Positions 1-64,000 of a stretch of DNA of 64,000 nucleotides are shown here, piece by piece. The notes below the pieces were generated by a model. The model saw only the letters and a program-made list of their open reading frames with translations, was not told the origin of the DNA and made no database searches. How positions within the stretch are numbered: the stretch's first letter is position 1; each line of letters begins with the position of its first letter. The stretch covers positions 32,001-96,000 of the IMG/VR virus record IMGVR_UViG_3300014208_000024; one strand, given 5' to 3'. Both the position numbers and the translations under genes were made by a program. Source of the stretch: a virus. Taxonomy: Duplodnaviria > Caudoviricetes.

Positions 1-282
1 AAGCATTATTAATAGTAAAAGTTTTCATATTACTTATATCATATGAAACTGTGCTACCAATACTACATCCTGCAATAAGATGCATTCCAAAGCTTTTTTC
101 TTCATCTGTTTGTGGCACAACTTCATTTTCACTCTTTGAGAATTTTTTTGACAATTCAATAAATCTCAAAACTTTTTCAATTTTCTTTTCCATAATTTTT
201 TATTTAAATTTTATAAAATATAAACAAATCAATTATAGAAATCAAATATTTTTTCACACTTAATCAAAGAACGTTTTCTTGC

Positions 283-367
283 TGCTGAAGGTGGATTCGA
301 ACCACATTTTAACCGTACTAAGCCGTACTCTGAAGTGACCTTGCAAGGAAAACACCTCTGCTTCAAC
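283..367 (-). ncRNA. Atypical tRNA-like RNA (acceptor stem and T-arm, non-canonical inner arms)
   Basis: GTTGAAG/CTTCAGC acceptor, GTGG-TTCGAAT-CCAC T-arm; no canonical D or anticodon arm. Confidence 0.45.
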
Positions 368-373
368 AATTTG

Positions 374-1042
374 TTAATAACTTTTACCTTCTTTGTATCT
401 TTGTTTTCTTTTTTGCCTACCATTTCCATTATTTAAAAATTTATATGTTGAGGTTAAAGAATGGCAACTTGGACACAACAATTTCAAATTTTCTAATTTA
501 TTATTCTCACTATTTCCATCTATATGTTCTAATTCTATTGGAATTTTATTACTATATTCATTTGTTTTATTCCATCCGCACTCCATACATTTTTCTCCGT
601 ATTTATAAATTAAATAATTTTTATAATTTTTTTCTGGCAAAGAAAAATCTCCATTTTCAATTTTTTTAAATATTGTTTTTCTTTTATATAAATTTCCGCA
701 TATATTGCTACAAAATTTTTTTTGTTTACAATTTAATTCTTGACCACAGTTTATGCATAATCTTATTTTTTTCCTTTTATGATTATTATATTTTGCTGCA
801 CAAGAACTATTGCAAAATTTTTTTTTATTTTTTTTTGATATTTCAAATTCTTTACTACAAGTTAAACAAGTTCTTTTTTCTTTTTGTTCTATAAGATAAG
901 AATATCCTTTTTTGTTTAAAAAAACTTTTGTCGCTTTTGATGTTCTCTTTATTTCTTCTGCAATTTCATTAAAATTTTTTCCAAGTTTTAATAATTTTAT
1001 TGATTTTTTTATCTCTTCATCATTCCATTTTTTGTTTTTCAT
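374..1042 (-). CDS. HNH homing endonuclease with HTH and Zn-ribbon
   Basis: CxxC repeats, ELEHIDG...N...CPSCH; start moved to MKNKKW at 1042. Confidence 0.85.
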   Translation of the reverse strand: MKNKKWNDEEIKKSIKLLKLGKNFNEIAEEIKRTSKATKVFLNKKGYSYLIEQKEKRTCLTCSKEFEISKKNKKKFCNSSCAAKYNNHKRKKIRLCINCGQELNCKQKKFCSNICGNLYKRKTIFKKIENGDFSLPEKNYKNYLIYKYGEKCMECGWNKTNEYSNKIPIELEHIDGNSENNKLENLKLLCPSCHSLTSTYKFLNNGNGRQKRKQRYKEGKSY

Positions 1043-1084
1043 ACTTTTATATTTTATTATAAATAGTATAAAAAAGTCGAAAAT

Positions 1085-1138
1085 GAATTTCGAAACGATA
1101 TTAATACAAAAAAATTTTTTTATATCGTTTCGAAATTC
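1085..1138. repeat. Perfect 17-bp inverted repeat hairpin
   Basis: GAATTTCGAAACGATAT...ATATCGTTTCGAAATTC. Confidence 0.8.
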
Positions 1139-1139
1139 G

Positions 1140-1225
1140 AGCCGATGGAGGGATTCGAACCCCCGATTAAACCTCACGGAACTTGATTACAAGTCAAGTG
1201 GAGTAGACCACTGTCCCACATCGGC
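1140..1225 (-). tRNA. tRNA-Thr(UGU) with extended variable region
   Basis: Cloverleaf, CTTGA-CTTGTAA-TCAAG. Confidence 0.85.
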
Positions 1226-1293
1226 ATATAGGGCTTTTCACCCCGTTTGGCAATGCTTGATTTCATTGAGTCGGCATTTGCTGAAACGACCAG

Positions 1294-1365
1294 AGCCAGT
1301 AGAGGGAATCGAACCCCCGAAATTCTCTTTACGAAAGAGACGCAATCCCCCTATGCGATACTGGC
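1294..1365 (-). tRNA. tRNA-Thr(CGU)
   Basis: TCTCT-TTCGTAA-AGAGA, TTCGA T-loop. Confidence 0.85.
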
Positions 1366-1450
1366 ATTAAATGTTATGACCTCCAAGTTCCGAGTTTAGC
1401 TAAGGCTCGAACTTATGCTTGCCAGCTGCTTGAATACCCATAACACTTTG

Positions 1451-1521
1451 AGCCGTAGGAGAGACTTGAACTCTCGACCCTTCCTTACCAAGGAAGTATT
1501 CTACCTCTGAACTACTACGGC
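1451..1521 (-). tRNA. tRNA-Thr(GGU)
   Basis: TTCC-TTGGTAA-GGAA. Confidence 0.9.
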
Positions 1522-1523
1522 AT

Positions 1524-1599
1524 TGGGGTGTCTGGAGAATTTTGAAATCTCGACCTTCGGCTTCACAAACCGCCACTCTGCCTCTGAGCTACAGACACC
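1524..1599 (-). tRNA. tRNA-His(GUG)
   Basis: 8-bp acceptor, TTGTGAA loop, encoded CCA. Confidence 0.9.
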
Positions 1600-1605
1600 A
1601 TATAA

Positions 1606-1732
1606 AAAGGGGTATAGAATAAACAGGTTGTCTTGGTTGCAAATCCTGGAGTTTAACCAGGACCCATTGAACTAAAGTCAATTGCTCTACACAGAGCTAA
1701 TTTGCGAAGTAACTGTCTAAATTGCCACCTTT
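1606..1732 (-). ncRNA. Y-RNA-like element Y1 enclosing an intact tRNA-like body with UUA anticodon
   Basis: Family stem GGTGGCAAT...AGTTACTTCG; inner cloverleaf ending ACCA. Confidence 0.7.
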
Positions 1733-1864
1733 TAAATTTTAAATATTTTAAAGAACGTTATGGTATGGGCTCCGATGTGGTGTTACCCACATCGAGACTA
1801 CTGCCCCCATCTTTGCAGATCATACATTAACCAGTAGTTTGGTTGTAAATGTACATCAGCCATT

Positions 1865-1939
1865 TGGGTGTTAGAGGGAAATCGAATCCCCGTCAAGGAG
1901 GGTCACAACCTCCACGGACAACCAACAGTCCACTAACAC
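1865..1939 (-). tRNA. tRNA-His(GUG)
   Basis: GGAGG-TTGTGAC-CCTCC. Confidence 0.8.
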
Positions 1940-1941
1940 AG

Positions 1942-2013
1942 CGGGGAAGGAGGGATTTGAACCCCCGACCTCAAAGTTAACAGCTTTTTGCTCTACCACT
2001 GAGCTACATCCCC
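1942..2013 (-). tRNA. tRNA-Asn(GUU)
   Basis: AAAG-CTGTTAA-CTTT. Confidence 0.9.
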
Positions 2014-2016
2014 ATT

Positions 2017-2586
2017 TTATAGTTTATAATTTTCATTTAATCCAGCATGAATTTCTCCATGACAATTTCTACACACCAAAATACATTTATCAACTTCTTT
2101 TTTTAACATTTCTAAACTACAAGATTTTCCAGATATTGTAAAATCTTTTTCTTCTGGATTTAAGTGATGAAATTCTAAAGATTGAGAACATTTTTTATAA
2201 CCACATTCAACACATTCCCCTCCCTTATATTCTATTAATTTTTGTTTTACTTTTTGTCTCCAACTAATAACATTATTAGAGCGTCTTTTTTTAATAGTTT
2301 CTTCATCCATTTTTTTTCTATCTATGGTTATAATATATTTTAAAACAGTAGATTTACTATATTCAAACTCTTTTGCTGTTTTTATACAAGATTTACATTT
2401 ATCATAAAACTCTTGCATTTGAATAATTTTTTCTTCCGTCGGTTTTTTAAACACTTTGAATTTAGATTCTTTTCTACAATGAAAAGAAACTGTTGATTTA
2501 GCACAACCAAGTGCTGTTGCAATTTCGTTATAACTCAAACCTTGAGTTCTTAACTTTAAAATTTCAGTTTTCATACTTTTTACCAT
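2017..2586 (-). CDS. HNH endonuclease with N-terminal HTH repeats
   Basis: CVECGY...LEFHH...CILVCRNCHGEIH. Confidence 0.9.
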   Translation of the reverse strand: MVKSMKTEILKLRTQGLSYNEIATALGCAKSTVSFHCRKESKFKVFKKPTEEKIIQMQEFYDKCKSCIKTAKEFEYSKSTVLKYIITIDRKKMDEETIKKRRSNNVISWRQKVKQKLIEYKGGECVECGYKKCSQSLEFHHLNPEEKDFTISGKSCSLEMLKKEVDKCILVCRNCHGEIHAGLNENYKL

Positions 2587-2660
2587 TTTATTAACATTTT
2601 ATGTTAATAAATAGGTAAAAATTTAAAAATTATAAACACTATTTCAAAGAACTTAAAAAA

Positions 2661-2808
2661 ATCCAGGGAAAATTTGCAAGGGTATAAATTACGTGCTCTA
2701 CCAACTGAGCTATCTCTCCAATTTTGTTTCTATTGCGGAGAGAGCAGGACTCGAACCTGCGACAACGGCATTAACAGTGCGAAGTAACCCTAACGATGGC
2801 CACTGGAA
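2661..2808 (-). ncRNA. Y-RNA-like element Y2 (permuted tRNA, Asn GUU loop)
   Basis: Family stem; order anticodon hairpin, T-arm, acceptor, D-arm. Confidence 0.75.
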
Positions 2809-2839
2809 TTATTTTCAATATTTTAAAGAACATATTTTG

Positions 2840-2913
2840 CGGGTATCAAGGGATTCGAACCCCCATGGTCTTGGTTAACGGCCAAGTGCTTCATCCAGTT
2901 CAGCCAAATACCC
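2840..2913 (-). tRNA. tRNA-Asn(GUU)
   Basis: CTTGG-CCGTTAA-CCAAG. Confidence 0.85.
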
Positions 2914-2917
2914 ATAA

Positions 2918-3138
2918 GAAAATTTCGGGGAAAAGCAGCAAAAGTGTTTTTTCTATTCTCTACCACTGAGCTACATCCCCCATGTTTTGTATGATATTTC
3001 ATACATTAATGCCGTTTTTTGTACATAATGTAGTACATATCCAACATTATTTGGAGGGATGGTGGGATTCGAACCCACGACCTTTTGAATCATAGTCAAA
3101 TGCGAAGTAACTCTTGCAATTGCCACCGAAAAATTTTC
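2918..3138 (-). ncRNA. Y-RNA-like element Y3 (permuted tRNA, AUG/His loop, long acceptor linker)
   Basis: Family stem; TTTGA-CTATGAT-TCAAA; T-arm precedes D-arm. Confidence 0.75.
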
Positions 3139-3140
3139 AA

Positions 3141-3153
3141 TATTTTAAAGAAC
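3141..3153 (-). promoter_or_regulatory. boxA-like antitermination element (representative of about 13 copies)
   Basis: GTTCTTTAAAATA; related copies near 264, 1744, 2641, 2819, 5217, 10263, 10465, 19513, 40571, 40697, 45084, 53024, all in or before RNA-gene blocks. Confidence 0.7.
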
Positions 3154-3158
3154 GTTGT

Positions 3159-3194
3159 AAAACAAAAAACCCAGACTCTTTCGAAATCTGGGTG
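3159..3194 (-). terminator. Attenuator terminator of Thr/His/Asn tRNA operon
   Basis: ACCCAGATT-TCGAAAG-AGTCTGGGT followed by TTTTTGTTTT. Confidence 0.85.
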
Positions 3195-3215
3195 CTTGTT
3201 TTTGTTTTATATGAT

Positions 3216-3305
3216 TTAACTCATAATAGACATATCACACCCAGATAAACATGTGGTATTATGTTTATGTGTATTCGTATTAATATGTATATTACTTGTT
3301 CTCAT
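3216..3305 (-). CDS. Leader peptide MRTSNIHINTNTHKHNTTCLSGCDMSIMS (Thr/His/Asn-rich)
   Basis: 29-aa ORF between promoter and terminator; 5 Thr, 4 Asn, 3 His; contains antiterminator TCTGGGTG. Confidence 0.8.
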   Translation of the reverse strand: MRTSNIHINTNTHKHNTTCLSGCDMSIMS

Positions 3306-3354
3306 TTCTTACTTTATTTTAAATAGTTAAAAAAATTGTTTATTTACCAATTTC

Positions 3355-3392
3355 TACGCAAATATATAAAAAAAGTTACATTAAAAGCAAGT
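3355..3392 (-). promoter_or_regulatory. Class I (probably early, host-RNAP) promoter TGTAAC-N-TAnnTTTGCGTA (representative of about 18 copies)
   Basis: Related motif near 5275, 7773, 10300, 10520, 19770, 23670, 25510, 27265, 27777, 30490, 32392, 33670, 38075, 40988, 42338, 45633, 48740; core resembles the Bacteroidota -7 element. Confidence 0.7.
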
Positions 3393-3443
3393 TTTTTTAT
3401 ATATTTTTTTAAATTATTTTTTTATTAATTGATTTCCAGTGTT

Positions 3444-4136
3444 TTATATTAAGCTCAAAATTGTCCTCTCAACAATTTTTTTCATATAATGCATATCTGT
3501 TTTATTTAAATTATAGTTTGGTGAAATAAAAGGAGCATGTGAATCCCATTTTCCACCCGTATTTCCATCTGTGGATTTTAATATTGTTTGTTTTCCCTCT
3601 CCCCTAAATGCTTTATAAGCGCCATCCTTTTCAGCTGATATTTCTAAAACAACATCTTCATAAAGCACTTCAACATCAACTCTTCCTGGTGCCCCAAACA
3701 TTATTTTATAATCTTCTGTGATTAAATCAAAAACTACAATTAAATTTCCTTTTTCATTAACACTTATATCTTTAATATTAATTGATTTTGGTTTTTCTTC
3801 AGCGCACATTTTACTTATAACCCACTTTATTTCTGAATCAATTTCTTTTTCTGTTTTTTCTGGGATCGGTATAATATTAAATGGATTTGTCAAAACTCTA
3901 TTTCCGCCTGTAAAAAGTAAATATTCTGCTCTTTCTGGAAACCATTTCAAAACTTTATGTTCGCCATATACTGGTTTAATATTATACACTGTTCTTCCAA
4001 CTAAATCTTCAAATTTTTCTATTCCCAATTTTTCTAATTGTTGTTCATATTCTTCTTTTGAGAAATCTCTAAAATTTGTAACATCAATTGTTGCAAGTTC
4101 TTGCAGTCTTTTTTTATATGATTCTGATAAATTCAT
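3444..4136 (-). CDS. Hypothetical protein with N-terminal LSESYKKRLQELA motif (probable virion protein)
   Basis: ORF; start moved to MNLSES; motif shared with 5308..5688. Confidence 0.7.
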   Translation of the reverse strand: MNLSESYKKRLQELATIDVTNFRDFSKEEYEQQLEKLGIEKFEDLVGRTVYNIKPVYGEHKVLKWFPERAEYLLFTGGNRVLTNPFNIIPIPEKTEKEIDSEIKWVISKMCAEEKPKSINIKDISVNEKGNLIVVFDLITEDYKIMFGAPGRVDVEVLYEDVVLEISAEKDGAYKAFRGEGKQTILKSTDGNTGGKWDSHAPFISPNYNLNKTDMHYMKKIVERTILSLI

Positions 4137-4137
4137 T

Positions 4138-4836
4138 TTAATAAGCGTAATTATATTTTGATTTTTTAGCTTTTTCCTTTCTCCATGTGTCATATTCTGA
4201 AGATGTGTTTTCGTCAAACCCAAAGTCAACCACAACAATTTTTGGAACTCCATCTCTTAAAACTTCTCCATAAGAAGATGTTCTTCCAAAATCTCCAGGA
4301 ACTGGATATTGATAATCGCTTATAAAATCTTGCATATCTATTGCAAATTCGTTTTCACTTAAGTCTGGAGCATTACTTCCCCAAAGTCTATCTCCACGCA
4401 TACTTGCCAACCACCTTACAAGATCTTCTGGAGTTGTTTTTGTTAATTCTTTAAATCTTCTTGGACTTACTTTCTTTGCAATTTCCATTTCTATCCACAT
4501 ATCATCTTGATCAACGTCAAACACTCTTGCTAAAACATCATAATTTTGTTTATATCCTTCTGATTCTGCACTATTTTGAGATATTCCCCTATCGTTTAAA
4601 GCAACCTTTAATACCTTCTCATCATCAATTTTGAACACTGCTCTAGATGAGCCAATTCCAACTTTTCCGAGCAAACGTTCTTTTGCATATTTTTGTTTTC
4701 CAGAAAAAGATCTTATATTTTTAAATTCATCGAAATTAAAGCTTGTTGGATAAGCCATTTCGTCAATGTGAAAATCTTTGTTTTCAGCAAACATTTCTTC
4801 AACACATTCTCTTATAATTTTTCTAACAAAATTCAT
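4138..4836 (-). CDS. Protein-kinase-like fold protein
   Basis: GIGSSRAVF Gly loop, VLKVA Lys, IVVVDFG. Confidence 0.65.
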   Translation of the reverse strand: MNFVRKIIRECVEEMFAENKDFHIDEMAYPTSFNFDEFKNIRSFSGKQKYAKERLLGKVGIGSSRAVFKIDDEKVLKVALNDRGISQNSAESEGYKQNYDVLARVFDVDQDDMWIEMEIAKKVSPRRFKELTKTTPEDLVRWLASMRGDRLWGSNAPDLSENEFAIDMQDFISDYQYPVPGDFGRTSSYGEVLRDGVPKIVVVDFGFDENTSSEYDTWRKEKAKKSKYNYAY

Positions 4837-4909
4837 TTAATAATTTTTATATAAATAGTTATAAAATGGAAAAACCCTCACGTTACTTATGCAAGGGTTT
4901 TTTAATATA

Positions 4910-5218
4910 AAGCAATTTTCTGGGAATTCTAGAGTGAGCGGTCACCTCGTATATCTCTGTTCAATTTCCATTATGGAACATCACCTAGTGAGGAACAAAG
5001 TTTAAGGCCAAATGTTTTAAGGTGTTCATTTTTCAACCCATAAACCTTAAGGGTTCATGTAATCTACTCTTTGCCTATCAATTCACCCAACACTTAAGTC
5101 GCAGCTTTAATATTGATTAACGTAAGGCTATGACATCTGAGCCGTTAGTCATTCTTTTTTTTAATGGTACTTAATCGTTGTCGAAGTATCTCAACATCTT
5201 TACCACAAAAAATTGCTT
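4910..5218 (-). ncRNA. Y-RNA-like element Y0 with about 250-nt non-tRNA cargo
   Basis: GTGGTAA...AGATACTTCG 5' arm, TTCCCAG 3' arm, terminal IR AAGCAATTTT; boxA upstream. Confidence 0.6.
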
Positions 5219-5307
5219 CAAAGAACTTATTAACTTATATAAATATAAAAAAAATTTTCATTTTCTATAAGCCTATACGAAAAATTATAAAAAAAGTTTC
5301 AAAAAAA

Positions 5308-5688
5308 TTATTTAAAATATCTAAATCCCTGAAACCCCTTCATAGGAATAGGTTCTATTTTGTGAAAAGGACCAGATCTCTCAATAAATTTTCCACTCCA
5401 ATTCTTTCCAGTGGTTGTACAATTAAAATTTTTTTCGGACATACCAACAATTTTCATCCAACCGATTATCGCTCCATTATATAATAAATAACATTTATTT
5501 CCAGGTTTAGTTTTAGGAAAGTTGTTTACTTTAAAATTCATTACCTGTTTATAATTTTCTACAGCCTTTAATTCCTTTTCATAATCTTTCCATTGAATTG
5601 ATTTTGGAATAGTGACAATAATATCCATTACATTGTCATTTATTCCAGCCAATTCTTGTAACCTGTTTTTATAATTTTCTGTTATCAT
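5308..5688 (-). CDS. Small beta-rich (ASCH/PUA-like) protein with virion-type N-terminal motif
   Basis: TENYKNRLQELAG start; KPGNKCYLLYNGAIIGWMKI. Confidence 0.5.
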   Translation of the reverse strand: MITENYKNRLQELAGINDNVMDIIVTIPKSIQWKDYEKELKAVENYKQVMNFKVNNFPKTKPGNKCYLLYNGAIIGWMKIVGMSEKNFNCTTTGKNWSGKFIERSGPFHKIEPIPMKGFQGFRYFK

Positions 5689-5693
5689 AAAAA

Positions 5694-5894
5694 CTAAGCT
5701 TTTTTATAATTATATTTTGATTTAATCATTGTATCAAAATAATTACCTGGAGAATCTGACTTTATTATTCCATTATATATTGTTTCTGGAACTGAAAAGT
5801 ATTTATATTTTCCGCCTTTAACAAAATCTATTGTTAAAATTTCGGTGGAGTTATTATATTCCACCGATCTTATTCTTGATGAATTTAACTGCAT
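5694..5894 (-). CDS. KTSC domain protein
   Basis: SSRIRSVEY...LTIDF..G.KYKYFSVP...Y....SDSPGNYF. Confidence 0.9.
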   Translation of the reverse strand: MQLNSSRIRSVEYNNSTEILTIDFVKGGKYKYFSVPETIYNGIIKSDSPGNYFDTMIKSKYNYKKA

Positions 5895-5983
5895 ATTCTT
5901 TTTATTTTAAATATACAACAATTTTAAAATAAATTCAATTGAATTATCTATAAAAAATTATTATATTTATTTAAAAAAGACAT

Positions 5984-6142
5984 ATGGAAAGAAATAAACC
6001 CAGGTTGGCCATAACAATTTCTCCTGAAATTGCAGAGAAATTAGAAAAACATAAATACAACAAATCAAAACTTGTAGACTCATTGTTAACAGATTATTTC
6101 AAAAAACTAGATGAAGATGTTGTGAAACATAAAAAAAATTAA
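5984..6142 (+). CDS. Small ribbon-helix-helix-like protein (52 aa, not in ORF track)
   Basis: MERNKPRLAITISPEIAEKLEKHKYNKSKLVDSLLTDYFKK; paralog at 28710..28853. Confidence 0.7.
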   Translation: MERNKPRLAITISPEIAEKLEKHKYNKSKLVDSLLTDYFKKLDEDVVKHKKN

Positions 6143-6204
6143 TTTCACAAGTGCTATTTTTATTTTTCTGCATATTTATAATAAACAATTAAATATTATA
6201 AATT

Positions 6205-6369
6205 ATGGCACGTAAAAAAATTAACCCAGAAAACAAAAAACAACATCTCTCTATTGTTGTTTCTTCAGAAAACTTTAACAGATTAAAAGAATTAGATTTA
6301 AACGAATCTAAATTCATCGACTGGTTATTAAAAGAACATTTCTTTAAATTAGAAAATGGAGGAAGGTAA
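6205..6369 (+). CDS. Small ribbon-helix-helix-like protein (54 aa, not in ORF track)
   Basis: KKQHLSIVVSSENF...NESKFIDWLLKEHF; paralog at 28490..28660. Confidence 0.7.
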   Translation: MARKKINPENKKQHLSIVVSSENFNRLKELDLNESKFIDWLLKEHFFKLENGGR

Positions 6370-6371
6370 TT

Positions 6372-7100
6372 ATGGAAACTAAAATATGCTCTAAATGCCA
6401 TGTTGAAAAACCTAATGATGAAGATTATTTTCCTAAAAGGAATAATAAGCTTGAATATAGATGTAAATCATGTCGTAAAGAATATTACGATATATGGAAA
6501 TTTAATAATGCAGAAGCTAAAAAACAATATGATAAAGATTATAGAGCTAAAAATTATGATAAACTTAAAAAATACACAAACGAATATAATGAAAATTTTC
6601 TATATAAGAACGGTGTAAAACGCCATACAAAATACTGGCAAAACAACAAAGAAAAAATAAAAACAAGAAGAGAGAAAAACAGAAATAATGAAAATATATT
6701 AAGGAACAAAAAAAGGAATGAGAGGCGAAAAGTTGACCCATTATTTAATCTACAAGAAAAAATAAGAACAAAACTTAACAAATTGTTTAAAAACAATGGA
6801 TATAAGAAAAACAAAAAAACAATTGATGTTATTGGATGTTCGTTTAAAAATCTAAAACTATATATAGAATCTAAATTTGAATCTTGGATGAATTGGGAAA
6901 ATCACGGATTATATAATGGACAGTTATATTATGGTTGGGACATAGACCATGTTATTCCATTGTGTACTGCTAAAACAGAAGAAGAATCTTTAAAATTATG
7001 GTATTATACAAATCTCCAACCTCTTTGCAGTAAAATAAATAGAGATATTAAAAAGGATAAAATTAATTTTAACTGTGCAGCAATTTTAAATTTCCCTTAA
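6372..7100 (+). CDS. HNH-like homing endonuclease
   Basis: CSKC...CKSC; WDIDHVIPL...YYTNLQPL. Confidence 0.8.
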   Translation: METKICSKCHVEKPNDEDYFPKRNNKLEYRCKSCRKEYYDIWKFNNAEAKKQYDKDYRAKNYDKLKKYTNEYNENFLYKNGVKRHTKYWQNNKEKIKTRREKNRNNENILRNKKRNERRKVDPLFNLQEKIRTKLNKLFKNNGYKKNKKTIDVIGCSFKNLKLYIESKFESWMNWENHGLYNGQLYYGWDIDHVIPLCTAKTEEESLKLWYYTNLQPLCSKINRDIKKDKINFNCAAILNFP

Positions 7101-7753
7101 ACACCTGTTTAAGGCTTGCTTTTTTCCCTGTTATATGGTCATGTACCAAATCGCTTTTAAAAGTATACATTCTTCTTTTATCTCCCCTAAATCCAGTTCC
7201 AATCTGTTCTTTTCTTTCTCTATGCTCTTTTTCTTTTTTATTAGAATCATATAGTTTTTGTACCCTTCTTGTCAATTCTTTTAGGGCAATTTCTTTGTTT
7301 TTTAGTTGACTTCTATCTTCATCACATCTTACTACCAGTCCAGTGGGAACATGCTTTAAATTCACACAAGAATAGGTGCGATTTCTTGCTTGTCCACCTG
7401 GACCTGTCCCATTTGTGATTTTAATTTCCACATCACTATCCTTTAGTTGGATTTTTACTTGTTGCCCAGGCTCCATTACAGCCACAGTGACTGAACTAGT
7501 GTGAACTCTGCCTTTTGATTCTGTTGGTGGAACACGACTAAACGTATGACCTCCAGCTTCATTTGAAAAGAATTTTTTTACGCCAGCACCGCTAAAGACA
7601 TAAAGAAATACATCCATCTTTCTCTTCTAAAGTAGAGATGGAAAAATTTTCAACCCTGGCCGCTTTTCTATAAACATCAGCCAAATCTTTTGCAAGAAGT
7701 TTTGAATCCATTCCTCCTTCTGCTGCACGAATTTCACAAATAATTGTTTCCAT
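7069..7753 (-). CDS. prfA: RF1-type peptide chain release factor (no domain 1), two ORFs joined by a +1 frameshift at CUU-UAG-C (7597..7591)
   Basis: EIRAAEGG (frame 0); VPPTES PxT motif and GPGGQ motif (frame +1). Confidence 0.85.
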
Positions 7754-7810
7754 AAGTTTTGGTTTTTGATAAATATACGAAAATTTTTCTTAAAAGATAC
7801 AGTTTTTTCA

Positions 7811-7820
7811 ACTATTTATT
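7811..7820 (+). promoter_or_regulatory. Class II (probably late) promoter motif TATTTAT(A/T) (representative)
   Basis: Found 10-30 nt upstream of nearly all virion-motif genes and homing endonuclease genes. Confidence 0.55.
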
Positions 7821-7834
7821 AAAAATATTTATAT

Positions 7835-8992
7835 ATGGAAAAAATTGAACTTACTTTTTTACGCCCAGATGAAGATACTGGGAACTTTATTTATAAAGGT
7901 ACAGATGGAAAAATATACATTAGTATTGATGGAATAATTCATGATGTAACACAAGAAAGAGAGCCTCTCGGTCCTGTTTACAACACATTTGTAAAACCAG
8001 GAGAACCTGTTTATAATCCAGAAGATAGATTTGGTAGAAATCCAGGTAGTAAAATTCAAACAGAAAACCATAAAAAATTAAAAAACTTTATTCAGGAAGA
8101 ATTAATAAAACTTCACAAAATAACACTTCTTGAAGAAGAAAAAAGACAAATCAATAAAGAACTAAGACTTTTAAAAGAAGGAAAAGAAGATTTGGTGGAT
8201 TATGATGTTCCAGAATGGGCAATGTCTGCTTTAATTAATGGAGATTTAAGTGGATTAGAAGATGAAGATATACAAAAAATAAATTCATTTACCGAATCTG
8301 TTGCAAAAGCTCATGGAAATGCTCATTTTATGCTTGGCGATATTGATGGTGAAGATAATCTTGGATTTAAACACTATAATGATATTGATAATTTAGGAAG
8401 CAATGTTTATAGGTTATATATTAATCCAGACAAAGAAACAAGTTTTAAAGATATACCATTTAACAAAAGATTACAAGGTGGAGAATATTTTGTTAAAGAA
8501 ACAAAAGATGTAGATGCAATGTATAAAAAAGCTGGAATGGAACCCCCACATCCTGGAAAAGGAATACATACTAAAAAATTTCACAAATGTGTTACTTCAG
8601 TTGGTGAAAAAGGTGGAAAAAACCCTTATGCTATCTGTATGTCCTCTTTAGGAAAAAATAAAGCTGTAAAAGCAGATCATAGAACAGAAGAAGGAAGTTC
8701 TCCAATGGTAGATGAAATCAAAAAACCAATTGTTCCAATATCCGAAAAAACAAAGGCTGTATTAAATAAATGGATTCAAGAAAAAGGATCAAAAGAAGCT
8801 GCAGTACAATTGATAAATAGATTAAGCGAAACAGGTATGGTTTCTGATCTTCCTGATAGTATGGAATATGGACAAGGAGTTAACAAAATTGAAGCTTTGT
8901 TAAAAAGTGGAAATTTAGATCAAGCATTTCATCTTGCAAAATCTCTAGCAAAAAAATTAGAGAGAAAAGCAATGAAAGACTTTGGATTTTAA
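7835..8992 (+). CDS. Multi-domain hypothetical protein (probable virion protein)
   Basis: ORF; internal KLKNFIQEELIKLHK motif similar to 49260 and 36985. Confidence 0.65.
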   Translation: MEKIELTFLRPDEDTGNFIYKGTDGKIYISIDGIIHDVTQEREPLGPVYNTFVKPGEPVYNPEDRFGRNPGSKIQTENHKKLKNFIQEELIKLHKITLLEEEKRQINKELRLLKEGKEDLVDYDVPEWAMSALINGDLSGLEDEDIQKINSFTESVAKAHGNAHFMLGDIDGEDNLGFKHYNDIDNLGSNVYRLYINPDKETSFKDIPFNKRLQGGEYFVKETKDVDAMYKKAGMEPPHPGKGIHTKKFHKCVTSVGEKGGKNPYAICMSSLGKNKAVKADHRTEEGSSPMVDEIKKPIVPISEKTKAVLNKWIQEKGSKEAAVQLINRLSETGMVSDLPDSMEYGQGVNKIEALLKSGNLDQAFHLAKSLAKKLERKAMKDFGF

Positions 8993-9031
8993 AAAGAAAA
9001 CAAAAAAGCCCCATCTCTGGGGCTTTTCCTT

Positions 9032-9289
9032 TTAAACATTTGGATTAACCAATTTCTGATCAACCCATTTTCCATTTTGTAAAACTTTGTTGACTTTTTC
9101 AACTCTTATTTCCCAAGAATTTGGAAAATCAGCCAACCTCGTTCTTTTTTTAGCTTCTTTGAGTGCCTCAATCTGAGCTTCGTGATATCTTTCACGTTTC
9201 TTAGATTCAGTTTCCACAAAGAAGTGTGGAGCCTCGTAACCCATTCTATGGATTGAACGTACCTTCCACAACCTGATTGTTTGATACAT
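9032..9289 (-). CDS. Hypothetical protein
   Basis: ORF ending at bidirectional terminator. Confidence 0.65.
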   Translation of the reverse strand: MYQTIRLWKVRSIHRMGYEAPHFFVETESKKRERYHEAQIEALKEAKKRTRLADFPNSWEIRVEKVNKVLQNGKWVDQKLVNPNV

Positions 9290-9519
9290 AAAAATTATGT
9301 AGATTTGATCCTAACATAAATTTTCTAATCAGGTTGAATTAAAGAATGTAGAGTTTTTTGTTTTTTTAATCATAGGAATTTTTTTTCAAACAAATTTCTT
9401 AAGTGGATTTTTCCACCTTTGTCTTAAAAGACTCTTTAAAATAGATATAAATATCTTCCTACTATAATAAATAGTAAAAAAAAATCTCAACCCTTTCGAA
9501 TTGAGATTTTTATAAAACC

Positions 9520-10250
9520 CTGAGATTATAGGTTTAGTGAGTCAACTTTCGGGGGATTATTGGTTCCCCACCTTATCCACATACCTTGCGGCATGTACCA
9601 ACTCAATCTCGATTGGTTAGACCAATCACCTCTTTCGTCATAAACTACTCTACTGCTACTACCGCCATAACAAGAGTGCCCCCCTGCCATAACATTTCAC
9701 AATAATCCGTTAAACCTTGCGAGTCAAACGTCCCCAGTTCAACCGAAGTTGCCAGGATCTGAGAGACCTTTCGCCTATAACGCCAGCGGAACTTTTGCTT
9801 GCTTGAATTTTTTTCATAAAATTGAAGTTGTGCTTTTAATTGAAGATGTGCCGCTGGAACAGCTTCGTTCCTTTTGGGAACGAAATACTATACACCCTCT
9901 GCGCCCTTTTGCATCGGTACGCTCTCACCTTCGCCGCCCTGTAACTCTTACGAGAACGAGAACTCCAAAGATAAATGGAACACGCTCTAAAGCTTGCTAA
10001 ACCTTGAACATTATTCCTCGGCTTTTCCTATTGCCCCTTTCGGAGATCAACCGCCTCAAGCACTTCAGAGACGATATTTCACTCAGCAGTTGCCCTTGTG
10101 AAATGTACTAACCTATTGTATGCTCGACTTCTTTTCAAAAGCGACAAGATATTAACCTCGCCTTTATCCTGGTCACCCAGTTTATTTTCCTGACCCTTTC
10201 GGATCAGGCTTGACCACCAGTAGGTTGTCAACGACAGCACACTGCCATAA
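9520..10250 (-). ncRNA. Large structured ncRNA, GOLLD-like (about 730 nt)
   Basis: GC-rich non-coding island with many GNRA/UUCG hairpins, own promoter, boxA and terminator; size and tRNA-proximal phage context fit GOLLD. Confidence 0.6.
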
Positions 10251-10370
10251 ATTTTTTATCAATATTTTAAAGAACGTATCTTACTTAATTTTCTACTCTA
10301 TACGCAAAGATAAGAAAAAAGTTTCAAAAAAACAAGTTTTTTTTATTTTTTTTTTAAAAAACTTTTTTTA

Positions 10371-10454
10371 AGAGACGTAACCAGGCTGCTCAACCACTAC
10401 CCTTGCTTTCTTCCGAACCTGGGGGAGTTCGTAGGAGCCTGCCTGTTACGCTTT
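10371..10454 (-). ncRNA. ffs: Small SRP (4.5S) RNA
   Basis: Long hairpin with CAGGTTC-GGAA-GAAAGCA domain IV motif; boxA and promoter upstream. Confidence 0.85.
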
Positions 10455-10592
10455 ATCTTAACTATATAAAGAACCTTTGTGAATGTAAATATTTAAAAAA
10501 ATCTTATTTACACACATCTATACGGAAAAAATTTAAAAAGGTTACAAGAAACAAACATTTTTTTTAATATTTATTATAAATACATTTATATA

Positions 10593-10982
10593 ATGAAAGA
10601 AAATCTAAGAAGCCTTATTAGAGAAGAAGTATCAAAACTATTTGAAAATTGGGAAGATGATTATATAAGCTCATTTGAATATGAAGATATTCCAGATATG
10701 CAACCAGGAGGAGAAGCTCATAAATCATTTTTAAGAGATCTAGAAAAAGAACCAGAAATGGGAACTTATAAAGAACCAACTGAACAGGAATTGGAAAATA
10801 TAATTCAAGGATTACAACAAGCAAATTTAGAATTACCAAGCGATCAAGAATTAATTAATCAAGCAGAAGAAGATATGCAAAGAAAATTAAACAATTCCGA
10901 AATAGAAAAAATAAAAAGAACTAAAAAAAGAATGGAAAAAATTGCTGGAGCAGGAACATTTAATGAATCTCAAACAATATAA
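10593..10982 (+). CDS. Hypothetical acidic protein, N-terminal LRSLIREEV motif
   Basis: ORF. Confidence 0.7.
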   Translation: MKENLRSLIREEVSKLFENWEDDYISSFEYEDIPDMQPGGEAHKSFLRDLEKEPEMGTYKEPTEQELENIIQGLQQANLELPSDQELINQAEEDMQRKLNNSEIEKIKRTKKRMEKIAGAGTFNESQTI

Positions 10983-10984
10983 TT

Positions 10985-11680
10985 ATGAAAAATTTTATCA
11001 GAAAAATTATAAAAAAACAAATAAACATTTTATTTGAAAACTCCTTAGAAGAACTAAACTCTGGACTCACAAGAGATCAAAAACAAATTGATATGGCAAG
11101 GAGACTTATGGGAGATGATTCAATTATTGTTTTAAACAAATTAGACTTTGGAGAAGAATTAACTTTCAGTGAAATGGAAGAAGCAAGAGACAAATATCTT
11201 GCAGATTATATATTCGCAAAGGCAAAATTAAACGGAAAAAGAAAAGTTGTTAATCCAATAAACCTAGAAGACTTAGAAGCTATATTTAATGTAAAAGGAA
11301 ACGTTTTAGATGGATATATGAATATATTAGTTAATAAATTTTCAAACGTCGAACAAATAAGCGATCTGGAAAGAAGCGCTTTGTTAAACATTGGAGGAGT
11401 AGATACCCCAACTAATGCAAGCAATGAAATAGCAAAAAAATATATCATTAAAATGCTTTTAAACTTAGATGTTCCTCAAGCTGGAGACAATAAGTGGACA
11501 AGAAATGATAGCATAGAAGCACACAAAGCTTACCAAATTGCAATGACAGATGAAGAATTTAGAAATATTGTTGAGAAAGTTCTGCAAAGAAGTGGAAAAC
11601 AAAATTCTAGATTATATAGAAAATTGAAAAAACTTTCAATTCCTCCAGTACCAGAAAAACCACTGGAAGAAATAAATTAA
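10985..11680 (+). CDS. Hypothetical protein, N-terminal IRKIIKKQI motif
   Basis: ORF. Confidence 0.7.
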   Translation: MKNFIRKIIKKQINILFENSLEELNSGLTRDQKQIDMARRLMGDDSIIVLNKLDFGEELTFSEMEEARDKYLADYIFAKAKLNGKRKVVNPINLEDLEAIFNVKGNVLDGYMNILVNKFSNVEQISDLERSALLNIGGVDTPTNASNEIAKKYIIKMLLNLDVPQAGDNKWTRNDSIEAHKAYQIAMTDEEFRNIVEKVLQRSGKQNSRLYRKLKKLSIPPVPEKPLEEIN

Positions 11681-11715
11681 CAAAAAACCCCCAAATTTCT
11701 CTGGGGGTTTTCTTT

Positions 11716-12099
11716 TTATAAACCGTATTTTCTGAAATAAGCCGTATTTGACATACTGGCATGTTCACTAGAACCACCCTTATCAAGAATGTAAAGTTTA
11801 AATTCTTCTGTGTCTAATTCAATTTCAGACTCAACTTCCATTTCAAACATCTTAATAAAGTCATCAAACATACCAACTCTATCAATTGGTTCAACTAAAC
11901 TTAAATGAAGTCCATTTTTCCCTTCTTCTAAGTCTTTTTTAATCTGCTCTAACTGTGATAAACCCTCAAGTTTATAAGCCTTTTTTGCTTTTGCATACTC
12001 AACAATGTGATTTTCTTTGTTTTGTAACAAGGCAGCAATAACCTCTTTCGTTTTTACTTTGATTTTTCTTTGCATAATTCTAGAAATTGGTGTTCCCAT
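11716..12099 (-). CDS. Hypothetical protein
   Basis: ORF; start moved to MGTPIS. Confidence 0.7.
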   Translation of the reverse strand: MGTPISRIMQRKIKVKTKEVIAALLQNKENHIVEYAKAKKAYKLEGLSQLEQIKKDLEEGKNGLHLSLVEPIDRVGMFDDFIKMFEMEVESEIELDTEEFKLYILDKGGSSEHASMSNTAYFRKYGL

Positions 12100-12220
12100 A
12101 ATTTTATTTTTAATTATATGCAAATATATAAAATAATTATTATAATACAAAATAAATAGCAAACTTTTTAAGTTCAACTTCAATTATCGTTTTTTATAAT
12201 ATTTATATAAAAAATAAATT

Positions 12221-13027
12221 ATGAATAAATGTTTAAATTGTGAAAAAGAAACAAAAAATGAAAAATTTTGTTCTATAAGTTGCCAAAATAAATTTCAAAA
12301 ATCAAAACAAATTGATAAAAGACTGGGATTATTTATTGAGTTTACAATTAAGTGTTTTAAATGTGGAGGTTCGCTCGTTGTTAGAGAAAGAGAAAAATTA
12401 TTCCCACAAAAAGAAAAATACTATTGTAGTAGAAATTGTGCTAATTCAAAACCTCATAGTGATAATACAAAAAATAAAATTAGAAAAAAAGTCAAAGATT
12501 TTATAAGAAAAAATCCAGATAAATATGGGAAGGGCGTTGTGAAAATAATTTGTAAAAAATGTCTTAAAGAGTTCGTTGTTCCTTATGGACAAAGAGATAG
12601 ACAGTTTTGTTGTAAAAAATGTGCTTCTGAATGGATGAAAAATTCTCCTTTATCACAAACAACTGGGTTGTTATCTTCACAAATACAAAAAAAATCAAGA
12701 AGAAGTAAAAACGAAATGTATTTTGCTGAATTATGTAAATCTTATTTTAATAAAGTTTTAACCAACGAACCAATGTTTAATGGTTGGGATGCAGATGTAA
12801 TAATTGAAGATATAAAAACTGCAGTTCTTTGGAATGGAAAATGGCACTATGAAAAAATAACAAAAAACCATTCTGTTAAACAGGTTCAAAATAGAGATAA
12901 AATAAGAATTAAGGAAATAGAGTTAAAAAACTACAAATATTATATAATAAAAGATATGGGAAGATATGATTTAAAATTTGTTAATAAAGAATTTGAAAAA
13001 TTTATAAAACATGTTGGAAAAATATAG
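12221..13027 (+). CDS. Zn-ribbon plus PD-(D/E)XK (Vsr-like) endonuclease
   Basis: CxxC/CSxxC repeats; SKNE...WDADVII...WNGKWHY. Confidence 0.75.
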   Translation: MNKCLNCEKETKNEKFCSISCQNKFQKSKQIDKRLGLFIEFTIKCFKCGGSLVVREREKLFPQKEKYYCSRNCANSKPHSDNTKNKIRKKVKDFIRKNPDKYGKGVVKIICKKCLKEFVVPYGQRDRQFCCKKCASEWMKNSPLSQTTGLLSSQIQKKSRRSKNEMYFAELCKSYFNKVLTNEPMFNGWDADVIIEDIKTAVLWNGKWHYEKITKNHSVKQVQNRDKIRIKEIELKNYKYYIIKDMGRYDLKFVNKEFEKFIKHVGKI

Positions 13028-13035
13028 TAACAGTG

Positions 13036-13112
13036 TAGCAACAGTGGGATTCGAACCCACAAAAATCCTCCGCCTTATGAGAGCGTTGCGCTACCAATTG
13101 CGCCATGTTGCC
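13036..13112 (-). tRNA. tRNA-Met or Ile2 (CAU)
   Basis: CGCT-CTCATAA-GGCG. Confidence 0.8.
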
Positions 13113-13120
13113 ATTAAAAT

Positions 13121-13329
13121 AATGATGTGTGAAAGCCTCCTACTTTCATAATCTCACTGACTTACACAGTTAGAGAGTCTCGGAATTTCACAACAAAGAC
13201 AATTACAATCAAACAAATGCTAATTCTTTACGAAATGAGCACCTTGCTTTAACCGTGTTGCCAAACACATCGCCTTTGTTGATCTACTGCTGAACTCTTA
13301 ATTACAGCTCTTATGCAAACACATCACTT
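13121..13329 (-). ncRNA. Rod-shaped ncRNA with central bubble, 6S-like candidate
   Basis: Closing helix GTGATGTGT/ACACATCAT, 13-bp CAACAAAGGCGAT/ATTGTCTTTGTTG, symmetric 11-nt bubble. Confidence 0.5.
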
Positions 13330-13408
13330 GCTTAAAAACAATTCATGCATTAATTGTTAGAAAGCGGGGGAAACACTCTCTCCTTTGCAAGTAAAGATTG
13401 TGAATCCT

Positions 13409-14311
13409 TTATCTTATAATATTTAATTCCTTTTCAGTCCATACCTCAAATGGTATGTTATTTTTTTTACAATATTTTTTAACAGCTTTAATTTTTTCTT
13501 TATTATTCCATCTATTTAACAATCTTTTTGGCTTAACTTCAACTATTTTTTTTAGTTCTTCTTTGTAAAAAATTTCAAAATCTATAATTGTACTTCTTTT
13601 TCCATTCCTATATTTTATATTGTATGGCTCGTAATTATAATAAAGAACATTATCATCTTTTTCTAATATTTCCATAGCTATTAACTCATAAGAACTTCTG
13701 TATTTTATTTCTTTTTTATTTTTATTACTATAATAAATTCCACCTTTATATTTTTTATGTGATGGAGAAATCCCAAACATTCCATTGCTTTTTCCGCTAT
13801 TTTTTCCTTTTATAGAATTTGATATTTTCTTTTTCACATCCTCGCTTTGTGATGCACATTTTTTAGAACAATAAATGTTTTCATGCTTATTAACTTCTTT
13901 TCCACAAAATTTACATCTTGGTTTTTCTTTTATATTTTTTTTCTTACCTGCTTCAATACGCTCTATTAAAAATCCAAACGCACCATTTTCTCTAATGCGT
14001 TTTTTTATAGAATCTCCTATGTTTTTTTTCGTTTTTTCTGATTGAATTCTTTTGTTTGCACAACTTCTAGAACAAAACATAGAATATTTTTTTTTCTCAA
14101 AATCTGTTTTTTTTAAAATAATCTCATATTTTTTTCCACATCTCAAACATCCAAACTCATACTCTAATCTTTCTATTTTTCTACTATTAGATGCTTTTTG
14201 TATCATGTTTTTTTTGTTTGGGTTTTTTTTACAATTAATTATATGACCACCAAGTTGTTGTTGCTTGTCATATTTTATTAATTGTCCACAATATTTACAT
14301 TTTTTTTCCAT
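13409..14311 (-). CDS. Homing endonuclease, Zn-ribbons plus TnsA-like PD-(D/E)XK domain
   Basis: YRSSYE...YEPYNIKY...IDF...IVEVKP. Confidence 0.8.
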   Translation of the reverse strand: MEKKCKYCGQLIKYDKQQQLGGHIINCKKNPNKKNMIQKASNSRKIERLEYEFGCLRCGKKYEIILKKTDFEKKKYSMFCSRSCANKRIQSEKTKKNIGDSIKKRIRENGAFGFLIERIEAGKKKNIKEKPRCKFCGKEVNKHENIYCSKKCASQSEDVKKKISNSIKGKNSGKSNGMFGISPSHKKYKGGIYYSNKNKKEIKYRSSYELIAMEILEKDDNVLYYNYEPYNIKYRNGKRSTIIDFEIFYKEELKKIVEVKPKRLLNRWNNKEKIKAVKKYCKKNNIPFEVWTEKELNIIR

Positions 14312-14365
14312 TTTTTTGTATTTATTTTACTATAAATATCAGCAAAAAATAAAAATTGAACTCTG

Positions 14366-14437
14366 AGCGGTATACTGGATTTAAACCAGCGACCTTCACA
14401 TTGGCAATGTGACATTCTATCACTGAACTAATACCGC
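14366..14437 (-). tRNA. tRNA-Gly(GCC)
   Basis: TCACA-TTGCCAA-TGTGA. Confidence 0.9.
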
Positions 14438-14440
14438 ATA

Positions 14441-14607
14441 AAATTAGGGAAATTTCGAACTAAGCATTTTTCTTTTTCTGCCCCATTTAACCACTCTGGA
14501 ACCCCCCCGAATTACTCCTTATTTGTCGAGGGGGATGGATTCGAACCACCGAAGGCTTACGCCAGCAGATTCCTTATCGAAGTAACTTAATTTGTTACCA
14601 CTAATTT
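14441..14607 (-). ncRNA. Y-RNA-like element Y4 (permuted tRNA-Tyr-type body, no anticodon loop)
   Basis: Family stem; long variable arm, T-arm, acceptor, D-arm CAGAGTGGTTAAA. Confidence 0.75.
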
Positions 14608-15387
14608 ATATTTTTTATTCCAATTTTCTATTTTGTTTTTTAAATCATCTAATGAAATAGAACATTTTTTATTTTTACTTGAATTATTTGAATGAACCAT
14701 TAATTTGCAATTTGCTGGATGAGAAATAATATTTGAATCAATTTTTTGTTTAAAACCTTCCGAAATTGAAAACATGTGATCTCTACTAATTCCATTTAAG
14801 TTATTCCCTTTATTCTTTGCACAATACCATCCAAATTTTTTAATCAACTCAAAGTCAAATTCTTCTACGAAATCTTTTAGATTAAAATTAAATCGACACT
14901 CTGATTTATATATATTAAATTCAGTCATCTTTTTTTTATCAAAAATTTTTCTACAATTTATCCCACAAAATTTATTTTTTCTTTTTTTAAATGGCAAAAT
15001 AGCATTACACTCTAAACAAAAATTTGGATTTTCATAATATTTGTCAATACCATTTTTTTTAATATTAGCATTTTTAATGTTTTCTTTTGCTTTGTCACTA
15101 AAAACAACTTTTCTGCCAGTATTTTTCTTATTGTTAAATGATGTAGAACAACTTAAAGAACAAAAAGTATTAAACCTTTTTTCGTATGAAATTAAATTAC
15201 CACAATGTTTACATTTTTTAATATCAATTTTAGGTTTATGAAATTCATTATAACAAGTTAAGGAACAAAAATGTTTTCTTCCCATTTTTTCACTTCTTTT
15301 AAATTCTGTTTTTGTTTTTTCAAACTCATTTTTACAATTTTCGCAAATTATTAAAATTGTTTTTCTATTATTCTTAAAAATTTTCAT
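14587..15387 (-). CDS. Zn-ribbon HNH-like homing endonuclease
   Basis: CxxC repeats; ISRDHMFSI...HPANCKL. Confidence 0.75.
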   Translation of the reverse strand: MKIFKNNRKTILIICENCKNEFEKTKTEFKRSEKMGRKHFCSLTCYNEFHKPKIDIKKCKHCGNLISYEKRFNTFCSLSCSTSFNNKKNTGRKVVFSDKAKENIKNANIKKNGIDKYYENPNFCLECNAILPFKKRKNKFCGINCRKIFDKKKMTEFNIYKSECRFNFNLKDFVEEFDFELIKKFGWYCAKNKGNNLNGISRDHMFSISEGFKQKIDSNIISHPANCKLMVHSNNSSKNKKCSISLDDLKNKIENWNKKYKLVVTN

Positions 15388-15459
15388 ACTTTTATTTTTC
15401 TTATAAATATTAAAAAAAAATAAAAGTGGAGTTTTTTTGAGTCGAACTTGTATGCTTAG

Positions 15460-15533
15460 TGGAAGTGAAGGGTTTCGAACCCTCATACCTTATGCTTGCA
15501 AAGCATCTGCTCAGCCAATTGAGCTACACCCCC
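15460..15533 (-). tRNA. tRNA-Ala(UGC)
   Basis: TTTGCAA loop, G3:U70. Confidence 0.9.
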
Positions 15534-15615
15534 AGATTTCCTATTAACTCTTCCATTCACCCTAAAGTGGGTGGGTTTACAGAACTTCGGAAAGACTTTC
15601 GTCTTGTTCAATTAG

Positions 15616-15689
<74 letters not shown>

Positions 15690-15780
15690 AAATGATAGTC
15701 TTTCCCATCTGTCACCCTTAGATGTGATTATTAAAAATAATCAGTGTATTGCGGGTTGTCTACACCATCCTTTTTCAAAA

Positions 15781-15927
15781 AACAGGGAAAATTTATAAGA
15801 GTTTGTTTTACGTGCTCTAACCGACTGAGCTATCCCGCCATTTTCCTTTTATTTGTGGCGGGAGCAGGATTCGAACCTACGGCGACGGCATTATGATTGC
15901 GAAGTAACTCTCATTGTTGCCACTGTT
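15781..15927 (-). ncRNA. Y-RNA-like element Y5 (permuted tRNA, Met CAU loop)
   Basis: Family stem; GCA-ATCATAA-TGC. Confidence 0.75.
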
Positions 15928-15945
15928 TTATCTTAAATATGTTAA

Positions 15946-16098
15946 AAATTAGGGAATTCTTCGCAGAATCTGTTTTTAAGCGCTCTAACCAACTGAGCTA
16001 TCCCCGCATTATTTTTTATTTAGAGCGGGGAACAGGATTCGAACCTATGGCCTCTGTCTTGGAAGGACGATGAAATTCTACATTTTGCCACTAATTTT
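15946..16098 (-). ncRNA. Y-RNA-like element Y6 (permuted tRNA, Gly UCC loop)
   Basis: AGTGGCAA/TTCCCT stem; GTC-CTTCCAA-GAC. Confidence 0.72.
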
Positions 16099-16102
16099 AT
16101 TG

Positions 16103-16177
16103 TCGGGGTAACTGGATTTGAACCAGCGAACACTTGCATCCCATGCAAGCCCATATAGCCATCTGTGGAACACCCCG
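16103..16177 (-). tRNA. tRNA-Pro(GGG)
   Basis: CTTGC-ATGGGAT-GCAAG. Confidence 0.85.
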
Positions 16178-16245
16178 TAAGGTGCGGAATTTAAAGTCGT
16201 GGAGTCACAATGCTCAACGGCACAAACCTTCCGCTGTTTGTTTTG

Positions 16246-16320
16246 TCTGGGTAAAGGGATTCGAACCCCCGAACACGTGCTTCCAAAGCACGCCCGTATA
16301 GCCATCTGCGGAACACCCAG
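16246..16320 (-). tRNA. tRNA-Pro(UGG)
   Basis: CGTGC-TTTGGAA-GCACG. Confidence 0.85.
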
Positions 16321-16426
16321 AAATAAAAGAGAGAACATCTTATGAGATGCTGTCCTAACCATCACCGTTCACGTTTCAGGTCAGTAACTCAAGTCTTGTG
16401 AACCTCCCAAGACCCTTTTCTTTTTG

Positions 16427-16501
16427 TCGGGTAAGCAGGATTCGAACCTGCGAACATCTGTCTCCGAAACAGACCCATATAGCCATCTGTGGAACTACCC
16501 G
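16427..16501 (-). tRNA. tRNA-Pro(CGG)
   Basis: TCTGT-TTCGGAG-ACAGA. Confidence 0.85.
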
Positions 16502-16521
16502 AATTTTAATTTCATTTTCAC

Positions 16522-16610
16522 TGGTAGCGGGTGAGGGACTCGAACCCCCGCTTCCCTTTTGGAGAAGTCCAGCTTATGAGACTGGCAAGATACCACTTCT
16601 CTAACCCGCA
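16522..16610 (-). tRNA. tRNA-Met(CAU) with long variable arm
   Basis: CCAGT-CTCATAA-GCTGG; CTTCTC/GGGAAG arm; 1:72 mismatch; CCA. Confidence 0.8.
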
Positions 16611-16617
16611 ATATTTG

Positions 16618-16699
16618 TCGAAAGGGAGGGAGTTGAACCCCCATAGCCGAAGGCGACGGTTTTACAGACCGCTGATTTAGCCGATTTACCATCCTTTCG
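16618..16699 (-). tRNA. tRNA-Tyr(GUA)
   Basis: CGGT-CTGTAAA-ACCG, class II arm. Confidence 0.85.
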
Positions 16700-16817
16700 A
16701 AAACTTTGGCTCATGGGTCAGTTACTATCCCATTTTTATTTAACGCTATTCCAAGGCGACTAACTTGTGTCCAACAACGCATCCACTATGCAGCCAAAGG
16801 GAGATTTTTAAAATTTG

Positions 16818-16902
16818 TGAGAGTAGAAGGATTCGAACCTCCAACGCCCCGAAGGGCAACAGGGTTACAGCCTGTCAGACATCCTGGTTGTCTAATACTC
16901 CC
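16818..16902 (-). tRNA. tRNA-Tyr(GUA)
   Basis: ACAGG-CTGTAAC-CCTGT, class II arm. Confidence 0.85.
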
Positions 16903-16906
16903 ATTT

Positions 16907-17058
16907 AAATCAGGGTAAAAGCGAATAAGCTTTTTTGTTTTTGAATTTTTCCCCATAGTTTAAAATTTAATTGGTGGGGAAAGCAGGATTCGAACCTACA
17001 ATGTTTAGTTTTACAGACTATTTTCTTCCGAAGTAACTCATTCTGTTGCCACTGATTT
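16907..17058 (-). ncRNA. Y-RNA-like element Y7 (Tyr GUA loop, T-arm, acceptor with ACCA, no D-arm)
   Basis: Family stem; TAGT-CTGTAAA-ACTA. Confidence 0.7.
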
Positions 17059-17059
17059 G

Positions 17060-17131
17060 TGGAGGATAACGATACCGATTCGTTGGTCTGTTGCTTGCAA
17101 AACAACCGCTTTACCATTAAGCTAAGCCCCC
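17060..17131 (-). tRNA. tRNA-Ala(UGC), atypical T-loop
   Basis: GTTGT-TTTGCAA-GCAAC; G3:U70; T-loop ATCGGTA. Confidence 0.7.
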
Positions 17132-17811
17132 AATTTATAATAAGAGAAAATGTGATTTTTATGAGATTTATTAACACCTCTACAAACCTTAGAAACACAA
17201 TTCCAATCAAACCCATCTTCTATAACTTGCCTTCCAAAATTATAAATTTTTATCAAATTATTTTCTAAATTATAACAAAAAACTTTTTTACAATTCTTAC
17301 TATTTATTCCACTATTTTTTTCTTTTGTTTTTTCACTCCATTTTAATCCAACTCTTTTAGCAGACATTTTTTCTTTACTTTCTTTAGAATGATTTTTTCC
17401 ATAAAATCCATTTTTATCTCCAAGACAACTTGTTTTTCTTGTTTTTGACATCTTTATTTTTGATTCTTCCGAGTGTTTGAAAATTCCTTTTTTACCTTTG
17501 TTCCAAGGAACAACACTGAATGAACCATCTCCACCATTTGTCATATTTGTAAGCTCAAACCCCCAAGTTTTAATTTGAGAAATCCAATATTTTTCCCAAA
17601 AATCACAACTTAACTCATCAGTTTCTTCTATGATAAAAAGTTCTGGTAACAATCCATTTTTTTTTAATTTTTTAACCCAAGCAGTTTTTTTTGTATTTTT
17701 ACTTTCATTTAAATGGTCTCTAAATCTTCTTTCTACCCTATATGTTTTTCCAACATATTTTATACTTTTATTTCTTGGGTCAGAAAGTAAATAAATATAA
17801 ACTTTTTTCAT
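17122..17811 (-). CDS. GIY-YIG homing endonuclease with NUMOD3/NUMOD1 motifs
   Basis: YIYLL...KYVGKT...R; GFYGKNHSKESKEKMS. Confidence 0.9.
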   Translation of the reverse strand: MKKVYIYLLSDPRNKSIKYVGKTYRVERRFRDHLNESKNTKKTAWVKKLKKNGLLPELFIIEETDELSCDFWEKYWISQIKTWGFELTNMTNGGDGSFSVVPWNKGKKGIFKHSEESKIKMSKTRKTSCLGDKNGFYGKNHSKESKEKMSAKRVGLKWSEKTKEKNSGINSKNCKKVFCYNLENNLIKIYNFGRQVIEDGFDWNCVSKVCRGVNKSHKNHIFSYYKLGA

Positions 17812-17846
17812 ACTTTTTTATTATAAATATAATAAAAAAAAATGAA

Positions 17847-18206
17847 TTATGGATTAATTAATGGATTTATTTTTTGTTTTGTTAATTTATATACCCTATT
17901 ATTAAAATCTTCTAATAAAGATTTGGGTATTTTTATTTTTTTATCTTCAAATTGTTTAAGTATTTCATACTTAGAAAAACACCCTTCAACAATACCCTCT
18001 GACCACATATTAATATGCAACCCCCAAGATTTTTTTCCCATAATTACAGTTTTCAAAATGTTTGGGTGACAACTTTTAAGATTATTAATTTTTATTTCAC
18101 CATTTTCAAATTTTCTGAATCCAAATTTTCCATCATCAGAATCCAGATCAAATTCCACTTTAACATCTGAACCGCAGAAAGTAAGTATTCCACATCTATA
18201 AGACAT
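17847..18206 (-). CDS. Hypothetical protein
   Basis: ORF. Confidence 0.6.
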   Translation of the reverse strand: MSYRCGILTFCGSDVKVEFDLDSDDGKFGFRKFENGEIKINNLKSCHPNILKTVIMGKKSWGLHINMWSEGIVEGCFSKYEILKQFEDKKIKIPKSLLEDFNNRVYKLTKQKINPLINP

Positions 18207-18435
18207 TAAAAAAAACGTGAAGATTTCGTTAAACTTTTCAGAATACTTTTGTAATCTTTTATGATTTCTTGTACCAGAGATTTGTTTTTTTTCTTCAATT
18301 TTTCTTAACCTCTCTTTAATTGATTCGCTTTTCGCATGGCTGTTCCCTCCAAAGTTTTAATTATTAATATGATAAAGTTGATTTTGCTCAATATCATTGT
18401 TAGCTTTATCGTTCAAAAACTATGATATTATATTG

Positions 18436-18509
18436 TAAATCAGGGAATAGTTACCGAGGGAGTTTTTTGATTTGCAGTCGAAGTATCCCTACTGATTGCC
18501 ACTGACTTT
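18436..18509 (-). ncRNA. Minimal Y-RNA-like element Y8 (Cys GCA loop only)
   Basis: Family stem closing GA-CTGCAAA-TC. Confidence 0.65.
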
Positions 18510-18510
18510 G

Positions 18511-18583
18511 AGCGGGTAAAGAGGTTCAAACTCTCGACTTTCAGATTGGAAATCTGACGCTCTATCAGCTGAGCTATACCCGC
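18511..18583 (-). tRNA. tRNA-Gly(UCC)
   Basis: TCAGA-TTTCCAA-TCTGA. Confidence 0.9.
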
Positions 18584-18688
18584 ATTATTTTAGTTTATAA
18601 AAAATAATATAATTTAAATTTTTTTTCACAATTTGTTAAAGAAAATAGATTTTCTAAAATTTTGTGATATTTATATGAAAAATATTAT

Positions 18689-19369
18689 ATGACACCACTT
18701 TATACACAAGAAGAATTTGACAACGCTAAAGGTTGCGACAAATTGCCATGTAAATGTAAATATTGTAAAGAAACATTCTTTAGATATAAGTATATAATTA
18801 AAGCAGCATTAAACCCAAAAAACAAGCAAACTAATGATTATTGTTCAAGAAATTGTCAATATCAATCTCAGTTTAAGCATGAAACTATAAGATGTGACAA
18901 TTGCAATATTGAAATTAAAAAATTAATTTCTACTACAAAAAGACATAAAAATCATTTTTGTTCGCACTCATGTTCTACTAAATATTTTAACGCTCACAAA
19001 ACAACTGGAATTAGACGATCTAAATTAGAAATATGGCTTGAATCACAACTCACTTTTCTTTATCCAAGTCTTGAAATTCATTATAATAAAAAGGATGCCA
19101 TTGGATCAGAATTAGATATATATGTACCCTCTTTAAAAATTGCATTCGAATTAAATGGAATATTCCATTATGAGCCAATTTATGGTAATAATAAATTAGA
19201 TCAAATAAAAAATAATGATTCAAGAAAATATAAATCTTGTATTGATTTAAACATATCTTTGTGTATAATAGATTCATCTCAATTAAAATATTTTAAAGAG
19301 AAAAATTGTAAAAAATATTTAGATATTATTATTAATATTATAAACAACACAATGAATACTGGACAATAA
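18689..19369 (+). CDS. Zn-ribbon plus PD-(D/E)XK endonuclease (paralog of 39934..40587)
   Basis: RSKLEIW...ELDIYVP...FELNGIFHY. Confidence 0.8.
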   Translation: MTPLYTQEEFDNAKGCDKLPCKCKYCKETFFRYKYIIKAALNPKNKQTNDYCSRNCQYQSQFKHETIRCDNCNIEIKKLISTTKRHKNHFCSHSCSTKYFNAHKTTGIRRSKLEIWLESQLTFLYPSLEIHYNKKDAIGSELDIYVPSLKIAFELNGIFHYEPIYGNNKLDQIKNNDSRKYKSCIDLNISLCIIDSSQLKYFKEKNCKKYLDIIINIINNTMNTGQ

Positions 19370-19426
19370 TAACCAGCATTCATTATGTGTTTTAAATTCA
19401 CCAACATGTCAAAGACCATTATACTG

Positions 19427-19498
19427 CGGAATGTGTGGGATTCGAACCCCTCCTTCGCCGTGACGGGGCGATACTACTACCATTATACGACACACTCC
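19427..19498 (-). tRNA. tRNA-Asp(GUC)
   Basis: TCGCC-CCGTCAC-GGCGA. Confidence 0.85.
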
Positions 19499-19527
19499 AA
19501 TTTTCATTTATTTATAAAGAACGTATT

Positions 19528-19569
19528 AAAACAAAAAACCCGAATCTTTTTTTGGGATTCGGGTTGTTT
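19528..19569 (-). terminator. Attenuator terminator of Asp/Gly/Ala/Tyr/Met/Pro operon
   Basis: ACCCGAATC...GATTCGGGT followed by TTTTTGTTTT. Confidence 0.85.
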
Positions 19570-19599
19570 GTTCACCTTTTAAGTTTTATAAAAACTTCA

Positions 19600-19713
19600 T
19601 TAAGGTTTTGAGTTAAACATACCCGTCCCACATCCATAATCAGCATCCGCTGCACATGGATAACCGCCCATTGGGGAAGTTTCTGGTTGACGATATGTAA
19701 AATTTTGTTTCAC
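19600..19713 (-). CDS. Leader peptide (M)KQNFTYRQPETSPMGGYPCAADADYGCGTGMFNSKP
   Basis: 37-aa GTG-start ORF (internal ATG possible); 16 consecutive codons from P,M,G,Y,C,A,D; antiterminator GGGACGGGTATGTTT. Confidence 0.78.
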   Translation of the reverse strand: MKQNFTYRQPETSPMGGYPCAADADYGCGTGMFNSKP

Positions 19714-19862
19714 CTTTATTATGTTTTTATATTATTAAATATCTCAAAAAAAATTGTTTTCACAGATTCATACGCAAAGTTACAAAAAAAGTTACATAAA
19801 AAACAAGTTTTTTTCAAAGTTTTTTTAAAATATTTTACAACTTGTTGATTATTAAACTATTA

Positions 19863-20321
19863 TTATTTTGCTTTATCATCTAATTTTTGAAACATTCTTA
19901 AATCTTTTTGAAAAGAAACTGGAAAAGAGTTGTGTTTTTGAATCATTTGATCTATTTTTTCCTGGGTAATTGGATCTCCATTTGATGAATTGATTCCTTT
20001 TTTAAGCTTTATTGCATCTTTTTCCATTCTTCTTCTTATATAATGATATCTAACCAGGTTTTTTGTATAATCAGATATAAATGGCCAGTTTTTAATTATT
20101 TGATAAGACTTTTCTTCGTGATTTGTAAAGGAATAATTATATCCATCTTTTTTTAATGTAGCAACAAATGGTTTTCCTATATCATGAAGCAGCGCTGCAG
20201 TAGCAAATCTTTTTTTAGAAGAAAATAGTGAATACCAAAAAACTATTAATGTATGTACCAGCACAGAATGTTTGTGATGTTTATTTTGTCTTAAAAATAA
20301 TGTGATAATAAAATGTTTCAC
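19863..20321 (-). CDS. HD-domain phosphohydrolase
   Basis: HT...AALLHDIGKP...HE...H...DD. Confidence 0.85.
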   Translation of the reverse strand: MKHFIITLFLRQNKHHKHSVLVHTLIVFWYSLFSSKKRFATAALLHDIGKPFVATLKKDGYNYSFTNHEEKSYQIIKNWPFISDYTKNLVRYHYIRRRMEKDAIKLKKGINSSNGDPITQEKIDQMIQKHNSFPVSFQKDLRMFQKLDDKAK

Positions 20322-20851
20322 TATGAAAGTTGTTTCAATATTTTATCTACTATAACTTTTGTATTTTCTGGCACTCCGAGTATTTCTTCGTATACAATAT
20401 TATAAGAATCAAGCATGTCTTTAATTTCTTTATCTAAAGATTTGGCACCTTCTTCTGTTTGAAGTCTTCCCTTTGTATGATATGGTTTGGCTCTTTTTAT
20501 GAAAAAATTCATATTTTCATATTTGTGATGTTCATTAATAATGACTGTTCTGAAATGTTCATCATTTTTCACATCATATATAATAGAATTTAGCAAAGGG
20601 GAGTCGGTCACAATAACATCAACTTTTCCTTTTAACCTAAACATTCTGTGTTGTTGTTTTCCAAAAACATACAATTGGTTTTCTAAGACGTTGTTTGAAC
20701 CTTCCCAAACTCTGTCTTTAGCATATTCCAAAGCCATTTCACATTCAACACCTTCCCATTTTAATTGTGCAAATATACTAGCACAAAAAGTACTTTTACC
20801 AGCTCCAGGGCCAGCAAACAAATTGATTACGATAGTTTTTTTAGTTTCCAT
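20321..20851 (-). CDS. P-loop kinase (AAA_28 / NadR-like)
   Basis: GPGAGKST; IVTDSPLL; GRLQTEE. Confidence 0.8.
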   Translation of the reverse strand: METKKTIVINLFAGPGAGKSTFCASIFAQLKWEGVECEMALEYAKDRVWEGSNNVLENQLYVFGKQQHRMFRLKGKVDVIVTDSPLLNSIIYDVKNDEHFRTVIINEHHKYENMNFFIKRAKPYHTKGRLQTEEGAKSLDKEIKDMLDSYNIVYEEILGVPENTKVIVDKILKQLS

Positions 20852-20909
20852 ATTTTAAATTTAATAGTTTCAAAAAATAAAAAAGGGGAAAAATTTTCCA
20901 CATTTTTTT

Positions 20910-22370
20910 TTACACTGTTCCTACTTCTTGTAAATATTTTTCATCAAATTTTGAAAAATCATCCTGTTCCCCTTCAAATCCAACAGATTTTCTTTTTGAC
21001 ATTGAAGATTGTTCAGATGCGTATTTGGATATGTTTCGAATGTCTTCTTTCATTCTTTTTTTAACTGACTGTATAAGTTCCACACTAACATCTTCTCCTA
21101 CGCTAACAGCAAATGATGCAGTTGCTTGTGCAAGTTCTTTTATTTCAGCCCCAGACATTCCATTTATATGCTGATATAATTCTTCTCTTAATTTTTTCCC
21201 AATTTTGGTTGTTGGTCGATTTTTATCATTAAATAGAATTTCTTCAAAGTAAATTTCGGCACATTTAATTGCATATCCTCCAGTGAGAACTCCAAATTCA
21301 ACAATTCTATCAACTCTACCAGGTCTTTTAAGAATTCTTGGTTCAATTCTGTCTGGATGATTTGTTGTCATTATTATATATGAACCAAGAAGATTTTTTG
21401 GTTGATCAACTCCATCTAAAAAGTTTAACAAAGCAGAATTTGCATTTGAAAGAGTTGATTCGGCATCTTCAAGAACAACAAGTGTACTAACTTTGTGTGT
21501 AGCACATTTTACTAAATGCTGTGCCACGTCTACAATATTCATTGAGAACACTACACATTTGTCTGTTGAGAATTTTTTAGAAATTTTTACAGCCAAACTT
21601 GTTTTCCCTGTTCCAGGAGGTCCAACTAACAGAGATTTTCTTACTCCAGACATTCCAAATCTTGTAAACAATGGAACATTGTTATAGTAATAATTAATAT
21701 CTTGCAAAAGGACTTCTGTTGATGGGTGTACTATTGGAGTTTCTTGTAAGTCTTCAAGTTTTTTATATTCAATTCCACCTATTCCGTTGTTATAAATTCT
21801 GAATATCCCATTTTTTGGTTTTGCATTCTTTTTCTTTTCTTGCTTAATCATTTTCAAAAAATTAAGCCATATTTTTTTTTCGGCAGCATACATTCCTTCA
21901 ACAGATCTGGTCTTTCCTCCTCCACTTATCCATTTTGCATAATACATATATGTACCATCAGAAAATATTACCTTAAACAAACCAGTTGTATCTGAAACAC
22001 TGATGCTATATTCCTTTTTTTTCACCAATGAAACACCAAATGAATAATTTGTTATTAAATCTGATTGTATCCTTTCAATTTCAACAATATGAAAAGATTT
22101 TCTACCATATCTTTTGGCTTCATATTTCAATTTATTTAACATTGAAATATCATATGTGTCAGAATATTCTACAATAACAAATTCACATATTTCTTTTAAC
22201 AACTCTGGGTTTTTTAAGTTATCTTTCCACAACTCTTCAACTTTTGTTTCAATGTTTTGTTTTTTTGCAATAGTTAAATTTTTTTCTTTTGAATAAAGAT
22301 AATCTCTTATCTTATTTTTTCTGTATCTAATTAACAGTTCTTTGTAGATAACTTCCCTTAATGTTCCCAT
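20910..22370 (-). CDS. AAA+ ATPase
   Basis: GPPGTGKT, VLEDAE, TTNHPDRIEPRILKRPGRVD. Confidence 0.9.
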   Translation of the reverse strand: MGTLREVIYKELLIRYRKNKIRDYLYSKEKNLTIAKKQNIETKVEELWKDNLKNPELLKEICEFVIVEYSDTYDISMLNKLKYEAKRYGRKSFHIVEIERIQSDLITNYSFGVSLVKKKEYSISVSDTTGLFKVIFSDGTYMYYAKWISGGGKTRSVEGMYAAEKKIWLNFLKMIKQEKKKNAKPKNGIFRIYNNGIGGIEYKKLEDLQETPIVHPSTEVLLQDINYYYNNVPLFTRFGMSGVRKSLLVGPPGTGKTSLAVKISKKFSTDKCVVFSMNIVDVAQHLVKCATHKVSTLVVLEDAESTLSNANSALLNFLDGVDQPKNLLGSYIIMTTNHPDRIEPRILKRPGRVDRIVEFGVLTGGYAIKCAEIYFEEILFNDKNRPTTKIGKKLREELYQHINGMSGAEIKELAQATASFAVSVGEDVSVELIQSVKKRMKEDIRNISKYASEQSSMSKRKSVGFEGEQDDFSKFDEKYLQEVGTV

Positions 22371-22380
22371 TTTTTAAAAT

Positions 22381-22656
22381 TTATTTGTTTATATAAATAT
22401 TCCTTTGTACTTTAAAAAGTTTTGAAAGTAAAATTTCATGATCATCATATAATCCGACAGCCCAATTTGTTATTTTACCATCTGGCAAGATATCAATTTT
22501 TTCTCCATTAAATATTAAATGATATCCAATTGCTTTGTTTTCGGCTATTTGCCTTCGTAGATCTATGTTTTCAAAATCATTGAGAAACCCAAGAGATTTT
22601 CCTTCTGGGTCAAAGTGTTCAACAGTTTGAACTTCAATCTTTATTGGCTTAATCAT
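22381..22656 (-). CDS. Small protein, DUF3696-like C-terminus
   Basis: IDILPDGKITNWAVGLYD. Confidence 0.45.
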   Translation of the reverse strand: MIKPIKIEVQTVEHFDPEGKSLGFLNDFENIDLRRQIAENKAIGYHLIFNGEKIDILPDGKITNWAVGLYDDHEILLSKLFKVQRNIYINK

Positions 22657-23159
22657 TATACTGTGCTATGAAAATTAAATAGAGACAATCTATACCCTTG
22701 AATATTGGATATTCTACAATACATTCTTCCGTTTTCTTTGTCCATAACTGTATAAAGCTCTGTTTGGGTCGCAGACATAAAACATTCTACTCCCTGGTTA
22801 ATAGCTTTTTTAACTTTTTCTCCTTCATCATTATTTAAGATAATTAACCTTCCACAAATAGCTCTTCTATCTCTATCCCAATATATAGATAGAATCATAA
22901 AGGCTGGTTCTTTATCTTCTTCAGCAACTTGCTCTGCACTTACAGACTTTCCGTTATATTCCACTATTGTTGGCATAACCAAAAAACCCTCATTAAGTTC
23001 CCCTAATGCGAGTCCTTGGTCAACAAAATCCACTTTAAATTGTTCTACTGCTGCGAGTATATTTTCCTCATCGAGAAATGTGTGTTCTGGGGCTCTCAAT
23101 CTTTCAAATTCACCTTCAAGAACATATTCCTCTGGATCAATTACTACTAATTTTGACAT
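22656..23159 (-). CDS. Hypothetical protein
   Basis: ORF. Confidence 0.65.
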   Translation of the reverse strand: MSKLVVIDPEEYVLEGEFERLRAPEHTFLDEENILAAVEQFKVDFVDQGLALGELNEGFLVMPTIVEYNGKSVSAEQVAEEDKEPAFMILSIYWDRDRRAICGRLIILNNDEGEKVKKAINQGVECFMSATQTELYTVMDKENGRMYCRISNIQGYRLSLFNFHSTV

Positions 23160-23166
23160 ATTTTTT

Positions 23167-23634
23167 TTAGTTTAAAATTTTTTCTTTCAAATCAGTAGGA
23201 AGAACAAGTTTGCAAGTATCATTTTCCACTACAACTATTACAGAAGCTGCAGACTTAGTGGCAACGCTAGTGTTTACATAATTCAAAGTTTTTGTTCCGT
23301 CTGAGTTACAAGTTACACTTTGTAATTTTAACTTAGACATATTAGTAAACTTTTTTTTATAATATTGTTTAACTTTTTGCTTTCCGTATTTTTTAATACT
23401 TTCAGAAGAAGTAAACTGCAACATCATGTCATAGTTACCAATCTTTCTCAAAGACTGCATGAAAGACATAAAATCTGAGCCGTAAAATACAGCGGGATTT
23501 GAATACGGTTTTTCAACACTTTCAACTTCTGCTACACTATTTTTTTCAACAGATTCCACCATCTTTTTTTCTTGAACTGTGCATCCCACAATTGCAAAGA
23601 TAGAAATAAAAATAATAAAAACAAATTTTTTCAT
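23167..23634 (-). CDS. Putative lipoprotein
   Basis: Signal peptide with AIVG-C lipobox. Confidence 0.65.
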   Translation of the reverse strand: MKKFVFIIFISIFAIVGCTVQEKKMVESVEKNSVAEVESVEKPYSNPAVFYGSDFMSFMQSLRKIGNYDMMLQFTSSESIKKYGKQKVKQYYKKKFTNMSKLKLQSVTCNSDGTKTLNYVNTSVATKSAASVIVVVENDTCKLVLPTDLKEKILN

Positions 23635-23917
23635 AACTTTTCTTTTTTTTAATTTTTCGTTTCTACCAATATATACGTAAAAACTTCAAAAAAGTTACAC
23701 AAAATTAAAACTTATATATTTAACCTAAATTACATTTGAACATTTTATTCTTCTCTTCTTTTTTAAAATAAGCAACAAGTATTGTTTCAATCATATTGTT
23801 TGTTGATGGTCTATTTTGTTCAATTCTTGCTTTTTCGATTGCTTCAATTAACCAATCATTTTTATCCGTCAATTTTAAACTAATTCTTTTTGCCATATCA
23901 TTTAATTTTTATACTGT

Positions 23918-25486
23918 TTATAATCCAAATTTATTTCTAAGCAAGTCAATCTTACTTAATTTAGCATGTTTTTCTGCTTCCAATTCTACTTGTAATTCTT
24001 CAATGGTCTGACCAATATCGGGAAGATTTCTTCTTAATTCATTTAACCCATCAGGTTGTTCTATTTCTGGAAGACCATGTATTCTATCTGCGCCAACAAT
24101 ATCTTCATTGGGATTAAATCCATAATCTCTTAACTCAGTAATTAATTGAATTACATTTTCCTTATCATCCTCATTCCCACTATAAACACTTGGAATCATA
24201 ATGTAAGCGTATGGTTTGTTCATTGATTTTAAATCATTAACACTAATTTCTTTGTTATCAACTTTTTTTCTATCAATGTTATCTGGTCTTGCTGCTCTAC
24301 CATAAGTTTGCAAAAATTTACTCTTTGATAATGTTCTTAATGGCATTATACCAGAAAACCCACTAATATCAATTCCTTCTGCCAATATATCATAATGGAG
24401 AACAATTAGTTTTTTTGTTGCATTGCTACCATCAACTTTTAATCTTCTCAAAAAATCCTGTCTACTAACTTGTTCTCCATTAATATTATTTCCAACTTCA
24501 CCATTTGATGCGACTGCATAAATATCAACACCATCTTGTGTTAGTTGTGCATATTCTCTACTTCTAAGGAAATTTATAATATCCTGTGTTCCTTTTGCGG
24601 AAACCAATACCTTTGGAAAAGTCTTTGTTAATATTTTACCATGCTGTTCAAAAGTATCTTTAATGATTTTATTTATTGATTTATTATAATCTTCAGTATT
24701 ATAAACGCCTTCTGTAATAACAAAATGTAATCTTGGTCTAACCATTTTACCCAAATCAATAGCTTGTCTTGGTGTCATACTATATAGAATTTCACCATAA
24801 GATTCCACATTATTCATTCCCCTACCAGTATCAGAAGGAGTTGAAATAGTTGTTGCGGTAAAGAAATAACAACGATTTGATTTTAGAATATGTAAAATAT
24901 CGTGAAATTGTTCTTGAACCAAGTAATGTGCTTCATCATTAAGAATTATTGACATTGGTTCAAAACCGTCTCTTGCTTCTTCAATTCTTTCTGCTGAGTT
25001 ATATGTACTGAAAAATATCAAAGGTAAATTTTGAGCCTTTGCCTTACCTATCATTTCACGTATATCTCTTACACTGGTTCCTGAACCAATTTCAGAGAAT
25101 GGTATATTAGCACCATCAAGATTTGCTTTAATGCGAATATCTTCCAATTCTTTTTCGTTTATTTTACCACCACTATGAACAAACATATATCTTGCCTCAA
25201 TCTTTGCATCAACAAGAAAACCATAAACTTCTTTTAATAATTGGTATGTCAATACTATTCTTGGTGCATTAACAACATACATTTGAAAATCGCCATTTTT
25301 AATAATATCATCGGCAATTATTGCTGATTGACAAAAACTCTTTCCAACTCCTGTTGGCATACAAACAATACCTTTATCACTTGCAATTGCACTTGATACT
25401 GCATCTTTTTGATATGGGTAAAGTCTATCAAAAATTTTAACATCGCTTGTTTGTTTCTTTTCGAATATTTTATCTAAGATTTTCAT
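23918..25486 (-). CDS. Superfamily II helicase/ATPase (restriction Res-subunit-like)
   Basis: MPTGVGKS, NDEAH, FTAT, LAEGIDI, QTYGRAAR. Confidence 0.88.
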   Translation of the reverse strand: MKILDKIFEKKQTSDVKIFDRLYPYQKDAVSSAIASDKGIVCMPTGVGKSFCQSAIIADDIIKNGDFQMYVVNAPRIVLTYQLLKEVYGFLVDAKIEARYMFVHSGGKINEKELEDIRIKANLDGANIPFSEIGSGTSVRDIREMIGKAKAQNLPLIFFSTYNSAERIEEARDGFEPMSIILNDEAHYLVQEQFHDILHILKSNRCYFFTATTISTPSDTGRGMNNVESYGEILYSMTPRQAIDLGKMVRPRLHFVITEGVYNTEDYNKSINKIIKDTFEQHGKILTKTFPKVLVSAKGTQDIINFLRSREYAQLTQDGVDIYAVASNGEVGNNINGEQVSRQDFLRRLKVDGSNATKKLIVLHYDILAEGIDISGFSGIMPLRTLSKSKFLQTYGRAARPDNIDRKKVDNKEISVNDLKSMNKPYAYIMIPSVYSGNEDDKENVIQLITELRDYGFNPNEDIVGADRIHGLPEIEQPDGLNELRRNLPDIGQTIEELQVELEAEKHAKLSKIDLLRNKFGL

Positions 25487-25571
25487 AATATATCGTTTTT
25501 TATTACTTTATACGGAAAAGGTAATACTTTTGTTACACATAAAAAATAAAATCACAATTATTTTTACTTTA

Positions 25572-26156
25572 TTATAAAGAATTTATTATTTCTCTTACTT
25601 TGTTCCAGAAAATCAGATTGTTATCTAATAAACATCTGAAATCTTTATATCCAAAACATTTAACTTTTCCTTTGAACATTTCGCCATCGGTATAAAAGTT
25701 CAACCCGTCAGCAGTTGTAAATACGAAATGTCTGAAGTTTTTAGGATTTTCCATATCAGCAACAACATTATGTGATAACATGCCGTCTGTAATAAGATTT
25801 CCTAAACTATCTTTATTTGATGATAATTCGGTTAATACATTTGACCTAAATTTTACTTGTACAACAGTTTTTTCATTTCTTATGTTTACGCCAACACCGT
25901 CCACACCATTATCATTCTCCTGGTTCGGCTTATAGTTATAAACACCTACTCTATTATCTGTTGGATGCAGTGCCAAAAAAAGCTCTACAAAGAACTCAAA
26001 TGCATCACCCTTATATTTATCGGCATCATACCTTAAAGTATCTAAAATCGCTTCTGATTCAATTCTACGTATAAGCGTTGACATCTTGTTAACTCCTTCG
26101 AATAATCTTGGAAGTGAATGTGCTTTTGTTTTGAAATTGTGTTCTAAGTGTATCAT
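25572..26156 (-). CDS. Mrr-like PD-(D/E)XK restriction endonuclease
   Basis: GDAFEFF...DNGVDG...VVQVKF. Confidence 0.7.
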   Translation of the reverse strand: MIHLEHNFKTKAHSLPRLFEGVNKMSTLIRRIESEAILDTLRYDADKYKGDAFEFFVELFLALHPTDNRVGVYNYKPNQENDNGVDGVGVNIRNEKTVVQVKFRSNVLTELSSNKDSLGNLITDGMLSHNVVADMENPKNFRHFVFTTADGLNFYTDGEMFKGKVKCFGYKDFRCLLDNNLIFWNKVREIINSL

Positions 26157-26172
26157 GTTATTAAAAGTTTAA

Positions 26173-26925
26173 TTAAATATCTAAATATTCTATATTTATT
26201 ATAGTAGATGGTGGTATGTTTTCTTTTGTATAATATCCATCAAAAAAATTGGGGTCTTTAAAAAATCTTGTCGTTACTCTTCCCCAATTTGGTTTTATGG
26301 TTAGTATTATAAACCTTCCAGCCTCTTCCAATTCAAAATCTTTTTGTTTTTTTGATTTATAACTTCCCTTTTCTTCTTTTTCAACAATTTTATTTAACTC
26401 AATGTGTTTTTTTTGTAAAGCTAAATCTTTTAAAGATTCTTTGTTAATTGAAAAATAAATTCTATCATTAAAATTAAAAAAATCAACTGAACTTCTTGGT
26501 GTTAATCCATTTTTTTTTATTTTATCAATTCTATTTTGTTTAGTTAAATGATATATATTATCTGGTACACCAATTTCTATATCATGTTTTGGTTCATATT
26601 GTAAAATAACAGTCCCATTAGTGACTTTAATAAAATCAAGCTTATTTTTTAATGGTGAACCAGCAATGCTTACACCATGAAACCAACCGCCTACATTATC
26701 CATAATACGATTTAATTCTAAATATCTTTTTTCATTATTATCATTTAAATCGAAATGAATAATTATTTTATTGTTGTGAAACTGAAACTTATTTCTTTTA
26801 AATCCTAAATTATATAATTCGGGTAATAGCTTTTCTAATGAATACGTATATATTAATCCCTCATATAGAATTTTTCGTTCCAATTCTTCTCTTATTAAAA
26901 TTCTTAAAAAATCGTGTTGGTCCAT
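26173..26925 (-). CDS. Probable virion protein with ADP-ribosyltransferase-fold (Tpt1/KptA-like) domain
   Basis: IYHLT...IKKNGLTPR...RIYFS; N-terminal LRILIREEL motif. Confidence 0.6.
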   Translation of the reverse strand: MDQHDFLRILIREELERKILYEGLIYTYSLEKLLPELYNLGFKRNKFQFHNNKIIIHFDLNDNNEKRYLELNRIMDNVGGWFHGVSIAGSPLKNKLDFIKVTNGTVILQYEPKHDIEIGVPDNIYHLTKQNRIDKIKKNGLTPRSSVDFFNFNDRIYFSINKESLKDLALQKKHIELNKIVEKEEKGSYKSKKQKDFELEEAGRFIILTIKPNWGRVTTRFFKDPNFFDGYYTKENIPPSTIINIEYLDI

Positions 26926-26956
26926 TGCTTTTTATAATAAATATGGGTTAAATGTT

Positions 26957-27244
26957 TTAACAATGAATCGAATTACTTTTTTCTTGAGTTTTGGTTAATG
27001 AGCTTATAAATTCCATACACGCTTCAGCAAACGTATCTATGCAATAGAAAATCTCTTCAAGTTCTTCATTTAAGATAAATTCCTTTGCTTGTAAAAACAA
27101 TTCTTCTTTTGATAATACCAGTTCATTTCTTATTACTGCATCAGCAAAACTTGCCATTACTGGAGCTGAAATTTCACAGGGAAGAATATTGTATTCTCCA
27201 TTTCTACTAATAAAACTTTCTGCTTTTTTAATTAATTCTTGCAT
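26957..27244 (-). CDS. Hypothetical protein
   Basis: ORF with class I promoter. Confidence 0.55.
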   Translation of the reverse strand: MQELIKKAESFISRNGEYNILPCEISAPVMASFADAVIRNELVLSKEELFLQAKEFILNEELEEIFYCIDTFAEACMEFISSLTKTQEKSNSIHC

Positions 27245-27439
27245 AACTTTATCTTTTTATTAATTTATACGTAAAAGGTATTACTTTTGTTTCAGTTTTT
27301 ACAAATGTTTTGATGAATATTTTAATTAAAAATAGTAAACTTTAATTTTTATTATCAAAAGCGCAGGGGGAAATAAAAATACCCCAAAGAGAATTATTCC
27401 TTGAGGTACTTTAAATACAATAATTAAATTTCACTGTTC

Positions 27440-27739
27440 TTATTCAGTATAAGTTGGTAGGTTATCTATGTTATCTCCTTCACTTTCGTTTAATACTGAC
27501 CTTAAATATTTAGGATTTGCCTTAACAACTTCAATCAATGTTTTTGAGTTTCCAACATAATAAGTATAATCGTTTGATTCGATGTTGGTAATTATTTTTT
27601 CAACAGTCTCTTTAATAATTTCTTTTTCTGTTTTATTATTTATGGCAACATTTCTTTCCACTTTAAATTCGATGTTTTTACCATCTTTTTCTTTTCTCTC
27701 TTTTAATTTTCTTTCATATTTTGACATAACTTTATACAC
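27440..27739 (-). CDS. Hypothetical protein
   Basis: ORF. Confidence 0.55.
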   Translation of the reverse strand: MYKVMSKYERKLKERKEKDGKNIEFKVERNVAINNKTEKEIIKETVEKIITNIESNDYTYYVGNSKTLIEVVKANPKYLRSVLNESEGDNIDNLPTYTE

Positions 27740-27816
27740 TTATCTACACAGTGTGAGATTTTAAAATTTAATATATCTACGCAAAGATACTAAAAAATTT
27801 CGCTAAATGCAAATTT

Positions 27817-28497
27817 TTATTTATTATTTTTAAACTTATTTTTATTAAGGTTAAGTTTAGTTAATTGTCGTTGGACACTTTTATATGTTGAATTATATAG
27901 TTTAGCGATTTCATTAATTTTATATTTTTTATCAATATATAAAATAAACAATTCATCATATGTAAATTGTTTGTATTTAGCATTTTTTTGTTTTAAAATT
28001 TCTTTTGTTTGAGAAGAATGATGTTTTCCAAAGAAATGGTTTTTGTCACCATTGGTTTTATTACCAAGATTTTTATTCCTTTCTTTCTTTTGTTCTTCTG
28101 TTAATTTATATTTTCTACCTAAATTATAGTGTTTATTTTTTTTAAAATATTCTTTCGTTTTTTTAGATAATTTTTCTATAACTTCTTTTGAAAAAACTTT
28201 AGATTCTTCGCCACCATTAGTAGAATTAACCAATGTATCAAATATAGGTTCAATATATTTTCTCTCCAAAATTAAAATTTCTTCAATTAACTCTGTTTCT
28301 TCTATTAAAAATATTTTAACTTCAAATCCATTATTTATTACATTACCAATCCAGTTAACTTTATGTGATTTACATTTTTTATATTTCCAGTCACGAATAT
28401 GACCTTTAAGTCTATCTTCTAAGTTTTTAGATGTATAACCTATATACTTTGGTTTCATTCCATCTAATTCAGATGTTAAATAGTAAAGTTTATACAT
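27817..28497 (-). CDS. GIY-YIG homing endonuclease with NUMOD3
   Basis: LYYL...KYIGYT...RL.GH; FFGKHHSSQTKE. Confidence 0.88.
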   Translation of the reverse strand: MYKLYYLTSELDGMKPKYIGYTSKNLEDRLKGHIRDWKYKKCKSHKVNWIGNVINNGFEVKIFLIEETELIEEILILERKYIEPIFDTLVNSTNGGEESKVFSKEVIEKLSKKTKEYFKKNKHYNLGRKYKLTEEQKKERNKNLGNKTNGDKNHFFGKHHSSQTKEILKQKNAKYKQFTYDELFILYIDKKYKINEIAKLYNSTYKSVQRQLTKLNLNKNKFKNNK

Positions 28498-28660
28498 GAC
28501 TATTAGATTTTAAGTTGTTAAAATGATTATCTAAAAGCCACTGTATTAACTTTGATTTATTCTTTACATCGAAATATTCAAAATCTTTAAAATTTTGTTC
28601 TGTAATTGTAACAGATAGCCTGTCTTTTTTCTTTTCTAATTCTACTCTAATTCTTCCCAT
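28490..28660 (-). CDS. Small RHH-like protein (56 aa, not in ORF track)
   Basis: KKDRLSVTITEQNF...NKSKLIQWLLDNHF. Confidence 0.7.
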   Translation of the reverse strand: MGRIRVELEKKKDRLSVTITEQNFKDFEYFDVKNKSKLIQWLLDNHFNNLKSNSHV

Positions 28661-28709
28661 AATATTTGTTTATTATAAATAGTAAGAAAAAATAAAATTA
28701 GCTTCAAAG

Positions 28710-28853
28710 CTAATTGTTTTTTCGTTTTTCTTTAAAATATTCTGATAATAAATTATCTATTAACTTTGACTTATTGTACCTACCAGATTCTAATTGCTTT
28801 AAAACTTTTGGAGTTAGCGCTATACTTATTTTTTTATATTTTATTTTTTCCAT
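28710..28853 (-). CDS. Small RHH-like protein (47 aa, not in ORF track)
   Basis: KISIALTPKVLKQLESGRYNKSKLIDNLLSEYFK. Confidence 0.7.
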   Translation of the reverse strand: MEKIKYKKISIALTPKVLKQLESGRYNKSKLIDNLLSEYFKEKRKNN

Positions 28854-28965
28854 TGTTAAATTGTTGTTTTATAAATATATTAAATTTTATATTAAAAATA
28901 AATAGAAAAGCACCATAGAAATTAATCTATGATGCTTTTGTTTTGAAAAAATTGCTTACAATTAA

Positions 28966-30459
28966 TTATTTTAAAAACTCTTTCCAGAAGTCTTTGCGAA
29001 ATAATGATATAACTTTCCTATCGTATCTATGGCCAAATTTACCACCATTGCCATCTCTAAAATTCATCAATTTTATAAAGTCAGAATGCAACATTGCTTT
29101 TTGAATAAAAGGAAGATTATTCGGTTCATCAATAATTGCATATGCAAATTCAGTAATGGCATACTCACCAACTTCATCAATAATTGGCTTACTTGCAGTT
29201 CCATTAGTCCATATTACTTTAGGCACGCCAAAATGTCCCATTTTATTTGTTTTTGAATATCGAAACTTTACAACATCTGTGCTCAATGACATATAAACAC
29301 ATGGATATTTAAATTCTTCACTTTGTTCTTTAGAAACATATTCCTTTTGTGTGTGATATTTACAACTTCTTAATACATTAACTTTTTCTTCACCTTTTTT
29401 AGCCATTAATTTATTAAATTCGTTAAACATGCCATTGGGTATAAATTCCATTTTAGATATATCAACTCTCTGAGTTGTGCCATCCATACACTTAATTTTA
29501 GTAAACATTGTATTTGGCACATTATGTAAACAATAAAAATCATAAGTAGTTTTAACCCCAAAAGTTTTTAATCCATCTGAATAGTCATGTATTTCTAATG
29601 AAAGAATTTGTTTTGATTTTAATAGATTTTTTACCTTACTAAAACCATCTCCCAACCCTCTCCAACCGTCTGGGTGGATAGCACACATATAGCCACCGTC
29701 TATAAGTTGTGATATAGTCTTTGTAACAAATTTATCCCAAAGAACATGAGCTGAACCTTTATTGTCACTTGCTGAATTATATGGTGGATTTTGTACAATT
29801 ATATTCCACTTTTCTATCCCCCAAAATTCTTTCATATATACATCAAATTCTTCAGTTAAATAACTGCCATTATAGATATTCAACGCATATTCATCTTTTG
29901 GGTCAAAGGCATATAAAAATAAGAATAAATTTTTCGCCTGTAACTCACAAGCATAAATCATATTTTCAACAATGTGTTTGTATCTTAATTTTTCATCTGG
30001 CTGAAATGAAACCAAACCTTTCATCAATCTCTCAATAACAACTGAAAAGAATGTCCCAACTCCCGCACATGAATCAAACCATTTTAAGTCTGGATTGCTC
30101 CATACTTCATAAGGCAATAAATCTAATATATTTTCTGTAAGTTCTATAGGAGTCATAACTTCACCCATAGTTTTAACTTCGGTAGCAGATACTTTAACAT
30201 AATCACGAAGCATAGTAACCACATCTTTAATGTGATTCATTTCACTATGGTTTTCAGTATCAACTATTTTCTGTATTCTACCACACATTAATCTGTGTTC
30301 AACATTATTTTCTTCCAGTATGGTTAAAATCATTGACCTACGTTTTTCAACTGGTGCTGATAAAATCATTTCTTTCATTTCTGGCGTCATACCATTAATA
30401 CCATCAACAATCATATCTTGGATAAGATTTTCGTAAGTGTTTTTCAATTCTGCTTTCAT
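28966..30459 (-). CDS. N6-adenine DNA methyltransferase (Eco57I-like)
   Basis: GEVMTP, FDSCAGVGTF, IVQNPPY. Confidence 0.9.
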   Translation of the reverse strand: MKAELKNTYENLIQDMIVDGINGMTPEMKEMILSAPVEKRRSMILTILEENNVEHRLMCGRIQKIVDTENHSEMNHIKDVVTMLRDYVKVSATEVKTMGEVMTPIELTENILDLLPYEVWSNPDLKWFDSCAGVGTFFSVVIERLMKGLVSFQPDEKLRYKHIVENMIYACELQAKNLFLFLYAFDPKDEYALNIYNGSYLTEEFDVYMKEFWGIEKWNIIVQNPPYNSASDNKGSAHVLWDKFVTKTISQLIDGGYMCAIHPDGWRGLGDGFSKVKNLLKSKQILSLEIHDYSDGLKTFGVKTTYDFYCLHNVPNTMFTKIKCMDGTTQRVDISKMEFIPNGMFNEFNKLMAKKGEEKVNVLRSCKYHTQKEYVSKEQSEEFKYPCVYMSLSTDVVKFRYSKTNKMGHFGVPKVIWTNGTASKPIIDEVGEYAITEFAYAIIDEPNNLPFIQKAMLHSDFIKLMNFRDGNGGKFGHRYDRKVISLFRKDFWKEFLK

Positions 30460-30591
30460 ATTATTAATTTTTATGTGTTTCTTACTAACTTATACGGTAA
30501 AGGTAATACTTTTGTTGCAAAAAACTAAATAAATTTAAATTTTTAATATAATTGAAAATGTTTTATGTTTTTAATATATTTATAAATAAAA

Positions 30592-31671
30592 ATGGAAAAA
30601 GAAATAAAAAATTATATTAAAAACATAATTTTAGAAATTATAAACAACAATATAATTGAAGAAGAATATGGTGTTCCAGAAGATGCACTAAAAGCTTCTA
30701 ATGTTTTAGAAAAAGAAATTAAAAAAACTTTTGAAAGTGGAGGGCGATGGAGTGTGGTTTATGACTCAAAAAACAATTTAATAAATAATGTACAAAAAAT
30801 GAACAAAATCATCCATATAGATGGTTTTGAAAAAGGTTTGTTTTTCGAAGATTTAAATGTTCATATCTCTTTTATACAAATTAATGATGAAAATATAAGC
30901 AACGAAATTATTGAAAAATCAAATAGAGGTGAAGAAATTAACCAAGAAGTAAAAATAAATCCGCAAACCAAAAAATTAGAATATGCAGATATAAAACTAA
31001 ACGTTTGCTTTAGACACAATGATGTTCTTAATGAAAATGTTAAAAATTTAATCTTACATGAACTAACTCATATTTATGAAACATATCAAAGAAAATTACA
31101 TAATAAAATAAGAAAAACCAAAGATGATGTTTACAATTCAATAAACATAAATTCATTATCAAATGAAACTATAAAAAAAATCAATTTTTTAATTTATTGC
31201 ACACTCTACTTTGAAAGAAATGCAAATATATCAGCACTATACAAAAATTTAATGCATACTTCTTCATTATCATTAGAAAACATAAAACAAGATTTTTTAA
31301 AATCAATATATTATAAAAACTTTTTATTATATTTAAAAGAACCAGAATTTTATATCACGCAAAAAGAAATAGACGCATTAAACGATAAAGATTTTATTGA
31401 CCTTAATAATCAGATAAAAGATTTAATAAAAAACTACAGTTTTGAAAATACAAATAATTTTTTATTTTATTATAGGGTAAATAAAAAACAATACTTTGAT
31501 AAAATATTTAATTATTCAAAAAATATATATGAAAAAATATATAAAAAATGCCAAAGAGTAATTTTTAAAGTTTATAAAGATAAAAACCCAACTTTTATTC
31601 AGGAAGGATATAAGCCTGGCAGACAACATATAAAAATATATCCAGATTTTAATAATGATTTTTTATTTTAA
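30592..31671 (+). CDS. Hypothetical protein with HExxH zincin motif (probable virion protein)
   Basis: LILHELTHIYE...E. Confidence 0.6.
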   Translation: MEKEIKNYIKNIILEIINNNIIEEEYGVPEDALKASNVLEKEIKKTFESGGRWSVVYDSKNNLINNVQKMNKIIHIDGFEKGLFFEDLNVHISFIQINDENISNEIIEKSNRGEEINQEVKINPQTKKLEYADIKLNVCFRHNDVLNENVKNLILHELTHIYETYQRKLHNKIRKTKDDVYNSININSLSNETIKKINFLIYCTLYFERNANISALYKNLMHTSSLSLENIKQDFLKSIYYKNFLLYLKEPEFYITQKEIDALNDKDFIDLNNQIKDLIKNYSFENTNNFLFYYRVNKKQYFDKIFNYSKNIYEKIYKKCQRVIFKVYKDKNPTFIQEGYKPGRQHIKIYPDFNNDFLF

Positions 31672-31760
31672 ATACCAAGCCGAAGGCAATAAATAAAACA
31701 AAAAAGTAATATTATATGAATAACAATATTACTTTAATTGTGATTGATTCGGTAAATATA

Positions 31761-32375
31761 TCATTTAACTATAGCATGATGTTCCCAATATTCAACGCTT
31801 TTTTCATATCTATCTTTGTCAATAGGCATCCCAGACCCTCCGTGTTCTATCCCCAAAGCATTTCTCATTATTGTAATTGGTGTTTGAGGAATTTCAACAT
31901 TTACTTCTTGTCCGAGAATAGCAACAATTCCCCAATCTGCATCAAACCCAAAAATTTCCGTTGTATTATCCTTTGCCATTGCTACTGCTTCTTTTTCAAT
32001 TTGTTCTTTTGAATAAAGGACAAGCATAAGCCACTCAGCTTTTGGTTTTCCAAGTGGTAACTCAAGCCAACGTGAAAGAATTGACAATTCTTTCTCTGTT
32101 CTTGCGGAATATCCACTTCTCAAGTATTGGTAATTTTCCAAGGTTATAGGTAACGATCCAACTCTGGCATCAGTAAAGTTTTTAATAGGCCAAAGTTTGC
32201 AAAAATCAGCATATCCAGGTAATAGTTTTTCTCCTATTGCCACATTATCATCTTCCCAATCAATAAGTTGTTGAATGTATGTTTCAAACTCTTCTATGGT
32301 TTTGTTAAGTATCTTTGTTCCTCCAAATTTTGGATCAAAGTGTCTGGCACCGAATTCTGTTACTTTAATTTTCAT
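31761..32375 (-). CDS. DUF3228 family protein
   Basis: LRSGYSARTEKEL.ILSRW; PITIMRNALG.EHGGSG. Confidence 0.85.
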   Translation of the reverse strand: MKIKVTEFGARHFDPKFGGTKILNKTIEEFETYIQQLIDWEDDNVAIGEKLLPGYADFCKLWPIKNFTDARVGSLPITLENYQYLRSGYSARTEKELSILSRWLELPLGKPKAEWLMLVLYSKEQIEKEAVAMAKDNTTEIFGFDADWGIVAILGQEVNVEIPQTPITIMRNALGIEHGGSGMPIDKDRYEKSVEYWEHHAIVK

Positions 32376-32452
32376 AAATTGTTTTTTTAATCTATACGAA
32401 AAAACAACGATTTTGTTACAATAAAAGACCCCGCTTTTTTTGCGGGTCTCTT

Positions 32453-32770
32453 TTATTCTATCACATAAACTAATTCCTTGTTTATTTCAGTTAGATATTG
32501 CGGTTCTCTAAATAGATTTGGAGCTGGATACAAAGTAAAATCTGAATAAAAAATTTCCCCAATATCACCTTCGTCATTTTGTACTACTACAAAAAACCCA
32601 TCAGATATTCTTCTTGCAGATGTTAATGCTAATAACTTATGATTTTCCCCTTTAATACATTCAAAAAAAATTTCTCCTTTTCTTATGTTTTTTATTTCTA
32701 AATAAACATCTGACCAATCTTCTCCCAAGTTAAAGTCTTTTGGTCTTAAAAATTTAATTCCGTTTTCCAT
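32453..32770 (-). CDS. Hypothetical protein
   Basis: ORF. Confidence 0.6.
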   Translation of the reverse strand: MENGIKFLRPKDFNLGEDWSDVYLEIKNIRKGEIFFECIKGENHKLLALTSARRISDGFFVVVQNDEGDIGEIFYSDFTLYPAPNLFREPQYLTEINKELVYVIE

Positions 32771-32861
32771 AACTAATAAAGTTTAATTTACTATAAATAG
32801 TTACAGATTTAAGAAAACAATAGATTTTTTAAAGAAAAATTTATTAAAAAACCTTTTATAA

Positions 32862-33644
32862 CTAATTGACTTTCAACATCCTTACTGGTCTATCAACAAT
32901 TCTGTGAACATCCCAGTATTTTGGCATATATTTTGGCTTCATATTATTCAAAAAATCCAATCTCCACATCTCCACAAATTTTTGAATATCTTCTACTTTT
33001 GACATTACTTCTTTTCCATGATTACTGTGAAATTCATTGTAATCTTTTTGATTTATTTTGGAAAGTTTTTCTATTTCTACCATAGGGGCGAAATCTTCTT
33101 CATATCCCAATATAGAAGATATTGTTATAAGAAGCTCTTCTCTTCTTTCTTCTGGCATCATTTCGTAGTTCAAAATAAAAGCTTTGGATAATTTTATTGC
33201 TTTAACAAAATCTGAATGAGAATTACAAAGGGGAACACTATATTGTTCTGATATACTTTCTTTTAGTTTTGAGGCATATACATTTTCATATTCATCATGA
33301 CATTCCCTGCAAATACAAACAACATCATGACTTGTTGCAACCTTAAGTTTTTTTGGGAAATGTTTTTTATACAATGCAGGAACTATGTGGTGTTTAGTAA
33401 GCCTTTCTAATTCTTCTGTTCCACATACTACACAAATATTTTTCTTTTGAGTTAAAGCAAATTGGTCATCTCTACTCCCATGCCCAGCAGGTTCAAAGTT
33501 TAATTTTATAACAAAAGGATTGTCAGAAATAATATTTGCAAGATTTTTTGACAAATACCAATTTGATCTTTTTGTGTCACACCAAAACATTTCAAATCCT
33601 TGTGGATGCAAAACTAAACAATTTCCATATATAACTTTTTTCAT
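32862..33644 (-). CDS. HNH-like protein similar to the EXD2 C-terminal domain
   Basis: YGNC...CD.KR.NWYL.K.LA; CVVCG...HHIVP..Y...SHDVVCICRECH. Confidence 0.75.
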   Translation of the reverse strand: MKKVIYGNCLVLHPQGFEMFWCDTKRSNWYLSKNLANIISDNPFVIKLNFEPAGHGSRDDQFALTQKKNICVVCGTEELERLTKHHIVPALYKKHFPKKLKVATSHDVVCICRECHDEYENVYASKLKESISEQYSVPLCNSHSDFVKAIKLSKAFILNYEMMPEERREELLITISSILGYEEDFAPMVEIEKLSKINQKDYNEFHSNHGKEVMSKVEDIQKFVEMWRLDFLNNMKPKYMPKYWDVHRIVDRPVRMLKVN

Positions 33645-33769
33645 TTCACATTATAACTTTAATTACAAAATATACGAAAAAAAATAATAAAAGTTTCACT
33701 TTTTAGCTTAATATTTATGACTACATTCAAATAAGCTTTTTTGTTACTATTTATATAAAAATAATAAAT

Positions 33770-34615
33770 ATGGGAATTATATTAAAAGAAAAAACAAAAG
33801 AAAATTTTGGATATTATCCACAAGACTTAAAACCAAGCAGTAGTAAAATGGTTGTTTGGAAATGTGAAAATTGTGGCATTGAATTATATAAAAAATTTCA
33901 ATCTGCAAAAAAAATAAAATTATGTTTTAAATGCTCTGCAAAAGTAAATGCAAAAAACAATAAAGAAAAAATAAGCAAAACATTAATTGAGTATTTTAAA
34001 ACACACGAAAGCCACTCTAAAGGTATAAAAATGCCAGATCACGTCAAAGAAGCTCTTAAAAAATCACACGAAGGGAAAACTTTTTCTGAAGAAAGAAAAA
34101 AAGAAATAAGCATAAGAAACACTGGGAAAAACAATCCATTTTATGGTAAAAAACACTCAGAAGAATCTTTGCAAAAAATGAGAGAAAAAAATAAAAAAGA
34201 AGGAAATCCAATGTATGGAAAAAAATACTCTGAGGAAGAGTTAGAAAAAAGAAGAGGTAAAAATAATTTTTTTTATGGGAAAAAACCTTTTCATGGACGA
34301 GGAGAGTGGTATATTTGTAAAGACGGTTCAAAAGTGTGGATGCGAAGTTCTTGGGAAATTAAGTTTGCAAAATATCTTGACGTTAAAAATATTGAATGGT
34401 TATATGAATCAAAAACTTTTCCAATAATATATGATAATAAAGAGGGAACATATACGCCAGATTTTTATCTAATAAAAGAAAATGAGTATATTGAAATTAA
34501 GGGCTGGTGGAGGGATAATTCTTTGCTTAAATTCAATAGTTTTTTGGAAAGTTATCCAAAAATTAAAATAGAAGTATATGAGAAAAACAAGTTAAAAGAA
34601 TTAAAAATATTATAA
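33770..34615 (+). CDS. NUMOD3 plus PD-(D/E)XK homing endonuclease
   Basis: NPFYGKKHSEE repeats; MRSSWE...YTPDFYL...IEIKGW. Confidence 0.85.
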   Translation: MGIILKEKTKENFGYYPQDLKPSSSKMVVWKCENCGIELYKKFQSAKKIKLCFKCSAKVNAKNNKEKISKTLIEYFKTHESHSKGIKMPDHVKEALKKSHEGKTFSEERKKEISIRNTGKNNPFYGKKHSEESLQKMREKNKKEGNPMYGKKYSEEELEKRRGKNNFFYGKKPFHGRGEWYICKDGSKVWMRSSWEIKFAKYLDVKNIEWLYESKTFPIIYDNKEGTYTPDFYLIKENEYIEIKGWWRDNSLLKFNSFLESYPKIKIEVYEKNKLKELKIL

Positions 34616-36085
34616 TTTTTTTTCTTGTGGAAACATACTTCCTTTTCCAAGCGGAACTGCTTGTGCTTGAAAATTACCTACTTGAATTTGATTTGCTTCA
34701 TCAATTGGAGTATCAAAAACTCCTCTTTTTATAATCTTTTTATTAGAATCAAACTCTCTGATTATTCCAGTAATAGAAAATGGTTTGTGTAACGGAATCC
34801 AAGTTTCAATTTCTTTTGAATCTTTAGGAAGATCTTTAAAAGCAACAGTTATATGTTGATAATCATTTTCTGAGAAATAATCTCCAGAAATCCCAAGCGC
34901 TATGGCTTTATCGGAAATTCCTAAAGAATTTATATTTAACACAACCTCTTTGTTTAAATCTTTTTTAAAATTCAACGGCAACTCTCCCAGTGTAATTGTC
35001 ATATGATAATCTAAAGTTCCATCTTTAAATTGCGGTCTTATAAAACTTTCTGGAATTTTTCCTTTTTCTTTTAATAAATTGAATATTTTCTCAATTTTGT
35101 TTTTTTCGCTTTCTTCTTCAACTGAAACTGCAGTAAAAGAAATTGAAGGAAATTCTTGTTTTAAATCAATTTCTTTTAATTCTGTTTTTTTCATTTTATC
35201 GAAAAAATCTCTATGAAATTCATCATATCCTTTATCTGATAATTTCGCTATTGGATTTGCTTTTATTTCCAGAGAAACATTTAGAGGCTTTCCAAGAATT
35301 TTTGCTGCGTAATATCTGTGATGTCCATCCTCAATATAGAACTTTTTTCCATCAAAACTCACATCAATTGGCTCTGACAAATTAACCTTGTTGGCCCATT
35401 CTGTTTTTGACAACCCACTTTTTTCTTGTTGATATATTGCATTACCCAAATCATCTTTCCATTTAATAGACAATTGCCCAGGCATTATTTTTTTTAAATT
35501 ATCTTCTGTAAAACCAAATGCCGCTAAATCAAGAGCTTTTGTAGAAAACCCGCCACTCCTTAATAACTCTTCTGATGTTTTAAATTTATTTGCCTCTTTT
35601 TCAAGCATTTTAAACCCAATCATTTGTGAGGTATCTGCTTTTTTTTTATATATTAATTTATCTATTGCCTCTCTAATAACTTTTCTTACAATATTATATG
35701 ATTCTTGGAACGATCCGTAATTTTCAATAGCTTTTAATATAGTTTTGTTTGAAAACAAATTAATTACAAAATTAATTTTCCTTGTTTCTTTATAAACTCC
35801 TCCTCCTCCTGGAAGTTGTGTATAAGGTTTCCCCTTTGGAAAATCTTCATATTTAACTTTGTTTAAATAATAATCTCCTATGAAAATATAATGTTTTGTT
35901 TTTTCATCCTGTCTATAGTCGTGAGTTTTCAACCATTCTTTTTGTTCTGGATTTAGTTTGTTAATTTTAAACACATCTCCTTTTTCATCAAAACCAACAA
36001 ATCTAGAGTCCTCATATTCATAAGCAACACTGAATATATATAAATTTTTTCCTTCTTTATAAAGAGCAAAACCTTTATTTGCCAT
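34610..36085 (-). CDS. ParB-like domain plus C-terminal 2H phosphodiesterase
   Basis: IEDGHHRYYAA; YHMTITLG...YQHITVA. Confidence 0.7.
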   Translation of the reverse strand: MANKGFALYKEGKNLYIFSVAYEYEDSRFVGFDEKGDVFKINKLNPEQKEWLKTHDYRQDEKTKHYIFIGDYYLNKVKYEDFPKGKPYTQLPGGGGVYKETRKINFVINLFSNKTILKAIENYGSFQESYNIVRKVIREAIDKLIYKKKADTSQMIGFKMLEKEANKFKTSEELLRSGGFSTKALDLAAFGFTEDNLKKIMPGQLSIKWKDDLGNAIYQQEKSGLSKTEWANKVNLSEPIDVSFDGKKFYIEDGHHRYYAAKILGKPLNVSLEIKANPIAKLSDKGYDEFHRDFFDKMKKTELKEIDLKQEFPSISFTAVSVEEESEKNKIEKIFNLLKEKGKIPESFIRPQFKDGTLDYHMTITLGELPLNFKKDLNKEVVLNINSLGISDKAIALGISGDYFSENDYQHITVAFKDLPKDSKEIETWIPLHKPFSITGIIREFDSNKKIIKRGVFDTPIDEANQIQVGNFQAQAVPLGKGSMFPQEKKL

Positions 36086-36174
36086 AATTTTAATTTACTA
36101 TAAATATAAAAAAAAAAGGAGATTTTCATCTCCGTTAACATTACATTATATACAATTATAAAATTAATGTATTT

Positions 36175-36423
36175 TTATTTTTTACCTATAGTTTTACTTG
36201 TTTTAAAACTAAAAATTGATCTTAATCCACCAAACACCATTCTAAATGGGACCCAAATTGGTGCTGTAAGTACAATCCATTTTATTATGAAAAATATAAA
36301 ATAGAAAACAGCTGGAATTAAAAGCCAAGCATATATCCATATTTGACTAAACACGTCAATATCATATTGAAATGAATCCCATAATAACTGCAAATAATTG
36401 CTAAAAATTTCCTGTAGTGCCAT
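36175..36423 (-). CDS. Small membrane protein
   Basis: Hydrophobic segments. Confidence 0.6.
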   Translation of the reverse strand: MALQEIFSNYLQLLWDSFQYDIDVFSQIWIYAWLLIPAVFYFIFFIIKWIVLTAPIWVPFRMVFGGLRSIFSFKTSKTIGKK

Positions 36424-36469
36424 ATTTTTGTTTTTAAATAGTTTGTGCAAATATATATAAAAAATTCAA

Positions 36470-36778
36470 TTAATCATATTTATCCATGAAAAATTTTAAA
36501 AGAAGATAAGAGGAATAACAAACAAAACTGCTTGCAAACCCATAAATCACATTATATAAATCACTCAATTGAATATTAGAAAACTCCCCTCCATGCCACA
36601 TAAACAGCACTCGAATTACCAATCCAACCCAGAATCCTATACATTGTGGACATTTTAAAAACTTACCAAGATGCGGATTAAACATAGAAGCCTTTTCTCT
36701 AATTGGTTTAAAAACATATGAAATGTTAATAATAAAAGTGGCACCTATACAGGATAATATAAAAAGAAAAAGTTCCAT
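36470..36778 (-). CDS. DUF1360-like membrane protein
   Basis: FLKCPQCIGFWVG, three hydrophobic helices. Confidence 0.6.
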   Translation of the reverse strand: MELFLFILSCIGATFIINISYVFKPIREKASMFNPHLGKFLKCPQCIGFWVGLVIRVLFMWHGGEFSNIQLSDLYNVIYGFASSFVCYSSYLLLKFFMDKYD

Positions 36779-36984
36779 AGTATAATTTAAAAGCTGGAGT
36801 CCCTCCAGCTTCACTTACTTACCACCACAACAGTGCGTAATTGGTCTTAAAAAATATTTAACAGTTGCTACCATATAAAATTTATTTACTATAAATATAA
36901 TTAAAAATAAAAAGAAAGTAAACATTAAAATTCTTTAATTTTAAAAAAAACAACTATTTATATTAAACAAAAATACTCAATGCT

Positions 36985-37332
36985 ATGAAAAAAGAAGAAT
37001 TAAAAAAAATAATTTTAGAAGAAGCTCTTCATATTAAAAGTCTTGTAGAAGAAAAAGCACAAATAGAAGAAGAATTAAAAAAACTCGAAGAAGAAGATAT
37101 GGACGAAACTACTGGATTAGGTAAATCTGGAGAAAAATTAAAAAAAGAAGAAGGATTAGAAGAAATGCAAAGTGTAGGACTTTCATCTTCACATCAATCT
37201 GGAGCAGGAACTACAAATCCACAATTCCAAAGTAGAGAAAAAAAGGGATATGTTAAAGAGGAACAAACTATAAGAAAATTTGTTAGAAATCAACTATATG
37301 AATCTTATGGAATAAACAAAAACAACTTATAA
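36985..37332 (+). CDS. Acidic probable virion protein
   Basis: LKKIILEEA N-terminal and IRKFVRNQLYE C-terminal motifs. Confidence 0.65.
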   Translation: MKKEELKKIILEEALHIKSLVEEKAQIEEELKKLEEEDMDETTGLGKSGEKLKKEEGLEEMQSVGLSSSHQSGAGTTNPQFQSREKKGYVKEEQTIRKFVRNQLYESYGINKNNL

Positions 37333-37361
37333 AAAAGAAACCCCCAATTACGGGGGTTTTT

Positions 37362-38057
37362 TTATGCCATTAGTTTATCAAAAAGAAATTTCATTCCGAC
37401 AGTAGCTTTTTCAACAATAAAAGTTCTTCCCTCTCCTGGTGCCAACTGAACAAAATTTGGATCAATAACATAAATTTGTTCTCCTTGAAAATATTTAATT
37501 AACCCAGCAGCTGGATAAACCTGAAGTGATGTACCTATTACAATAAGAATATCTGCTTCATCAATTGCTTTTACAGCTGCAACAAATTCTGTATGTGGAA
37601 GTGGGTCTCCAAAAAGAACAGTTCCATGTCTTAGTTGAGAGCCTTTATCACATTTATCTCCAATTTTTAAATCCTGATCTTCTGCCAAATCAGAAAAATA
37701 TTCATTTGTTAAGCTACTTTTTGATTTATCGATACTTCCATGAATATGTAAAACTTTTTTAGAACCCCCTTTTTCATGTAGCGAATCTATATTTTGCGTC
37801 ACAATAATGACATCATATTTTTCTTCTAATTGCGCAATTAATTTATGTGCATCATTTGGTTGGCAATCTTTCATTTGTTTTCTTACTTGATTGTGAAAAT
37901 CCAAAACAGATTCTCTATCCTTTTTCCAACCAGCAACATTAGCAACCAAATCAACATCAAATTTTGTCCACAATCCATCATTTTTATCTCTAAATGTTGG
38001 AATTCCACTTTCTGCGGATATTCCAGCTCCCGTAAAAACTGCAATCTTTTTTTTCAT
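37362..38057 (-). CDS. cobB: Sir2/CobB NAD-dependent deacylase
   Basis: TGAGISAESGIPTFR, TQNIDSLHE, HIHG, GTSLQVYPAA. Confidence 0.93.
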   Translation of the reverse strand: MKKKIAVFTGAGISAESGIPTFRDKNDGLWTKFDVDLVANVAGWKKDRESVLDFHNQVRKQMKDCQPNDAHKLIAQLEEKYDVIIVTQNIDSLHEKGGSKKVLHIHGSIDKSKSSLTNEYFSDLAEDQDLKIGDKCDKGSQLRHGTVLFGDPLPHTEFVAAVKAIDEADILIVIGTSLQVYPAAGLIKYFQGEQIYVIDPNFVQLAPGEGRTFIVEKATVGMKFLFDKLMA

Positions 38058-38184
38058 ATATTTTTTTTATTTATTATACGTATTAAAAAATAAAAAGTTA
38101 AAAAATTATAATTAAATTGAAAATCAAACAATTATAATGTTGGCATGTTTATTGAAAGATTAATGTAAACTTAAAAATAAAAAT

Positions 38185-38976
38185 ATGAAAACACTATTAT
38201 TTACAATCAGTTTCATCTTGTTTTCTTTAATTTCATTCTCTCAAGATGATATTTATTATTCTCCAAGTCACGACACTGTTACACAGGAAGGAAATACGTA
38301 TATAACCAATAATTATTACTCAGACGAATATGAGTTTGATGATTATTTTTACACAAAAAGACTTTATAGATTTCACAGCAATAGTACATATGGATATTAC
38401 TCCAATTACTATTCTGATTGTTTATTTTTATTTTCTATTGGAGGAGTAGATTTGTATTTGACAAATTATTATTATCCATATTATTACTATAATTATTCCC
38501 CATATTACTACGGATATTATGATCATTCATATTATAACTGGGGACATTCATATTATAACTGGGGACATTCATATAATCACAATAATCATGGATGGAACCA
38601 TAATAATTGGGAAAATCATCATGGAAATGGACATCATAGTTCAAATAATAAACCTACTTATTATGGACATAGAGAAAGTATATCACAAAAAACCACAAAC
38701 AATTCTAGACCATCTTATGTTAAACCGTCTGTTAATTCTAAACCAGAATATAACAAACCAAATACATTTGAATATACAAGGCCACAAAAATATCAAAAAC
38801 CAGTTTTTAATGATTCTAAACCAAATTATTCAAAACCGCAAGTTTATTTTAACAAACCAATAAACACAAAACCAAATAATTATTCGAAACCAAGTAATTA
38901 CTCTAGACCATCTATAAATGTAAGACAGAGTGGGGGAACAATTTCAAAACCATCAAACTCATTTAAGAGAAAATAA
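38185..38976 (+). CDS. Secreted Tyr/His/Asn-rich low-complexity protein (Bacteroidota type)
   Basis: Signal peptide, DDIYYSP, YNWGHS and KPxY repeats. Confidence 0.65.
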   Translation: MKTLLFTISFILFSLISFSQDDIYYSPSHDTVTQEGNTYITNNYYSDEYEFDDYFYTKRLYRFHSNSTYGYYSNYYSDCLFLFSIGGVDLYLTNYYYPYYYYNYSPYYYGYYDHSYYNWGHSYYNWGHSYNHNNHGWNHNNWENHHGNGHHSSNNKPTYYGHRESISQKTTNNSRPSYVKPSVNSKPEYNKPNTFEYTRPQKYQKPVFNDSKPNYSKPQVYFNKPINTKPNNYSKPSNYSRPSINVRQSGGTISKPSNSFKRK

Positions 38977-39001
38977 AAAAAGGGGGGCTTATTCCTCCTT
39001 T

Positions 39002-39076
39002 TGGTACCCCCACCGTGACTCGAACACGAAATTAAAGTTTAGGAAACTTTCGGTATATCCCTTTACCTATGGGGGC
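39002..39076 (-). tRNA. tRNA-Arg(CCU)
   Basis: AAAGT-TTCCTAA-ACTTT; CCA. Confidence 0.85.
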
Positions 39077-39080
39077 ATGA

Positions 39081-39263
39081 TTATTTAATTAATCCAAGTT
39101 TTAATTTTAACCTGGCCTTACTAAGCTTTTCAACAGTTTTATTATATTCTTCTTCTGAAACATTATCTTTAAAGTTTTTGCTCTTAATACGTTTCTCTAA
39201 AAAAGAAATATAATCATTATGCTGAGCTATTGCTGATTTTTTATTTTCTTGTTTGTTTTTCAT
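39081..39263 (-). CDS. Small basic hypothetical protein
   Basis: ORF from MKNKQ. Confidence 0.55.
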   Translation of the reverse strand: MKNKQENKKSAIAQHNDYISFLEKRIKSKNFKDNVSEEEYNKTVEKLSKARLKLKLGLIK

Positions 39264-39275
39264 ATAATAATTTTG

Positions 39276-39349
39276 CAGGCACGGAGGGACTCGAACCCCC
39301 AAATCTTCGCTTTTGGAGAGCGTTATTCTACCAATTGAACTACGCACCT
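39276..39349 (-). tRNA. tRNA-Trp(CCA)
   Basis: CGCT-CTCCAAA-AGCG. Confidence 0.9.
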
Positions 39350-39358
39350 GTATGTTTG

Positions 39359-39430
39359 CGCCAGTGAAGCGACTCGAACACTTAAATCACGGGTTTGGAA
39401 TCCGCTTACCTCTCTCTTGTGGGCACTGAC
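39359..39430 (-). tRNA. tRNA-Trp(CCA), divergent
   Basis: TTCCAAA loop; weak D-arm. Confidence 0.65.
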
Positions 39431-39441
39431 ATTTATTTTTG

Positions 39442-39515
39442 TATCTCAGGAGGGACTCGAACCCCCAACTTTCAGCTTAGAAGGCTGAATTTCTGGTCCA
39501 TTGAATTACTGAGAC
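39442..39515 (-). tRNA. tRNA-Arg(UCU)
   Basis: TCAGC-CTTCTAA-GCTGA. Confidence 0.88.
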
Positions 39516-39521
39516 ATTTTG

Positions 39522-39593
39522 TCTCCCCAGAAGGACTCGAACCTTCACTCGTCAGTTTAGAAAACTGATGCTTATCCATTAAGCTATGGGGAG
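39522..39593 (-). tRNA. tRNA-Arg(UCU)
   Basis: TCAGT-TTTCTAA-ACTGA. Confidence 0.88.
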
Positions 39594-39596
39594 AAA

Positions 39597-39684
39597 TGGC
39601 GGAGAATAAGGGATTCGAACCCCTGGCACCTTTCGGTGCACATGCTTTCCAAGCATGCACCTTAAACCACTCGGTCAACTCTCC
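39597..39684 (-). tRNA. tRNA-Ser(GGA)
   Basis: CATGC-TTGGAAA-GCATG, class II arm. Confidence 0.92.
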
Positions 39685-39689
39685 AAAAC

Positions 39690-39766
39690 AGGACTGCATA
39701 TCTCCAACATCATGCTCCTACTGGTAACTATTTCCAGCGACGAGATTTGAACTCGTTTACATCCTT
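39690..39766 (-). ncRNA. Circularly permuted tRNA-like core without Y stem
   Basis: AGGA/TCCT closing; T-arm ACGAG-TTCAAAT-CTCGT first, then CTGG/CCAG, then D-like arm. Confidence 0.5.
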
Positions 39767-39852
39767 GGCGGAGAGTGCGAGTACCGACCTCGCTTGGCCT
39801 TAAGCCATCCTAAGTTTAGCAAACTTGACTCTTACCTTTCGAGCAACTCTCC
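39766..39852 (-). tRNA. tRNA-Ser(GCU)
   Basis: AAGT-TTGCTAA-ACTT, class II arm, atypical T-loop. Confidence 0.8.
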
Positions 39853-39933
39853 ATTACGTAAAGAATAAATTGTGAAAACTGTTTTTTGTTTTTATTATTT
39901 CCGCATATTTATTATTATATCATTAAATATTTT

Positions 39934-40587
39934 ATGATTCCTTTATATACTCAAGAAGAATTTATTTTAGCAAAATCATCTGATAAATTACCATTACAGT
40001 GTGAACATTGTGGAAAAACTTTTTACACACAAAAAAGAATAATAAAAGACAAAAGGGGTGTTAAAAAGTTTTGTTCTTTTTCTTGTCTTGGAAAATCTAC
40101 ATTACAAAAAACCACAATTAATTGTAAACTATGTAATAAAGAATTTTTAATAAAAAAGTCACAACTAAAAAAAGGAAAAAATCATTTTTGCAGCATTTCA
40201 TGTAATGCACAATATAACAACTCACACAAAACTCACGGTACTAATCGTTCTAAATTAGAAATATGGATTGAAAAAAAACTTTCTGAATTATACCCAAATC
40301 TAAAAATTTTATACAATGATACCACAGCAATAAATTCTGAGCTAGACATTTATATTCCAAAAATAAAATTGGCATTTGAATTAAATGGAATTTTTCATTT
40401 TGAACCCATTTTTGGAAATGAAAAATTAGAAAAATCGAAAAACAATGACAACAAAAAGTTTCAAAAATGTATAAAAAGCAAAATTTCATTATGTATCATA
40501 GACACATCTACTCAAAAATATTTCAAAGAAAACTCTTCTAAAAAATACCTTGATATAATAACAAACATCATTTCAAAGAACATTTAA
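39934..40587 (+). CDS. Zn-ribbon plus PD-(D/E)XK endonuclease
   Basis: Paralog of 18689..19369. Confidence 0.8.
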   Translation: MIPLYTQEEFILAKSSDKLPLQCEHCGKTFYTQKRIIKDKRGVKKFCSFSCLGKSTLQKTTINCKLCNKEFLIKKSQLKKGKNHFCSISCNAQYNNSHKTHGTNRSKLEIWIEKKLSELYPNLKILYNDTTAINSELDIYIPKIKLAFELNGIFHFEPIFGNEKLEKSKNNDNKKFQKCIKSKISLCIIDTSTQKYFKENSSKKYLDIITNIISKNI

Positions 40588-40611
40588 TTGTGTGTAACTC
40601 ATACACTCAAG

Positions 40612-40694
40612 AGGAAGGTAAACGAATCGAACGCTCATCCCGAAGGATGGCCCAGGGTTCAAGCCTGGTTACTCACCACTGAGTGCTACCTTCC
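40612..40694 (-). tRNA. tRNA-Ser(UGA)
   Basis: CCAGG-CTTGAAC-CCTGG. Confidence 0.82.
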
Positions 40695-40713
40695 ATTATT
40701 TTAAAGAACATTT

Positions 40714-40803
40714 TGGCGGAGAAGAAGGGATTCGAACCCCTGGAGCCCTCACGGGCTCAACGGTTTTCAAGACCGCCGCATTCAACCACTCTGCCACTTC
40801 TCC
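40714..40803 (-). tRNA. tRNA-Ser(UGA)
   Basis: CGGT-CTTGAAA-ACCG; CCA. Confidence 0.92.
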
Positions 40804-40839
40804 AAAAAAAACCCCCGATTCATTTCTGACCGAGGGTTT
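40804..40839 (-). terminator. Attenuator terminator of Ser/Arg/Trp tRNA operon
   Basis: CCCTCGGT...ATCGGGGG followed by T8. Confidence 0.85.
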
Positions 40840-40862
40840 CTCTAAAAATATTTTTAACAAAT

Positions 40863-40949
40863 TTAGATAATATGCGGCCAGGAACAAGTAAATCTACTTG
40901 AGCTTCTTCTCCTGGATGACCAATTCATATTTTCAACTTTGTTTTTCAT
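40863..40949 (-). CDS. Leader peptide MKNKVENMNWSSRRRSSSRFTCSWPHII
   Basis: 28-aa ORF with 6 Ser, 4 Arg (AGA/AGG only), 2 Trp; antiterminator CTGGCCG. Confidence 0.85.
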   Translation of the reverse strand: MKNKVENMNWSSRRRSSSRFTCSWPHII

Positions 40950-41033
40950 AACATTAATAAATATACAAAAAAATTCTTTTTTCAATCTATACGGCAAATA
41001 TATAAAAAAGTTACATAAAAACCAAATTATTTT

Positions 41034-41390
41034 TTAAGAATATAAGTTTTCTTCAAAATCTATTGCCATAAAAGCAATTTTTAACGCATCATTATATTGT
41101 TTAAAAGTTCTACAATCTTCTGGGTTATATTCATCCACTTTTAATCTATTTTTACCAAATTTAAGAAAATCATAATATTCAAAAGTAGTAGAATACAACT
41201 CATTACATTCTTCTTCTGATAAAAACTCCACTTGTTCTCTCAATTCATTTATAGATTGCTGATCGAATTCTAATAAACATTTCTCTATAAAAGAATTTAA
41301 TTTATCAATAAATTTTTGTCTTTTAAATCTTTTTGAAACCAAAAGCATAAACTTTGTATAAAACAATTTTTTTAAGATGTCATCTTTCAT
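41034..41390 (-). CDS. Hypothetical protein
   Basis: ORF. Confidence 0.6.
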   Translation of the reverse strand: MKDDILKKLFYTKFMLLVSKRFKRQKFIDKLNSFIEKCLLEFDQQSINELREQVEFLSEEECNELYSTTFEYYDFLKFGKNRLKVDEYNPEDCRTFKQYNDALKIAFMAIDFEENLYS

Positions 41391-41408
41391 TTTTATTTTC
41401 CTCCTTTT

Positions 41409-41783
41409 TTATATTATTCCACGTTTTTTTAAATCATTTACGTAATTTTTGCAATATTCAGACAGAAATTCTGCTTCAGCATCTATTGTTGGACTTGCAA
41501 ATAAATCTCCATTTTTATTTTTAAAATTAACGAGTGTTTCTTTTAAATCCCAGAATAAATTGACACTGTTAACAACAAGAGAAAATTTTCCAGGTTTATT
41601 TATTCCAGCAAATATTCTATATAATGCAGGAAAAATAAAAACGGCTGCAGGTTCTTCTTTTTTTAAAGAAATTAAATACAATGCTATTTCCTCAAAAACT
41701 TTTGCAAGTTCATTTGATTGATCATCGGTTAAATGTTCCAATAACCCTGATTCTTTCCAAGGTTTTGTTATATCGTTTAACAT
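41409..41783 (-). CDS. Small protein resembling the N-terminus of gp23-type major capsid proteins
   Basis: WKESGLLEHL...LAKVFE...FPALYRIF. Confidence 0.5.
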   Translation of the reverse strand: MLNDITKPWKESGLLEHLTDDQSNELAKVFEEIALYLISLKKEEPAAVFIFPALYRIFAGINKPGKFSLVVNSVNLFWDLKETLVNFKNKNGDLFASPTIDAEAEFLSEYCKNYVNDLKKRGII

Positions 41784-42073
41784 TTTTTCTGTTTTTCTAT
41801 TTTTTCAATATAATCAAAAATTTCATTAACATGTTCGAGATACTCAATGTTTCTATTTATTAAATTTCTATTTGCTTCTATTTTTTCTTTTGCATTACTT
41901 GAATTTAAAATTGTGGAAAGATCTCCTATTGGAGTTTTAAATGCAAATGAATTATTTGGATAACTTACTATTCCGCTATCACAAACAACATACGAAGTTG
42001 AGGTTCCACAATTAGTGGAAACATTATAATTTACAACATCTTCAGGAGTATTTCTGATGGAGTAAATGTTCAT
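41777..42073 (-). CDS. Hypothetical protein
   Basis: ORF. Confidence 0.55.
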   Translation of the reverse strand: MNIYSIRNTPEDVVNYNVSTNCGTSTSYVVCDSGIVSYPNNSFAFKTPIGDLSTILNSSNAKEKIEANRNLINRNIEYLEHVNEIFDYIEKIEKQKKC

Positions 42074-42251
42074 TTTTCATATTCTTTTATTTGCAAGAAC
42101 AAAACTTGGTTTTCCCAGGCAAACTGAATTGTTTTTGTGTTAATTCTTTCTGTAATTTGTGCACTCATATTATATTTTTAAAACAATATAAAAAAAAATC
42201 CCCCCAAAATCAAGAGATTTCAGAGGAATTTTAGAAACGAAACGAAACGAG

Positions 42252-42324
42252 CCCGACCAGAGGGATTCGAACCCACAACCATCTGTTTTAGGGACAGTTG
42301 CTCTGCCAATTGAGCTATGGAAGG
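42252..42324 (-). tRNA. tRNA-like gene with CUA (amber) anticodon, degenerate acceptor
   Basis: CTGT-CCCTAAA-ACAG; two acceptor mismatches, C33. Confidence 0.55.
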
Positions 42325-42426
42325 TTTTCTACCAATATATACGCAAAAAATAAAAAAAAGTTACAAAATATAATAACAAATCAAAAAAATTACGTATATT
42401 TGCAATATAATCAAACTTAAATTCAT

Positions 42427-42837
42427 ATGAAAAACTTTATTTTTTCTTTACTATGCATGGTGTTTTGTATGTTTTCATACGGACAAAATTCACAAATAAA
42501 AATATTAGATTTTTATCAAGAAAATGGAGTTGTTTATGTTAAATATGACATCAAACAAGAGTTTTCAGAATATGCTACTCTTCAAATTTATACTTTTCAA
42601 GAAAAATTTTCTGTGTTATATGAAGAAAACATAGATTTAAAATGCGTTGGCATTCACGAAATTATCATCCCATCTTTTGTATTACAATTTAATACTAATA
42701 TAACTTGTCATTTTCAATACTGCGCAACATATCCAGATCGTTGTGTAAATATCCTTGCATCATCAATAAAACCAAAACTTATAGAAAAAAACAAAGAACC
42801 TATTTATAATAAAGAAGGAGTAATAACAAGTTTATAA
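42427..42837 (+). CDS. Secreted hypothetical protein
   Basis: Signal peptide. Confidence 0.6.
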   Translation: MKNFIFSLLCMVFCMFSYGQNSQIKILDFYQENGVVYVKYDIKQEFSEYATLQIYTFQEKFSVLYEENIDLKCVGIHEIIIPSFVLQFNTNITCHFQYCATYPDRCVNILASSIKPKLIEKNKEPIYNKEGVITSL

Positions 42838-42852
42838 AAAAAAGAAAGAGGG

Positions 42853-43290
42853 TTATTCCTCTTTCTTTTTAACTGTTAAACCTACAAGTGTTTTTTCAAC
42901 TTCTTTTGTAACAACAGATCTATTGTTTTCATCCAATTTTTCTTCAATCATTTTTTTAACTTCTTTTACCTTTTCCTTCATTGCTTTGAAGTTGGATATA
43001 GACGTTCTATTTTTACCATGAGGGGGAAATAAAATGTTTGAAATTACATTCTTTGCATTATTCCCATAGTTTTTAATGTAGTAATCTACATTAGAAATAC
43101 GAACAATGTTTGATTCAACACCATCAAACTCTAGTGTTACACAATACAATTTGTCTTTGATCTTCATTGGAAAAGCCTTTATAAACTTCCCATCTTCTGT
43201 TAGAAACAAGTGTTTTGACACTGATTCTAAATACTTTTCAACCTTCTGAAAGTTTACTTCGTCTACTTTTTCTACTGTTAATGTTTCCAT
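42853..43290 (-). CDS. Hypothetical protein
   Basis: ORF. Confidence 0.65.
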   Translation of the reverse strand: METLTVEKVDEVNFQKVEKYLESVSKHLFLTEDGKFIKAFPMKIKDKLYCVTLEFDGVESNIVRISNVDYYIKNYGNNAKNVISNILFPPHGKNRTSISNFKAMKEKVKEVKKMIEEKLDENNRSVVTKEVEKTLVGLTVKKKEE

Positions 43291-43335
43291 AATAAAATTT
43301 TAATTTAAGTTATAACCGCACAACATGTGCAATCG

Positions 43336-43409
43336 AAGGAAAGACAGGACTCGAACCTGCGACCAAATCGGTTCTAGAAACCGTTGCTCTGCCACTGAGC
43401 TACATTCCC
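43336..43409 (-). tRNA. tRNA with CUA (amber) anticodon
   Basis: CGGT-TTCTAGA-ACCG; canonical D and T arms. Confidence 0.7.
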
Positions 43410-43417
43410 TTATTAAT

Positions 43418-43548
43418 TAATCGAGACATAATCGAGACATTAATCGAGACATTGTGTCCCGATTATGTCCAGATAAACCATTTTTTAACACTAATCCAGA
43501 CATATTCTGGACAAGTTGTCCAGAAAAATGTCCAGATTATATTGTCCC
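43418..43548. repeat. Cluster of about 9 direct and inverted TGTCYNGATTA-like repeats
   Basis: TAATCGAGACA x3 tandem, then TGTCCCGATTA, TGTCCAGATAA, TAATCCAGACA, TCTGGACA, TGTCCAGA x2. Confidence 0.75.
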
Positions 43549-43753
43549 CCCAGCCGTGAATCGAACACTCGACCTCCTGCACGTTAATAAAACACTCCTG
43601 TTCAAAACAATTTCATTCAGACTTTACATTAACAGCTTCTTAATGCTCCACCCTCTTTACTTTTGAATCTCCCACTTGTATCCCACCTATTCAACTTGTA
43701 TAGCTAACACAAATCTTTCGGTGACAGGCGCTCTGCCACTGAGCTATGGGGGG
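43545..43753 (-). ncRNA. tRNA body with about 130-nt insertion replacing the anticodon loop
   Basis: CCCCCCA/TGGGGGG acceptor, D and T arms, CCTG/CAGG stem enclosing insert. Confidence 0.65.
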
Positions 43754-43759
43754 TTATTT

Positions 43760-44209
43760 TTATTCGTTTATCATTCCAAACTTATCAAAGTACTTTAAAG
43801 GTCTCATTTTTTTACCTTTCACATAGAATCCCCATTTATGATAAGGTCTTCCACAAAACAATATTGTCCAGGCACCTTCTTTTGGTATTTCCAAATAGTG
43901 TTTTTTCTTTGCATCTGCAAACCATAGCCTCCATGCAGTTGCTTTTATTTTTCTACAATTATTCACATCTGGATTATCTGGATCATTTGGTACAACATTA
44001 TAATACCAACCCTTCAATATCATTGAAATAAGATTACAAGAATGATCATGAAAAAATCTTTTATCATCTGATCTTATCCATTTATGAATCCTTATAGAAT
44101 AATTAAAGAAAATAAATGACCACCTAATAAGGTATGGGTTATTTTTATCTTCACCCATTTTTTCAGCCCATCTTATTTGAAAGGTTTTTAATTTATTGTA
44201 CGGTTTCAT
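43760..44209 (-). CDS. Cupin-like phage protein
   Basis: FHDHSCNLISMILKGWY...KKHYL...WTILFCG. Confidence 0.6.
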   Translation of the reverse strand: MKPYNKLKTFQIRWAEKMGEDKNNPYLIRWSFIFFNYSIRIHKWIRSDDKRFFHDHSCNLISMILKGWYYNVVPNDPDNPDVNNCRKIKATAWRLWFADAKKKHYLEIPKEGAWTILFCGRPYHKWGFYVKGKKMRPLKYFDKFGMINE

Positions 44210-44636
44210 CTTTTATTGCTATTAATTCCATTTCTACTAATAAATCACTTCTACAAAGTTTTGCTTCTACACAAACTGAAGCTGGATAAGCTTTTAAACC
44301 CATTTCTTCATAAAATTTCTTTCTTATTATATTAAATTCTTCATAATCACGATCAATATCTCGAAGATATATTGTTGTTTTTATCACATTCTTCCAACTT
44401 ATCCCTTCGTTTTCTAAAATTCCAGTGATATTTTTAAACATTCTTTCAGTTTGTTTTTTAAAATCTCCTTTATATAATGTGGACCCATTTTCTCCAATAC
44501 TTGCTGTTCCAGATATAAAAAACATTTCTGTATCATGTTTAATTTTTACAGACATTCCTCTACTGAAAGCTGAAGGTTTCTCATAATTATAAGCCTCTAG
44601 CATTGTTGAACTTTTTAACTGTTTCATAATATACAT
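44193..44636 (-). CDS. RidA/YjgF/Rut family protein
   Basis: FISGTASI...VIKTTIYLRD...PASVCVEAKLCR.DLLVEMELIA. Confidence 0.88.
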   Translation of the reverse strand: MYIMKQLKSSTMLEAYNYEKPSAFSRGMSVKIKHDTEMFFISGTASIGENGSTLYKGDFKKQTERMFKNITGILENEGISWKNVIKTTIYLRDIDRDYEEFNIIRKKFYEEMGLKAYPASVCVEAKLCRSDLLVEMELIAIKDETVQ

Positions 44637-44654
44637 TTATTTGATTAATAATTG

Positions 44655-44800
44655 TGGCTTGAGTTGATTATGAATCAACATCTTGCATTGTAGTCGGAAC
44701 TCATTAATAATGCGTTTTACAAACGATTTGCGTTTCAGTGGCCTTTTTACTCCGTCCTCTTTAACGATACAATGTTATTTTAACATTAAACTACCAAGCC
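44655..44800 (-). ncRNA. tRNA body with 75-nt insertion in the anticodon loop
   Basis: GGCTTGG/TCAAGCC acceptor, ATTGTA/TACAAT stem, GTTGA-TTCATAA-TCAAC T-arm. Confidence 0.6.
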
Positions 44801-44808
44801 TTATTTTG

Positions 44809-44880
44809 TAGCTGCTGGAGGAATCGAACCTACAACCCTGGATAACTATTTCCAGAATTTAACTCCATCATTTCGCAATG
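44809..44880 (-). pseudogene. Degenerate tRNA-like sequence (8-nt loop AATAGTTA)
   Basis: T-arm intact; CTGGA/TCCAG stem; 5' acceptor unclear. Confidence 0.35.
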
Positions 44881-44998
44881 TGTGCTACACATTGTTTTTT
44901 TACATGTTTTGCAAACTTTACTCACAAACAACTACAGCTGATTGTTGTTTGCTTTCATCATTCACTCCACAATCTGAAACGTGTTAAGCAGCCATTTG

Positions 44999-45067
44999 TA
45001 GGCGGAGATGGATACGAACCACCAATCTTCTATTCGAAGATAGACGCTTTACTTAAGCTACCCGCCT
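44999..45067 (-). tRNA. tRNA-like gene, 6-nt anticodon loop CTTCGA (Arg UCG-like)
   Basis: AGGCGGG/TCCGCCT acceptor; TCTAT/ATAGA stem. Confidence 0.55.
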
Positions 45068-45103
45068 GGGCTTTTCCAATACGTCAAAGAACTTTTTCTT
45101 TTG

Positions 45104-45156
45104 TCGGGGAGAAAGGACTCGAACCTCTCGCTGCAACCATTATTTGCATTTCCCCG
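45104..45156 (-). ncRNA. Anticodon-arm-less tRNA-like RNA
   Basis: CGGGGA/TCCCCG acceptor, single TGCAA/TTGCA arm, T-arm. Confidence 0.6.
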
Positions 45157-45204
45157 TGGTGCTGAGAAGGGGATTTAAACCCCCTGCATCACTAAAGACT
45201 CAGC
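45157..45204 (-). ncRNA. Acceptor/T-arm minihelix ending ACCA, overlapping the Pth2-like stop codon
   Basis: GCTGAG/CTCAGC-ACCA; GGGG-TTTAAAT-CCCC. Confidence 0.6.
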
Positions 45205-45588
45205 GTTTTTATAACTATTTTTATCTATTAAACCATTTAAATTATTTTCTTTTAGGGCACAAGGTAAATTCCTACACACCCTTTTTGATTCATCGGATGG
45301 TTCTAAAGCAATAGCCGTAACTTGATTGTCAATATCAGGCTCTCTAAAGATGGAAATAGTAATTCCCCTTGAGTGAGCTTTTTCAATCAAGAACAACATT
45401 TCTTTTTCGTCTTTTACAGACAAATACGCTAAATAATTGGAATTTTTGTGCCAGGAGTTGGCGATGTTATTGTGTTCTAAACAAAATTCAGCTAAAGCGT
45501 GGCCGCCTTGTACAGCTTGATAAGCAGTGGTCAAATCTCTTCTGACAACCACTATTAATTTTGCATTATTCTCAACAATCTATAACAT
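45175..45588 (-). CDS. Pth2-like peptidyl-tRNA hydrolase with in-frame UAG at codon 3
   Basis: VVRRDL...QAVQGGHA...FREPDIDNQVTAIAL; upstream in-frame ATG TTA TAG ATT GTT. Confidence 0.8.
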
Positions 45589-45736
45589 AACTTCTTTTTT
45601 AATAAATATTCAAAAATTTTGTTTTCTACCAATCTATACGCAAAGATATAAAAAAAGTTACATAAAAAGCAAGAAAAAATAGTTTTATTTTACAACTTTT
45701 TATGTAACTCTTTGATTTTCAAATATAAAAATTTAT

Positions 45737-46285
45737 TTAAATTTTTTCAATTTTTTTAGATTCATATTTGACCACAACTTTTGCTTTACATAATTCATTT
45801 GATTCGTAGCTTCCAAATTGAAATGCTTCTATTTCTACGACTTTAATATCTTCCAGAATAATTTTTCTATTTATTCCTCCATTTGAATATAATAATATTT
45901 CAATATTTTCTTTTTCTGAATTTTCATTAATTATATGAAAATGATTTTTACTTTTAAGAACCTCATAAACGTCACTTTCATCTCCTCCTCCTAAAATAAT
46001 TTCCAATTCAACTTTGTCTTCTCTTAAAAAATAATAAGCTTGAATTAATCTGGGTGGTATATCTTTCATTTTCACTGAAAAACTTGATTCATGATAAATA
46101 TATATATTTCCAACTTGTTCTCCAAATTCTATTGGTTTTTTATTTTCTTGTTGATATTCTAATTCTTCTCTATAATATACCGCAGACTGCTTTGCTTGAT
46201 TAAGATAATTTTGTAGTTCAATTTCTTTAAGTTGTTTTTCACTCATTTTGTATTCAACATGAGTTTTTTTACTAAGTTTTTTCAT
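45737..46285 (-). CDS. Hypothetical protein
   Basis: ORF. Confidence 0.6.
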   Translation of the reverse strand: MKKLSKKTHVEYKMSEKQLKEIELQNYLNQAKQSAVYYREELEYQQENKKPIEFGEQVGNIYIYHESSFSVKMKDIPPRLIQAYYFLREDKVELEIILGGGDESDVYEVLKSKNHFHIINENSEKENIEILLYSNGGINRKIILEDIKVVEIEAFQFGSYESNELCKAKVVVKYESKKIEKI

Positions 46286-46329
46286 AATTTTGTTATTTAG
46301 TTTATTCTAAATATTTATAAATAAAAAAT

Positions 46330-46692
46330 ATGAAATCAAATTTATTTAAAGACATATTAAAAACAAAAACTGAAGGAAATGGAATGAAATTCTCTCAAGG
46401 AAGAGTTTATCTATTTGTTTTTGTTGTATGTTACATAGCTTCCTTGGCCTATTTTATGTTTTTTCCAAACAAAGACTCTATGTCAGAAACAACTGATGCA
46501 ATTCAATGGGCAATTTTATTATTTGCCACATATGTTTTTGGAGGAAAAGGTGTAACGGCTACAAAAGATATATTTTCTACAATAAAAGGAAAAACTACAA
46601 ATGGAACACAAACAACACAAACCTCATCAACAAGTACTACTACAACTGGAAATATACCCCCTGGTAAAAAAGAAGAAGATATGTGTACATAG
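46330..46692 (+). CDS. Two-TM membrane protein (holin-like)
   Basis: FSQGR followed by two hydrophobic helices. Confidence 0.5.
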   Translation: MKSNLFKDILKTKTEGNGMKFSQGRVYLFVFVVCYIASLAYFMFFPNKDSMSETTDAIQWAILLFATYVFGGKGVTATKDIFSTIKGKTTNGTQTTQTSSTSTTTTGNIPPGKKEEDMCT

Positions 46693-46738
46693 ATCTATTT
46701 TAATTTGTGCCAATATATAATATTTGTCTTAATAAAAA

Positions 46739-47512
46739 CTATTCAACAAACTTAAACATATATCCCTTTGCCTTTTTTTGACGGTTATGTAACTGTGATT
46801 GAATTATTCCTTTACCAATATTCAATTGTCTTGCTGCTTCGGATATTGATTTATATATAATTCCATTGTTTAAACAAATTATTTTTTTGCTATTTTTTTT
46901 AGAATTTCTCATGTTTTCAATAACATTTTTATCTTTGAATTTTTCACGACAAATGTTTTTCATGAGCTCTATTGTTTCTTTAGAGTGATGCTTTCCAAAA
47001 AACGAATTTTCTTTTCCTTTATTAGTTTCCTTCCTGTCTATTGACCATTTCTTTTTTTGCTCCTCAGAGTGGCGCTTCCCAAAAAAAGGATTATTTTCAC
47101 CTTTCAAATTTCTTTCAATTGCTTTTTTGGATATTTTAAACTTAACCTCATCGTTAAAATAACTTTGTTCTCCACCAGTTGTTAAATTATAACCAAATTC
47201 TCTGTTATTACTTTTAAATAATTTAATAAAATATGATTCTTTCTCCTTTAATTTTTTAATAAATTCGCTCTCAAATAAAATAAACCAATTAAAACACTCT
47301 TTGTCATACTTCATTAATGCACTATGAAAATAATTTTTAGATTCATTTTTCCATTTCGATATATGATAATGAGACTGTATTCTTTTACCTAATGTTGTCT
47401 GAGTATATCCAATATAAACTTTCTTATTGACAACATTAAATGCGCAATATACACAATTTCCTTTATTTTTGTTCGCCAAACTTATGTTTTTTAAATATTC
47501 ATTTATATCCAT
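46739..47512 (-). CDS. GIY-YIG homing endonuclease with NUMOD3/NUMOD1
   Basis: CVY...KVYIGYT...GYN; NPFFGKRHSEE. Confidence 0.9.
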   Translation of the reverse strand: MDINEYLKNISLANKNKGNCVYCAFNVVNKKVYIGYTQTTLGKRIQSHYHISKWKNESKNYFHSALMKYDKECFNWFILFESEFIKKLKEKESYFIKLFKSNNREFGYNLTTGGEQSYFNDEVKFKISKKAIERNLKGENNPFFGKRHSEEQKKKWSIDRKETNKGKENSFFGKHHSKETIELMKNICREKFKDKNVIENMRNSKKNSKKIICLNNGIIYKSISEAARQLNIGKGIIQSQLHNRQKKAKGYMFKFVE

Positions 47513-47552
47513 GATTAATGTTTACAAATAAATAGTCAGATAAACCGCATTC

Positions 47553-47960
47553 TTACAATTTTCTTAAAAAAACTTTTGGCAAGTACACATTTTCTAAAAA
47601 AACAGCATTTTTAAACAGTGGGGCAATTTGCTTTGGTTTATATCCAGCTAGTCCAGTCCCTATTGGTGTGACTAAAAAAGTTAATTGTGTATTTGTTTTT
47701 GCAAACTCAACAAATTCATCAACATAAGGTTTAATTTCATTAATTGTTAAAACCCTTCTTATTGAAGCATCTTTTGTTGGAATTCCATAAGTTTTTCCTT
47801 GTAACCCAGCTGCTTGTCCCCACTTTGCACCCCAACCCAGTGCTGTTTTTGCCGCACCCTTACCGTGCCGTCCGCTCAAATTTGATCCAAAAACAAAGAC
47901 TTCATTGTCTTTTAGTTTAGAAATATTATCTGGAGTTATTCTTTCTATATTATTCTTCAT
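47553..47960 (-). CDS. A1S_2505-family macro-like phage protein
   Basis: VFVFGSNLSGRHGKGAA...GLQGKTYGIPT...VTPIGTGLAG. Confidence 0.8.
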   Translation of the reverse strand: MKNNIERITPDNISKLKDNEVFVFGSNLSGRHGKGAAKTALGWGAKWGQAAGLQGKTYGIPTKDASIRRVLTINEIKPYVDEFVEFAKTNTQLTFLVTPIGTGLAGYKPKQIAPLFKNAVFLENVYLPKVFLRKL

Positions 47961-48744
47961 CTCTTTCAGCTTTTATTTCATAAACCTCTCCAATATCAAG
48001 TAATTTAAATTTTGTAAAATTATACAGTTGAAACTTGCTTTGATGGAAGTGGGCGTAAATCCACCATTTAATTACGTTTATTTCATCCAGTTTTTTATAA
48101 ATCTTTCCAACTAATTCTCTTTCAGCAATAAGTTCTTCTTTAAGTTCTGGGTCACACTCAATCCACTTAAAAACAGTTCCCCCTAAAACTGGAGGGTATA
48201 CAAAATCTGGTGCCGTGTGAGTTACAACAATATCTATTCCAGCTATTGTTTTTAATTTTTCTTCGTCATAAATTACTTTTTCTGCACCTGGCCACCAATC
48301 TATTCCCTCTTTTCTTCCAGGGTAATTGTGTCCCCTATAGTCCTTAAAATTGTGATTCGGTTTTCTATCAACACATGTAGCGCCTCCTATTCCTAAAACA
48401 GCACGTTCTCCTATTTCAACAATATCATAATCTTGCATAAATACAATGTTTGTAAAATTATGGTTTCCATCAAAGAAAATAGGGTTGTCATGATTCCCTC
48501 TTACAACATAAAGGAAAATTTTTCTTTTCTTTAAAAAAATATTAATTTCTTCTAACCTTCTCTTTTCTTTTTCTGGCTGTCTTGGATCATTATATCTAAA
48601 ACCAACACCCAAATCACCAGCTTGAAACAATATCATATTTTCTAAATTGTAATATTTCACTTTTTCTCTTATAACATCAAATTCTCCGTGTATATCACCG
48701 ATCACTCCAATGGCAAGATTTTTATGTTGTCTGATTACATTCAT
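47950..48744 (-). CDS. Calcineurin-like metallophosphoesterase
   Basis: GDIHG, GDLG, RGNHD, THTAP, HFH. Confidence 0.9.
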   Translation of the reverse strand: MNVIRQHKNLAIGVIGDIHGEFDVIREKVKYYNLENMILFQAGDLGVGFRYNDPRQPEKEKRRLEEINIFLKKRKIFLYVVRGNHDNPIFFDGNHNFTNIVFMQDYDIVEIGERAVLGIGGATCVDRKPNHNFKDYRGHNYPGRKEGIDWWPGAEKVIYDEEKLKTIAGIDIVVTHTAPDFVYPPVLGGTVFKWIECDPELKEELIAERELVGKIYKKLDEINVIKWWIYAHFHQSKFQLYNFTKFKLLDIGEVYEIKAERDEE

Positions 48745-48843
48745 ACTTATTATACGTTTTTTTTTGTTTTTTTGTTACACATTTATTATAAATATCAAAA
48801 ACTATGGAAAAGAAGAAGTAGATGAGTAACTTTTATAAAAAAA

Positions 48844-49191
48844 CTATAAACAATTTTTCAAATCCAAAGTAGAATGTTTCTTTAAAAAATCAATGGAGTC
48901 TTCTATTTTTTTACAGTTTGATTTAAAATTGGAAACATCTTCTTGAGATAGCAAAAACCATTCTCCTAATAAATTTTCAAAGTCTTCTGGGATATATTTT
49001 TTGTGTTTTAAACTTCGATGTATTATAGTTTCTATTTTTTGATATTTTTCACTTTCATATCCATCTATAATAATTAATTTTAAAGGATTTCCAGTCTGTA
49101 GAGACTTTAATCTTTCATTTATTGTATTTTTAGTTATTCCAACTTTATACAAGTCTGTTTTTTCTATATTTATTAAATATACAAATCCCAT
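48844..49191 (-). CDS. T5orf172/GIY-YIG-like protein
   Basis: GFVYLI...YKVGIT...RLKSLQTGNP...GEWF. Confidence 0.85.
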   Translation of the reverse strand: MGFVYLINIEKTDLYKVGITKNTINERLKSLQTGNPLKLIIIDGYESEKYQKIETIIHRSLKHKKYIPEDFENLLGEWFLLSQEDVSNFKSNCKKIEDSIDFLKKHSTLDLKNCL

Positions 49192-49259
49192 GTAAAAAAT
49201 ATAAACATAATATTTTAATAAATCAAATTTTTATCTATTTATATGAAAACCGTAAAACT

Positions 49260-49634
49260 ATGGACTTAAAGAAATATGTCAATGAAGAAGTGTCTAAATT
49301 GCACAAACAAGTTATGCTGGAATCTGAATTAAAAAAAGTTAATGAAGATTTAAATCTTTTAAAAGAAGGAGAAGAAGGCGGAGAAAAAACATACGAAAGT
49401 AATGTTTATGAATCTTATAAAAAAGATCTAGAAGAAGTAGTTAGAAATCTGGCGGATGCTTGTAACAAACTAGAATCGGCTACTTTAAAACAAGATCAGC
49501 ATATGAAAAACATTCCAGAAGTTGCCGAAAGAAAAAGTTCTGGCAGTGCTTCAAAACAAGTTATATTAGACATCTTTAAAGAAGTTAAAAAAGCAAAAAT
49601 CGCTGCAGAAAGAAAATTATACGAAATGAGATAA
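49260..49634 (+). CDS. Coiled-coil probable virion protein
   Basis: LKKYVNEEVSKLHK motif. Confidence 0.65.
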   Translation: MDLKKYVNEEVSKLHKQVMLESELKKVNEDLNLLKEGEEGGEKTYESNVYESYKKDLEEVVRNLADACNKLESATLKQDQHMKNIPEVAERKSSGSASKQVILDIFKEVKKAKIAAERKLYEMR

Positions 49635-49702
49635 ATGGGAGACATTAAATAAAAAAGGGGGTTTTTGCCCCCTTTTTTTATTCTTCATTATTGATTTGTA
49701 AA

Positions 49703-49939
49703 TTAGACCATAAATGGATATAGTTCATCATCCACTCTAATGTCAACTAATCCTTGATCAATTTTTTCTGGGGTTGTATAGAGATTGATTGTTTGATAAT
49801 CTATGTTCTCTTTTTCTAAAAAACATTTTAATAGATATGCTATTTTTTGCCTTGTTTCATTGTCGTTTGGTTCAGCAATAAAAGCGTTGAGAATTTTTAT
49901 AATCTCTTCATTTACTTTTGTTTTGTGTCTTATGTCCAT
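49703..49939 (-). CDS. Hypothetical protein
   Basis: ORF. Confidence 0.55.
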   Translation of the reverse strand: MDIRHKTKVNEEIIKILNAFIAEPNDNETRQKIAYLLKCFLEKENIDYQTINLYTTPEKIDQGLVDIRVDDELYPFMV

Positions 49940-49977
49940 TTTGTCTTTGTTTTATTTAGTCAAATATAAAAAAAATA

Positions 49978-51162
49978 TTAAAGAAAACAAAATTTATTAT
50001 TAACAAATCTTAATATATTTTCTAAAACAATTCCTGGTGTTTTTTTATATTCCTTTTCCCATGCAACAAAAACATCATATCCTTTATTTTTTAAAAACTC
50101 TATTTTTCTATCATCATTTTTCCATATTTCAATAGCAGTTTTTCCAACAATTTTGTTTTCATAATTTTCACTATATTTTTTTGGGTTACAATGCCAATAA
50201 TCTCCATTAAATTCTACACACATTTTTATATTAGATATAACAAAATCGTATAAATAATGTATTTTGTTTTCACCATCTTCAATGTCAAATTCTTTGTTTA
50301 ATTCAGAAAAATAGCATTTATTTTTCAATTCATCTGGCAATTTTTCATAAATTGACCAAAAAAGTTTTTGAGACATTTTAGACACTCTATTATTGTTAAT
50401 AAAAATTGGATTTTTAATTCCATATATTTTTGTCCAAGTGTTTTCTCTGTTTTTTAAAGTTTCTTTACGATAGGAATTATGTCTCACGCCATATGTTTCA
50501 ATCATGGTGTTTTCCATTTTATCCATAATCAAACTACTTTGAAGTGGGTATAAAACTCCATAATTAGAAAATGTTGTAGCAGTTTTTTGCGCTTTTACAA
50601 CATTAGACTTTGAAACATTATCTACTCCATATGTTAATGCAACCGTTTCTTTTATTTTATTCTTTATAGTCTCATTTTGAAGGGGGGTTTTAAATCCATA
50701 TTTTTCAATATTAGTTTTTTCTATCCTTTCACGCATTTTTTTGTCTTGTAAAATATATTTTGTACCGTATTTTTTAAAATTAGTATCTTCAACTTTTTTC
50801 ATTACTTCTTTATTTTGCAATGGATGCTCAACTCCATATTTTTCCATGCAAGTTTTTTTCCTTTTTTCTTTTATATTTTTCGAGTTATGAGAACACTTTA
50901 AAGAACATCCTGTATTATATCCTTTAGAAAAATCTAAAAAATTCACCTTTTTTATCCCACAATATTTACATTTTTTTATAGAAGTTATATTATTAACAAT
51001 ACAATAAATCCTTTCTGACATTTTTGGATTATATTCATTTAAGAATAATGTATCTTGAATTATTTCTTCTTTTATTTTTTTTTCTCTAGAAAACGAACTC
51101 AAAATAGATTTAATTCCTCTTTTTTTTATTTCTTTTGTTATAAAATCAAACAATTCACTCAT
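49978..51162 (-). CDS. Homing endonuclease with KYGV repeats and Vsr-like C-terminus
   Basis: Repeats (E/K)KYGV.HP.Q; YLYDF...EFNGDYWH...WE. Confidence 0.8.
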   Translation of the reverse strand: MSELFDFITKEIKKRGIKSILSSFSREKKIKEEIIQDTLFLNEYNPKMSERIYCIVNNITSIKKCKYCGIKKVNFLDFSKGYNTGCSLKCSHNSKNIKEKRKKTCMEKYGVEHPLQNKEVMKKVEDTNFKKYGTKYILQDKKMRERIEKTNIEKYGFKTPLQNETIKNKIKETVALTYGVDNVSKSNVVKAQKTATTFSNYGVLYPLQSSLIMDKMENTMIETYGVRHNSYRKETLKNRENTWTKIYGIKNPIFINNNRVSKMSQKLFWSIYEKLPDELKNKCYFSELNKEFDIEDGENKIHYLYDFVISNIKMCVEFNGDYWHCNPKKYSENYENKIVGKTAIEIWKNDDRKIEFLKNKGYDVFVAWEKEYKKTPGIVLENILRFVNNKFCFL

Positions 51163-51254
51163 ATCAAATAGTATTAAAATTCTATTATAAATATGATAAA
51201 AAAATAAAACCCCAGAAAAATTCCGAGGTTTTATACAAAATTAATAAAAAATTG

Positions 51255-52852
51255 TTAAAACTCAATATAATTCTTTATTGTATCAACAAGTGCATTTTTA
51301 TCTTGTTCAAGAATTTTCATCAAGTCAAATATTTTATCACTCCAACCCGCCAGTGCACATACTTGTGATTCTGGAAATTGCATAGTTCCATACCCATTTA
51401 AATCAAAAGAATATACATAAGGATTACATTTATATCTTTCTTTATACGCTTTAAAATCTGATGTTGGTGCGTGATTTCCAATCCAACCCTGTAGGTCTGA
51501 AAGAATTATTAGCCTTTCATATTTCTTATTAATAGCTCTGAAGATAGAGTGAAAATCTGTTCCACCATCAGTAAATCTGATATTCTTAGCAATAGTCAAA
51601 ACACTATCTGAAGGATTCAAGTTTTGGTATCTTGCATTGCTATCGAAAGTCATAAAATCTGAGTTATTGCTCTTTACTATGATAGCCGAGAACAATCCTC
51701 CTATTTGTGCAGGTTTTCCTTGCATAGAACCAGATACGTCAAGTATAACTAATGTATCTCCTTCAAATATTGGAACGTTAGAACAAGAAATATCAACTGC
51801 ATTGTTTAAAGCTACCATAACTTGTCTAACTTCTTTTGAAGAATTACTAGACATAGCTTCAATTTCTTTCATTGCTGTATCATATCTGAAAGGCAACACC
51901 AATGAATTTTTGATAGCTCTTTCGTTAACAAGCAATCCGCATGCTGTTTTAACTTCACCAGGAGCTTGTTCAATTATGTTTCTCAAGTTTCTTAACAAGT
52001 TGAAGTATGGCATTTTTCCACTATTAAGCATTTCTTTCCATACATCAGCTTTAAGTTGTGCTTTTTCGTTTGCACTTGAAGCTTCTTGCCCAGCTTTTGA
52101 CATTTTTGCTTCAGTGGTTTCGGTGTTTTTCAACATACCTGCCATTAAAGCATCCAATGCTGGTAATTGAACTGTTCCCGTTTTTTGTCTTTTAACAGGA
52201 GACAATATTTCTTTTACTTTTGCAATTTTTGCAGCATTTTTCTTAGAATTCTTGTTCAAACTTTTTAATTTTGCTTCAAGCAAAGAAATGTAATCTTCCT
52301 TTGAAACTTCAACAAAACCATTTTTTTCGGTTGGAACAGGGTGTACAAGATTAACAACGTCAATTAATGTAACTTCCTTGTTTTCCATTTTGTACTTAGC
52401 CAATTGGTAAGCATCAAATTTTCCAAAAGCTTCAGAAAACCCTTTTTGCATTGATTTTGACAAAGATTTGTTTTTTTGACCAAAGTAGTATGCAATAGTT
52501 TCTACCATGTCGTCAGGTCTACGAACAATAGCCTTGTAAAAATTCTTAGCCCATGATTCTCCAGACAATTTCTTTGCAAGTTCTGCAGCCAATACGTGAG
52601 TAATGGAACGCATACCGAATTCTTGTCTTGCATAAACAGCTGCTTTAGCTGCAAACAAAGGATTAACACGATCTAATACACTTTTAAGTCTAGAAAGACC
52701 ATCAGTTGCTTTTTCGTAGAATTTATCTTCAACGAAAGAAGTTAAAAGAATAGACACCAATTCTAACTCTGCTGATTGTTTGTAGCTTCGCCACCAGCTA
52801 AGTTAACAGTTTTGGTAACTGCTTTTGGGGTTGTTTTGCTAAATTTTGACAT
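51255..52852 (-). CDS. rsr: Ro60/TROVE-vWA RNA-binding protein, one base short of continuity near 52786
   Basis: NLAGGEA|YKQSAELELVS, FDAYQLAKY, NLLRNLRN, DVSGSM, ILSD; frame break after codon 23. Confidence 0.85.
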
Positions 52853-52890
52853 AGCGTTTTGGTTTTTGGTTAATAATAAAAAAATTAAAA

Positions 52891-53014
52891 AAAAAGGGAA
52901 AGTTTTGAAGAGTGTGATTCTCCCGTTTCCAGGAGAAATAACGTCCACATTTCTGAGGGCATTATTGGAGTCGAACCAATTTTAACCGAAGTAACTCTAT
53001 CAATTACCACTTTA
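52891..53014 (-). ncRNA. Y-RNA-like element Y9 directly upstream of Ro60
   Basis: AGTGGTAA...AGAGTTACTTCG / ACTCT...TTTCCCT; T-arm ATTGG-TTCGACT-CCAAT. Confidence 0.75.
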
Positions 53015-53184
53015 TATTTTAAATATTTTTTAAGAACCTTGTTAATCAGTTTCCTGTTTAACATTATAAATATGCACAAAAATATTAAATTCTAAAACAA
53101 AAACCAAGTTTTTTTCAATTTATTTTTAAAAAATCTTATATCTATTTGATTTTCAACTATAAAAAAATTAAAATTTTTCAAAAA

Positions 53185-53700
53185 TTAAATTAAAATATTA
53201 TCTTTTTTTATAGAATATAATAAATCTTCATATAAAACTTCTATAATTTCGAGCAAAGAAAAATCTGATTTAACTTCAACACCCTCTCTTAAAACTTCAT
53301 CTTCATCAACAATTTTTGTATCAATTACAAATTTTAGATTACAAATGCTCTGTGTTTTACCAACTTCATCATAAGAACACATTTCTGTCTGGGTATTTAT
53401 CTTTAAAACCCCATCTGTTGTAACTTCTGCGGTTTTAAATATTCTTATATAATCACATGCTTCCGAAAGCTTGCCTGCACTAAAAAGAGCTCTTCCAACT
53501 TCATATTGTTCGCTACAATATAAATTAATAAACTCTCTAATATCATACAACACATGAACAAAATCCCCAAGCGTTAAACTCTTATCCAATACAATTGGGC
53601 ACCCCAATGAAGATATTAAAAAATCACGCATTGAGTTTTCTCCAATATCTATTTTTTCTCCATCAAAATAAATAGATTTATTCGCTTTTACTTCGAGCAT
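53185..53700 (-). CDS. Hypothetical protein
   Basis: ORF. Confidence 0.65.
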   Translation of the reverse strand: MLEVKANKSIYFDGEKIDIGENSMRDFLISSLGCPIVLDKSLTLGDFVHVLYDIREFINLYCSEQYEVGRALFSAGKLSEACDYIRIFKTAEVTTDGVLKINTQTEMCSYDEVGKTQSICNLKFVIDTKIVDEDEVLREGVEVKSDFSLLEIIEVLYEDLLYSIKKDNILI

Positions 53701-55738
53701 TTTTCTTTGTTTTTTTTAATTCAACATTATTAACAATAGAAATTTTTATTTCATCACCATCAAGAATGAGATTATATTTTTGATTTACTACAACTTGTCC
53801 TTTTAACACAGCCTTTGAAATAAGGTTTCCAATTCTTTCTTGAATAGCTCTTTTAATTGGTCTGGCTCCATATTTTTTATCGTATCCAACCAAAGCTATG
53901 TTTTTAATAACATCTTCAGTTGCTGTTATGTTGTAGTTTTTTTCCTTAATTCTTAATAACATCTCATTCATTTCTATTTTAGTAATAGTTTCTATTTGTT
54001 CTCTTCCGAGAGCATTAAATACTATTTTTTCATCTATTCTATTTAAAAACTCTGGTTTAAATTGTTTTTCCAACTCTTTAAATACAAGTTTTTTATCATT
54101 TTTAAGAGTGTCAGATTGCGCACCAAATCCAAGAGTGTTTTCCTCTAATATGTTTCTTGTTCCAATATTAGATGTCATTATAATAATTGTATTCTTGAAG
54201 TTTACTTCAGATCCAGAAGAATCAGTTAATTTACCTTCATCAAGAACTTGTAAAAAAACGTTAAAAACATCTGGATGTGCTTTCTCAATTTCATCAAACA
54301 AAATAAGAGAATATGGCCTGTTTTTAATTTTTTCTGTTAATTGACCTTTATCTTCATGTCCAATATATCCAGGAGGAGATCCTATAAGTTTTGAAACAGA
54401 ATGCTTTTCTCCATATTCGGACATATCAATTCTTATAAAAGAGTCGTTTGTGTGAAATAAATGAGATGCAAGAAACTTGGCCATTAAAGTCTTTCCAACA
54501 CCAGTGGGGCCTAAGAACAGAAAAGATGCCAATGGTTTAAATGGGTCTTGAAGACCTAATCTTGAACGCTGTATTGCATCTTCAACTTTTTGTACTGCCT
54601 CATCCTGTCCAATAATTTTCTCCTTCAAGTATTCACAAATACTTAATAATTTTTTATTTTCTGAATCGGTTAGTTTATTAACTGGTATTCCAGTGTGAGA
54701 AGATATTATATAAGCAACATCTTCTATTTTTACTTTTATTTTATTTTTTCTAACTTCACTTTGCCACCTTATTTTTTCATCTTCTAATTCGTGAAGTATT
54801 CTTTTTTCTTCATCCCTAAATCTTGCAGCCTCTTCGAAATTTTGATTATTTGAAGCTTCTAATTTCTTTTTGCCAGCTTCTTCGAGTGCCACTTCCATCT
54901 CTTTAAAACTTTCTGGTAGAGATGTGTTTTTAAGCTTCACCCTAGATCCAACTTCATCAAGCAAATCAATTGCTTTATCTGGAAATTTTCTGTATGTTAT
55001 ATATTTGTCTGCATAATTTATACACTCACCAATCATTTCTTTTGAATATTCTACTCCATGATAATCTTCGTATTTGCCTTTGATATTGTTTAATAAAATT
55101 TCAGTTTCTTCTTTGGTTGGTTCATTAATATAAACCTTTTGAAATCTTCTTTCAAAAGCGCCTTCACTTTCAATATGCTTTTTATATTCTTCCAAAGTGG
55201 TTGCTCCTATACATTTCATAACCCCCCTAGATAAAGCTGGTTTTATTATATTTGCAGCATCCATAGAACCAGAAGCACCTCCAGCACCAATAACATTGTG
55301 TATTTCATCAACGAATGTAATAATATCTGGATTTTCTTCTATTTCTTTTATTAAATCTTCCATTCTTTGTTCAAACTCACCTCTGTATTTTGTACCAGAA
55401 ACCATTGAAGTCATATTAATTTCAACTATTCTCTTGTTTAAGAGCCAAACTTCTGTTTCTTTTTTGTGAATTTTAATAGCAAGTCCTTCGACAACAGCAG
55501 TTTTTCCAACTCCTGGTTCACCAACTAAAAGGGGATTGTTTTTTTTTCTTTTATTTAATATTTGGACTATTTCCTCTATTTCTTTTTCTCTTCCAAATAC
55601 TGGATCTAGTTTTGACTCTGCAGCCAATTTTGTTAAATCTCTACCAAAATAATCCAATAAAGGAGTTGAGCTTTTGCTCTTTTTATTTACAGACCCAAGG
55701 TTTTTTTCTTCTCTTTCTGCATCAAAAGTTTTTGACAT
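53678..55738 (-). CDS. clpC: ClpB/ClpC-type AAA+ chaperone lacking the N-terminal repeat domain
   Basis: GEPGVGKT, DEIH, GPTGVGKT, DMSEY, LFDEIEKAH; UVR-like QNFEEAARFRD. Confidence 0.92.
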   Translation of the reverse strand: MSKTFDAEREEKNLGSVNKKSKSSTPLLDYFGRDLTKLAAESKLDPVFGREKEIEEIVQILNKRKKNNPLLVGEPGVGKTAVVEGLAIKIHKKETEVWLLNKRIVEINMTSMVSGTKYRGEFEQRMEDLIKEIEENPDIITFVDEIHNVIGAGGASGSMDAANIIKPALSRGVMKCIGATTLEEYKKHIESEGAFERRFQKVYINEPTKEETEILLNNIKGKYEDYHGVEYSKEMIGECINYADKYITYRKFPDKAIDLLDEVGSRVKLKNTSLPESFKEMEVALEEAGKKKLEASNNQNFEEAARFRDEEKRILHELEDEKIRWQSEVRKNKIKVKIEDVAYIISSHTGIPVNKLTDSENKKLLSICEYLKEKIIGQDEAVQKVEDAIQRSRLGLQDPFKPLASFLFLGPTGVGKTLMAKFLASHLFHTNDSFIRIDMSEYGEKHSVSKLIGSPPGYIGHEDKGQLTEKIKNRPYSLILFDEIEKAHPDVFNVFLQVLDEGKLTDSSGSEVNFKNTIIIMTSNIGTRNILEENTLGFGAQSDTLKNDKKLVFKELEKQFKPEFLNRIDEKIVFNALGREQIETITKIEMNEMLLRIKEKNYNITATEDVIKNIALVGYDKKYGARPIKRAIQERIGNLISKAVLKGQVVVNQKYNLILDGDEIKISIVNNVELKKTKKNARSKSE

Positions 55739-55781
55739 ATATTTTAATTTTTTTTACAAATATAGCACTTTTTATTGTAAA

Positions 55782-55997
55782 TTACAAACTCTTTTGAAGT
55801 TCTTTTTCTTTTAATGGAACAAGCTCTATATAAATTAAAGTTTTAGTTTTATTTTTCTCAATATTAAAAATTTCATACTTATCTATTTTATATACATTTC
55901 TAATTTTATCCCACAAATAATCAAATCCATCAATTTCCACCTCTTTTGTGTGAACTTCTATGACGACTTTTTGCATAGTTTTTAGTATTAATCTCAT
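55782..55997 (-). CDS. Hypothetical protein
   Basis: ORF. Confidence 0.5.
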   Translation of the reverse strand: MRLILKTMQKVVIEVHTKEVEIDGFDYLWDKIRNVYKIDKYEIFNIEKNKTKTLIYIELVPLKEKELQKSL

Positions 55998-56126
55998 AAT
56001 AACAAATTTACTTTACTATAAATAAAGAAAAATAATTACTATTAATACGAAAACGAACAAATATTTTTGAATGGCTCCGAAAACAAAGAAGAGAATGTGG
56101 CTGGGGAAAAATATATGATAATGTAA

Positions 56127-57512
56127 TTAAATTTTTGATATCAAATATGTTGCCTCTTCGTAATTCTTTACAAAATATCCAGAATTTTCTTTAAATTCTG
56201 TTATTTTAAATAAATTGCATATTATGAGAAAATCTTTTATTTCTTTATCATTTATTTCGGTTAATTTATTATCTATTGTTTTTTTAAATTCTGAATAAAC
56301 AGGAATTTCATCGCCAGTTTTATTTATTCCAGAATTATATAAAATATCTAACAGTTTTAAATATAAGCTTTGTTTTTTTAATACATCTTCATCAATTTTT
56401 TCTATTTTATTATTAGAAGTTGTTGCCGTAAATATTCCATCAGCAACCGTATCTTGTTTTATATTAAAAATTGCGTTTTTTTCTGGTATTTCAACGATTG
56501 TTTCATTATTTTTTTCTTCTTCTACAACGACCTCTTTTGTAGAAACAATTTCTTCCACTTTTGTATCAACAACGTTTTCTTCTGTGGATATATTTTCTTC
56601 TTTTGTTTCACTTTTTTGTTCTTCTAATTTAAAATTTCCATGTTCATCAGATATATACTGCACTTTCTTTTTGAACGCCTCTTTTTTTTCTTCAATTTCT
56701 TTTAATTTTTTTTCTTCTTTTACTAATTTAACCATACCACTTGTAGCAACAATAAGTGCAATTGACAAAGGATCAAACACTATAATCAAAAGTAAAGTTA
56801 ACCAATTTACAACCGTATCCATACTAGCTCCAGTTAACTTTGAAATATATTTAAGGGGGCCAACCTCTGCTGCAACATCGCTATTTCCAATTCCTAATTT
56901 AGAAGTCTCATATTTAGCAATAGAATCATTCAAATTTTCTATTTTAGTACTTATGTTATTAACATCTATATTAAGTTTTGAAATATTTTCATCCGCTTGA
57001 CTTATTATTGTTTCTGTTTTCTTGGCAGCATTTGTCCAACCTCTTTCATATAAAGAATCAAGCCTGGCTTCTTGTCCTTTTCTAAGGTTTGTTAAAGAAA
57101 CAATTCTTTCATTTTTTGTAGTTATTTGTTCATCAAGTCTTTCCTTTTCTTCTTTCTTGATTTCTATTCTTTTGTCTAACAATTCTACGTTTCCTCCCAT
57201 TTTTTCCAAGTCTATTGAAACTTTTGAATAAGCATTAGATAAAAAACCATAAATACCCATACTTGTTATAATCATCAAAACTATAATTCCGAACAACAAA
57301 TATGCTTTTAGACCTTTTGATATTTTTTTCCAATACTGGTGAAGAAATGAGACAGTCACCACTTTTGCAAACTCTAATGTTGCTGCCATTACAATAACAG
57401 ATATTGTAGCTCCAACAAAAAGCTTTGATAATCCAAACACAGAAAAATAAGCTGCTGTAATTGCAAGCAAAGCAGCTGTAAATGCTAAAATTATTGCATA
57501 AAATTTTTTCAT
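56127..57512 (-). CDS. Membrane-anchored coiled-coil protein
   Basis: Three N-terminal TM helices, coiled coil, IVFDPLSIAL helix. Confidence 0.8.
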   Translation of the reverse strand: MKKFYAIILAFTAALLAITAAYFSVFGLSKLFVGATISVIVMAATLEFAKVVTVSFLHQYWKKISKGLKAYLLFGIIVLMIITSMGIYGFLSNAYSKVSIDLEKMGGNVELLDKRIEIKKEEKERLDEQITTKNERIVSLTNLRKGQEARLDSLYERGWTNAAKKTETIISQADENISKLNIDVNNISTKIENLNDSIAKYETSKLGIGNSDVAAEVGPLKYISKLTGASMDTVVNWLTLLLIIVFDPLSIALIVATSGMVKLVKEEKKLKEIEEKKEAFKKKVQYISDEHGNFKLEEQKSETKEENISTEENVVDTKVEEIVSTKEVVVEEEKNNETIVEIPEKNAIFNIKQDTVADGIFTATTSNNKIEKIDEDVLKKQSLYLKLLDILYNSGINKTGDEIPVYSEFKKTIDNKLTEINDKEIKDFLIICNLFKITEFKENSGYFVKNYEEATYLISKI

Positions 57513-57560
57513 AAATACAAAATTAAGAAAAAACTATTATATTATAAAACAAATAGTTAA

Positions 57561-58145
57561 TTATTTTTCTCCTGGTTTAAGATCGGTGTGGGTATTTGTG
57601 CCTATTTTATATTTTATTTTAAAGTCATTGATTAACTTTTTTAAATAAATAGAGTCCCTGGCTTGGGTTTTTTCATTTGGCTTAAGATTTTCTAAATGTT
57701 TATATGTCCACTTATTTGGCTTTAATCTTCCTTTTTTATCTCTAACATAATATGGTTTTTCATTGTAAAACCAAGGTCCTTGTTTATAACTCAAATCATG
57801 TTCCTCTTTGTCTTCAATCTTTTCGTGTTCTATTTCATCACTGTATAAATGTGCATGTGGTTTACCATCATCTTCACCTTCTGTTAAATCTTTTGCTTCA
57901 TATGGCCTAAGCTCTTTAAACTCTTGTTTGTCAACCCAAACAAACAAAGGATGTTGTTCTCCATAAGAATATGCAACATACATTTTATCTAAATCTCCAA
58001 TATTTTCTCCATAAGTATGAGAACCAAGAAAATTTTCTTTTTTATTAACAAATTCATCTGCCTCTGGATTCGAAATTCTTTCTTCATCAAATTTTTGATT
58101 TATCGATTCACGTATCAACAAACGTATTTTATTTTCTATTTTCAT
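57561..58145 (-). CDS. Probable virion protein
   Basis: IRLLIRESI motif. Confidence 0.65.
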   Translation of the reverse strand: MKIENKIRLLIRESINQKFDEERISNPEADEFVNKKENFLGSHTYGENIGDLDKMYVAYSYGEQHPLFVWVDKQEFKELRPYEAKDLTEGEDDGKPHAHLYSDEIEHEKIEDKEEHDLSYKQGPWFYNEKPYYVRDKKGRLKPNKWTYKHLENLKPNEKTQARDSIYLKKLINDFKIKYKIGTNTHTDLKPGEK

Positions 58146-58252
58146 AATAATTTTCAGTTTATAAATATAAATATTAAAAAAATATTACTTTCATAGATTT
58201 TTAAAACAAAAAAGCCCCACAAATGCAGGGCTTTTTATTTATTTACAACGAT

Positions 58253-59080
58253 TTAGAAAGGTAAATCATCGGGAGAACCCATGTTGTTTATAAATTGTTC
58301 ATCAGACATATAGTTTCCAACTTGCTGTTGTGCTTGCTGAGCAGGTTGTTGAACAGGTTGCTGAACAGGTTGCTGAACAGGTTGCCGAACAGGTTGCCGA
58401 ACAGGTCTTTGCTGGATTGGTTTTTGATTATAAGTAGATGTTGGTTGAACAGGTTGCTGAACTGGTTGTTGGTAAACTGGTTGCTGATAAACTGGTTGTT
58501 GTTGAACAGGTTGTTGATAAACTGGTTGTTGATAAACTGGTTGTTGTTGAACAGGTTGTTGAACAGGTTGTTGAACAGGTTGTTGAACTGGTTGTTGAAC
58601 TGGTTGTTGAACTGGTTGCTGATAAACTGGCTGTTGAACAGGTTGCTGAACTGGCTGCTGATAAACAGGCTGTTGATAAACAGGTTGATTCTGAACAGGT
58701 GGTTGATAATTAGGATGTTGTCCGTTTTGTTCTTCTGCTTTTTTTCCGCCTGGCAAAAAGTGAATTTCATTCGTTACAATTTTTGTTCTGTAAACTTTTT
58801 TTCCAGCAACATCTTTATCATCATAAGATTCTGTTTTAATCTTTCCTTTGATAATAAGATGAGTTCCTTTTCTCACATAGTTAGCTATTGTATCAGAAAC
58901 TAAGTTCCAAGCTTCAATACTGTGCCACTCTGTTACTTCTTTTTTAACACCTGTTTTATCGGTGTAGTTTTCATTTGTCGCTAAACGAAATGTGCTTACT
59001 CTTGCATTTTCGTTAAAAATCTTGGTTTCTGGATCAGAACCCACTGTACCAAGTAACAATACTTCATTAATTCCATTCAT
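58253..59080 (-). CDS. ssb: Single-stranded DNA-binding protein with long QQPV(Y) repeat linker
   Basis: NEVLLLG.VG.DPE...TEWH...KG; C-terminal DDLPF. Confidence 0.93.
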   Translation of the reverse strand: MNGINEVLLLGTVGSDPETKIFNENARVSTFRLATNENYTDKTGVKKEVTEWHSIEAWNLVSDTIANYVRKGTHLIIKGKIKTESYDDKDVAGKKVYRTKIVTNEIHFLPGGKKAEEQNGQHPNYQPPVQNQPVYQQPVYQQPVQQPVQQPVYQQPVQQPVQQPVQQPVQQPVQQPVQQQPVYQQPVYQQPVQQQPVYQQPVYQQPVQQPVQPTSTYNQKPIQQRPVRQPVRQPVQQPVQQPVQQPAQQAQQQVGNYMSDEQFINNMGSPDDLPF

Positions 59081-59230
59081 AAAAAAATGTTTTTTATTAT
59101 TAATAATTAAAATTCTGAGCAAATATATAACCTTTTAACGAGAAAACAAAATTTTATTACCTTTTTTTTATTTATCTTTAAAAATAACTTTTTTATATTT
59201 TCTAAATATTTATATTAAAAGTGTTTCAAT

Positions 59231-61876
59231 ATGGAAAAAAAAGAAAAATTGACAAAGGAAATAGACAAAATATTGTTTTTAGCTGGCGTAAATAATATTA
59301 TAAGTGAATCAAAACACAATGACGTTATGGTTGCTGATAATGATGACATAGAAGTTGTGGATAAAGAAAAAAAACAATCTGTTGAATCAGATTCTGAAAA
59401 ATTATCTCATAGTTTTGATGATTACTTAAAAACCAAAGAGGAAGATTATTTAAATTTTCCCATGAAATATGCTATGGTTTCTGGAAATGCGGATCAATAT
59501 ATAGAAGATGTTTCTTATTTATTTATGGCACTTAAAAAACAGAACAAAACTTTTGAATATATTATAAATACAATATCGCCAGATAAAGTCAACCACATAC
59601 CAGATTTGAGAAAACTCAATCTTTCTACATCTGAATTTATAAAACTATTGGAAAACAATTTTAAAAAATCCCCACAAGGAGAATTGGATAAGATTTTTAA
59701 ATTAAACGTTGGCGATGAATTAAAACAATATCAAGACACAGAGCTTAAACAAAAAGTGTTGGCACAACACGGAGTTGAAAATGATGCAATTTATGAGAAG
59801 AAAATTGAAGAGATTAAAAGAGATTTCGCAACAGTAAGGGGAGATGAAAAAGCTATTATATCTTATAAATTCTCTTCGCCGTTAAACAATTTCAAACTAT
59901 CTCCACTTGGATTTTGGCAAATCCAATTTTTATCCAGGATAATCTCTGGAAAACCAAAAGATAAAATAGAAGCAGTAATTTTTGACAACAAATCTTACTA
60001 TACATTTTACAATAAAGCATATAGTATATTAAGAAACTTTTATTGGGCTGTTATTTTTCCATCAGCTGCTATATTAACTGGAAGACAATTTAATATAAAC
60101 CCAAACGATCACGAATTTCTAATAATGTTGGAAGTTGCACTTGATAAAGTTTTAGATAAAGTGAAAACCAGTTACGATGTAAAAGCTCAAAATTTTGGCG
60201 CCTGGGCTTTAACTGTTGCAAGAAATGCAATAATCGATCAAATCAAAAAAATGACAGATTATAATTTTCAATCAAATCATTCAACATTAGAAGCACTAAA
60301 CATGTCAAATGTAAGTTCTATATATTTTACAAAAGATATGAGCGACAGAATTCCTCAAGAGGATTTAAAAAAACAAGAAGTTGTAAAAGAAGGAGAATTA
60401 TATTTATATGAATTTAATTCACCAATTGATCTTTTTAATTTCCTACGTGATAATGAAAAAAATCAAACTGTTTTAAAATCAATTGCAAAACAAAGTAAAA
60501 GATTTTTAAATGGTATAGGTGCTTTACATTCAACAAAAAAATTTGCAGATGTATGGCCAGAAGATAAAGGCGAAGAAAGTTACGATATATATGCAAAGAA
60601 AGCAGAAGGATCAGAAAGAGATAGGATGTTTTCAGAATTATTTGATTTTTATAAAGGAATATCAAAATTTTCATTTTCAAAAGACGGATTAGAGGAAACA
60701 GAAGAATATAAATCTATAAAAGGAACAGAAGATGATGGAAGTATGTATGAAATATATTCAGACGAAGAACTTCAAGAGGCATTTGAAAGAGATATGGGAA
60801 AAGCTATTTATTATTACCAAGCAGAATTTGCAAAATCTTTTCCTTTTTTAAGTCAAAAAATTCCACAAGAAGCTATAGATAATTTTACTAAAAAATACAT
60901 TGACGTTCTACCAGAAACAACAGATGTTGAAATATCTAAAAAAAATGAAGCAAAAAAAGAACTTGAATCTTTAAAAACAAAAAACCGTGGAGATTTAGTA
61001 ACATATGCTATGTTTTTTAAAGATAAAAATATCAACAAAGGAGTTGTTGATGTTTTAGAGCCATATGTAAATTACAAATACAAAGAAGCAAGAGACCTTG
61101 AAAAAGGTGTTCCTGGTGCCATAAAATCCGAATTTACAAAATCTCAACAAGATTTAAAAACAAAAATGGAAAAAGATGCAGAAGCAAAAAATATGTATCC
61201 AAAACCAATTTATACTTTTAAAGGAAAGGATTCTGAGGTTTGGCAACAAATAGGAGTTGCTGTTTCCGCATTTAACATTCATGGTGTAGAAAAAGAGAAA
61301 AAGAAAAAGCAAATGACATATTCTCAAAGTAGAGTAGATCAATTAAAAGAAGATTTTGTTAATTATATTTCAGATTTTTATTTTAACATAAAACTATATG
61401 AGCGTACAGCAAAAGAAAAAACAAATAAACAAGTTTTTAAATTAAAAAACATTGAAAAAATTCCATTCTCAGTAAGAAAAGCTTTAATAGAAACACAACA
61501 GGGAAAAATGAATTCAGAAATGATTACTAAATTCCTTACAATAAAAAACCCTGGTGAAGATGTAATAAATTATTTAAATTATCCTGGAGGAAAAGACGAA
61601 AAGGGGAAAGAATTAAAACCAACTATAAAAGTTGACTATATTTTAAATAAATCAAAATATTTAAAAGATGAAATAGCAAAAGCTTATGATGTAGACAGAA
61701 AGGTTCAAGAATTACTATCAAAAAGAAGACCGCAAGAATTAAGAAGATTGTCTAGAATATTTTCTGGAATATCTGGAATAAATATTCAATTTGAAAACAA
61801 AGAAGTCCAATTAGACAAAATTGATGCATATTTATTGGAAATTAAACAAAACTTTATAACAAAAACCTTAATATAA
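59231..61876 (+). CDS. Large hypothetical protein with sigma region 2-like segment
   Basis: FGAWALTVARNAIIDQIKK. Confidence 0.55.
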   Translation: MEKKEKLTKEIDKILFLAGVNNIISESKHNDVMVADNDDIEVVDKEKKQSVESDSEKLSHSFDDYLKTKEEDYLNFPMKYAMVSGNADQYIEDVSYLFMALKKQNKTFEYIINTISPDKVNHIPDLRKLNLSTSEFIKLLENNFKKSPQGELDKIFKLNVGDELKQYQDTELKQKVLAQHGVENDAIYEKKIEEIKRDFATVRGDEKAIISYKFSSPLNNFKLSPLGFWQIQFLSRIISGKPKDKIEAVIFDNKSYYTFYNKAYSILRNFYWAVIFPSAAILTGRQFNINPNDHEFLIMLEVALDKVLDKVKTSYDVKAQNFGAWALTVARNAIIDQIKKMTDYNFQSNHSTLEALNMSNVSSIYFTKDMSDRIPQEDLKKQEVVKEGELYLYEFNSPIDLFNFLRDNEKNQTVLKSIAKQSKRFLNGIGALHSTKKFADVWPEDKGEESYDIYAKKAEGSERDRMFSELFDFYKGISKFSFSKDGLEETEEYKSIKGTEDDGSMYEIYSDEELQEAFERDMGKAIYYYQAEFAKSFPFLSQKIPQEAIDNFTKKYIDVLPETTDVEISKKNEAKKELESLKTKNRGDLVTYAMFFKDKNINKGVVDVLEPYVNYKYKEARDLEKGVPGAIKSEFTKSQQDLKTKMEKDAEAKNMYPKPIYTFKGKDSEVWQQIGVAVSAFNIHGVEKEKKKKQMTYSQSRVDQLKEDFVNYISDFYFNIKLYERTAKEKTNKQVFKLKNIEKIPFSVRKALIETQQGKMNSEMITKFLTIKNPGEDVINYLNYPGGKDEKGKELKPTIKVDYILNKSKYLKDEIAKAYDVDRKVQELLSKRRPQELRRLSRIFSGISGINIQFENKEVQLDKIDAYLLEIKQNFITKTLI

Positions 61877-61880
61877 TTTT

Positions 61881-63749
61881 ATGGAACAAATTAGAAAAAT
61901 AATAAGAAAAACTTTACTTGAAAGCTATCTTTCTTCTTTAAACGAAAATCTACAAAAAGTTACTCCAGATGAAAACGATTCGTGGGGTAAGAAAACTAGA
62001 ATAGAAGGAGAAAATTGGGCTAAGTCTATGATGGAAAAAGGATCTGGTTCCACGATAACCATTAAACAAGATTTGGGAAAAAAACTAAAAACAATTGCTT
62101 ATGCAATAGAACTACTTCTTGATGCATATAAACAAGGTAGCGGAGATTATGTTTTACCAACCATCAACGAAACAATTCAAATAAACAAAATAAATATTAT
62201 AGATTCTATTACAAATGCATTTCAAGGTGTAACAGATGATGTTCTTAGAATTTTTTTAGCTGATATGGGATTAAAATATAAAGATTATGTTTGGAATGAT
62301 ATAGAAATTGAAGATGTTAGAAGAAGACCTTTTTCTGGATTTTTGAAAGATTTTGGAGCAAAATCAAGATATGCTTCATATAAAGGAATGGAATTGCCAG
62401 ATGAAGAAATAAAACAACTTTCTATTCCAAAAATGGAATATCTTATAGAAAAATATGTTAGAGATGAAATGGATAAACCAGATAGTTTCTTCTTTTCTTT
62501 TTTAGGCTTAAGGGTTAATGATGCAATTAAAAGAATTTTGTCAAATACGTCCTCTACTGAAAAAATTGATAAAGAATTAGGAAAATATGGTTTAACAAGA
62601 AATGTAAAAAAGAAAAAAGGAGATATTGGACAAGAACCAAAAACTGTTTCCTATGATAAGCCATTTGGAGATAAAGGTCAAACATTCGCAAGTACATATC
62701 AAGCTGGAACAGAAGAACAGCCAGAATTTGAACTTCCATCAGCAAGAGAAAAATCCGAAGAAGAAAAAATGGCTTCTTTAGATTTTGCAAATAAAAAAGT
62801 TTATGAACTAATAAAGTCTAAAAATCCAGTAAGAGGAGAACTTTTTATGTTAAGAGTCGTTGGGGAAAATGCCACTGATGAATTTGCTGGGACAACGAAA
62901 AACAACAAAGAAATAGCACAAATGTTTATTGATGGGAAATTATCTGAAGAAACTACAAAATTTATTAAGGATTATTTAATGGATAAAATTCAAAAACAAC
63001 AAATTTCACAAGAATATACTCCAGAAATAGCACAACAAAACAGAAGTATTATACTTGATAAAATTAAATATACATTTAATGATATTAAAAAATCTTTGTT
63101 AACTAATTTTGCAAATCCAATTACTGAAATATTATCTCAATCTTTATCTATTCCAATAGAGGAAGCAAAAATTAGACTTTCAAGTTATGCTGCAAGAATA
63201 ATGGGAGAAAAAAGTGGTGAAAAAGGCCAAATTTCAAACAAATTGAAAGAACAAAAAAGAGCTGCAAGGAAATTAAAGGCTACAATAACTTTTCTTATTA
63301 GAAAAAAACAAAAAATACAGGATTATAAAAAAGCAACAAAATTAATTAATCCAGAAACTTTTAGACAATTCTTCGCAGGAGATACTTATTACGAAAAACT
63401 TCAAAATACACATAGTGGTTTTACAGAAAATTTAATGGATTACATAACTGACAAAAAAAACATACAAGATGCAGCTCAACAACTTGCTTATTTTAATGAC
63501 CAATTAAAAGATTTAGGAGACCCAGATGCGCTTGAATTTGCTAATTTTTCTGGAGGTTATGATGAAGAAAAATATGGAAAAGAAGATTTATATGAAGGAA
63601 TAATGTTAGAGGAAACGGATGATGATAATTTTAAATTTAACACATACGAGTTAAAAAAATTAGCAAATGATCTTTTTTTTGAATCTCAAATCCATGAAGC
63701 TAGGAAGATTATAAGAAACACCTTGATTTCAGAATATCTTAAAAAATAG
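61881..63749 (+). CDS. Large probable virion protein with sigma-like segments
   Basis: IRKIIRKTLLE at both termini; TVSYDKPFGDKGQTF; NNKEIAQMF. Confidence 0.55.
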   Translation: MEQIRKIIRKTLLESYLSSLNENLQKVTPDENDSWGKKTRIEGENWAKSMMEKGSGSTITIKQDLGKKLKTIAYAIELLLDAYKQGSGDYVLPTINETIQINKINIIDSITNAFQGVTDDVLRIFLADMGLKYKDYVWNDIEIEDVRRRPFSGFLKDFGAKSRYASYKGMELPDEEIKQLSIPKMEYLIEKYVRDEMDKPDSFFFSFLGLRVNDAIKRILSNTSSTEKIDKELGKYGLTRNVKKKKGDIGQEPKTVSYDKPFGDKGQTFASTYQAGTEEQPEFELPSAREKSEEEKMASLDFANKKVYELIKSKNPVRGELFMLRVVGENATDEFAGTTKNNKEIAQMFIDGKLSEETTKFIKDYLMDKIQKQQISQEYTPEIAQQNRSIILDKIKYTFNDIKKSLLTNFANPITEILSQSLSIPIEEAKIRLSSYAARIMGEKSGEKGQISNKLKEQKRAARKLKATITFLIRKKQKIQDYKKATKLINPETFRQFFAGDTYYEKLQNTHSGFTENLMDYITDKKNIQDAAQQLAYFNDQLKDLGDPDALEFANFSGGYDEEKYGKEDLYEGIMLEETDDDNFKFNTYELKKLANDLFFESQIHEARKIIRNTLISEYLKK

Positions 63750-63794
63750 AAACTTTTTGTAAAATATTTCGTATAGTATAAAAAACACAATATT

Positions 63795-63977
63795 ATGGCA
63801 GATTTATTTGACAACAAAAATTTACAAAAGGGTTATTTAGACAACATTAATGACGTTGTTTTCTTATTAAAAAGAGGATATTCTCCAAATCGTTTATTGG
63901 TATTCTATAAAGTGTCTGATAACATCTTAACTTATCTACTTGCTTTAATGGCTACGTCTCCACTAAGAAGTAATTAA
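63795..63977 (+). CDS. Small hypothetical protein
   Basis: ORF after class I-like promoter on + strand. Confidence 0.4.
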   Translation: MADLFDNKNLQKGYLDNINDVVFLLKRGYSPNRLLVFYKVSDNILTYLLALMATSPLRSN

Positions 63978-64000
63978 TAAAAAACCCCCATGTTAAAGTG

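Follow-up and report, generated by a model that had tools for sequence, protein, structure and literature searches.

Valine-accepting tRNA-like structures (TLS-Val) are known from tymoviruses such as TYMV (PMC9976931; PMC7749636), in which they terminate the viral RNA genome at its 3′ end and have a pseudoknotted acceptor arm. We compared these and other tRNA-like RNAs with a 209-nt tRNA-shaped gene of a giant groundwater phage. Judged from its sequence, the phage RNA shares with TLS-Val a viral and probably non-decoding character, A35, C36, usually A73, an anticodon-like loop, and a tRNA-shaped fold. The anticodon-loop criterion applied to TLS-Val finds AAC at 43583–43585 of the phage DNA, with A73 at 43545. 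In contrast to TLS-Val, the phage RNA is encoded by an internal gene of a dsDNA phage; its acceptor stem is an ordinary 7-bp helix, its D arm is complete, it has a large additional domain, and its gene is linked to that of a cupin.

Tandem comparisons can be drawn with two further groups. Lak megaphages carry tRNA genes with "enigmatic" introns (Devoto et al. 2019; PMC6784885; bioRxiv 10.1101/356790), and eukaryote-mode tRNAscan gave their oversized tRNAs Phe, Gly, Thr, and Tyr identities (PMC6784885). Both those cases and ours are oversized tRNA-shaped genes of very large phages with conserved extra sequence that matches no Rfam family, whereas the Lak genes, as described, come with no valine signature, cupin linkage, or non-decoding argument. 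YrlA and other bacterial and phage Y RNAs (RF02553; PMC4201824) are likewise non-decoding, contain a tRNA-like module, and occur in large phages; however, the tRNA-like part of YrlA is distal to paired 5′ and 3′ ends that bind Ro60 (PMC4201824), whereas the ends of the phage RNA form a normal acceptor stem and the RNA has no RF02553 match.

The phage RNA and tmRNA have in common a tRNA-like acceptor and T arm and a large internal domain, but the phage RNA lacks G3:U70 and a tag reading frame and retains a full D arm and anticodon stem. Group I introns sit in bacterial tRNA genes, namely those for tRNA-Leu (UAA), fMet, Ile, and Arg. There, as here, extra sequence interrupts the anticodon loop in a tRNA gene of bacterial type, but the phage insert is 143 nt long with two simple helices, has no G before its 3′ junction and no recognisable core, and matches no Rfam group I family at E ≤ 10. 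It also differs from the archaeal-type bulge-helix-bulge intron in lacking the two 3-nt bulges and the 4-bp helix, and no EndA-family endonuclease is encoded in the phage genome.

Architecture and conservation of the RNA gene

The window is the whole stretch of DNA analysed, 64,000 nucleotides corresponding to bases 32001–96000 of a 372,283-bp IMG/VR phage record. Coordinates refer to the window unless another record is named. The RNA gene has the following parts:

43545–43753, minus strand: whole tRNA-shaped RNA gene, 209 nt, from C1 at 43753 to discriminator A73 at 43545 (sequence; model R1, 217.7 bits)
43747–43753, minus strand: 5′ strand of the acceptor stem, CCCCCCA; partner TGGGGGG at 43546–43552 (sequence)
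43730–43744, minus strand: D arm, with GCTC stem, AGTGGCA loop containing G18 and G19, and GAGC stem (sequence)
43724–43728, minus strand: 5′ strand of the anticodon stem (P1), CCTGT; partner GCAGG at 43576–43580 (conserved pairing)
43684–43723, minus strand: insert helix P2, CACC (43720–43723) with GGTG (43684–43687), enclosing a hairpin at 43696–43712 with loop UAGCU (RNAalifold consensus)
43590–43683, minus strand: insert helix P3, a long irregular arm, GGATAC (43678–43683) with GTGTTT (43590–43595) (consensus fold)
43581–43589, minus strand: single-stranded junction J3/1, 9 nt, UAUUAACGU (unpaired in the consensus fold)
43553–43570, minus strand: irregular T arm, with GAGTG, TTCGATT loop, CACGG, and an extra C (sequence)

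The acceptor stem is a perfect 7 bp followed by A73. It begins with C1-G72, and position 3:70 is C3-G70; the absence of the tmRNA pair G3:U70, already stated in a preliminary description of this DNA, is thus borne out. U8 and A9 precede the D arm, whose stem pairs are retained throughout the relatives in an 11-sequence alignment, and the variable loop is AGGTC. That description had called the acceptor, D, and T arms canonical, which holds for the first two. The T stem, GAGTG/CACGG, can be drawn with purine-purine mismatches or with a 2-nt bulge, and the acceptor strand is preceded by an extra C. Adding two bases to the 5′ strand and one C to the T stem of the phage's tRNA-Arg(CCU) would give a similar stem. 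At positions 50:64 and 51:63, the orthologous copies have G·A and A·A (L043) or G·U and G·U (L046). The CCA end is not encoded in the gene.

Between the two anticodon-stem strands lie 143 nt. The gene had been described as a tRNA body whose anticodon loop is replaced by a structured insert of about 130 nt. Body and insert are confirmed, with the size now 143 nt, but part of the loop remains: the 3′ half, U-A-A-C-G-U, is retained unpaired within J3/1, comprising a U33-like base, A34, A35, and C36 (43583–43585), G37, and U38. In the consensus fold, P1, P2, and P3 meet flush at a three-way junction: neither P1 and P2 nor P2 and P3 are separated by unpaired bases, and the 9-nt strand connects P3 to P1. 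Within P3, an internal loop places AAGTAAAG (43655–43662) opposite GAATGAAAT (43610–43618), and this AGUA/GAA arrangement, by its sequence, resembles a loop E/sarcin-ricin motif. The tip of P3 is a hairpin at 43626–43646 (CATTAA/TTAATG), which had been proposed earlier and is kept in relatives, where one-sided changes preserve the pairing. A second proposed hairpin, TTGAAT/ATTCAA, is not kept in L043, and covariation supports another pairing.

The sequence alone proves little, since its folding energy is ordinary (z = −1.7 for the whole RNA and −0.9 for the insert) and standard tRNA models miss the gene: neither default ARAGORN nor the Rfam tRNA model RF00005 reports it, even at E ≤ 10. A search of 43400–43900 with all Rfam families, group I and tmRNA included, gave no match at E ≤ 10, in line with the earlier remark that no group I core is recognisable. 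Support for the structure comes instead from conservation and covariation in relatives. The RNA gene, insert included, occurs directly after the cupin gene in two further lineages (L042–L045/L054 and L046), and the orthologs at L043:4456–4662 and L046:525–731 align end to end with 43545–43753. Mean column identity across the three versions (window, L043, and L046) is 84%, and similarity between the window and L043 ends just past A73, where the adjoining DNA no longer aligns. The P1 pairing is the same in all three and covaries across the family. The RNAalifold consensus of the three sequences contains compensatory changes in 14 of 54 pairs, among them U-A to C-G and G-C to A-U in P2, for which the consensus in the three lineages is CAYC/GRUG.

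The same picture emerges from the 11-sequence alignment, in which 92% of pair cells are paired, versus 35–48% when partners are slid by 1–3 columns, and 44 of 54 pairs show a two-sided change; the P2 region (alignment helices 4 and 5) is 95–100% paired and P3 (helices 6–10) 84–93%, with two-sided changes in each of helices 6–10, although these counts are flattered because the distant members were fitted to the model. Independent minimum-energy folds of 10 divergent members gave the same layout of a hairpin, a long arm, and an 8–10-nt tail, and the insert sequence itself is little shared among divergent members. When the insert by itself was used as an nhmmer query, the genome yielded no second copy and 36 cupin loci yielded no relative. 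Being single-copy, the insert is not a mobile repeat. At the level of sequence comparison, these alignments show selection on the RNA gene and on its fold. The preliminary description had named an insert absent or unconserved in relatives as grounds for regarding the gene as a simple pseudogene; this check, now run, found the insert conserved and favours a functional RNA for the close relatives.

Other candidate features were considered and set aside. In long-intron mode, ARAGORN called a tRNA-Lys(UUU) whose intron would span 115 nt and whose variable arm would span 26 nt, which we rejected since the ACAGG strand is unconserved in L043 and L046; such a tRNA would also be unneeded, the phage already having three tRNA-Lys(UUU) genes. 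A hammerhead-like CUGA...GAAA is unconserved between lineages, a 5S-rRNA-like three-way junction finds no Rfam support, and a partial tandem duplication of the 3′ half (ACAGGAG.. versus GCAGGAGG..) is unconserved and confined to this copy.

The look-alike family in large phages

A covariance model built from the window, L043, and L046 sequences matches tRNA-shaped genes of 188–227 nt near the same cupin gene on other large-phage contigs. A structure-based scan together with inspection of all cupin loci yielded 27 distinct curated members; L021/L030 (L066) scores with the model and has no clear N-A-C tail, and is excluded from the 27-member counts. C1-G72 is present in all 27 (and is invariant in the 11 aligned sequences), as are A35 and C36, while A73 occurs in 26 and U38 in 23. 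In terms of sequence, then, the collected members show a family defined by C1-G72, A73, invariant A35-C36, and near-invariant U38. The window copy carries this hallmark as C1-G72, A73, and the tail AACGU, that is, N-A-C-N-U directly 5′ of the 3′ anticodon-stem strand. Base 34 varies (A in 12 members, U in 11, G in 2, and C in 2), only 15 of the 27 have U33, and 8 have a pyrimidine (U) at position 37. Across the family, the features lost are the 7-nt loop, the U33 turn, the purine at 37, and a regular T stem at 49–51:63–65.

The 5′ side of the anticodon loop ranges from 2 to about 150 nt across the family, and the distance between the anticodon-stem strands is distributed as follows:

7 nt: L086 and L016 (A33 or G33)
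8 nt: L007, L012, L014, L015, L024, L033, L036, and a 92-nt copy near L018 (in L072)
9–12 nt: L005, L090, and L063
42 nt: L001
77–160 nt: the remaining members, including the window copy (143 nt)

Expansions also occur elsewhere in the molecule. They lie in the D loop of L024, L033, and L034, at position 26 of the 92-nt copy near L018, and in the variable arm of L090; in L001, L002, L005, L012, L016, L033, L034, and L088, the 5′ strand of the T stem is bulged or carries an insert. Unlike introns at a fixed site, these expansions fall at many sites, some of them inside helices, and look like the expansion segments of structural RNAs.

Two near-complete genomes bear on the role of the family. 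The first, G005 (the record of L006; 216,899 bp, 93% complete), contains no ARAGORN tRNA, yet the cupin gene is present, and about 3 kb upstream, at 129339–129527, lies a look-alike that is the only tRNA-shaped gene found there. The second, G016 (317 kb, 99% complete), encodes 60 tRNAs, including Val-GAC, Val-CAC, and Val-UAC, and its look-alike lies beside the cupin gene, 200 kb from these ordinary valine tRNAs. Retention of the look-alike both in a phage without tRNAs and in one with three valine tRNAs settles the question of tRNA supply.

Comparison by blastn with cultured phages returned only 24-nt T-arm matches, scans of viral contigs with exact or degenerate patterns gave nothing or chance matches only, and a metagenome scan recovered the L043 lineage plus two chance matches. 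Our literature search found no description of a valine-type, cupin-linked family, and the family of cupin-linked tRNA-Val look-alikes is apparently undescribed. A 270-nt tRNA-shaped gene with an anticodon-region insert of about 195 nt lies just upstream of the valine look-alike of L004 (L004:1699–1968); it has no C1 start and belongs to another class.

The cupin partner and the case for a valine-tRNA mimic

The RNA gene follows an apparent operon on the same strand, in which we distinguish:

43760–44209, minus strand: gene for a 149-aa cupin-fold protein, 6 nt upstream of the RNA gene (PHROG 4786, E = 4.8e-28)
44193–44636, minus strand: Rid/YjgF-like gene (Pfam Ribonuc_L-PSP, PF01042; E = 3.6e-22), overlapping the start of the cupin gene
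44655–44800, minus strand: oversized tRNA-shaped gene in the same operon (sequence)
44809–44993, minus strand: a second oversized tRNA-shaped gene in the same operon (sequence)

PHROG 4786 is annotated as "cysteine dioxygenase". An AlphaFold model of the 149-aa protein is a beta-barrel cupin (pLDDT 90), its invariant residues are H54, D55, H56, and H104, and a Foldseek search with the model retrieved generic cupins only and no RNA-related enzyme. The protein has 463 relatives at E ≤ 1e-20. Its closest homologs (85% identity) are encoded on contigs with the same gene order, all of which carry the RNA gene with its insert, and the order Rid, cupin, RNA recurs in L042–L045. At least 20 of 23 distinct cupin loci have a family RNA within about 3 kb, placed directly before the cupin gene, directly after it, or one gene away depending on the phage; such varied placement is more in keeping with a pair acting in trans than with a cis signal. 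The two oversized tRNA-shaped genes of the operon start with G1 and hence belong to a different class from the valine look-alike; the one at 44809–44993 contains a GAGUAAAG motif and is conserved in L042:2543–2725. Upstream in the window are also a Pth2-like gene and several other odd tRNA-shaped genes. For the contigs encoding the cupin homolog P0005 (L090–L092), NCBI labels one cupin-homolog source as a Planctomycetota MAG protein; the P0005 contig carries the look-alike and a ParB-like gene, and may be a phage contig binned into a MAG. In L091, a gene for a SpoU-type RNA methyltransferase lies two genes upstream.

We propose that the RNA made from this gene is probably a stable tRNA mimic that has valine identity, takes no part in decoding, and works with the cupin, and that the 143-nt insert is a permanent expansion rather than an intron. 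The positions retained by the look-alikes coincide with the published identity set for valyl-tRNA synthetase, A35, C36, A73, and G45 (PMC9976931). U38 also fits an origin from a valine tRNA, since the loop of the phage's ordinary tRNA-Val is CUUACAU. Conversely, the features listed above as lost across the family, from the 7-nt loop to the regular T stem at 49–51:63–65, are those that the ribosome and EF-Tu need. Tested as an elongator tRNA, the window gene failed on several counts: the stem strands do not enclose a 7-nt loop with U33 and purine 37, there is no regular 5-bp T stem or 12-bp acceptor-T stack, and the standard models miss it. From what is established about EF-Tu, the irregularity at 49–51:63–65 would be expected to impair EF-Tu contact here. 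Of the three possibilities raised in the preliminary description, a tRNA-scaffolded effector RNA fits best, given the conserved and structured insert, the retained valine bases, and the lost decoding features. Against the mimic proposal, the minor valine determinant G20 is absent, the window copy has a U at the U33 position, a purine at 37, and an anticodon AAC matching GUU, and the cupin fold gives no hint of an RNA-related activity.

As a mimic, the RNA would be co-transcribed with the cupin gene, as suggested by the 6-nt gap and by the lack of a promoter-like site between the two genes. RNase P and RNase Z would excise it, and CCA would then be added, none being encoded. Host valyl-tRNA synthetase could recognise A35, C36, A73, and G45, while its defective T stem, its lack of a U-turn context, and the bulk of its arm would make the RNA a poor partner for EF-Tu and the ribosome. 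It may then act jointly with the cupin metalloprotein as a substrate, carrier, or guide. A more specific version of this scheme is tentative and less likely: the host synthetase might charge the RNA with valine, and the RNA, kept off the ribosome, might then serve as a dedicated carrier, offering the cupin metalloenzyme either the valyl group or a base of the RNA itself, with the Rid-like and Pth2-like proteins handling the product.

The first alternative, which we consider unlikely, is that the gene encodes an intron-bearing tRNA-Val(AAC), from which P2-P3 is excised at the 31/32-33 junction by an endonuclease or by self-cleavage, and whose halves are joined by RtcB to give a tRNA that decodes GUU. 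The phage does encode RtcB, a ligase used elsewhere in tRNA splicing, and the tail U-AAC-G-U is a legal 3′ part of an anticodon loop in the window copy. A spliced product would be useful, since AAC matches the commonest valine codon of the phage, GUU (29.7 per 1000), and the only ordinary tRNA-Val is UAC. Oversized "intron-bearing" tRNAs have, moreover, been reported in Lak megaphages (PMC6784885). However, searches at E ≤ 10 matched neither group I nor any other ribozyme family, the consensus fold is without a bulge-helix-bulge motif, and an EndA-type endonuclease (PF01974) is absent from the 372-kb phage genome, in a search that gave matches in control genomes. We know of no group I intron as small as 143 nt. 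Further, the 5′ boundary has no conserved sequence across the family, and excision would leave the T stem mismatched and one nucleotide too long. Relatives that lack the insert do not resemble a spliced product either, having loops of 7–12 nt, A33 or G33, or an extra base, and the expansions of other members lie elsewhere (D loop, position 26, variable arm, or T stem). Finally, G005 keeps the gene without any tRNA genes, and G016 keeps it in addition to three valine tRNAs. The "unusual intron" suggested earlier is therefore disfavoured.

A second alternative treats the RNA as a decoy or sponge that mimics tRNA-Val to occupy ValRS or a tRNA-Val-directed defence nuclease, without serving as a carrier, so that its linkage to the cupin would be incidental or regulatory. 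The pattern of conservation lends this some appeal, because the features kept (A35, C36, U38, A73, and the elbow) are recognition features and those lost are needs of decoding, and phage tRNAs with altered anticodon loops are known to evade host nucleases. Yet we know of no valine-specific anticodon nuclease, and a decoy leaves unexplained both the near-constant adjacency to one cupin gene and the compensated conservation of a clade-specific insert. We regard it as distinctly unlikely.

The position of the RNA 6 nt past the cupin stop codon, with no promoter-like site in between, would also suit a cis-acting processing or stability signal, in which the tRNA shape, as in t-elements or mascRNA, would serve only to direct RNase P and RNase Z to the cupin transcript for cleavage. 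Such a signal needs neither the invariant A35-C36-N-U38 nor a conserved 143-nt domain, and the placement of the RNA before, after, or one gene off the cupin gene across the family indicates a trans-acting partner; we therefore find a cis role highly improbable. A decaying tRNA pseudogene disrupted by junk DNA is scarcely credible: the default ARAGORN and Rfam tRNA models do miss the gene and its T stem is defective, but gene and insert are kept in three lineages at 84% identity with 14 compensated pairs, while flanking DNA beyond A73 is unalignable between the window and L043. The earlier suggestion of a tmRNA-like molecule is rejected on the full D arm and anticodon stem, the lack of G3:U70, and the lack of an ARAGORN or Rfam tmRNA match.

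Large phages contain many odd or oversized "tRNA" genes that gene finders skip or that are filed as intron-bearing. At least one class of these genes forms a coherent family, with a valine signature, loss of decoding features, clade-specific expansions, and a fixed protein partner, and it occurs even in a phage without tRNA genes. As a caution, look-alike genes should not be counted in phage tRNA inventories or in arguments about codon supply. If valylation and action with the cupin are true, the RNA would be a DNA-phage counterpart of the valine-accepting tRNA mimics of plant RNA viruses, and a first function would be at hand for a very common small cupin of large phages. If the RNA is indeed a carrier, the locus would exemplify a reaction module, widespread in large phages, that depends on a tRNA but not on the ribosome.

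Other RNA genes and the surrounding phage genome

The phage genome contains 46 ARAGORN tRNA genes, nearly all on the minus strand. No ValRS was found in a search of the genome. Genes relevant to tRNA maturation and further RNA genes are located as follows:

Genome G000:C1:10068–11324, minus strand: RtcB RNA ligase gene (180 bits)
Genome 283652–284089, minus strand: gene for a nucleotidyltransferase of the CCA-adding/poly(A)-polymerase family (94.6 bits)
Window 1634–1706, 42251–42324, and 43335–43409, all minus strand: three stop-codon suppressor-type tRNA genes (ARAGORN)
Window 9517–9900, minus strand: full-length GOLLD RNA (Rfam, 226.6 bits)
Window 10370–10453, minus strand: small SRP-RNA-like match (Rfam, 42.3 bits)
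Window 15856–16007, minus strand: tRNA-shaped gene with an implied insert of about 80 nt (the Rfam tRNA model spans 152 nt, 31.2 bits)

The suppressor-type tRNAs of the window are one UUA (ochre) and two different CUA (amber) species, and the phage also encodes a tRNA-Leu with A34 (AAG) at genome 22497–22579. Downstream of the RNA gene, a 145-aa gene has no relatives among viral contigs. Between the 209-nt RNA gene and a CUA suppressor tRNA lies a repeat block (43410–43540) with 3–4 copies of ATTAATCGAGACAT and several TGTCCAGA/TCTGGACA inverted repeats. The block is partly conserved in L046 and looks like a cluster of protein-binding sites before the suppressor tRNA gene.

Follow-up and report, generated by a model that had tools for sequence, protein, structure and literature searches.

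The last codons of a Pth2-like gene in a giant groundwater phage (complete record, 372 kb, 29% GC) fold into a tRNA-like structure that continues past the stop codon, raising the question of whether the structure serves the gene as a control element or is an RNA gene that overlaps it. The window analyzed here is a 64,000-nt stretch of the phage record, and its relevant features are collected in Table 1. The initial annotation described the structure, here called unit 1, as an acceptor/T minihelix ending in ACCA. The fold and the ACCA stand, but the helix is not continuous, since a 13-nt linker splits the 5' strand of the acceptor from the T arm.

Table 1. Features of the Pth2-like gene and the tRNA-like array behind it, in window coordinates.
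Feature	Position	Strand	Basis or remark
Unit 1, 48-nt armless mini-tRNA	45157..45204	-	Fold and homolog covariation
Unit 1 acceptor, 5' strand	45204-45198	-	
Unit 1 conserved linker, 13 nt	45197-45185	-	Unpaired
Unit 1 T stem	45184-45180 / 45172-45168	-	Four G-C and one G.U
Unit 1 T loop, 7 nt	45179-45173	-	
Unit 1 acceptor, 3' strand	45167-45161	-	
Unit 1 A73-CCA (ACCA)	45160-45157	-	
UAA stop of Pth2-like CDS, T-loop positions 56-58	45175..45177	-	In frame
Unit 2, anticodon-less mini-tRNA	45101..45156	-	Acceptor, one D-like hairpin, T arm, ACAA
Unit 3, tRNA with shortened anticodon loop (6 nt)	44998..45067	-	No readable anticodon
Unit 4, ~185-nt tRNA-ended RNA	44806..44993	-	7-bp acceptor and T arm around several hairpins
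Pth2-fold (PF01981) gene	45175..45588	-	ATG 45588; in-frame TAG at codon 3, 45582-45580
TAnnTTTG promoter-like element	45641..45648	-	Same motif upstream of homologous genes; predicted function

The acceptor of unit 1 has 6 bp in this phage (45204-45199 with 45166-45161), and its position 7 is a U.U mismatch here that pairs in four of seven homologs. The predicted fold has a free energy of -16.7 kcal/mol (z -2.47; 3 of 200 shuffles equally good) and is retained in the MFE and centroid structures of its 161-nt context. For this copy, ViennaRNA favors slipped pairing in the G/C-run T stem (canonical register P ~0.16), and the canonical register is assigned on the basis of homolog covariation. 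A strict shape descriptor matches unit 1 alone across all 372 kb, compared with 0.13 matches per block-shuffled genome, making the shape alone modest evidence; a relaxed descriptor adds just the abutting unit at 45156-45101. Neither ARAGORN nor Rfam, even at E 10, calls unit 1 as a tRNA, and no second copy was found elsewhere in this genome.

Homologs bear out the conserved pairing claimed for the 3' end of the gene. Of 16 close Pth2-like homologs, seven have a related tail, and seven distinct overlapping versions, including that of this phage, make up the covariation set (12 pairs, 84 cells). Bases are paired in 95.2% of the 84 cells, two-sided changes occur in 5 of the 12 pairs, and 0 of 500 shuffles are as good, while slid control structures pair 48-55% in the same seven sequences. 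Related sequences without structure can beat such a shuffle control, and the free-standing copies described below are the stronger evidence. The base preceding G1 varies freely among homologs, so conservation begins at G1. All nine sequences compared have a 13-14-nt linker between acceptor and T stem, lack C56 (position 56 of the T loop is U or A), and have no D loop; five encode CCA, and A73 is the sole invariant among the acceptor-identity features compared. The T stem is weakened in the L016 copy. A linker hairpin of 2-3 bp has one compensatory case (L014), is broken in others, and is not claimed.

The overlap covers the last nine codons and the stop of the Pth2-like CDS. Third-position differences are 0.22 in these tail codons against 0.44 in the protein core, second-position differences are 0.28 against 0.12, and synonymous differences are 0.075 against 0.27. 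The nine-residue tail has a pLDDT of ~52 and no secondary structure in the structure model, which together with the substitution pattern points to constraint on the RNA and not on the protein. The dual coding put forward in the initial annotation thus gains support from both homolog pairing and tail codons, and its placement of the UAA stop inside the T loop is correct. Overlapping copies are of two types, one with a 13-nt linker and the loop TTTAAAT (n=4) and one with a 14-nt linker and the loop TTAAAAT (n=3). UAA stands at codon 10 in both, so that the stop falls within the T loop in 7/7 overlapping copies; a swapped or canonical loop would let reading run on by 19-48 codons. The frame-breaking combination of linker and loop is present in free-standing L018. 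This coupling suggests selection to terminate in the T loop, although it may reflect a single event, and the plain need for a stop explains it equally. Since non-coding copies carry both loop variants, an origin of the T-loop UAA for the sake of the overlap was rejected.

Free-standing copies of unit 1, detected with a pattern scan and a covariance model, are present in two phages that are more distantly related, L018-20 and L029 (49 bits). These copies sit 0.8-1.2 kb downstream of Pth2-like genes, with other tRNA-like units and a CUA tRNA as neighbors. Their acceptor stems differ from those of the overlapping copies yet are fully paired, and 13-14 of 14 linker nucleotides are identical to the counterpart in this phage. 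The Pth2-like proteins of these phages have only 43-50% identity. Two free-standing lineages were found in all, and 82 further viral records reached via the loci yielded one real copy. Other candidates were rejected: the covariance-model match in L091 is the 3' part of an ordinary-looking tRNA, those in L133 and L140 have no CCA or no acceptor, and a pattern match in L022 lacks the T arm, sharing the 5' part only, and falls in a coding-like stretch. Searching viral and genome collections for exact patterns produced either no new case or chance matches (L094 and L095 were left out), and blastn against cultured phages gave T-arm matches only.

In close relatives the overlap is replaced. An unrelated ORF of ~120 residues follows a different gene tail in L087 (2288-2680), L088 (3855-4211), L096 (3374-3763), and L139 (3315-3671); this ORF family is charged, has no Pfam match, and is absent from the genome studied here. 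In L008, the Pth2-like gene likewise has a different tail and is followed directly by the Rid gene. In L088, unit 2 and the remaining array come after the replacing ORF, indicating that unit 1 alone was replaced. The near-identical sister proteins P0007 and P0012 (support 99/93) differ in the overlap; on a tree of weak resolution, its presence or absence requires two or more changes. Comparative sequence evidence, namely covariation, free-standing homologs, and the abutting second mini-tRNA, confirms that unit 1 is real. The free-standing copies and the ORF replacement imply that the overlap is optional and that unit 1 is an RNA gene itself; judged from its sequence relatives, unit 1 is an independent anticodon-less mini-tRNA and not a purpose-built Pth2 operator.

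The units behind unit 1 are likewise tRNA-like; the initial annotation overlooked both this tandem array and the amber-interrupted start of the CDS at 45588. The 5' end of unit 2 is the base directly after the unit 1 ACCA, and unit 2 is conserved in homologs, including L088, which has no unit 1. Homologs of unit 3 carry UUCG/UUUG-type tetraloops at the anticodon loop, which marks unit 3 as a conserved non-decoding tRNA. The 3' part of unit 4 folds with z -3.2 and has counterparts in L010, L015, and L088. No terminator-like site was found between the Pth2-like gene and the array, and given the upstream promoter-like motif the array is probably co-transcribed behind the gene. Among 57 distinct Pth2-like loci, 32 have a CUA tRNA at most 1.8 kb downstream, and nine have a short anticodon-less element downstream, with none upstream or on the opposite strand.

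ARAGORN reports 46 tRNAs in the genome, including two CUA suppressors and one UUA suppressor, and Glu and Ile tRNAs are absent among them. Most tRNAs of this phage have no encoded CCA, and ACAA is the commonest 3' end. No genome match to tmRNA or RNase P RNA exceeds the cut-off. The same phage has matches to GOLLD RNA (226 bits) and small SRP RNA at 9517-9900 and 10370-10453 on the minus strand. A short block of TCCAGA/TCTGGA repeat units lies just upstream of the CUA tRNA (43430-43540) and also occurs in L008 and L096. The arrays of L018 (reverse, ~2430-3100) and L029 (3140-3770) also contain small CCA-ended RNAs built differently, some duplicated, in which a TTAAGT-type hairpin replaces the T arm. 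In L011 (~655-820), L014 (~1323-1488), and L015 (~3733-3895), tRNA bodies conserved across relatives keep intact D and T arms and have a ~100-nt insert in place of the anticodon arm.

The Pth2-like gene begins ATG-TTA-TAG (45588-45580), and an early-codon amber is present in most family members examined; an independent DNA run reproduces the stretch 45245-45678 exactly. Contigs from the two DNA runs leave 45160-45203 uncovered. The gene is the sole convincing early-amber case in this genome, and global stop-codon recoding finds no support, coding density being 0.74 against 0.75 with TAG read through. The start resembles a peptidyl-tRNA drop-off minigene. In L047, L065, and L075, the gene just downstream of the Pth2-like stop apparently starts ATG-NNN-TAG, which raises the possibility that early-amber gating extends beyond a single gene. 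The product matches the PF01981 profile at 39.2 bits (cut-off 23) and archaeal Pth2 structures at E 6e-8. The catalytic residues of archaeal Pth2 are Lys, Asp, and Thr; in the alignment a Tyr stands at the Lys and an invariant Glu at the Asp, with no conservation of the Thr. The phage protein retains the Pth2 fold, and its catalytic residues are not clearly conserved. TAnnTTTG is a promoter element of the Bacteroidetes -7 type, and its occurrence upstream of this gene and its homologs suggests a Bacteroidetes host.

The explanation we favor, with somewhat better than even confidence, is that host RNase P and CCA-forming enzymes excise unit 1, which then acts in trans as a mimic of the tRNA top half. 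As covariation and the free-standing homologs show, unit 1 is a stand-alone RNA gene that keeps the acceptor, T arm, and NCCA, with a conserved 13-14-nt loop replacing the D and anticodon arms. A host RNase P cut in front of unit 2 would expose the ACCA of unit 1, ACAA-ended copies would be trimmed and then receive CCA as the ordinary tRNAs of the phage do, and a second RNase P cut at G1 (45204) is probable and would free a 48-mer. Uncharged, the freed RNA might bind or titrate a protein that reads tRNA acceptor/T ends; candidate partners are the neighboring Pth2-fold protein or a host anti-phage factor that attacks tRNA. The CDS overlap would be lineage-specific packing, tolerable given a dispensable nine-residue tail and a UAA in the T loop that ends translation, with a stop-less pth2 mRNA as a by-product of excision. 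A role in trans is favored by the conservation of the linker and by the placement of free-standing copies among other cleavable units. Model substrates made of acceptor and T stem are cleaved by RNase P, as are T4 dimeric precursors with spacers of <5 nt (PMC11143913), although the missing C56 and D loop may weaken recognition of unit 1 by this enzyme. Loss of unit 1 in close relatives, the weakened T stem of L016, and the small number of free-standing lineages also count against this explanation. It is plausible that unit 1 serves as a processing signal, as the initial annotation proposed; at free-standing copies between tRNA-like units, an additional cut signal is redundant.

Compatible with excision in trans, and differing in that the overlap is selected for control, is the possibility that unit 1 acts in cis as a t-element. 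An RNase P cut at G1, which is a codon boundary, would produce a non-stop pth2 mRNA, and the protein would be tmRNA-tagged and destroyed unless trans-translation is saturated, following the logic of arfA and brfA; folding would compete with ribosomes that arrive only after amber read-through. The plant t-elements of nad6 and ccmC do make 3' ends inside reading frames (PMC1920247), arfA and brfA, whose tails are dispensable, are expressed from non-stop mRNAs (PMC8012679), the pth2 tail is likewise dispensable, and linker length and loop variant are coupled in 7/7 overlapping sequences. Close relatives, however, end the gene normally ahead of the ORF, the coupling has the simpler readings given above, and the UAA was not made for the overlap; we consider selection for control unlikely. 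Distinctly unlikely, in our judgment, is a joint reading in which a translation-rescue-type protein is doubly gated, the codon-3 amber requiring the phage suppressor tRNA and the RNase P cut removing the stop, so that the protein persists only if trans-translation by the host fails; the excised 48-mer would be a tRNA-mimic ligand or decoy. If the Pth2-fold protein instead bound the mimic in its own mRNA and blocked translation, termination, or processing, the gene would be autoregulated, as the initial annotation also suggested. E. coli Pth1 does bind an isolated CCA-acceptor-T domain via its backbone (PMC3488237), and the exclusively downstream placement of short elements fits such a scheme, but Pth1 and Pth2 are unrelated folds, initiation cannot be blocked from a 3'-terminal site, 48 of 57 loci have no short element, free-standing copies lie outside the coding part of the mRNA, and phage tRNA clusters collect translation genes anyway. 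We consider autoregulation very unlikely.

Two further readings concern the RNA itself. A decaying tRNA remnant with no current role would account for the patchy presence, the repeated ORF replacement, and the weakened L016 copy, yet it sits poorly with compensated stems, an identical reduced architecture, and a near-identical linker in phages with such divergent Pth2-like proteins, and we hold it to be highly improbable. The initial annotation also raised an aminoacylatable mRNA end, in which the ACCA-ended mRNA or the freed RNA would be charged, like viral tRNA-like 3' ends or tmRNA. The encoded CCA, invariant A73, and paired acceptor agree with charging, but acceptor pairs 1-3 vary: pairs 2-71 and 3-70 differ among the clade of this phage, L018, and L029, and in contrast to the tmRNA TLD, position 3-70 is U3-A70 here, C-G in L018, and G-C in L029, with no G3.U70. 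RF00023 (tmRNA) has no match at unit 1 and none over the cut-off in the genome, and neither helix 2 nor a tag frame is present. Some synthetases need the D or anticodon arm, and unit 1 has neither. Charging is very improbable as a conserved function.

T4 RNA C and RNA D lie in a tRNA cluster, have tRNA-like ends, and exceed 100 nt. Unlike unit 1 they have no CDS overlap, and the two are likened by description and not by sequence. These stable RNAs of T-even phages are described as non-decoding and of unknown function (PMC9697503; Moen et al. 1978 via PMC11143913). Relative to canonical tRNA (RF00005), unit 1 lacks the cloverleaf D and anticodon arms and has only its 13-nt linker, whereas its family shares the 7-bp acceptor, 5-bp T stem, 7-nt T loop, and NCCA. 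In a strict minihelix the acceptor strand is continuous with the T stem, where the unit 1 family has the linker. Synthetic minihelix substrates of RNase P and Pth1 contain the same 7+5 bp coaxial domain with NCCA (PMC11143913, PMC3488237); unit 1 differs in being natural and in its conserved 13-14-nt loop between acceptor and T stem. The TLD-only RNA of mycobacteriophage DS6A and the tmRNA TLD also combine an acceptor and T arm with a stemless loop for the D arm and no anticodon, and the DS6A RNA is a possible protein-titrating decoy, as proposed here for unit 1 (PMC4131195).

The nearest parallels to the overlap come from other systems. In the plant mitochondrial nad6 and ccmC t-elements, a tRNA-like fold likewise starts inside the 3' end of the reading frame and spans the stop, and RNase P cuts at its 5' end to give a stop-less mRNA (Forner et al. 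2007, PMC1920247); for unit 1, this cleavage is predicted. Unit 1 has the tRNA-like fold overlapping an mRNA end that characterizes t-elements, but its family lacks the defining GGTTCRANYCC T-arm motif, position 56 never being C. It further differs in belonging to a phage and not an organelle, in its 48-nt length without D or anticodon arm, in its non-canonical T loop, and in also occurring free-standing. In arfA and brfA, as in pth2, the final codons of a translation-rescue-type gene contain a structure, and the encoded tail is dispensable; control in arfA and brfA is proven and runs via RNase III or a terminator, whereas pth2 has a tRNA mimic that is absent in close relatives (PMC8012679). 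A literature search of incomplete coverage found no description of the unit 1 family.

The cultured mycobacteriophage Bxz1 (NC_004687; L135 6373-6641) carries a tandem array of four unannotated tRNA-like RNAs, none with a normal anticodon arm. This array starts ~10 nt past the stop of the Pth-like gp154, which has an ATG-TAG in frame ahead, and precedes a CUA tRNA. The module layout is the same as in the phage studied here and the RNAs are different; inspection by eye gave no convincing overlap where the Bxz1 Pth-like gene ends.

Unit 1 represents an unannotated family of natural 48-49-nt mimics of the tRNA top half that is missed by ARAGORN and Rfam. The overlap is clade-limited and dispensable, which tempers its significance, and the functional role put forward here is a proposal. 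In phages, the overlap would correspond to the plant mitochondrial t-elements that produce stop-less mRNAs. More broadly, an amber-interrupted Pth2-like gene, anticodon-less RNAs, and a CUA suppressor tRNA form a recurring phage module, and because its general layout is also found in Bxz1, the role of phage non-decoding tRNA-like RNAs is testable in a cultured phage.

Follow-up and report, generated by a model that had tools for sequence, protein, structure and literature searches.

A Pth2-like gene on the minus strand of a large phage genome opens with the codons AUG-UUA-UAG. The same arrangement, in which a start codon and very few sense codons are followed by an in-frame amber codon, is deeply conserved among phage homologues and is linked to genes for tRNAs with the anticodon CUA. 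We conclude, with a probability of roughly two in three, that AUG 45588 is the translation start and that the phage's own tRNA(CUA), apparently carried on the same transcript, is required for synthesis of the full-length protein. The source virus contig (372,283 bp, 29% G+C) was recovered from a groundwater metagenome and is rated complete by CheckV. The window, i.e. the whole stretch of DNA that was analysed, is 64,000 nucleotides long and corresponds to bases 32001-96000 of this contig.

The Pth2-like gene probably starts upstream of the annotated GTG codon

The database gene call on the contig (P0001, 125 amino acids) begins at GTG 45552. Read on the minus strand, aaaaaagaagtt is followed by ATG (45588-45586), TTA, TAG (45582-45580), ATT GTT GAG AAT AAT GCA AAA TTA ATA and then the GTG (45552-45550), after which the codons GTT GTC AGA AGA GAT TTG continue in a single frame to the TAA at 45177-45175. 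A sequence-only reading of this locus had placed the start of the gene at the upstream ATG, as AUG-UUA-UAG in frame with the remainder, and this proposal matched the sequence exactly. The start codon, one sense codon and in-frame amber codon that constitute the proposed gate span 45580-45588 (minus strand), an assignment based on reading the sequence and on conservation in homologues. The body of the Pth2-like protein, consisting of codons 4-137 and the TAA stop, spans 45175-45579 (minus strand) and was identified with Pfam (PF01981), AlphaFold2 and Foldseek.

Both domain and structure comparisons placed the beginning of the protein ahead of the GTG. The Pfam PTH2 match begins at K10, three residues ahead of this codon, and the first beta-strand, KLIVVVR, likewise starts three codons ahead of it. 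As this strand comprises K10-R16 in the AlphaFold model, a start at the GTG (codon 13) would cut it. The GTG is also not kept as a start codon, since it is replaced by GTA or ATA in the nearest relatives (L001, L004, L005 and L007); initiation at GTG 45552, the outcome that the sequence-only reading had named as contrary to its proposal, is thus not favoured by the comparison. Most of the variation in codons 4-12 among the five closest sequences falls at third positions. We saw no RNA structure at the gene of a kind that stimulates read-through (z = -1.5).

The encoded protein has a Pth2 fold with an altered active-site region

Read-through of the UAG would yield a product of 137 residues. The Pfam PTH2 model (PF01981) matched residues 10-101 of this product with 39.1 bits against a cut-off of 23 (E 9.9e-10). 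An AlphaFold2 model built from 26 homologues had a pLDDT of 87.7, and its best Foldseek matches were archaeal Pth2 (2zv3, 3erj, 1wn2 and 1xty) and human Bit1 (1q7s), with a probability of 1.00 and target-normalised TM scores of 0.69-0.78. A profile search against Pth2 chains of the PDB gave E-values of 2e-6 to 5e-3. From these data, membership in the Pth2 fold and family is firm.

Catalysis by Sulfolobus solfataricus Pth2 is attributed to the DAG-motif Asp and to a Lys in the GKGK loop. When the profiles are aligned, the column of this Asp pairs with E83, an invariant residue in an EPD motif of the phage protein. Neither the lysine loop GKGK nor another loop of four residues is present in the phage protein, and a conserved C-terminal tail has been gained. 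Because the active-site region differs from that of archaeal Pth2, a general role as peptidyl-tRNA hydrolase is in question, and the phage protein is best regarded as a putative hydrolase.

The early TAG is conserved and in frame among distant homologues

The closest relatives of the gene are 75-87% identical to it, and a scan of IMG/VR contributed 80 further loci with 43-56% identity to the query. The nearest database relatives begin M-L/F-Q-I-V, and their contigs yield such proteins only when TAG is translated as Q. At the DNA level, ATG-NNN-TAG was present in every locus fetched by identity, including those in which the gene had been called from a later TTG or ATG. Taking all distinct homologues together, ATG, zero to four sense codons and TAG are found in frame directly ahead of the strand KL.V[IV]TRRD in 62 of 77. 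Homologues therefore retain the TAG rather than a sense codon, and the early amber codon on which the sequence-only reading had staked its proposal withstood this comparison.

A control count was made with the 75 distinct homologues that had 60 nt upstream of the conserved strand. Among mini-ORFs of the form ATG-(0-4 codons)-stop, TAG was the stop in frame 0 in 62 cases and in frames 1 and 2 in none; TAA was found in 8 cases over all frames and TGA in none. The early in-frame TAG is not due to chance. A stop at codon 3 that was seen alone would look like a pseudogene or an assembly error. However, the early TAG is present in dozens of independent assemblies as well as in cultured phages, and the ORF downstream is intact, conserved and confidently folded. 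As conservation of the TAG already refutes a broken gene, the likelihood that the stop reflects damage or misassembly is negligible.

In a maximum-likelihood protein tree, the TAG-less state needs only two changes, which indicates that the TAG is ancestral and has been retained across lineages that are 43-56% identical to the query. One change gave rise to a well-supported clade of 14 sequences that is sister to L011 (ATG ACG TAG ATG); within this clade L060 reads ATG ACG ATG, as though the TAG codon had been deleted. The other change concerns one long-branch sequence with an early TAA. Where relatives have no TAG, the equivalent position is occupied by Q, K or T. In L091, ATG and seven codons are followed by TAA (ochre) where others have the amber leader.

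The early TAG also occurs in the uncultured phage genomes LR756500-LR756504 and LR745206 (462-735 kb). Of the cultured phages, Tenacibaculum phage pT24 (L105, NC_049383, 194.1-195.0 kb) has ATG AAA TAG ATA. The annotated start of the pT24 coding sequence, HYP10_gp293, lies downstream of the conserved first strand and misses the leader; the protein of this phage is a fusion of the Pth2-like domain with a C-terminal region of ~200 amino acids. In Bxz1-group mycobacteriophages a promoter-like site, TTGACA-17-TACTGT, is followed six bases on by ATG TAG GTG, and genes of this group (e.g. L098, Bxz1 gp154) are annotated from the GTG that follows ATG TAG. The early TAG was absent from the homologues of Lak-A1 and Stenotrophomonas phage RAS14. 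A search of GTDB returned three matches, two of which (L139 and L141) are on ~425-kb contigs filed as Pacearchaeota and Thermoplasmatota MAGs. These contigs look like mis-binned huge-phage genomes; one of them equals the phage genome G002 in length.

Relatives that have Shine-Dalgarno sites carry GGAG 5-9 nt upstream of the leader ATG. Among 66 genes, the base 3' of the TAG was A in 47 cases, G in 15 and C in 4, and it was never T. Amber suppression in E. coli is favoured by a purine 3' of the codon; the purine after the UAG could equally stem from a conserved Ile or Val residue.

The sequence around the TAG also bears on whether the leader might be a regulatory mini-ORF that operates without read-through. 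In this case AUG-UUA-UAG would terminate and only tune ribosome loading, and the enzyme would be made by re-initiation or from a non-canonical start (AUU 45579 or GUG 45552). AUU is a known weak start codon in bacteria, and no codon follows the TAG more often than ATT (32 of 66); moreover, L011 has ATG and the Bxz1 group has GTG, its annotated start, directly after the TAG. However, about half of the lineages have a non-start codon at this position (GTA, GTT, AAC, GGC, ACT or CTT), and 52 of the 62 TAG-bearing genes contain no ATG, GTG or TTG between the TAG and the conserved first strand. Re-initiation needs no frame match, yet the frame is kept in 62 of 62 genes and out-of-frame mini-ORFs were not found. 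It also explains neither the invariable choice of TAG over TGA as the stop nor the linkage of the gene to tRNA(CUA). We consider re-initiation an unlikely explanation of the leader.

A related possibility is that the two-codon ORF acts like the lambda bar minigene and yields dropped-off peptidyl-tRNA, the substrate of the enzyme, such that the gene would sense or feed this pool and read-through would be secondary. The leader has the bar-type form, the product has the Pth2 fold, and work on E. coli minigenes (PMC2490762) indicates that very short ORFs favour drop-off over termination. The resemblance is confined to form. The leaders contain zero to four sense codons and are always in frame with the enzyme, whereas a stand-alone minigene needs no frame match. 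Furthermore, the codon before the TAG varies among homologues (Thr, Lys, Leu and Ser codons), although minigene effects depend on the tRNA for the last sense codon. The active-site loop of the product is unlike that of characterised Pth2, and no step joins drop-off to raised enzyme output. As the primary function of the leader, minigene activity is quite improbable, but it is compatible with an amber gate and the two could coexist.

TAG-bearing genes are linked to genes for tRNA(CUA)

The sequence-only reading had cited amber tRNAs at 42252 and 43336, and both proved to be real by ARAGORN and the Rfam tRNA model. The tRNA(CUA) at 43335-43409 (minus strand, 55.5 bits) is of the amber suppressor type, with the canonical anticodon loop UU-CUA-GA. 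The second tRNA(CUA), at 42251-42324 (minus strand, 50.2 bits), has C33 (loop CC-CUA-AA) and two mismatches in the acceptor stem, features of this tRNA that count against the gate. U is near-universal at position 33 of tRNAs. The C33 loop CC-CUA-AA recurs in eight distinct relatives, which argues for a conserved subtype rather than decay.

The genome contains 46 tRNA genes, 30 of which are in the window, and the window set includes the two tRNA(CUA) and one tRNA(UUA). The latter, an ochre-reading tRNA at 1634-1706 (minus strand), lies inside a His/Asn/Thr tRNA cluster; a tRNA(UUA) is also found near the Pth2-like gene of L087. A comparison of the tRNA(CUA)s with the 46 tRNAs of the phage revealed no clear nearest tRNA that would point to their amino-acid identity. 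A pyrrolysine system was considered and rejected. The architecture of tRNA-Pyl includes a tiny D-loop and lacks G18G19 and T-psi-C, whereas both tRNA(CUA)s have ordinary GG D-loops and GGTTCGA T-loops; 'Pyl' is the ARAGORN label for a CUA anticodon. We also rejected an amber initiator tRNA that would start translation at the UAG, since the Shine-Dalgarno spacing fits the ATG and neither tRNA has initiator features. Initiator tRNAs are marked by three G-C pairs in the anticodon stem and by a C1-A72 mismatch, both of which are missing from the two tRNA(CUA)s.

ARAGORN identified a tRNA(CUA) inside the fetched flank of 47 of the 62 TAG-bearing genes, mostly downstream on the same strand and often adjacent. 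In Bxz1, Cane17 and IkeLoa the tRNA(CUA) lies 250-300 nt downstream of the gene. The flanks of many of the remaining TAG-bearing genes were truncated, and five apparent exceptions were searched genome-wide. A canonical tRNA(CUA) was found a few kb from the gene in G002, while the CUA tRNA-like genes of G006 and G007, which are also near the gene, have odd D-arms and were missed by ARAGORN. A likely tRNA(CUA) candidate lies ~100 kb off in LR756504, and LR745206 has only a doubtful one. Save for LR745206 with its doubtful candidate, no fully searchable TAG-bearing genome was without a tRNA(CUA) candidate. By comparison, 11 of 15 TAG-less genes had no nearby tRNA(CUA), and the TAG-less genes that do have one are those of L060, L070, L089 and L090. 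Since some TAG-less lineages keep tRNA(CUA) while TAG-bearing genomes have candidates, the dependence appears to run from the TAG to the tRNA; the four lineages with tRNA(CUA) but without the gate imply that this tRNA has other roles. The link between the gene and the amber tRNAs that the sequence-only reading had suggested is consistent with this near-universal association.

In the GC-rich TAG-less clade (L034, L045, L047, L056, L061, L069 and L094), the place of tRNA(CUA) is held by tRNA-Glu(UUC) and by tRNAs with 8-nt anticodon loops, AUUUCAAC and ACUUCAAG, both of which contain UCA. A search of this clade for an early TGA or quadruplet codon gave nothing convincing.

The gene and both amber tRNAs are probably co-transcribed

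A 26-nt promoter-like box, TTTATGTAACTTTTTTTATATCTTTG, which ends in a TAnnTTTG-type element, is located at 45641-45666 (minus strand) and is a putative promoter. The window contains four matches to this box, against zero expected, at 3359-3384, 19775-19800, 45641-45666 and 10305-10330, and a near copy is present at 40995-41026 (minus strand). The first three matches and the near copy are all on the minus strand and lie just 5' of tRNA clusters. The shared form, TTTATGTAACTTTTTT(T)ATATNTTTG, stands at the head of each tRNA operon and of the Pth2-like gene. In its TAnnTTTG end the box is similar to promoters of Bacteroidota, a hint at the host.

Three tRNA-like elements follow on the minus strand. 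A tRNA-like minihelix at 45153-45203, with an acceptor stem, a T-arm and an encoded ACCA, overlaps the last codons of the gene; it was recognised by reading the sequence and has no Rfam match. A second tRNA-like element, at 45097-45152, lacks a D-arm and consists of an acceptor stem, an anticodon-like arm with the loop AUAAUGG and a T-arm, as judged by sequence reading and conservation. Both elements are kept with compensatory changes in L001, L004 and L007, and they may be processing signals or substrate mimics. An unusual tRNA with a 6-nt anticodon loop, CUUCGA, is found at 44998-45067 (ARAGORN; Rfam tRNA, 50.4 bits). Between the gene and the amber tRNAs there are also a RidA/L-PSP family ORF at 44193-44636 (minus strand; PF01042, E 3.6e-22) and, in the same putative transcription unit, a 149-amino-acid ORF at 43760-44209 (minus strand) that matches a PHROG labelled cysteine dioxygenase (phrog_4786, E 4.8e-28).

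A consensus scan identified a putative terminator, a hairpin followed by a T-run, past the second tRNA(CUA) at 42195-42232 (minus strand). From the box to where the tRNA(CUA) genes end, the minus strand had no other terminator-like site, except for a hit that is just the T-arm of the tRNA(CUA) at 43335-43409. With a shared box and the sole real terminator-like site past the second tRNA(CUA), the region is probably one transcription unit, whose transcript would contain the gene, the three tRNA-like elements, the two small ORFs and both amber tRNAs.

The phage uses the standard genetic code outside the Pth2-like gene

If TAG had been reassigned genome-wide, as in code 15, the early TAG would simply be read as sense in a recoded phage. 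Several homologues are indeed translated with TAG as Q by gene callers, suppressor tRNAs are present, and three relatives encode a full-length RF2 (SPF motif) in place of the RF1-type factor. In addition, LR756501 (L099, 735 kb) has a second in-frame TAG within its Pth2-like gene. The genome as a whole does not behave as recoded, however. ORFs of at least 100 amino acids cover 88% of it under the standard code versus 90% with TAG as a sense codon, a gain that is smaller than the gain with TGA as sense, and TAG is the terminator of 37 of its 465 ORFs. All other TAG-joined long frames that were examined proved to be two adjacent genes, and neither another credible in-frame TAG in the genome nor conserved in-frame TAGs in its structural genes were found. 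In the flanks of relatives, too, the gain with TAG as sense was no greater than that of the TGA control. Code 15 is recognised by many in-frame TAGs, with coding density restored only when TAG is sense, and by a phage RF2 beside the suppressor tRNA; the genome showed neither, and its sole release-factor gene is RF1-type. From these data we conclude that the phage uses the standard code outside the Pth2-like gene and is not recoded, which makes reassignment a very unlikely reason for the early TAG.

ATG-x-TAG was found at the start of 5 of 46 ORFs bounded by TAG in the genome, versus 18 of 358 for the corresponding pattern with TAA and 4 of 61 with TGA. A genome-wide start pattern of this form was rejected: the remaining four ORFs have an ATG 1-9 codons past the TAG, so that only the Pth2-like gene stands out. 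A second stop (TAA or TGA) directly follows the terminator in 6 of 37 TAG-ended ORFs versus 29 of 428 ORFs ended by TAA or TGA (p = 0.049), a marginal sign that back-up stops protect phage ORFs against amber read-through.

The release-factor gene at 7069-7753 (minus strand) encodes an RF1-type protein with PPT and GGQ motifs but no domain 1. Its N-terminal 53 codons end in TGT CTT TAG C, and coding resumes in the +1 frame. The sequence-only reading had seen in this gene a UAG read-through gate parallel to that of the Pth2-like gene. The parallel is inexact, since CUU-UAG-C has the sequence of a prfB-like +1 frameshift site, albeit with UAG, and a frameshift would take the place of read-through.

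A model for amber-gated expression

From the arrangement of the gene and its tRNAs we infer that the UAG is read through in the infected cell. Ribosomes would begin at AUG 45588, decode UUA and reach the UAG at codon 3, at which point RF1 action or drop-off of the short peptidyl-tRNA would leave only a dipeptide. Insertion of a residue by the phage tRNA(CUA) would instead lead to the full 137-residue Pth2-fold protein. The tRNA would be supplied from 1.8-3.3 kb downstream on the same strand, apparently by the same transcript, and enzyme output would track the ratio of amber-suppressor activity to RF1 activity. The placement of the UAG one to five codons past the start is probably functional. 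According to PMC2490762, shortening the ORF of E. coli minigenes from 8 to 2 codons slows termination by release factor and increases drop-off. We propose that slow termination on very short ORFs would give the suppressor tRNA a kinetic advantage and that failed attempts would be cheap.

Other observations weigh against the gate. Strong suppression should be costly to a phage with 37 ORFs that end in TAG, and an RF1-type factor encoded by the phage would oppose read-through.

Amber gating could serve several purposes. Hydrolase capacity might be matched to the load created by suppression, the enzyme might act as a sensor or limiter of the suppressor via feedback on it, or expression might be timed to the output of the tRNA operon. 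A broader proposal, which we put forward tentatively and regard as rather doubtful, is that the Pth2-like gene and its linked tRNA(CUA) form a self-contained read-through controller in standard-code phages. The enzyme would be made in proportion to suppression and would feed back either on the suppressor, whose aminoacyl or peptidyl form it would hydrolyse, or on ribosome complexes that result from suppression; together with the RF1-type frameshift gene, it would set the reading of UAG in the infected cell.

PTH2 genes in jumbo phages have been noted previously, with no mention of the early TAG or of the tRNA linkage (PMC7824862). A full-text literature search for Pth2 or peptidyl-tRNA hydrolase in connection with phage suppressor tRNAs or early amber codons found no published description. 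Suppressor tRNAs are frequent in large standard-code phages, and the cassette described here offers a concrete and conserved target for them: one gene family whose translation does not get beyond the first five codons without decoding of UAG. If the model is correct, this would be a natural switch run by a tRNA rather than by a protein or a small molecule, with a bearing on the takeover or monitoring of host translation by phages. As cultured phages carry the cassette (Bxz1-group phages of Mycobacterium smegmatis and Tenacibaculum phage pT24), it is directly testable. In practical terms, Pth2-like genes with an early TAG are now annotated with wrong or truncated starts.

Comparison with known systems

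The phage protein shares its fold with archaeal and eukaryotic Pth2 (PF01981), to which it has a family-level match, and differs from them in E83, the lost loops and the added tail. The leader resembles the lambda bar minigenes in having a two-codon ORF followed by a stop. Very short ORFs are described as poor in termination and prone to shed peptidyl-tRNA, the substrate of Pth (PMC2490762). The bar minigenes (AUG-AUA-stop) are free-standing ORFs with UAA or UGA as the stop; the phage leader, unlike them, is in frame with a conserved enzyme in every case, is always ended by UAG and is paired with tRNA(CUA).

Autoregulation of prfB, the gene for RF2, provides another example of an early in-frame stop in a translation-factor-like gene at which decoding sets the output. 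In prfB the stop is passed by a +1 frameshift that senses the gene's own product, whereas in the Pth2-like gene the frame is unchanged, a separate tRNA would decode the stop, and no action of the product on UAG is known.

In code-15 phages (crAss-like and Lak phages, with TAG as Gln), a phage tRNA(CUA) likewise decodes in-frame UAG in phage genes, and control of expression through the timing of suppressor availability has been proposed, which is the same idea as that put forward here. Unlike in those phages, TAG is a normal stop elsewhere in the present genome, and the early TAG is limited to one gene family, in which it lies one to five codons past the start and is linked to the tRNA. The release factor here is RF1-type and not RF2, and the Lak-A1 homologue is among those that lack the early TAG.

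The locus has two hallmarks of programmed read-through, namely a conserved in-frame stop with conserved coding sequence beyond it and a cognate decoder in the form of two same-strand tRNA(CUA) genes. A conserved in-frame stop is shared with viral read-through in Q-beta (A1, at UGA) and MuLV (gag-pol, at UAG), known cases that are read through at some frequency. In these viruses host tRNAs are used and read-through adds a C-terminal extension to a complete protein. In the Pth2-like gene, by contrast, the stop precedes essentially the whole protein, and the virus itself supplies the tRNA.
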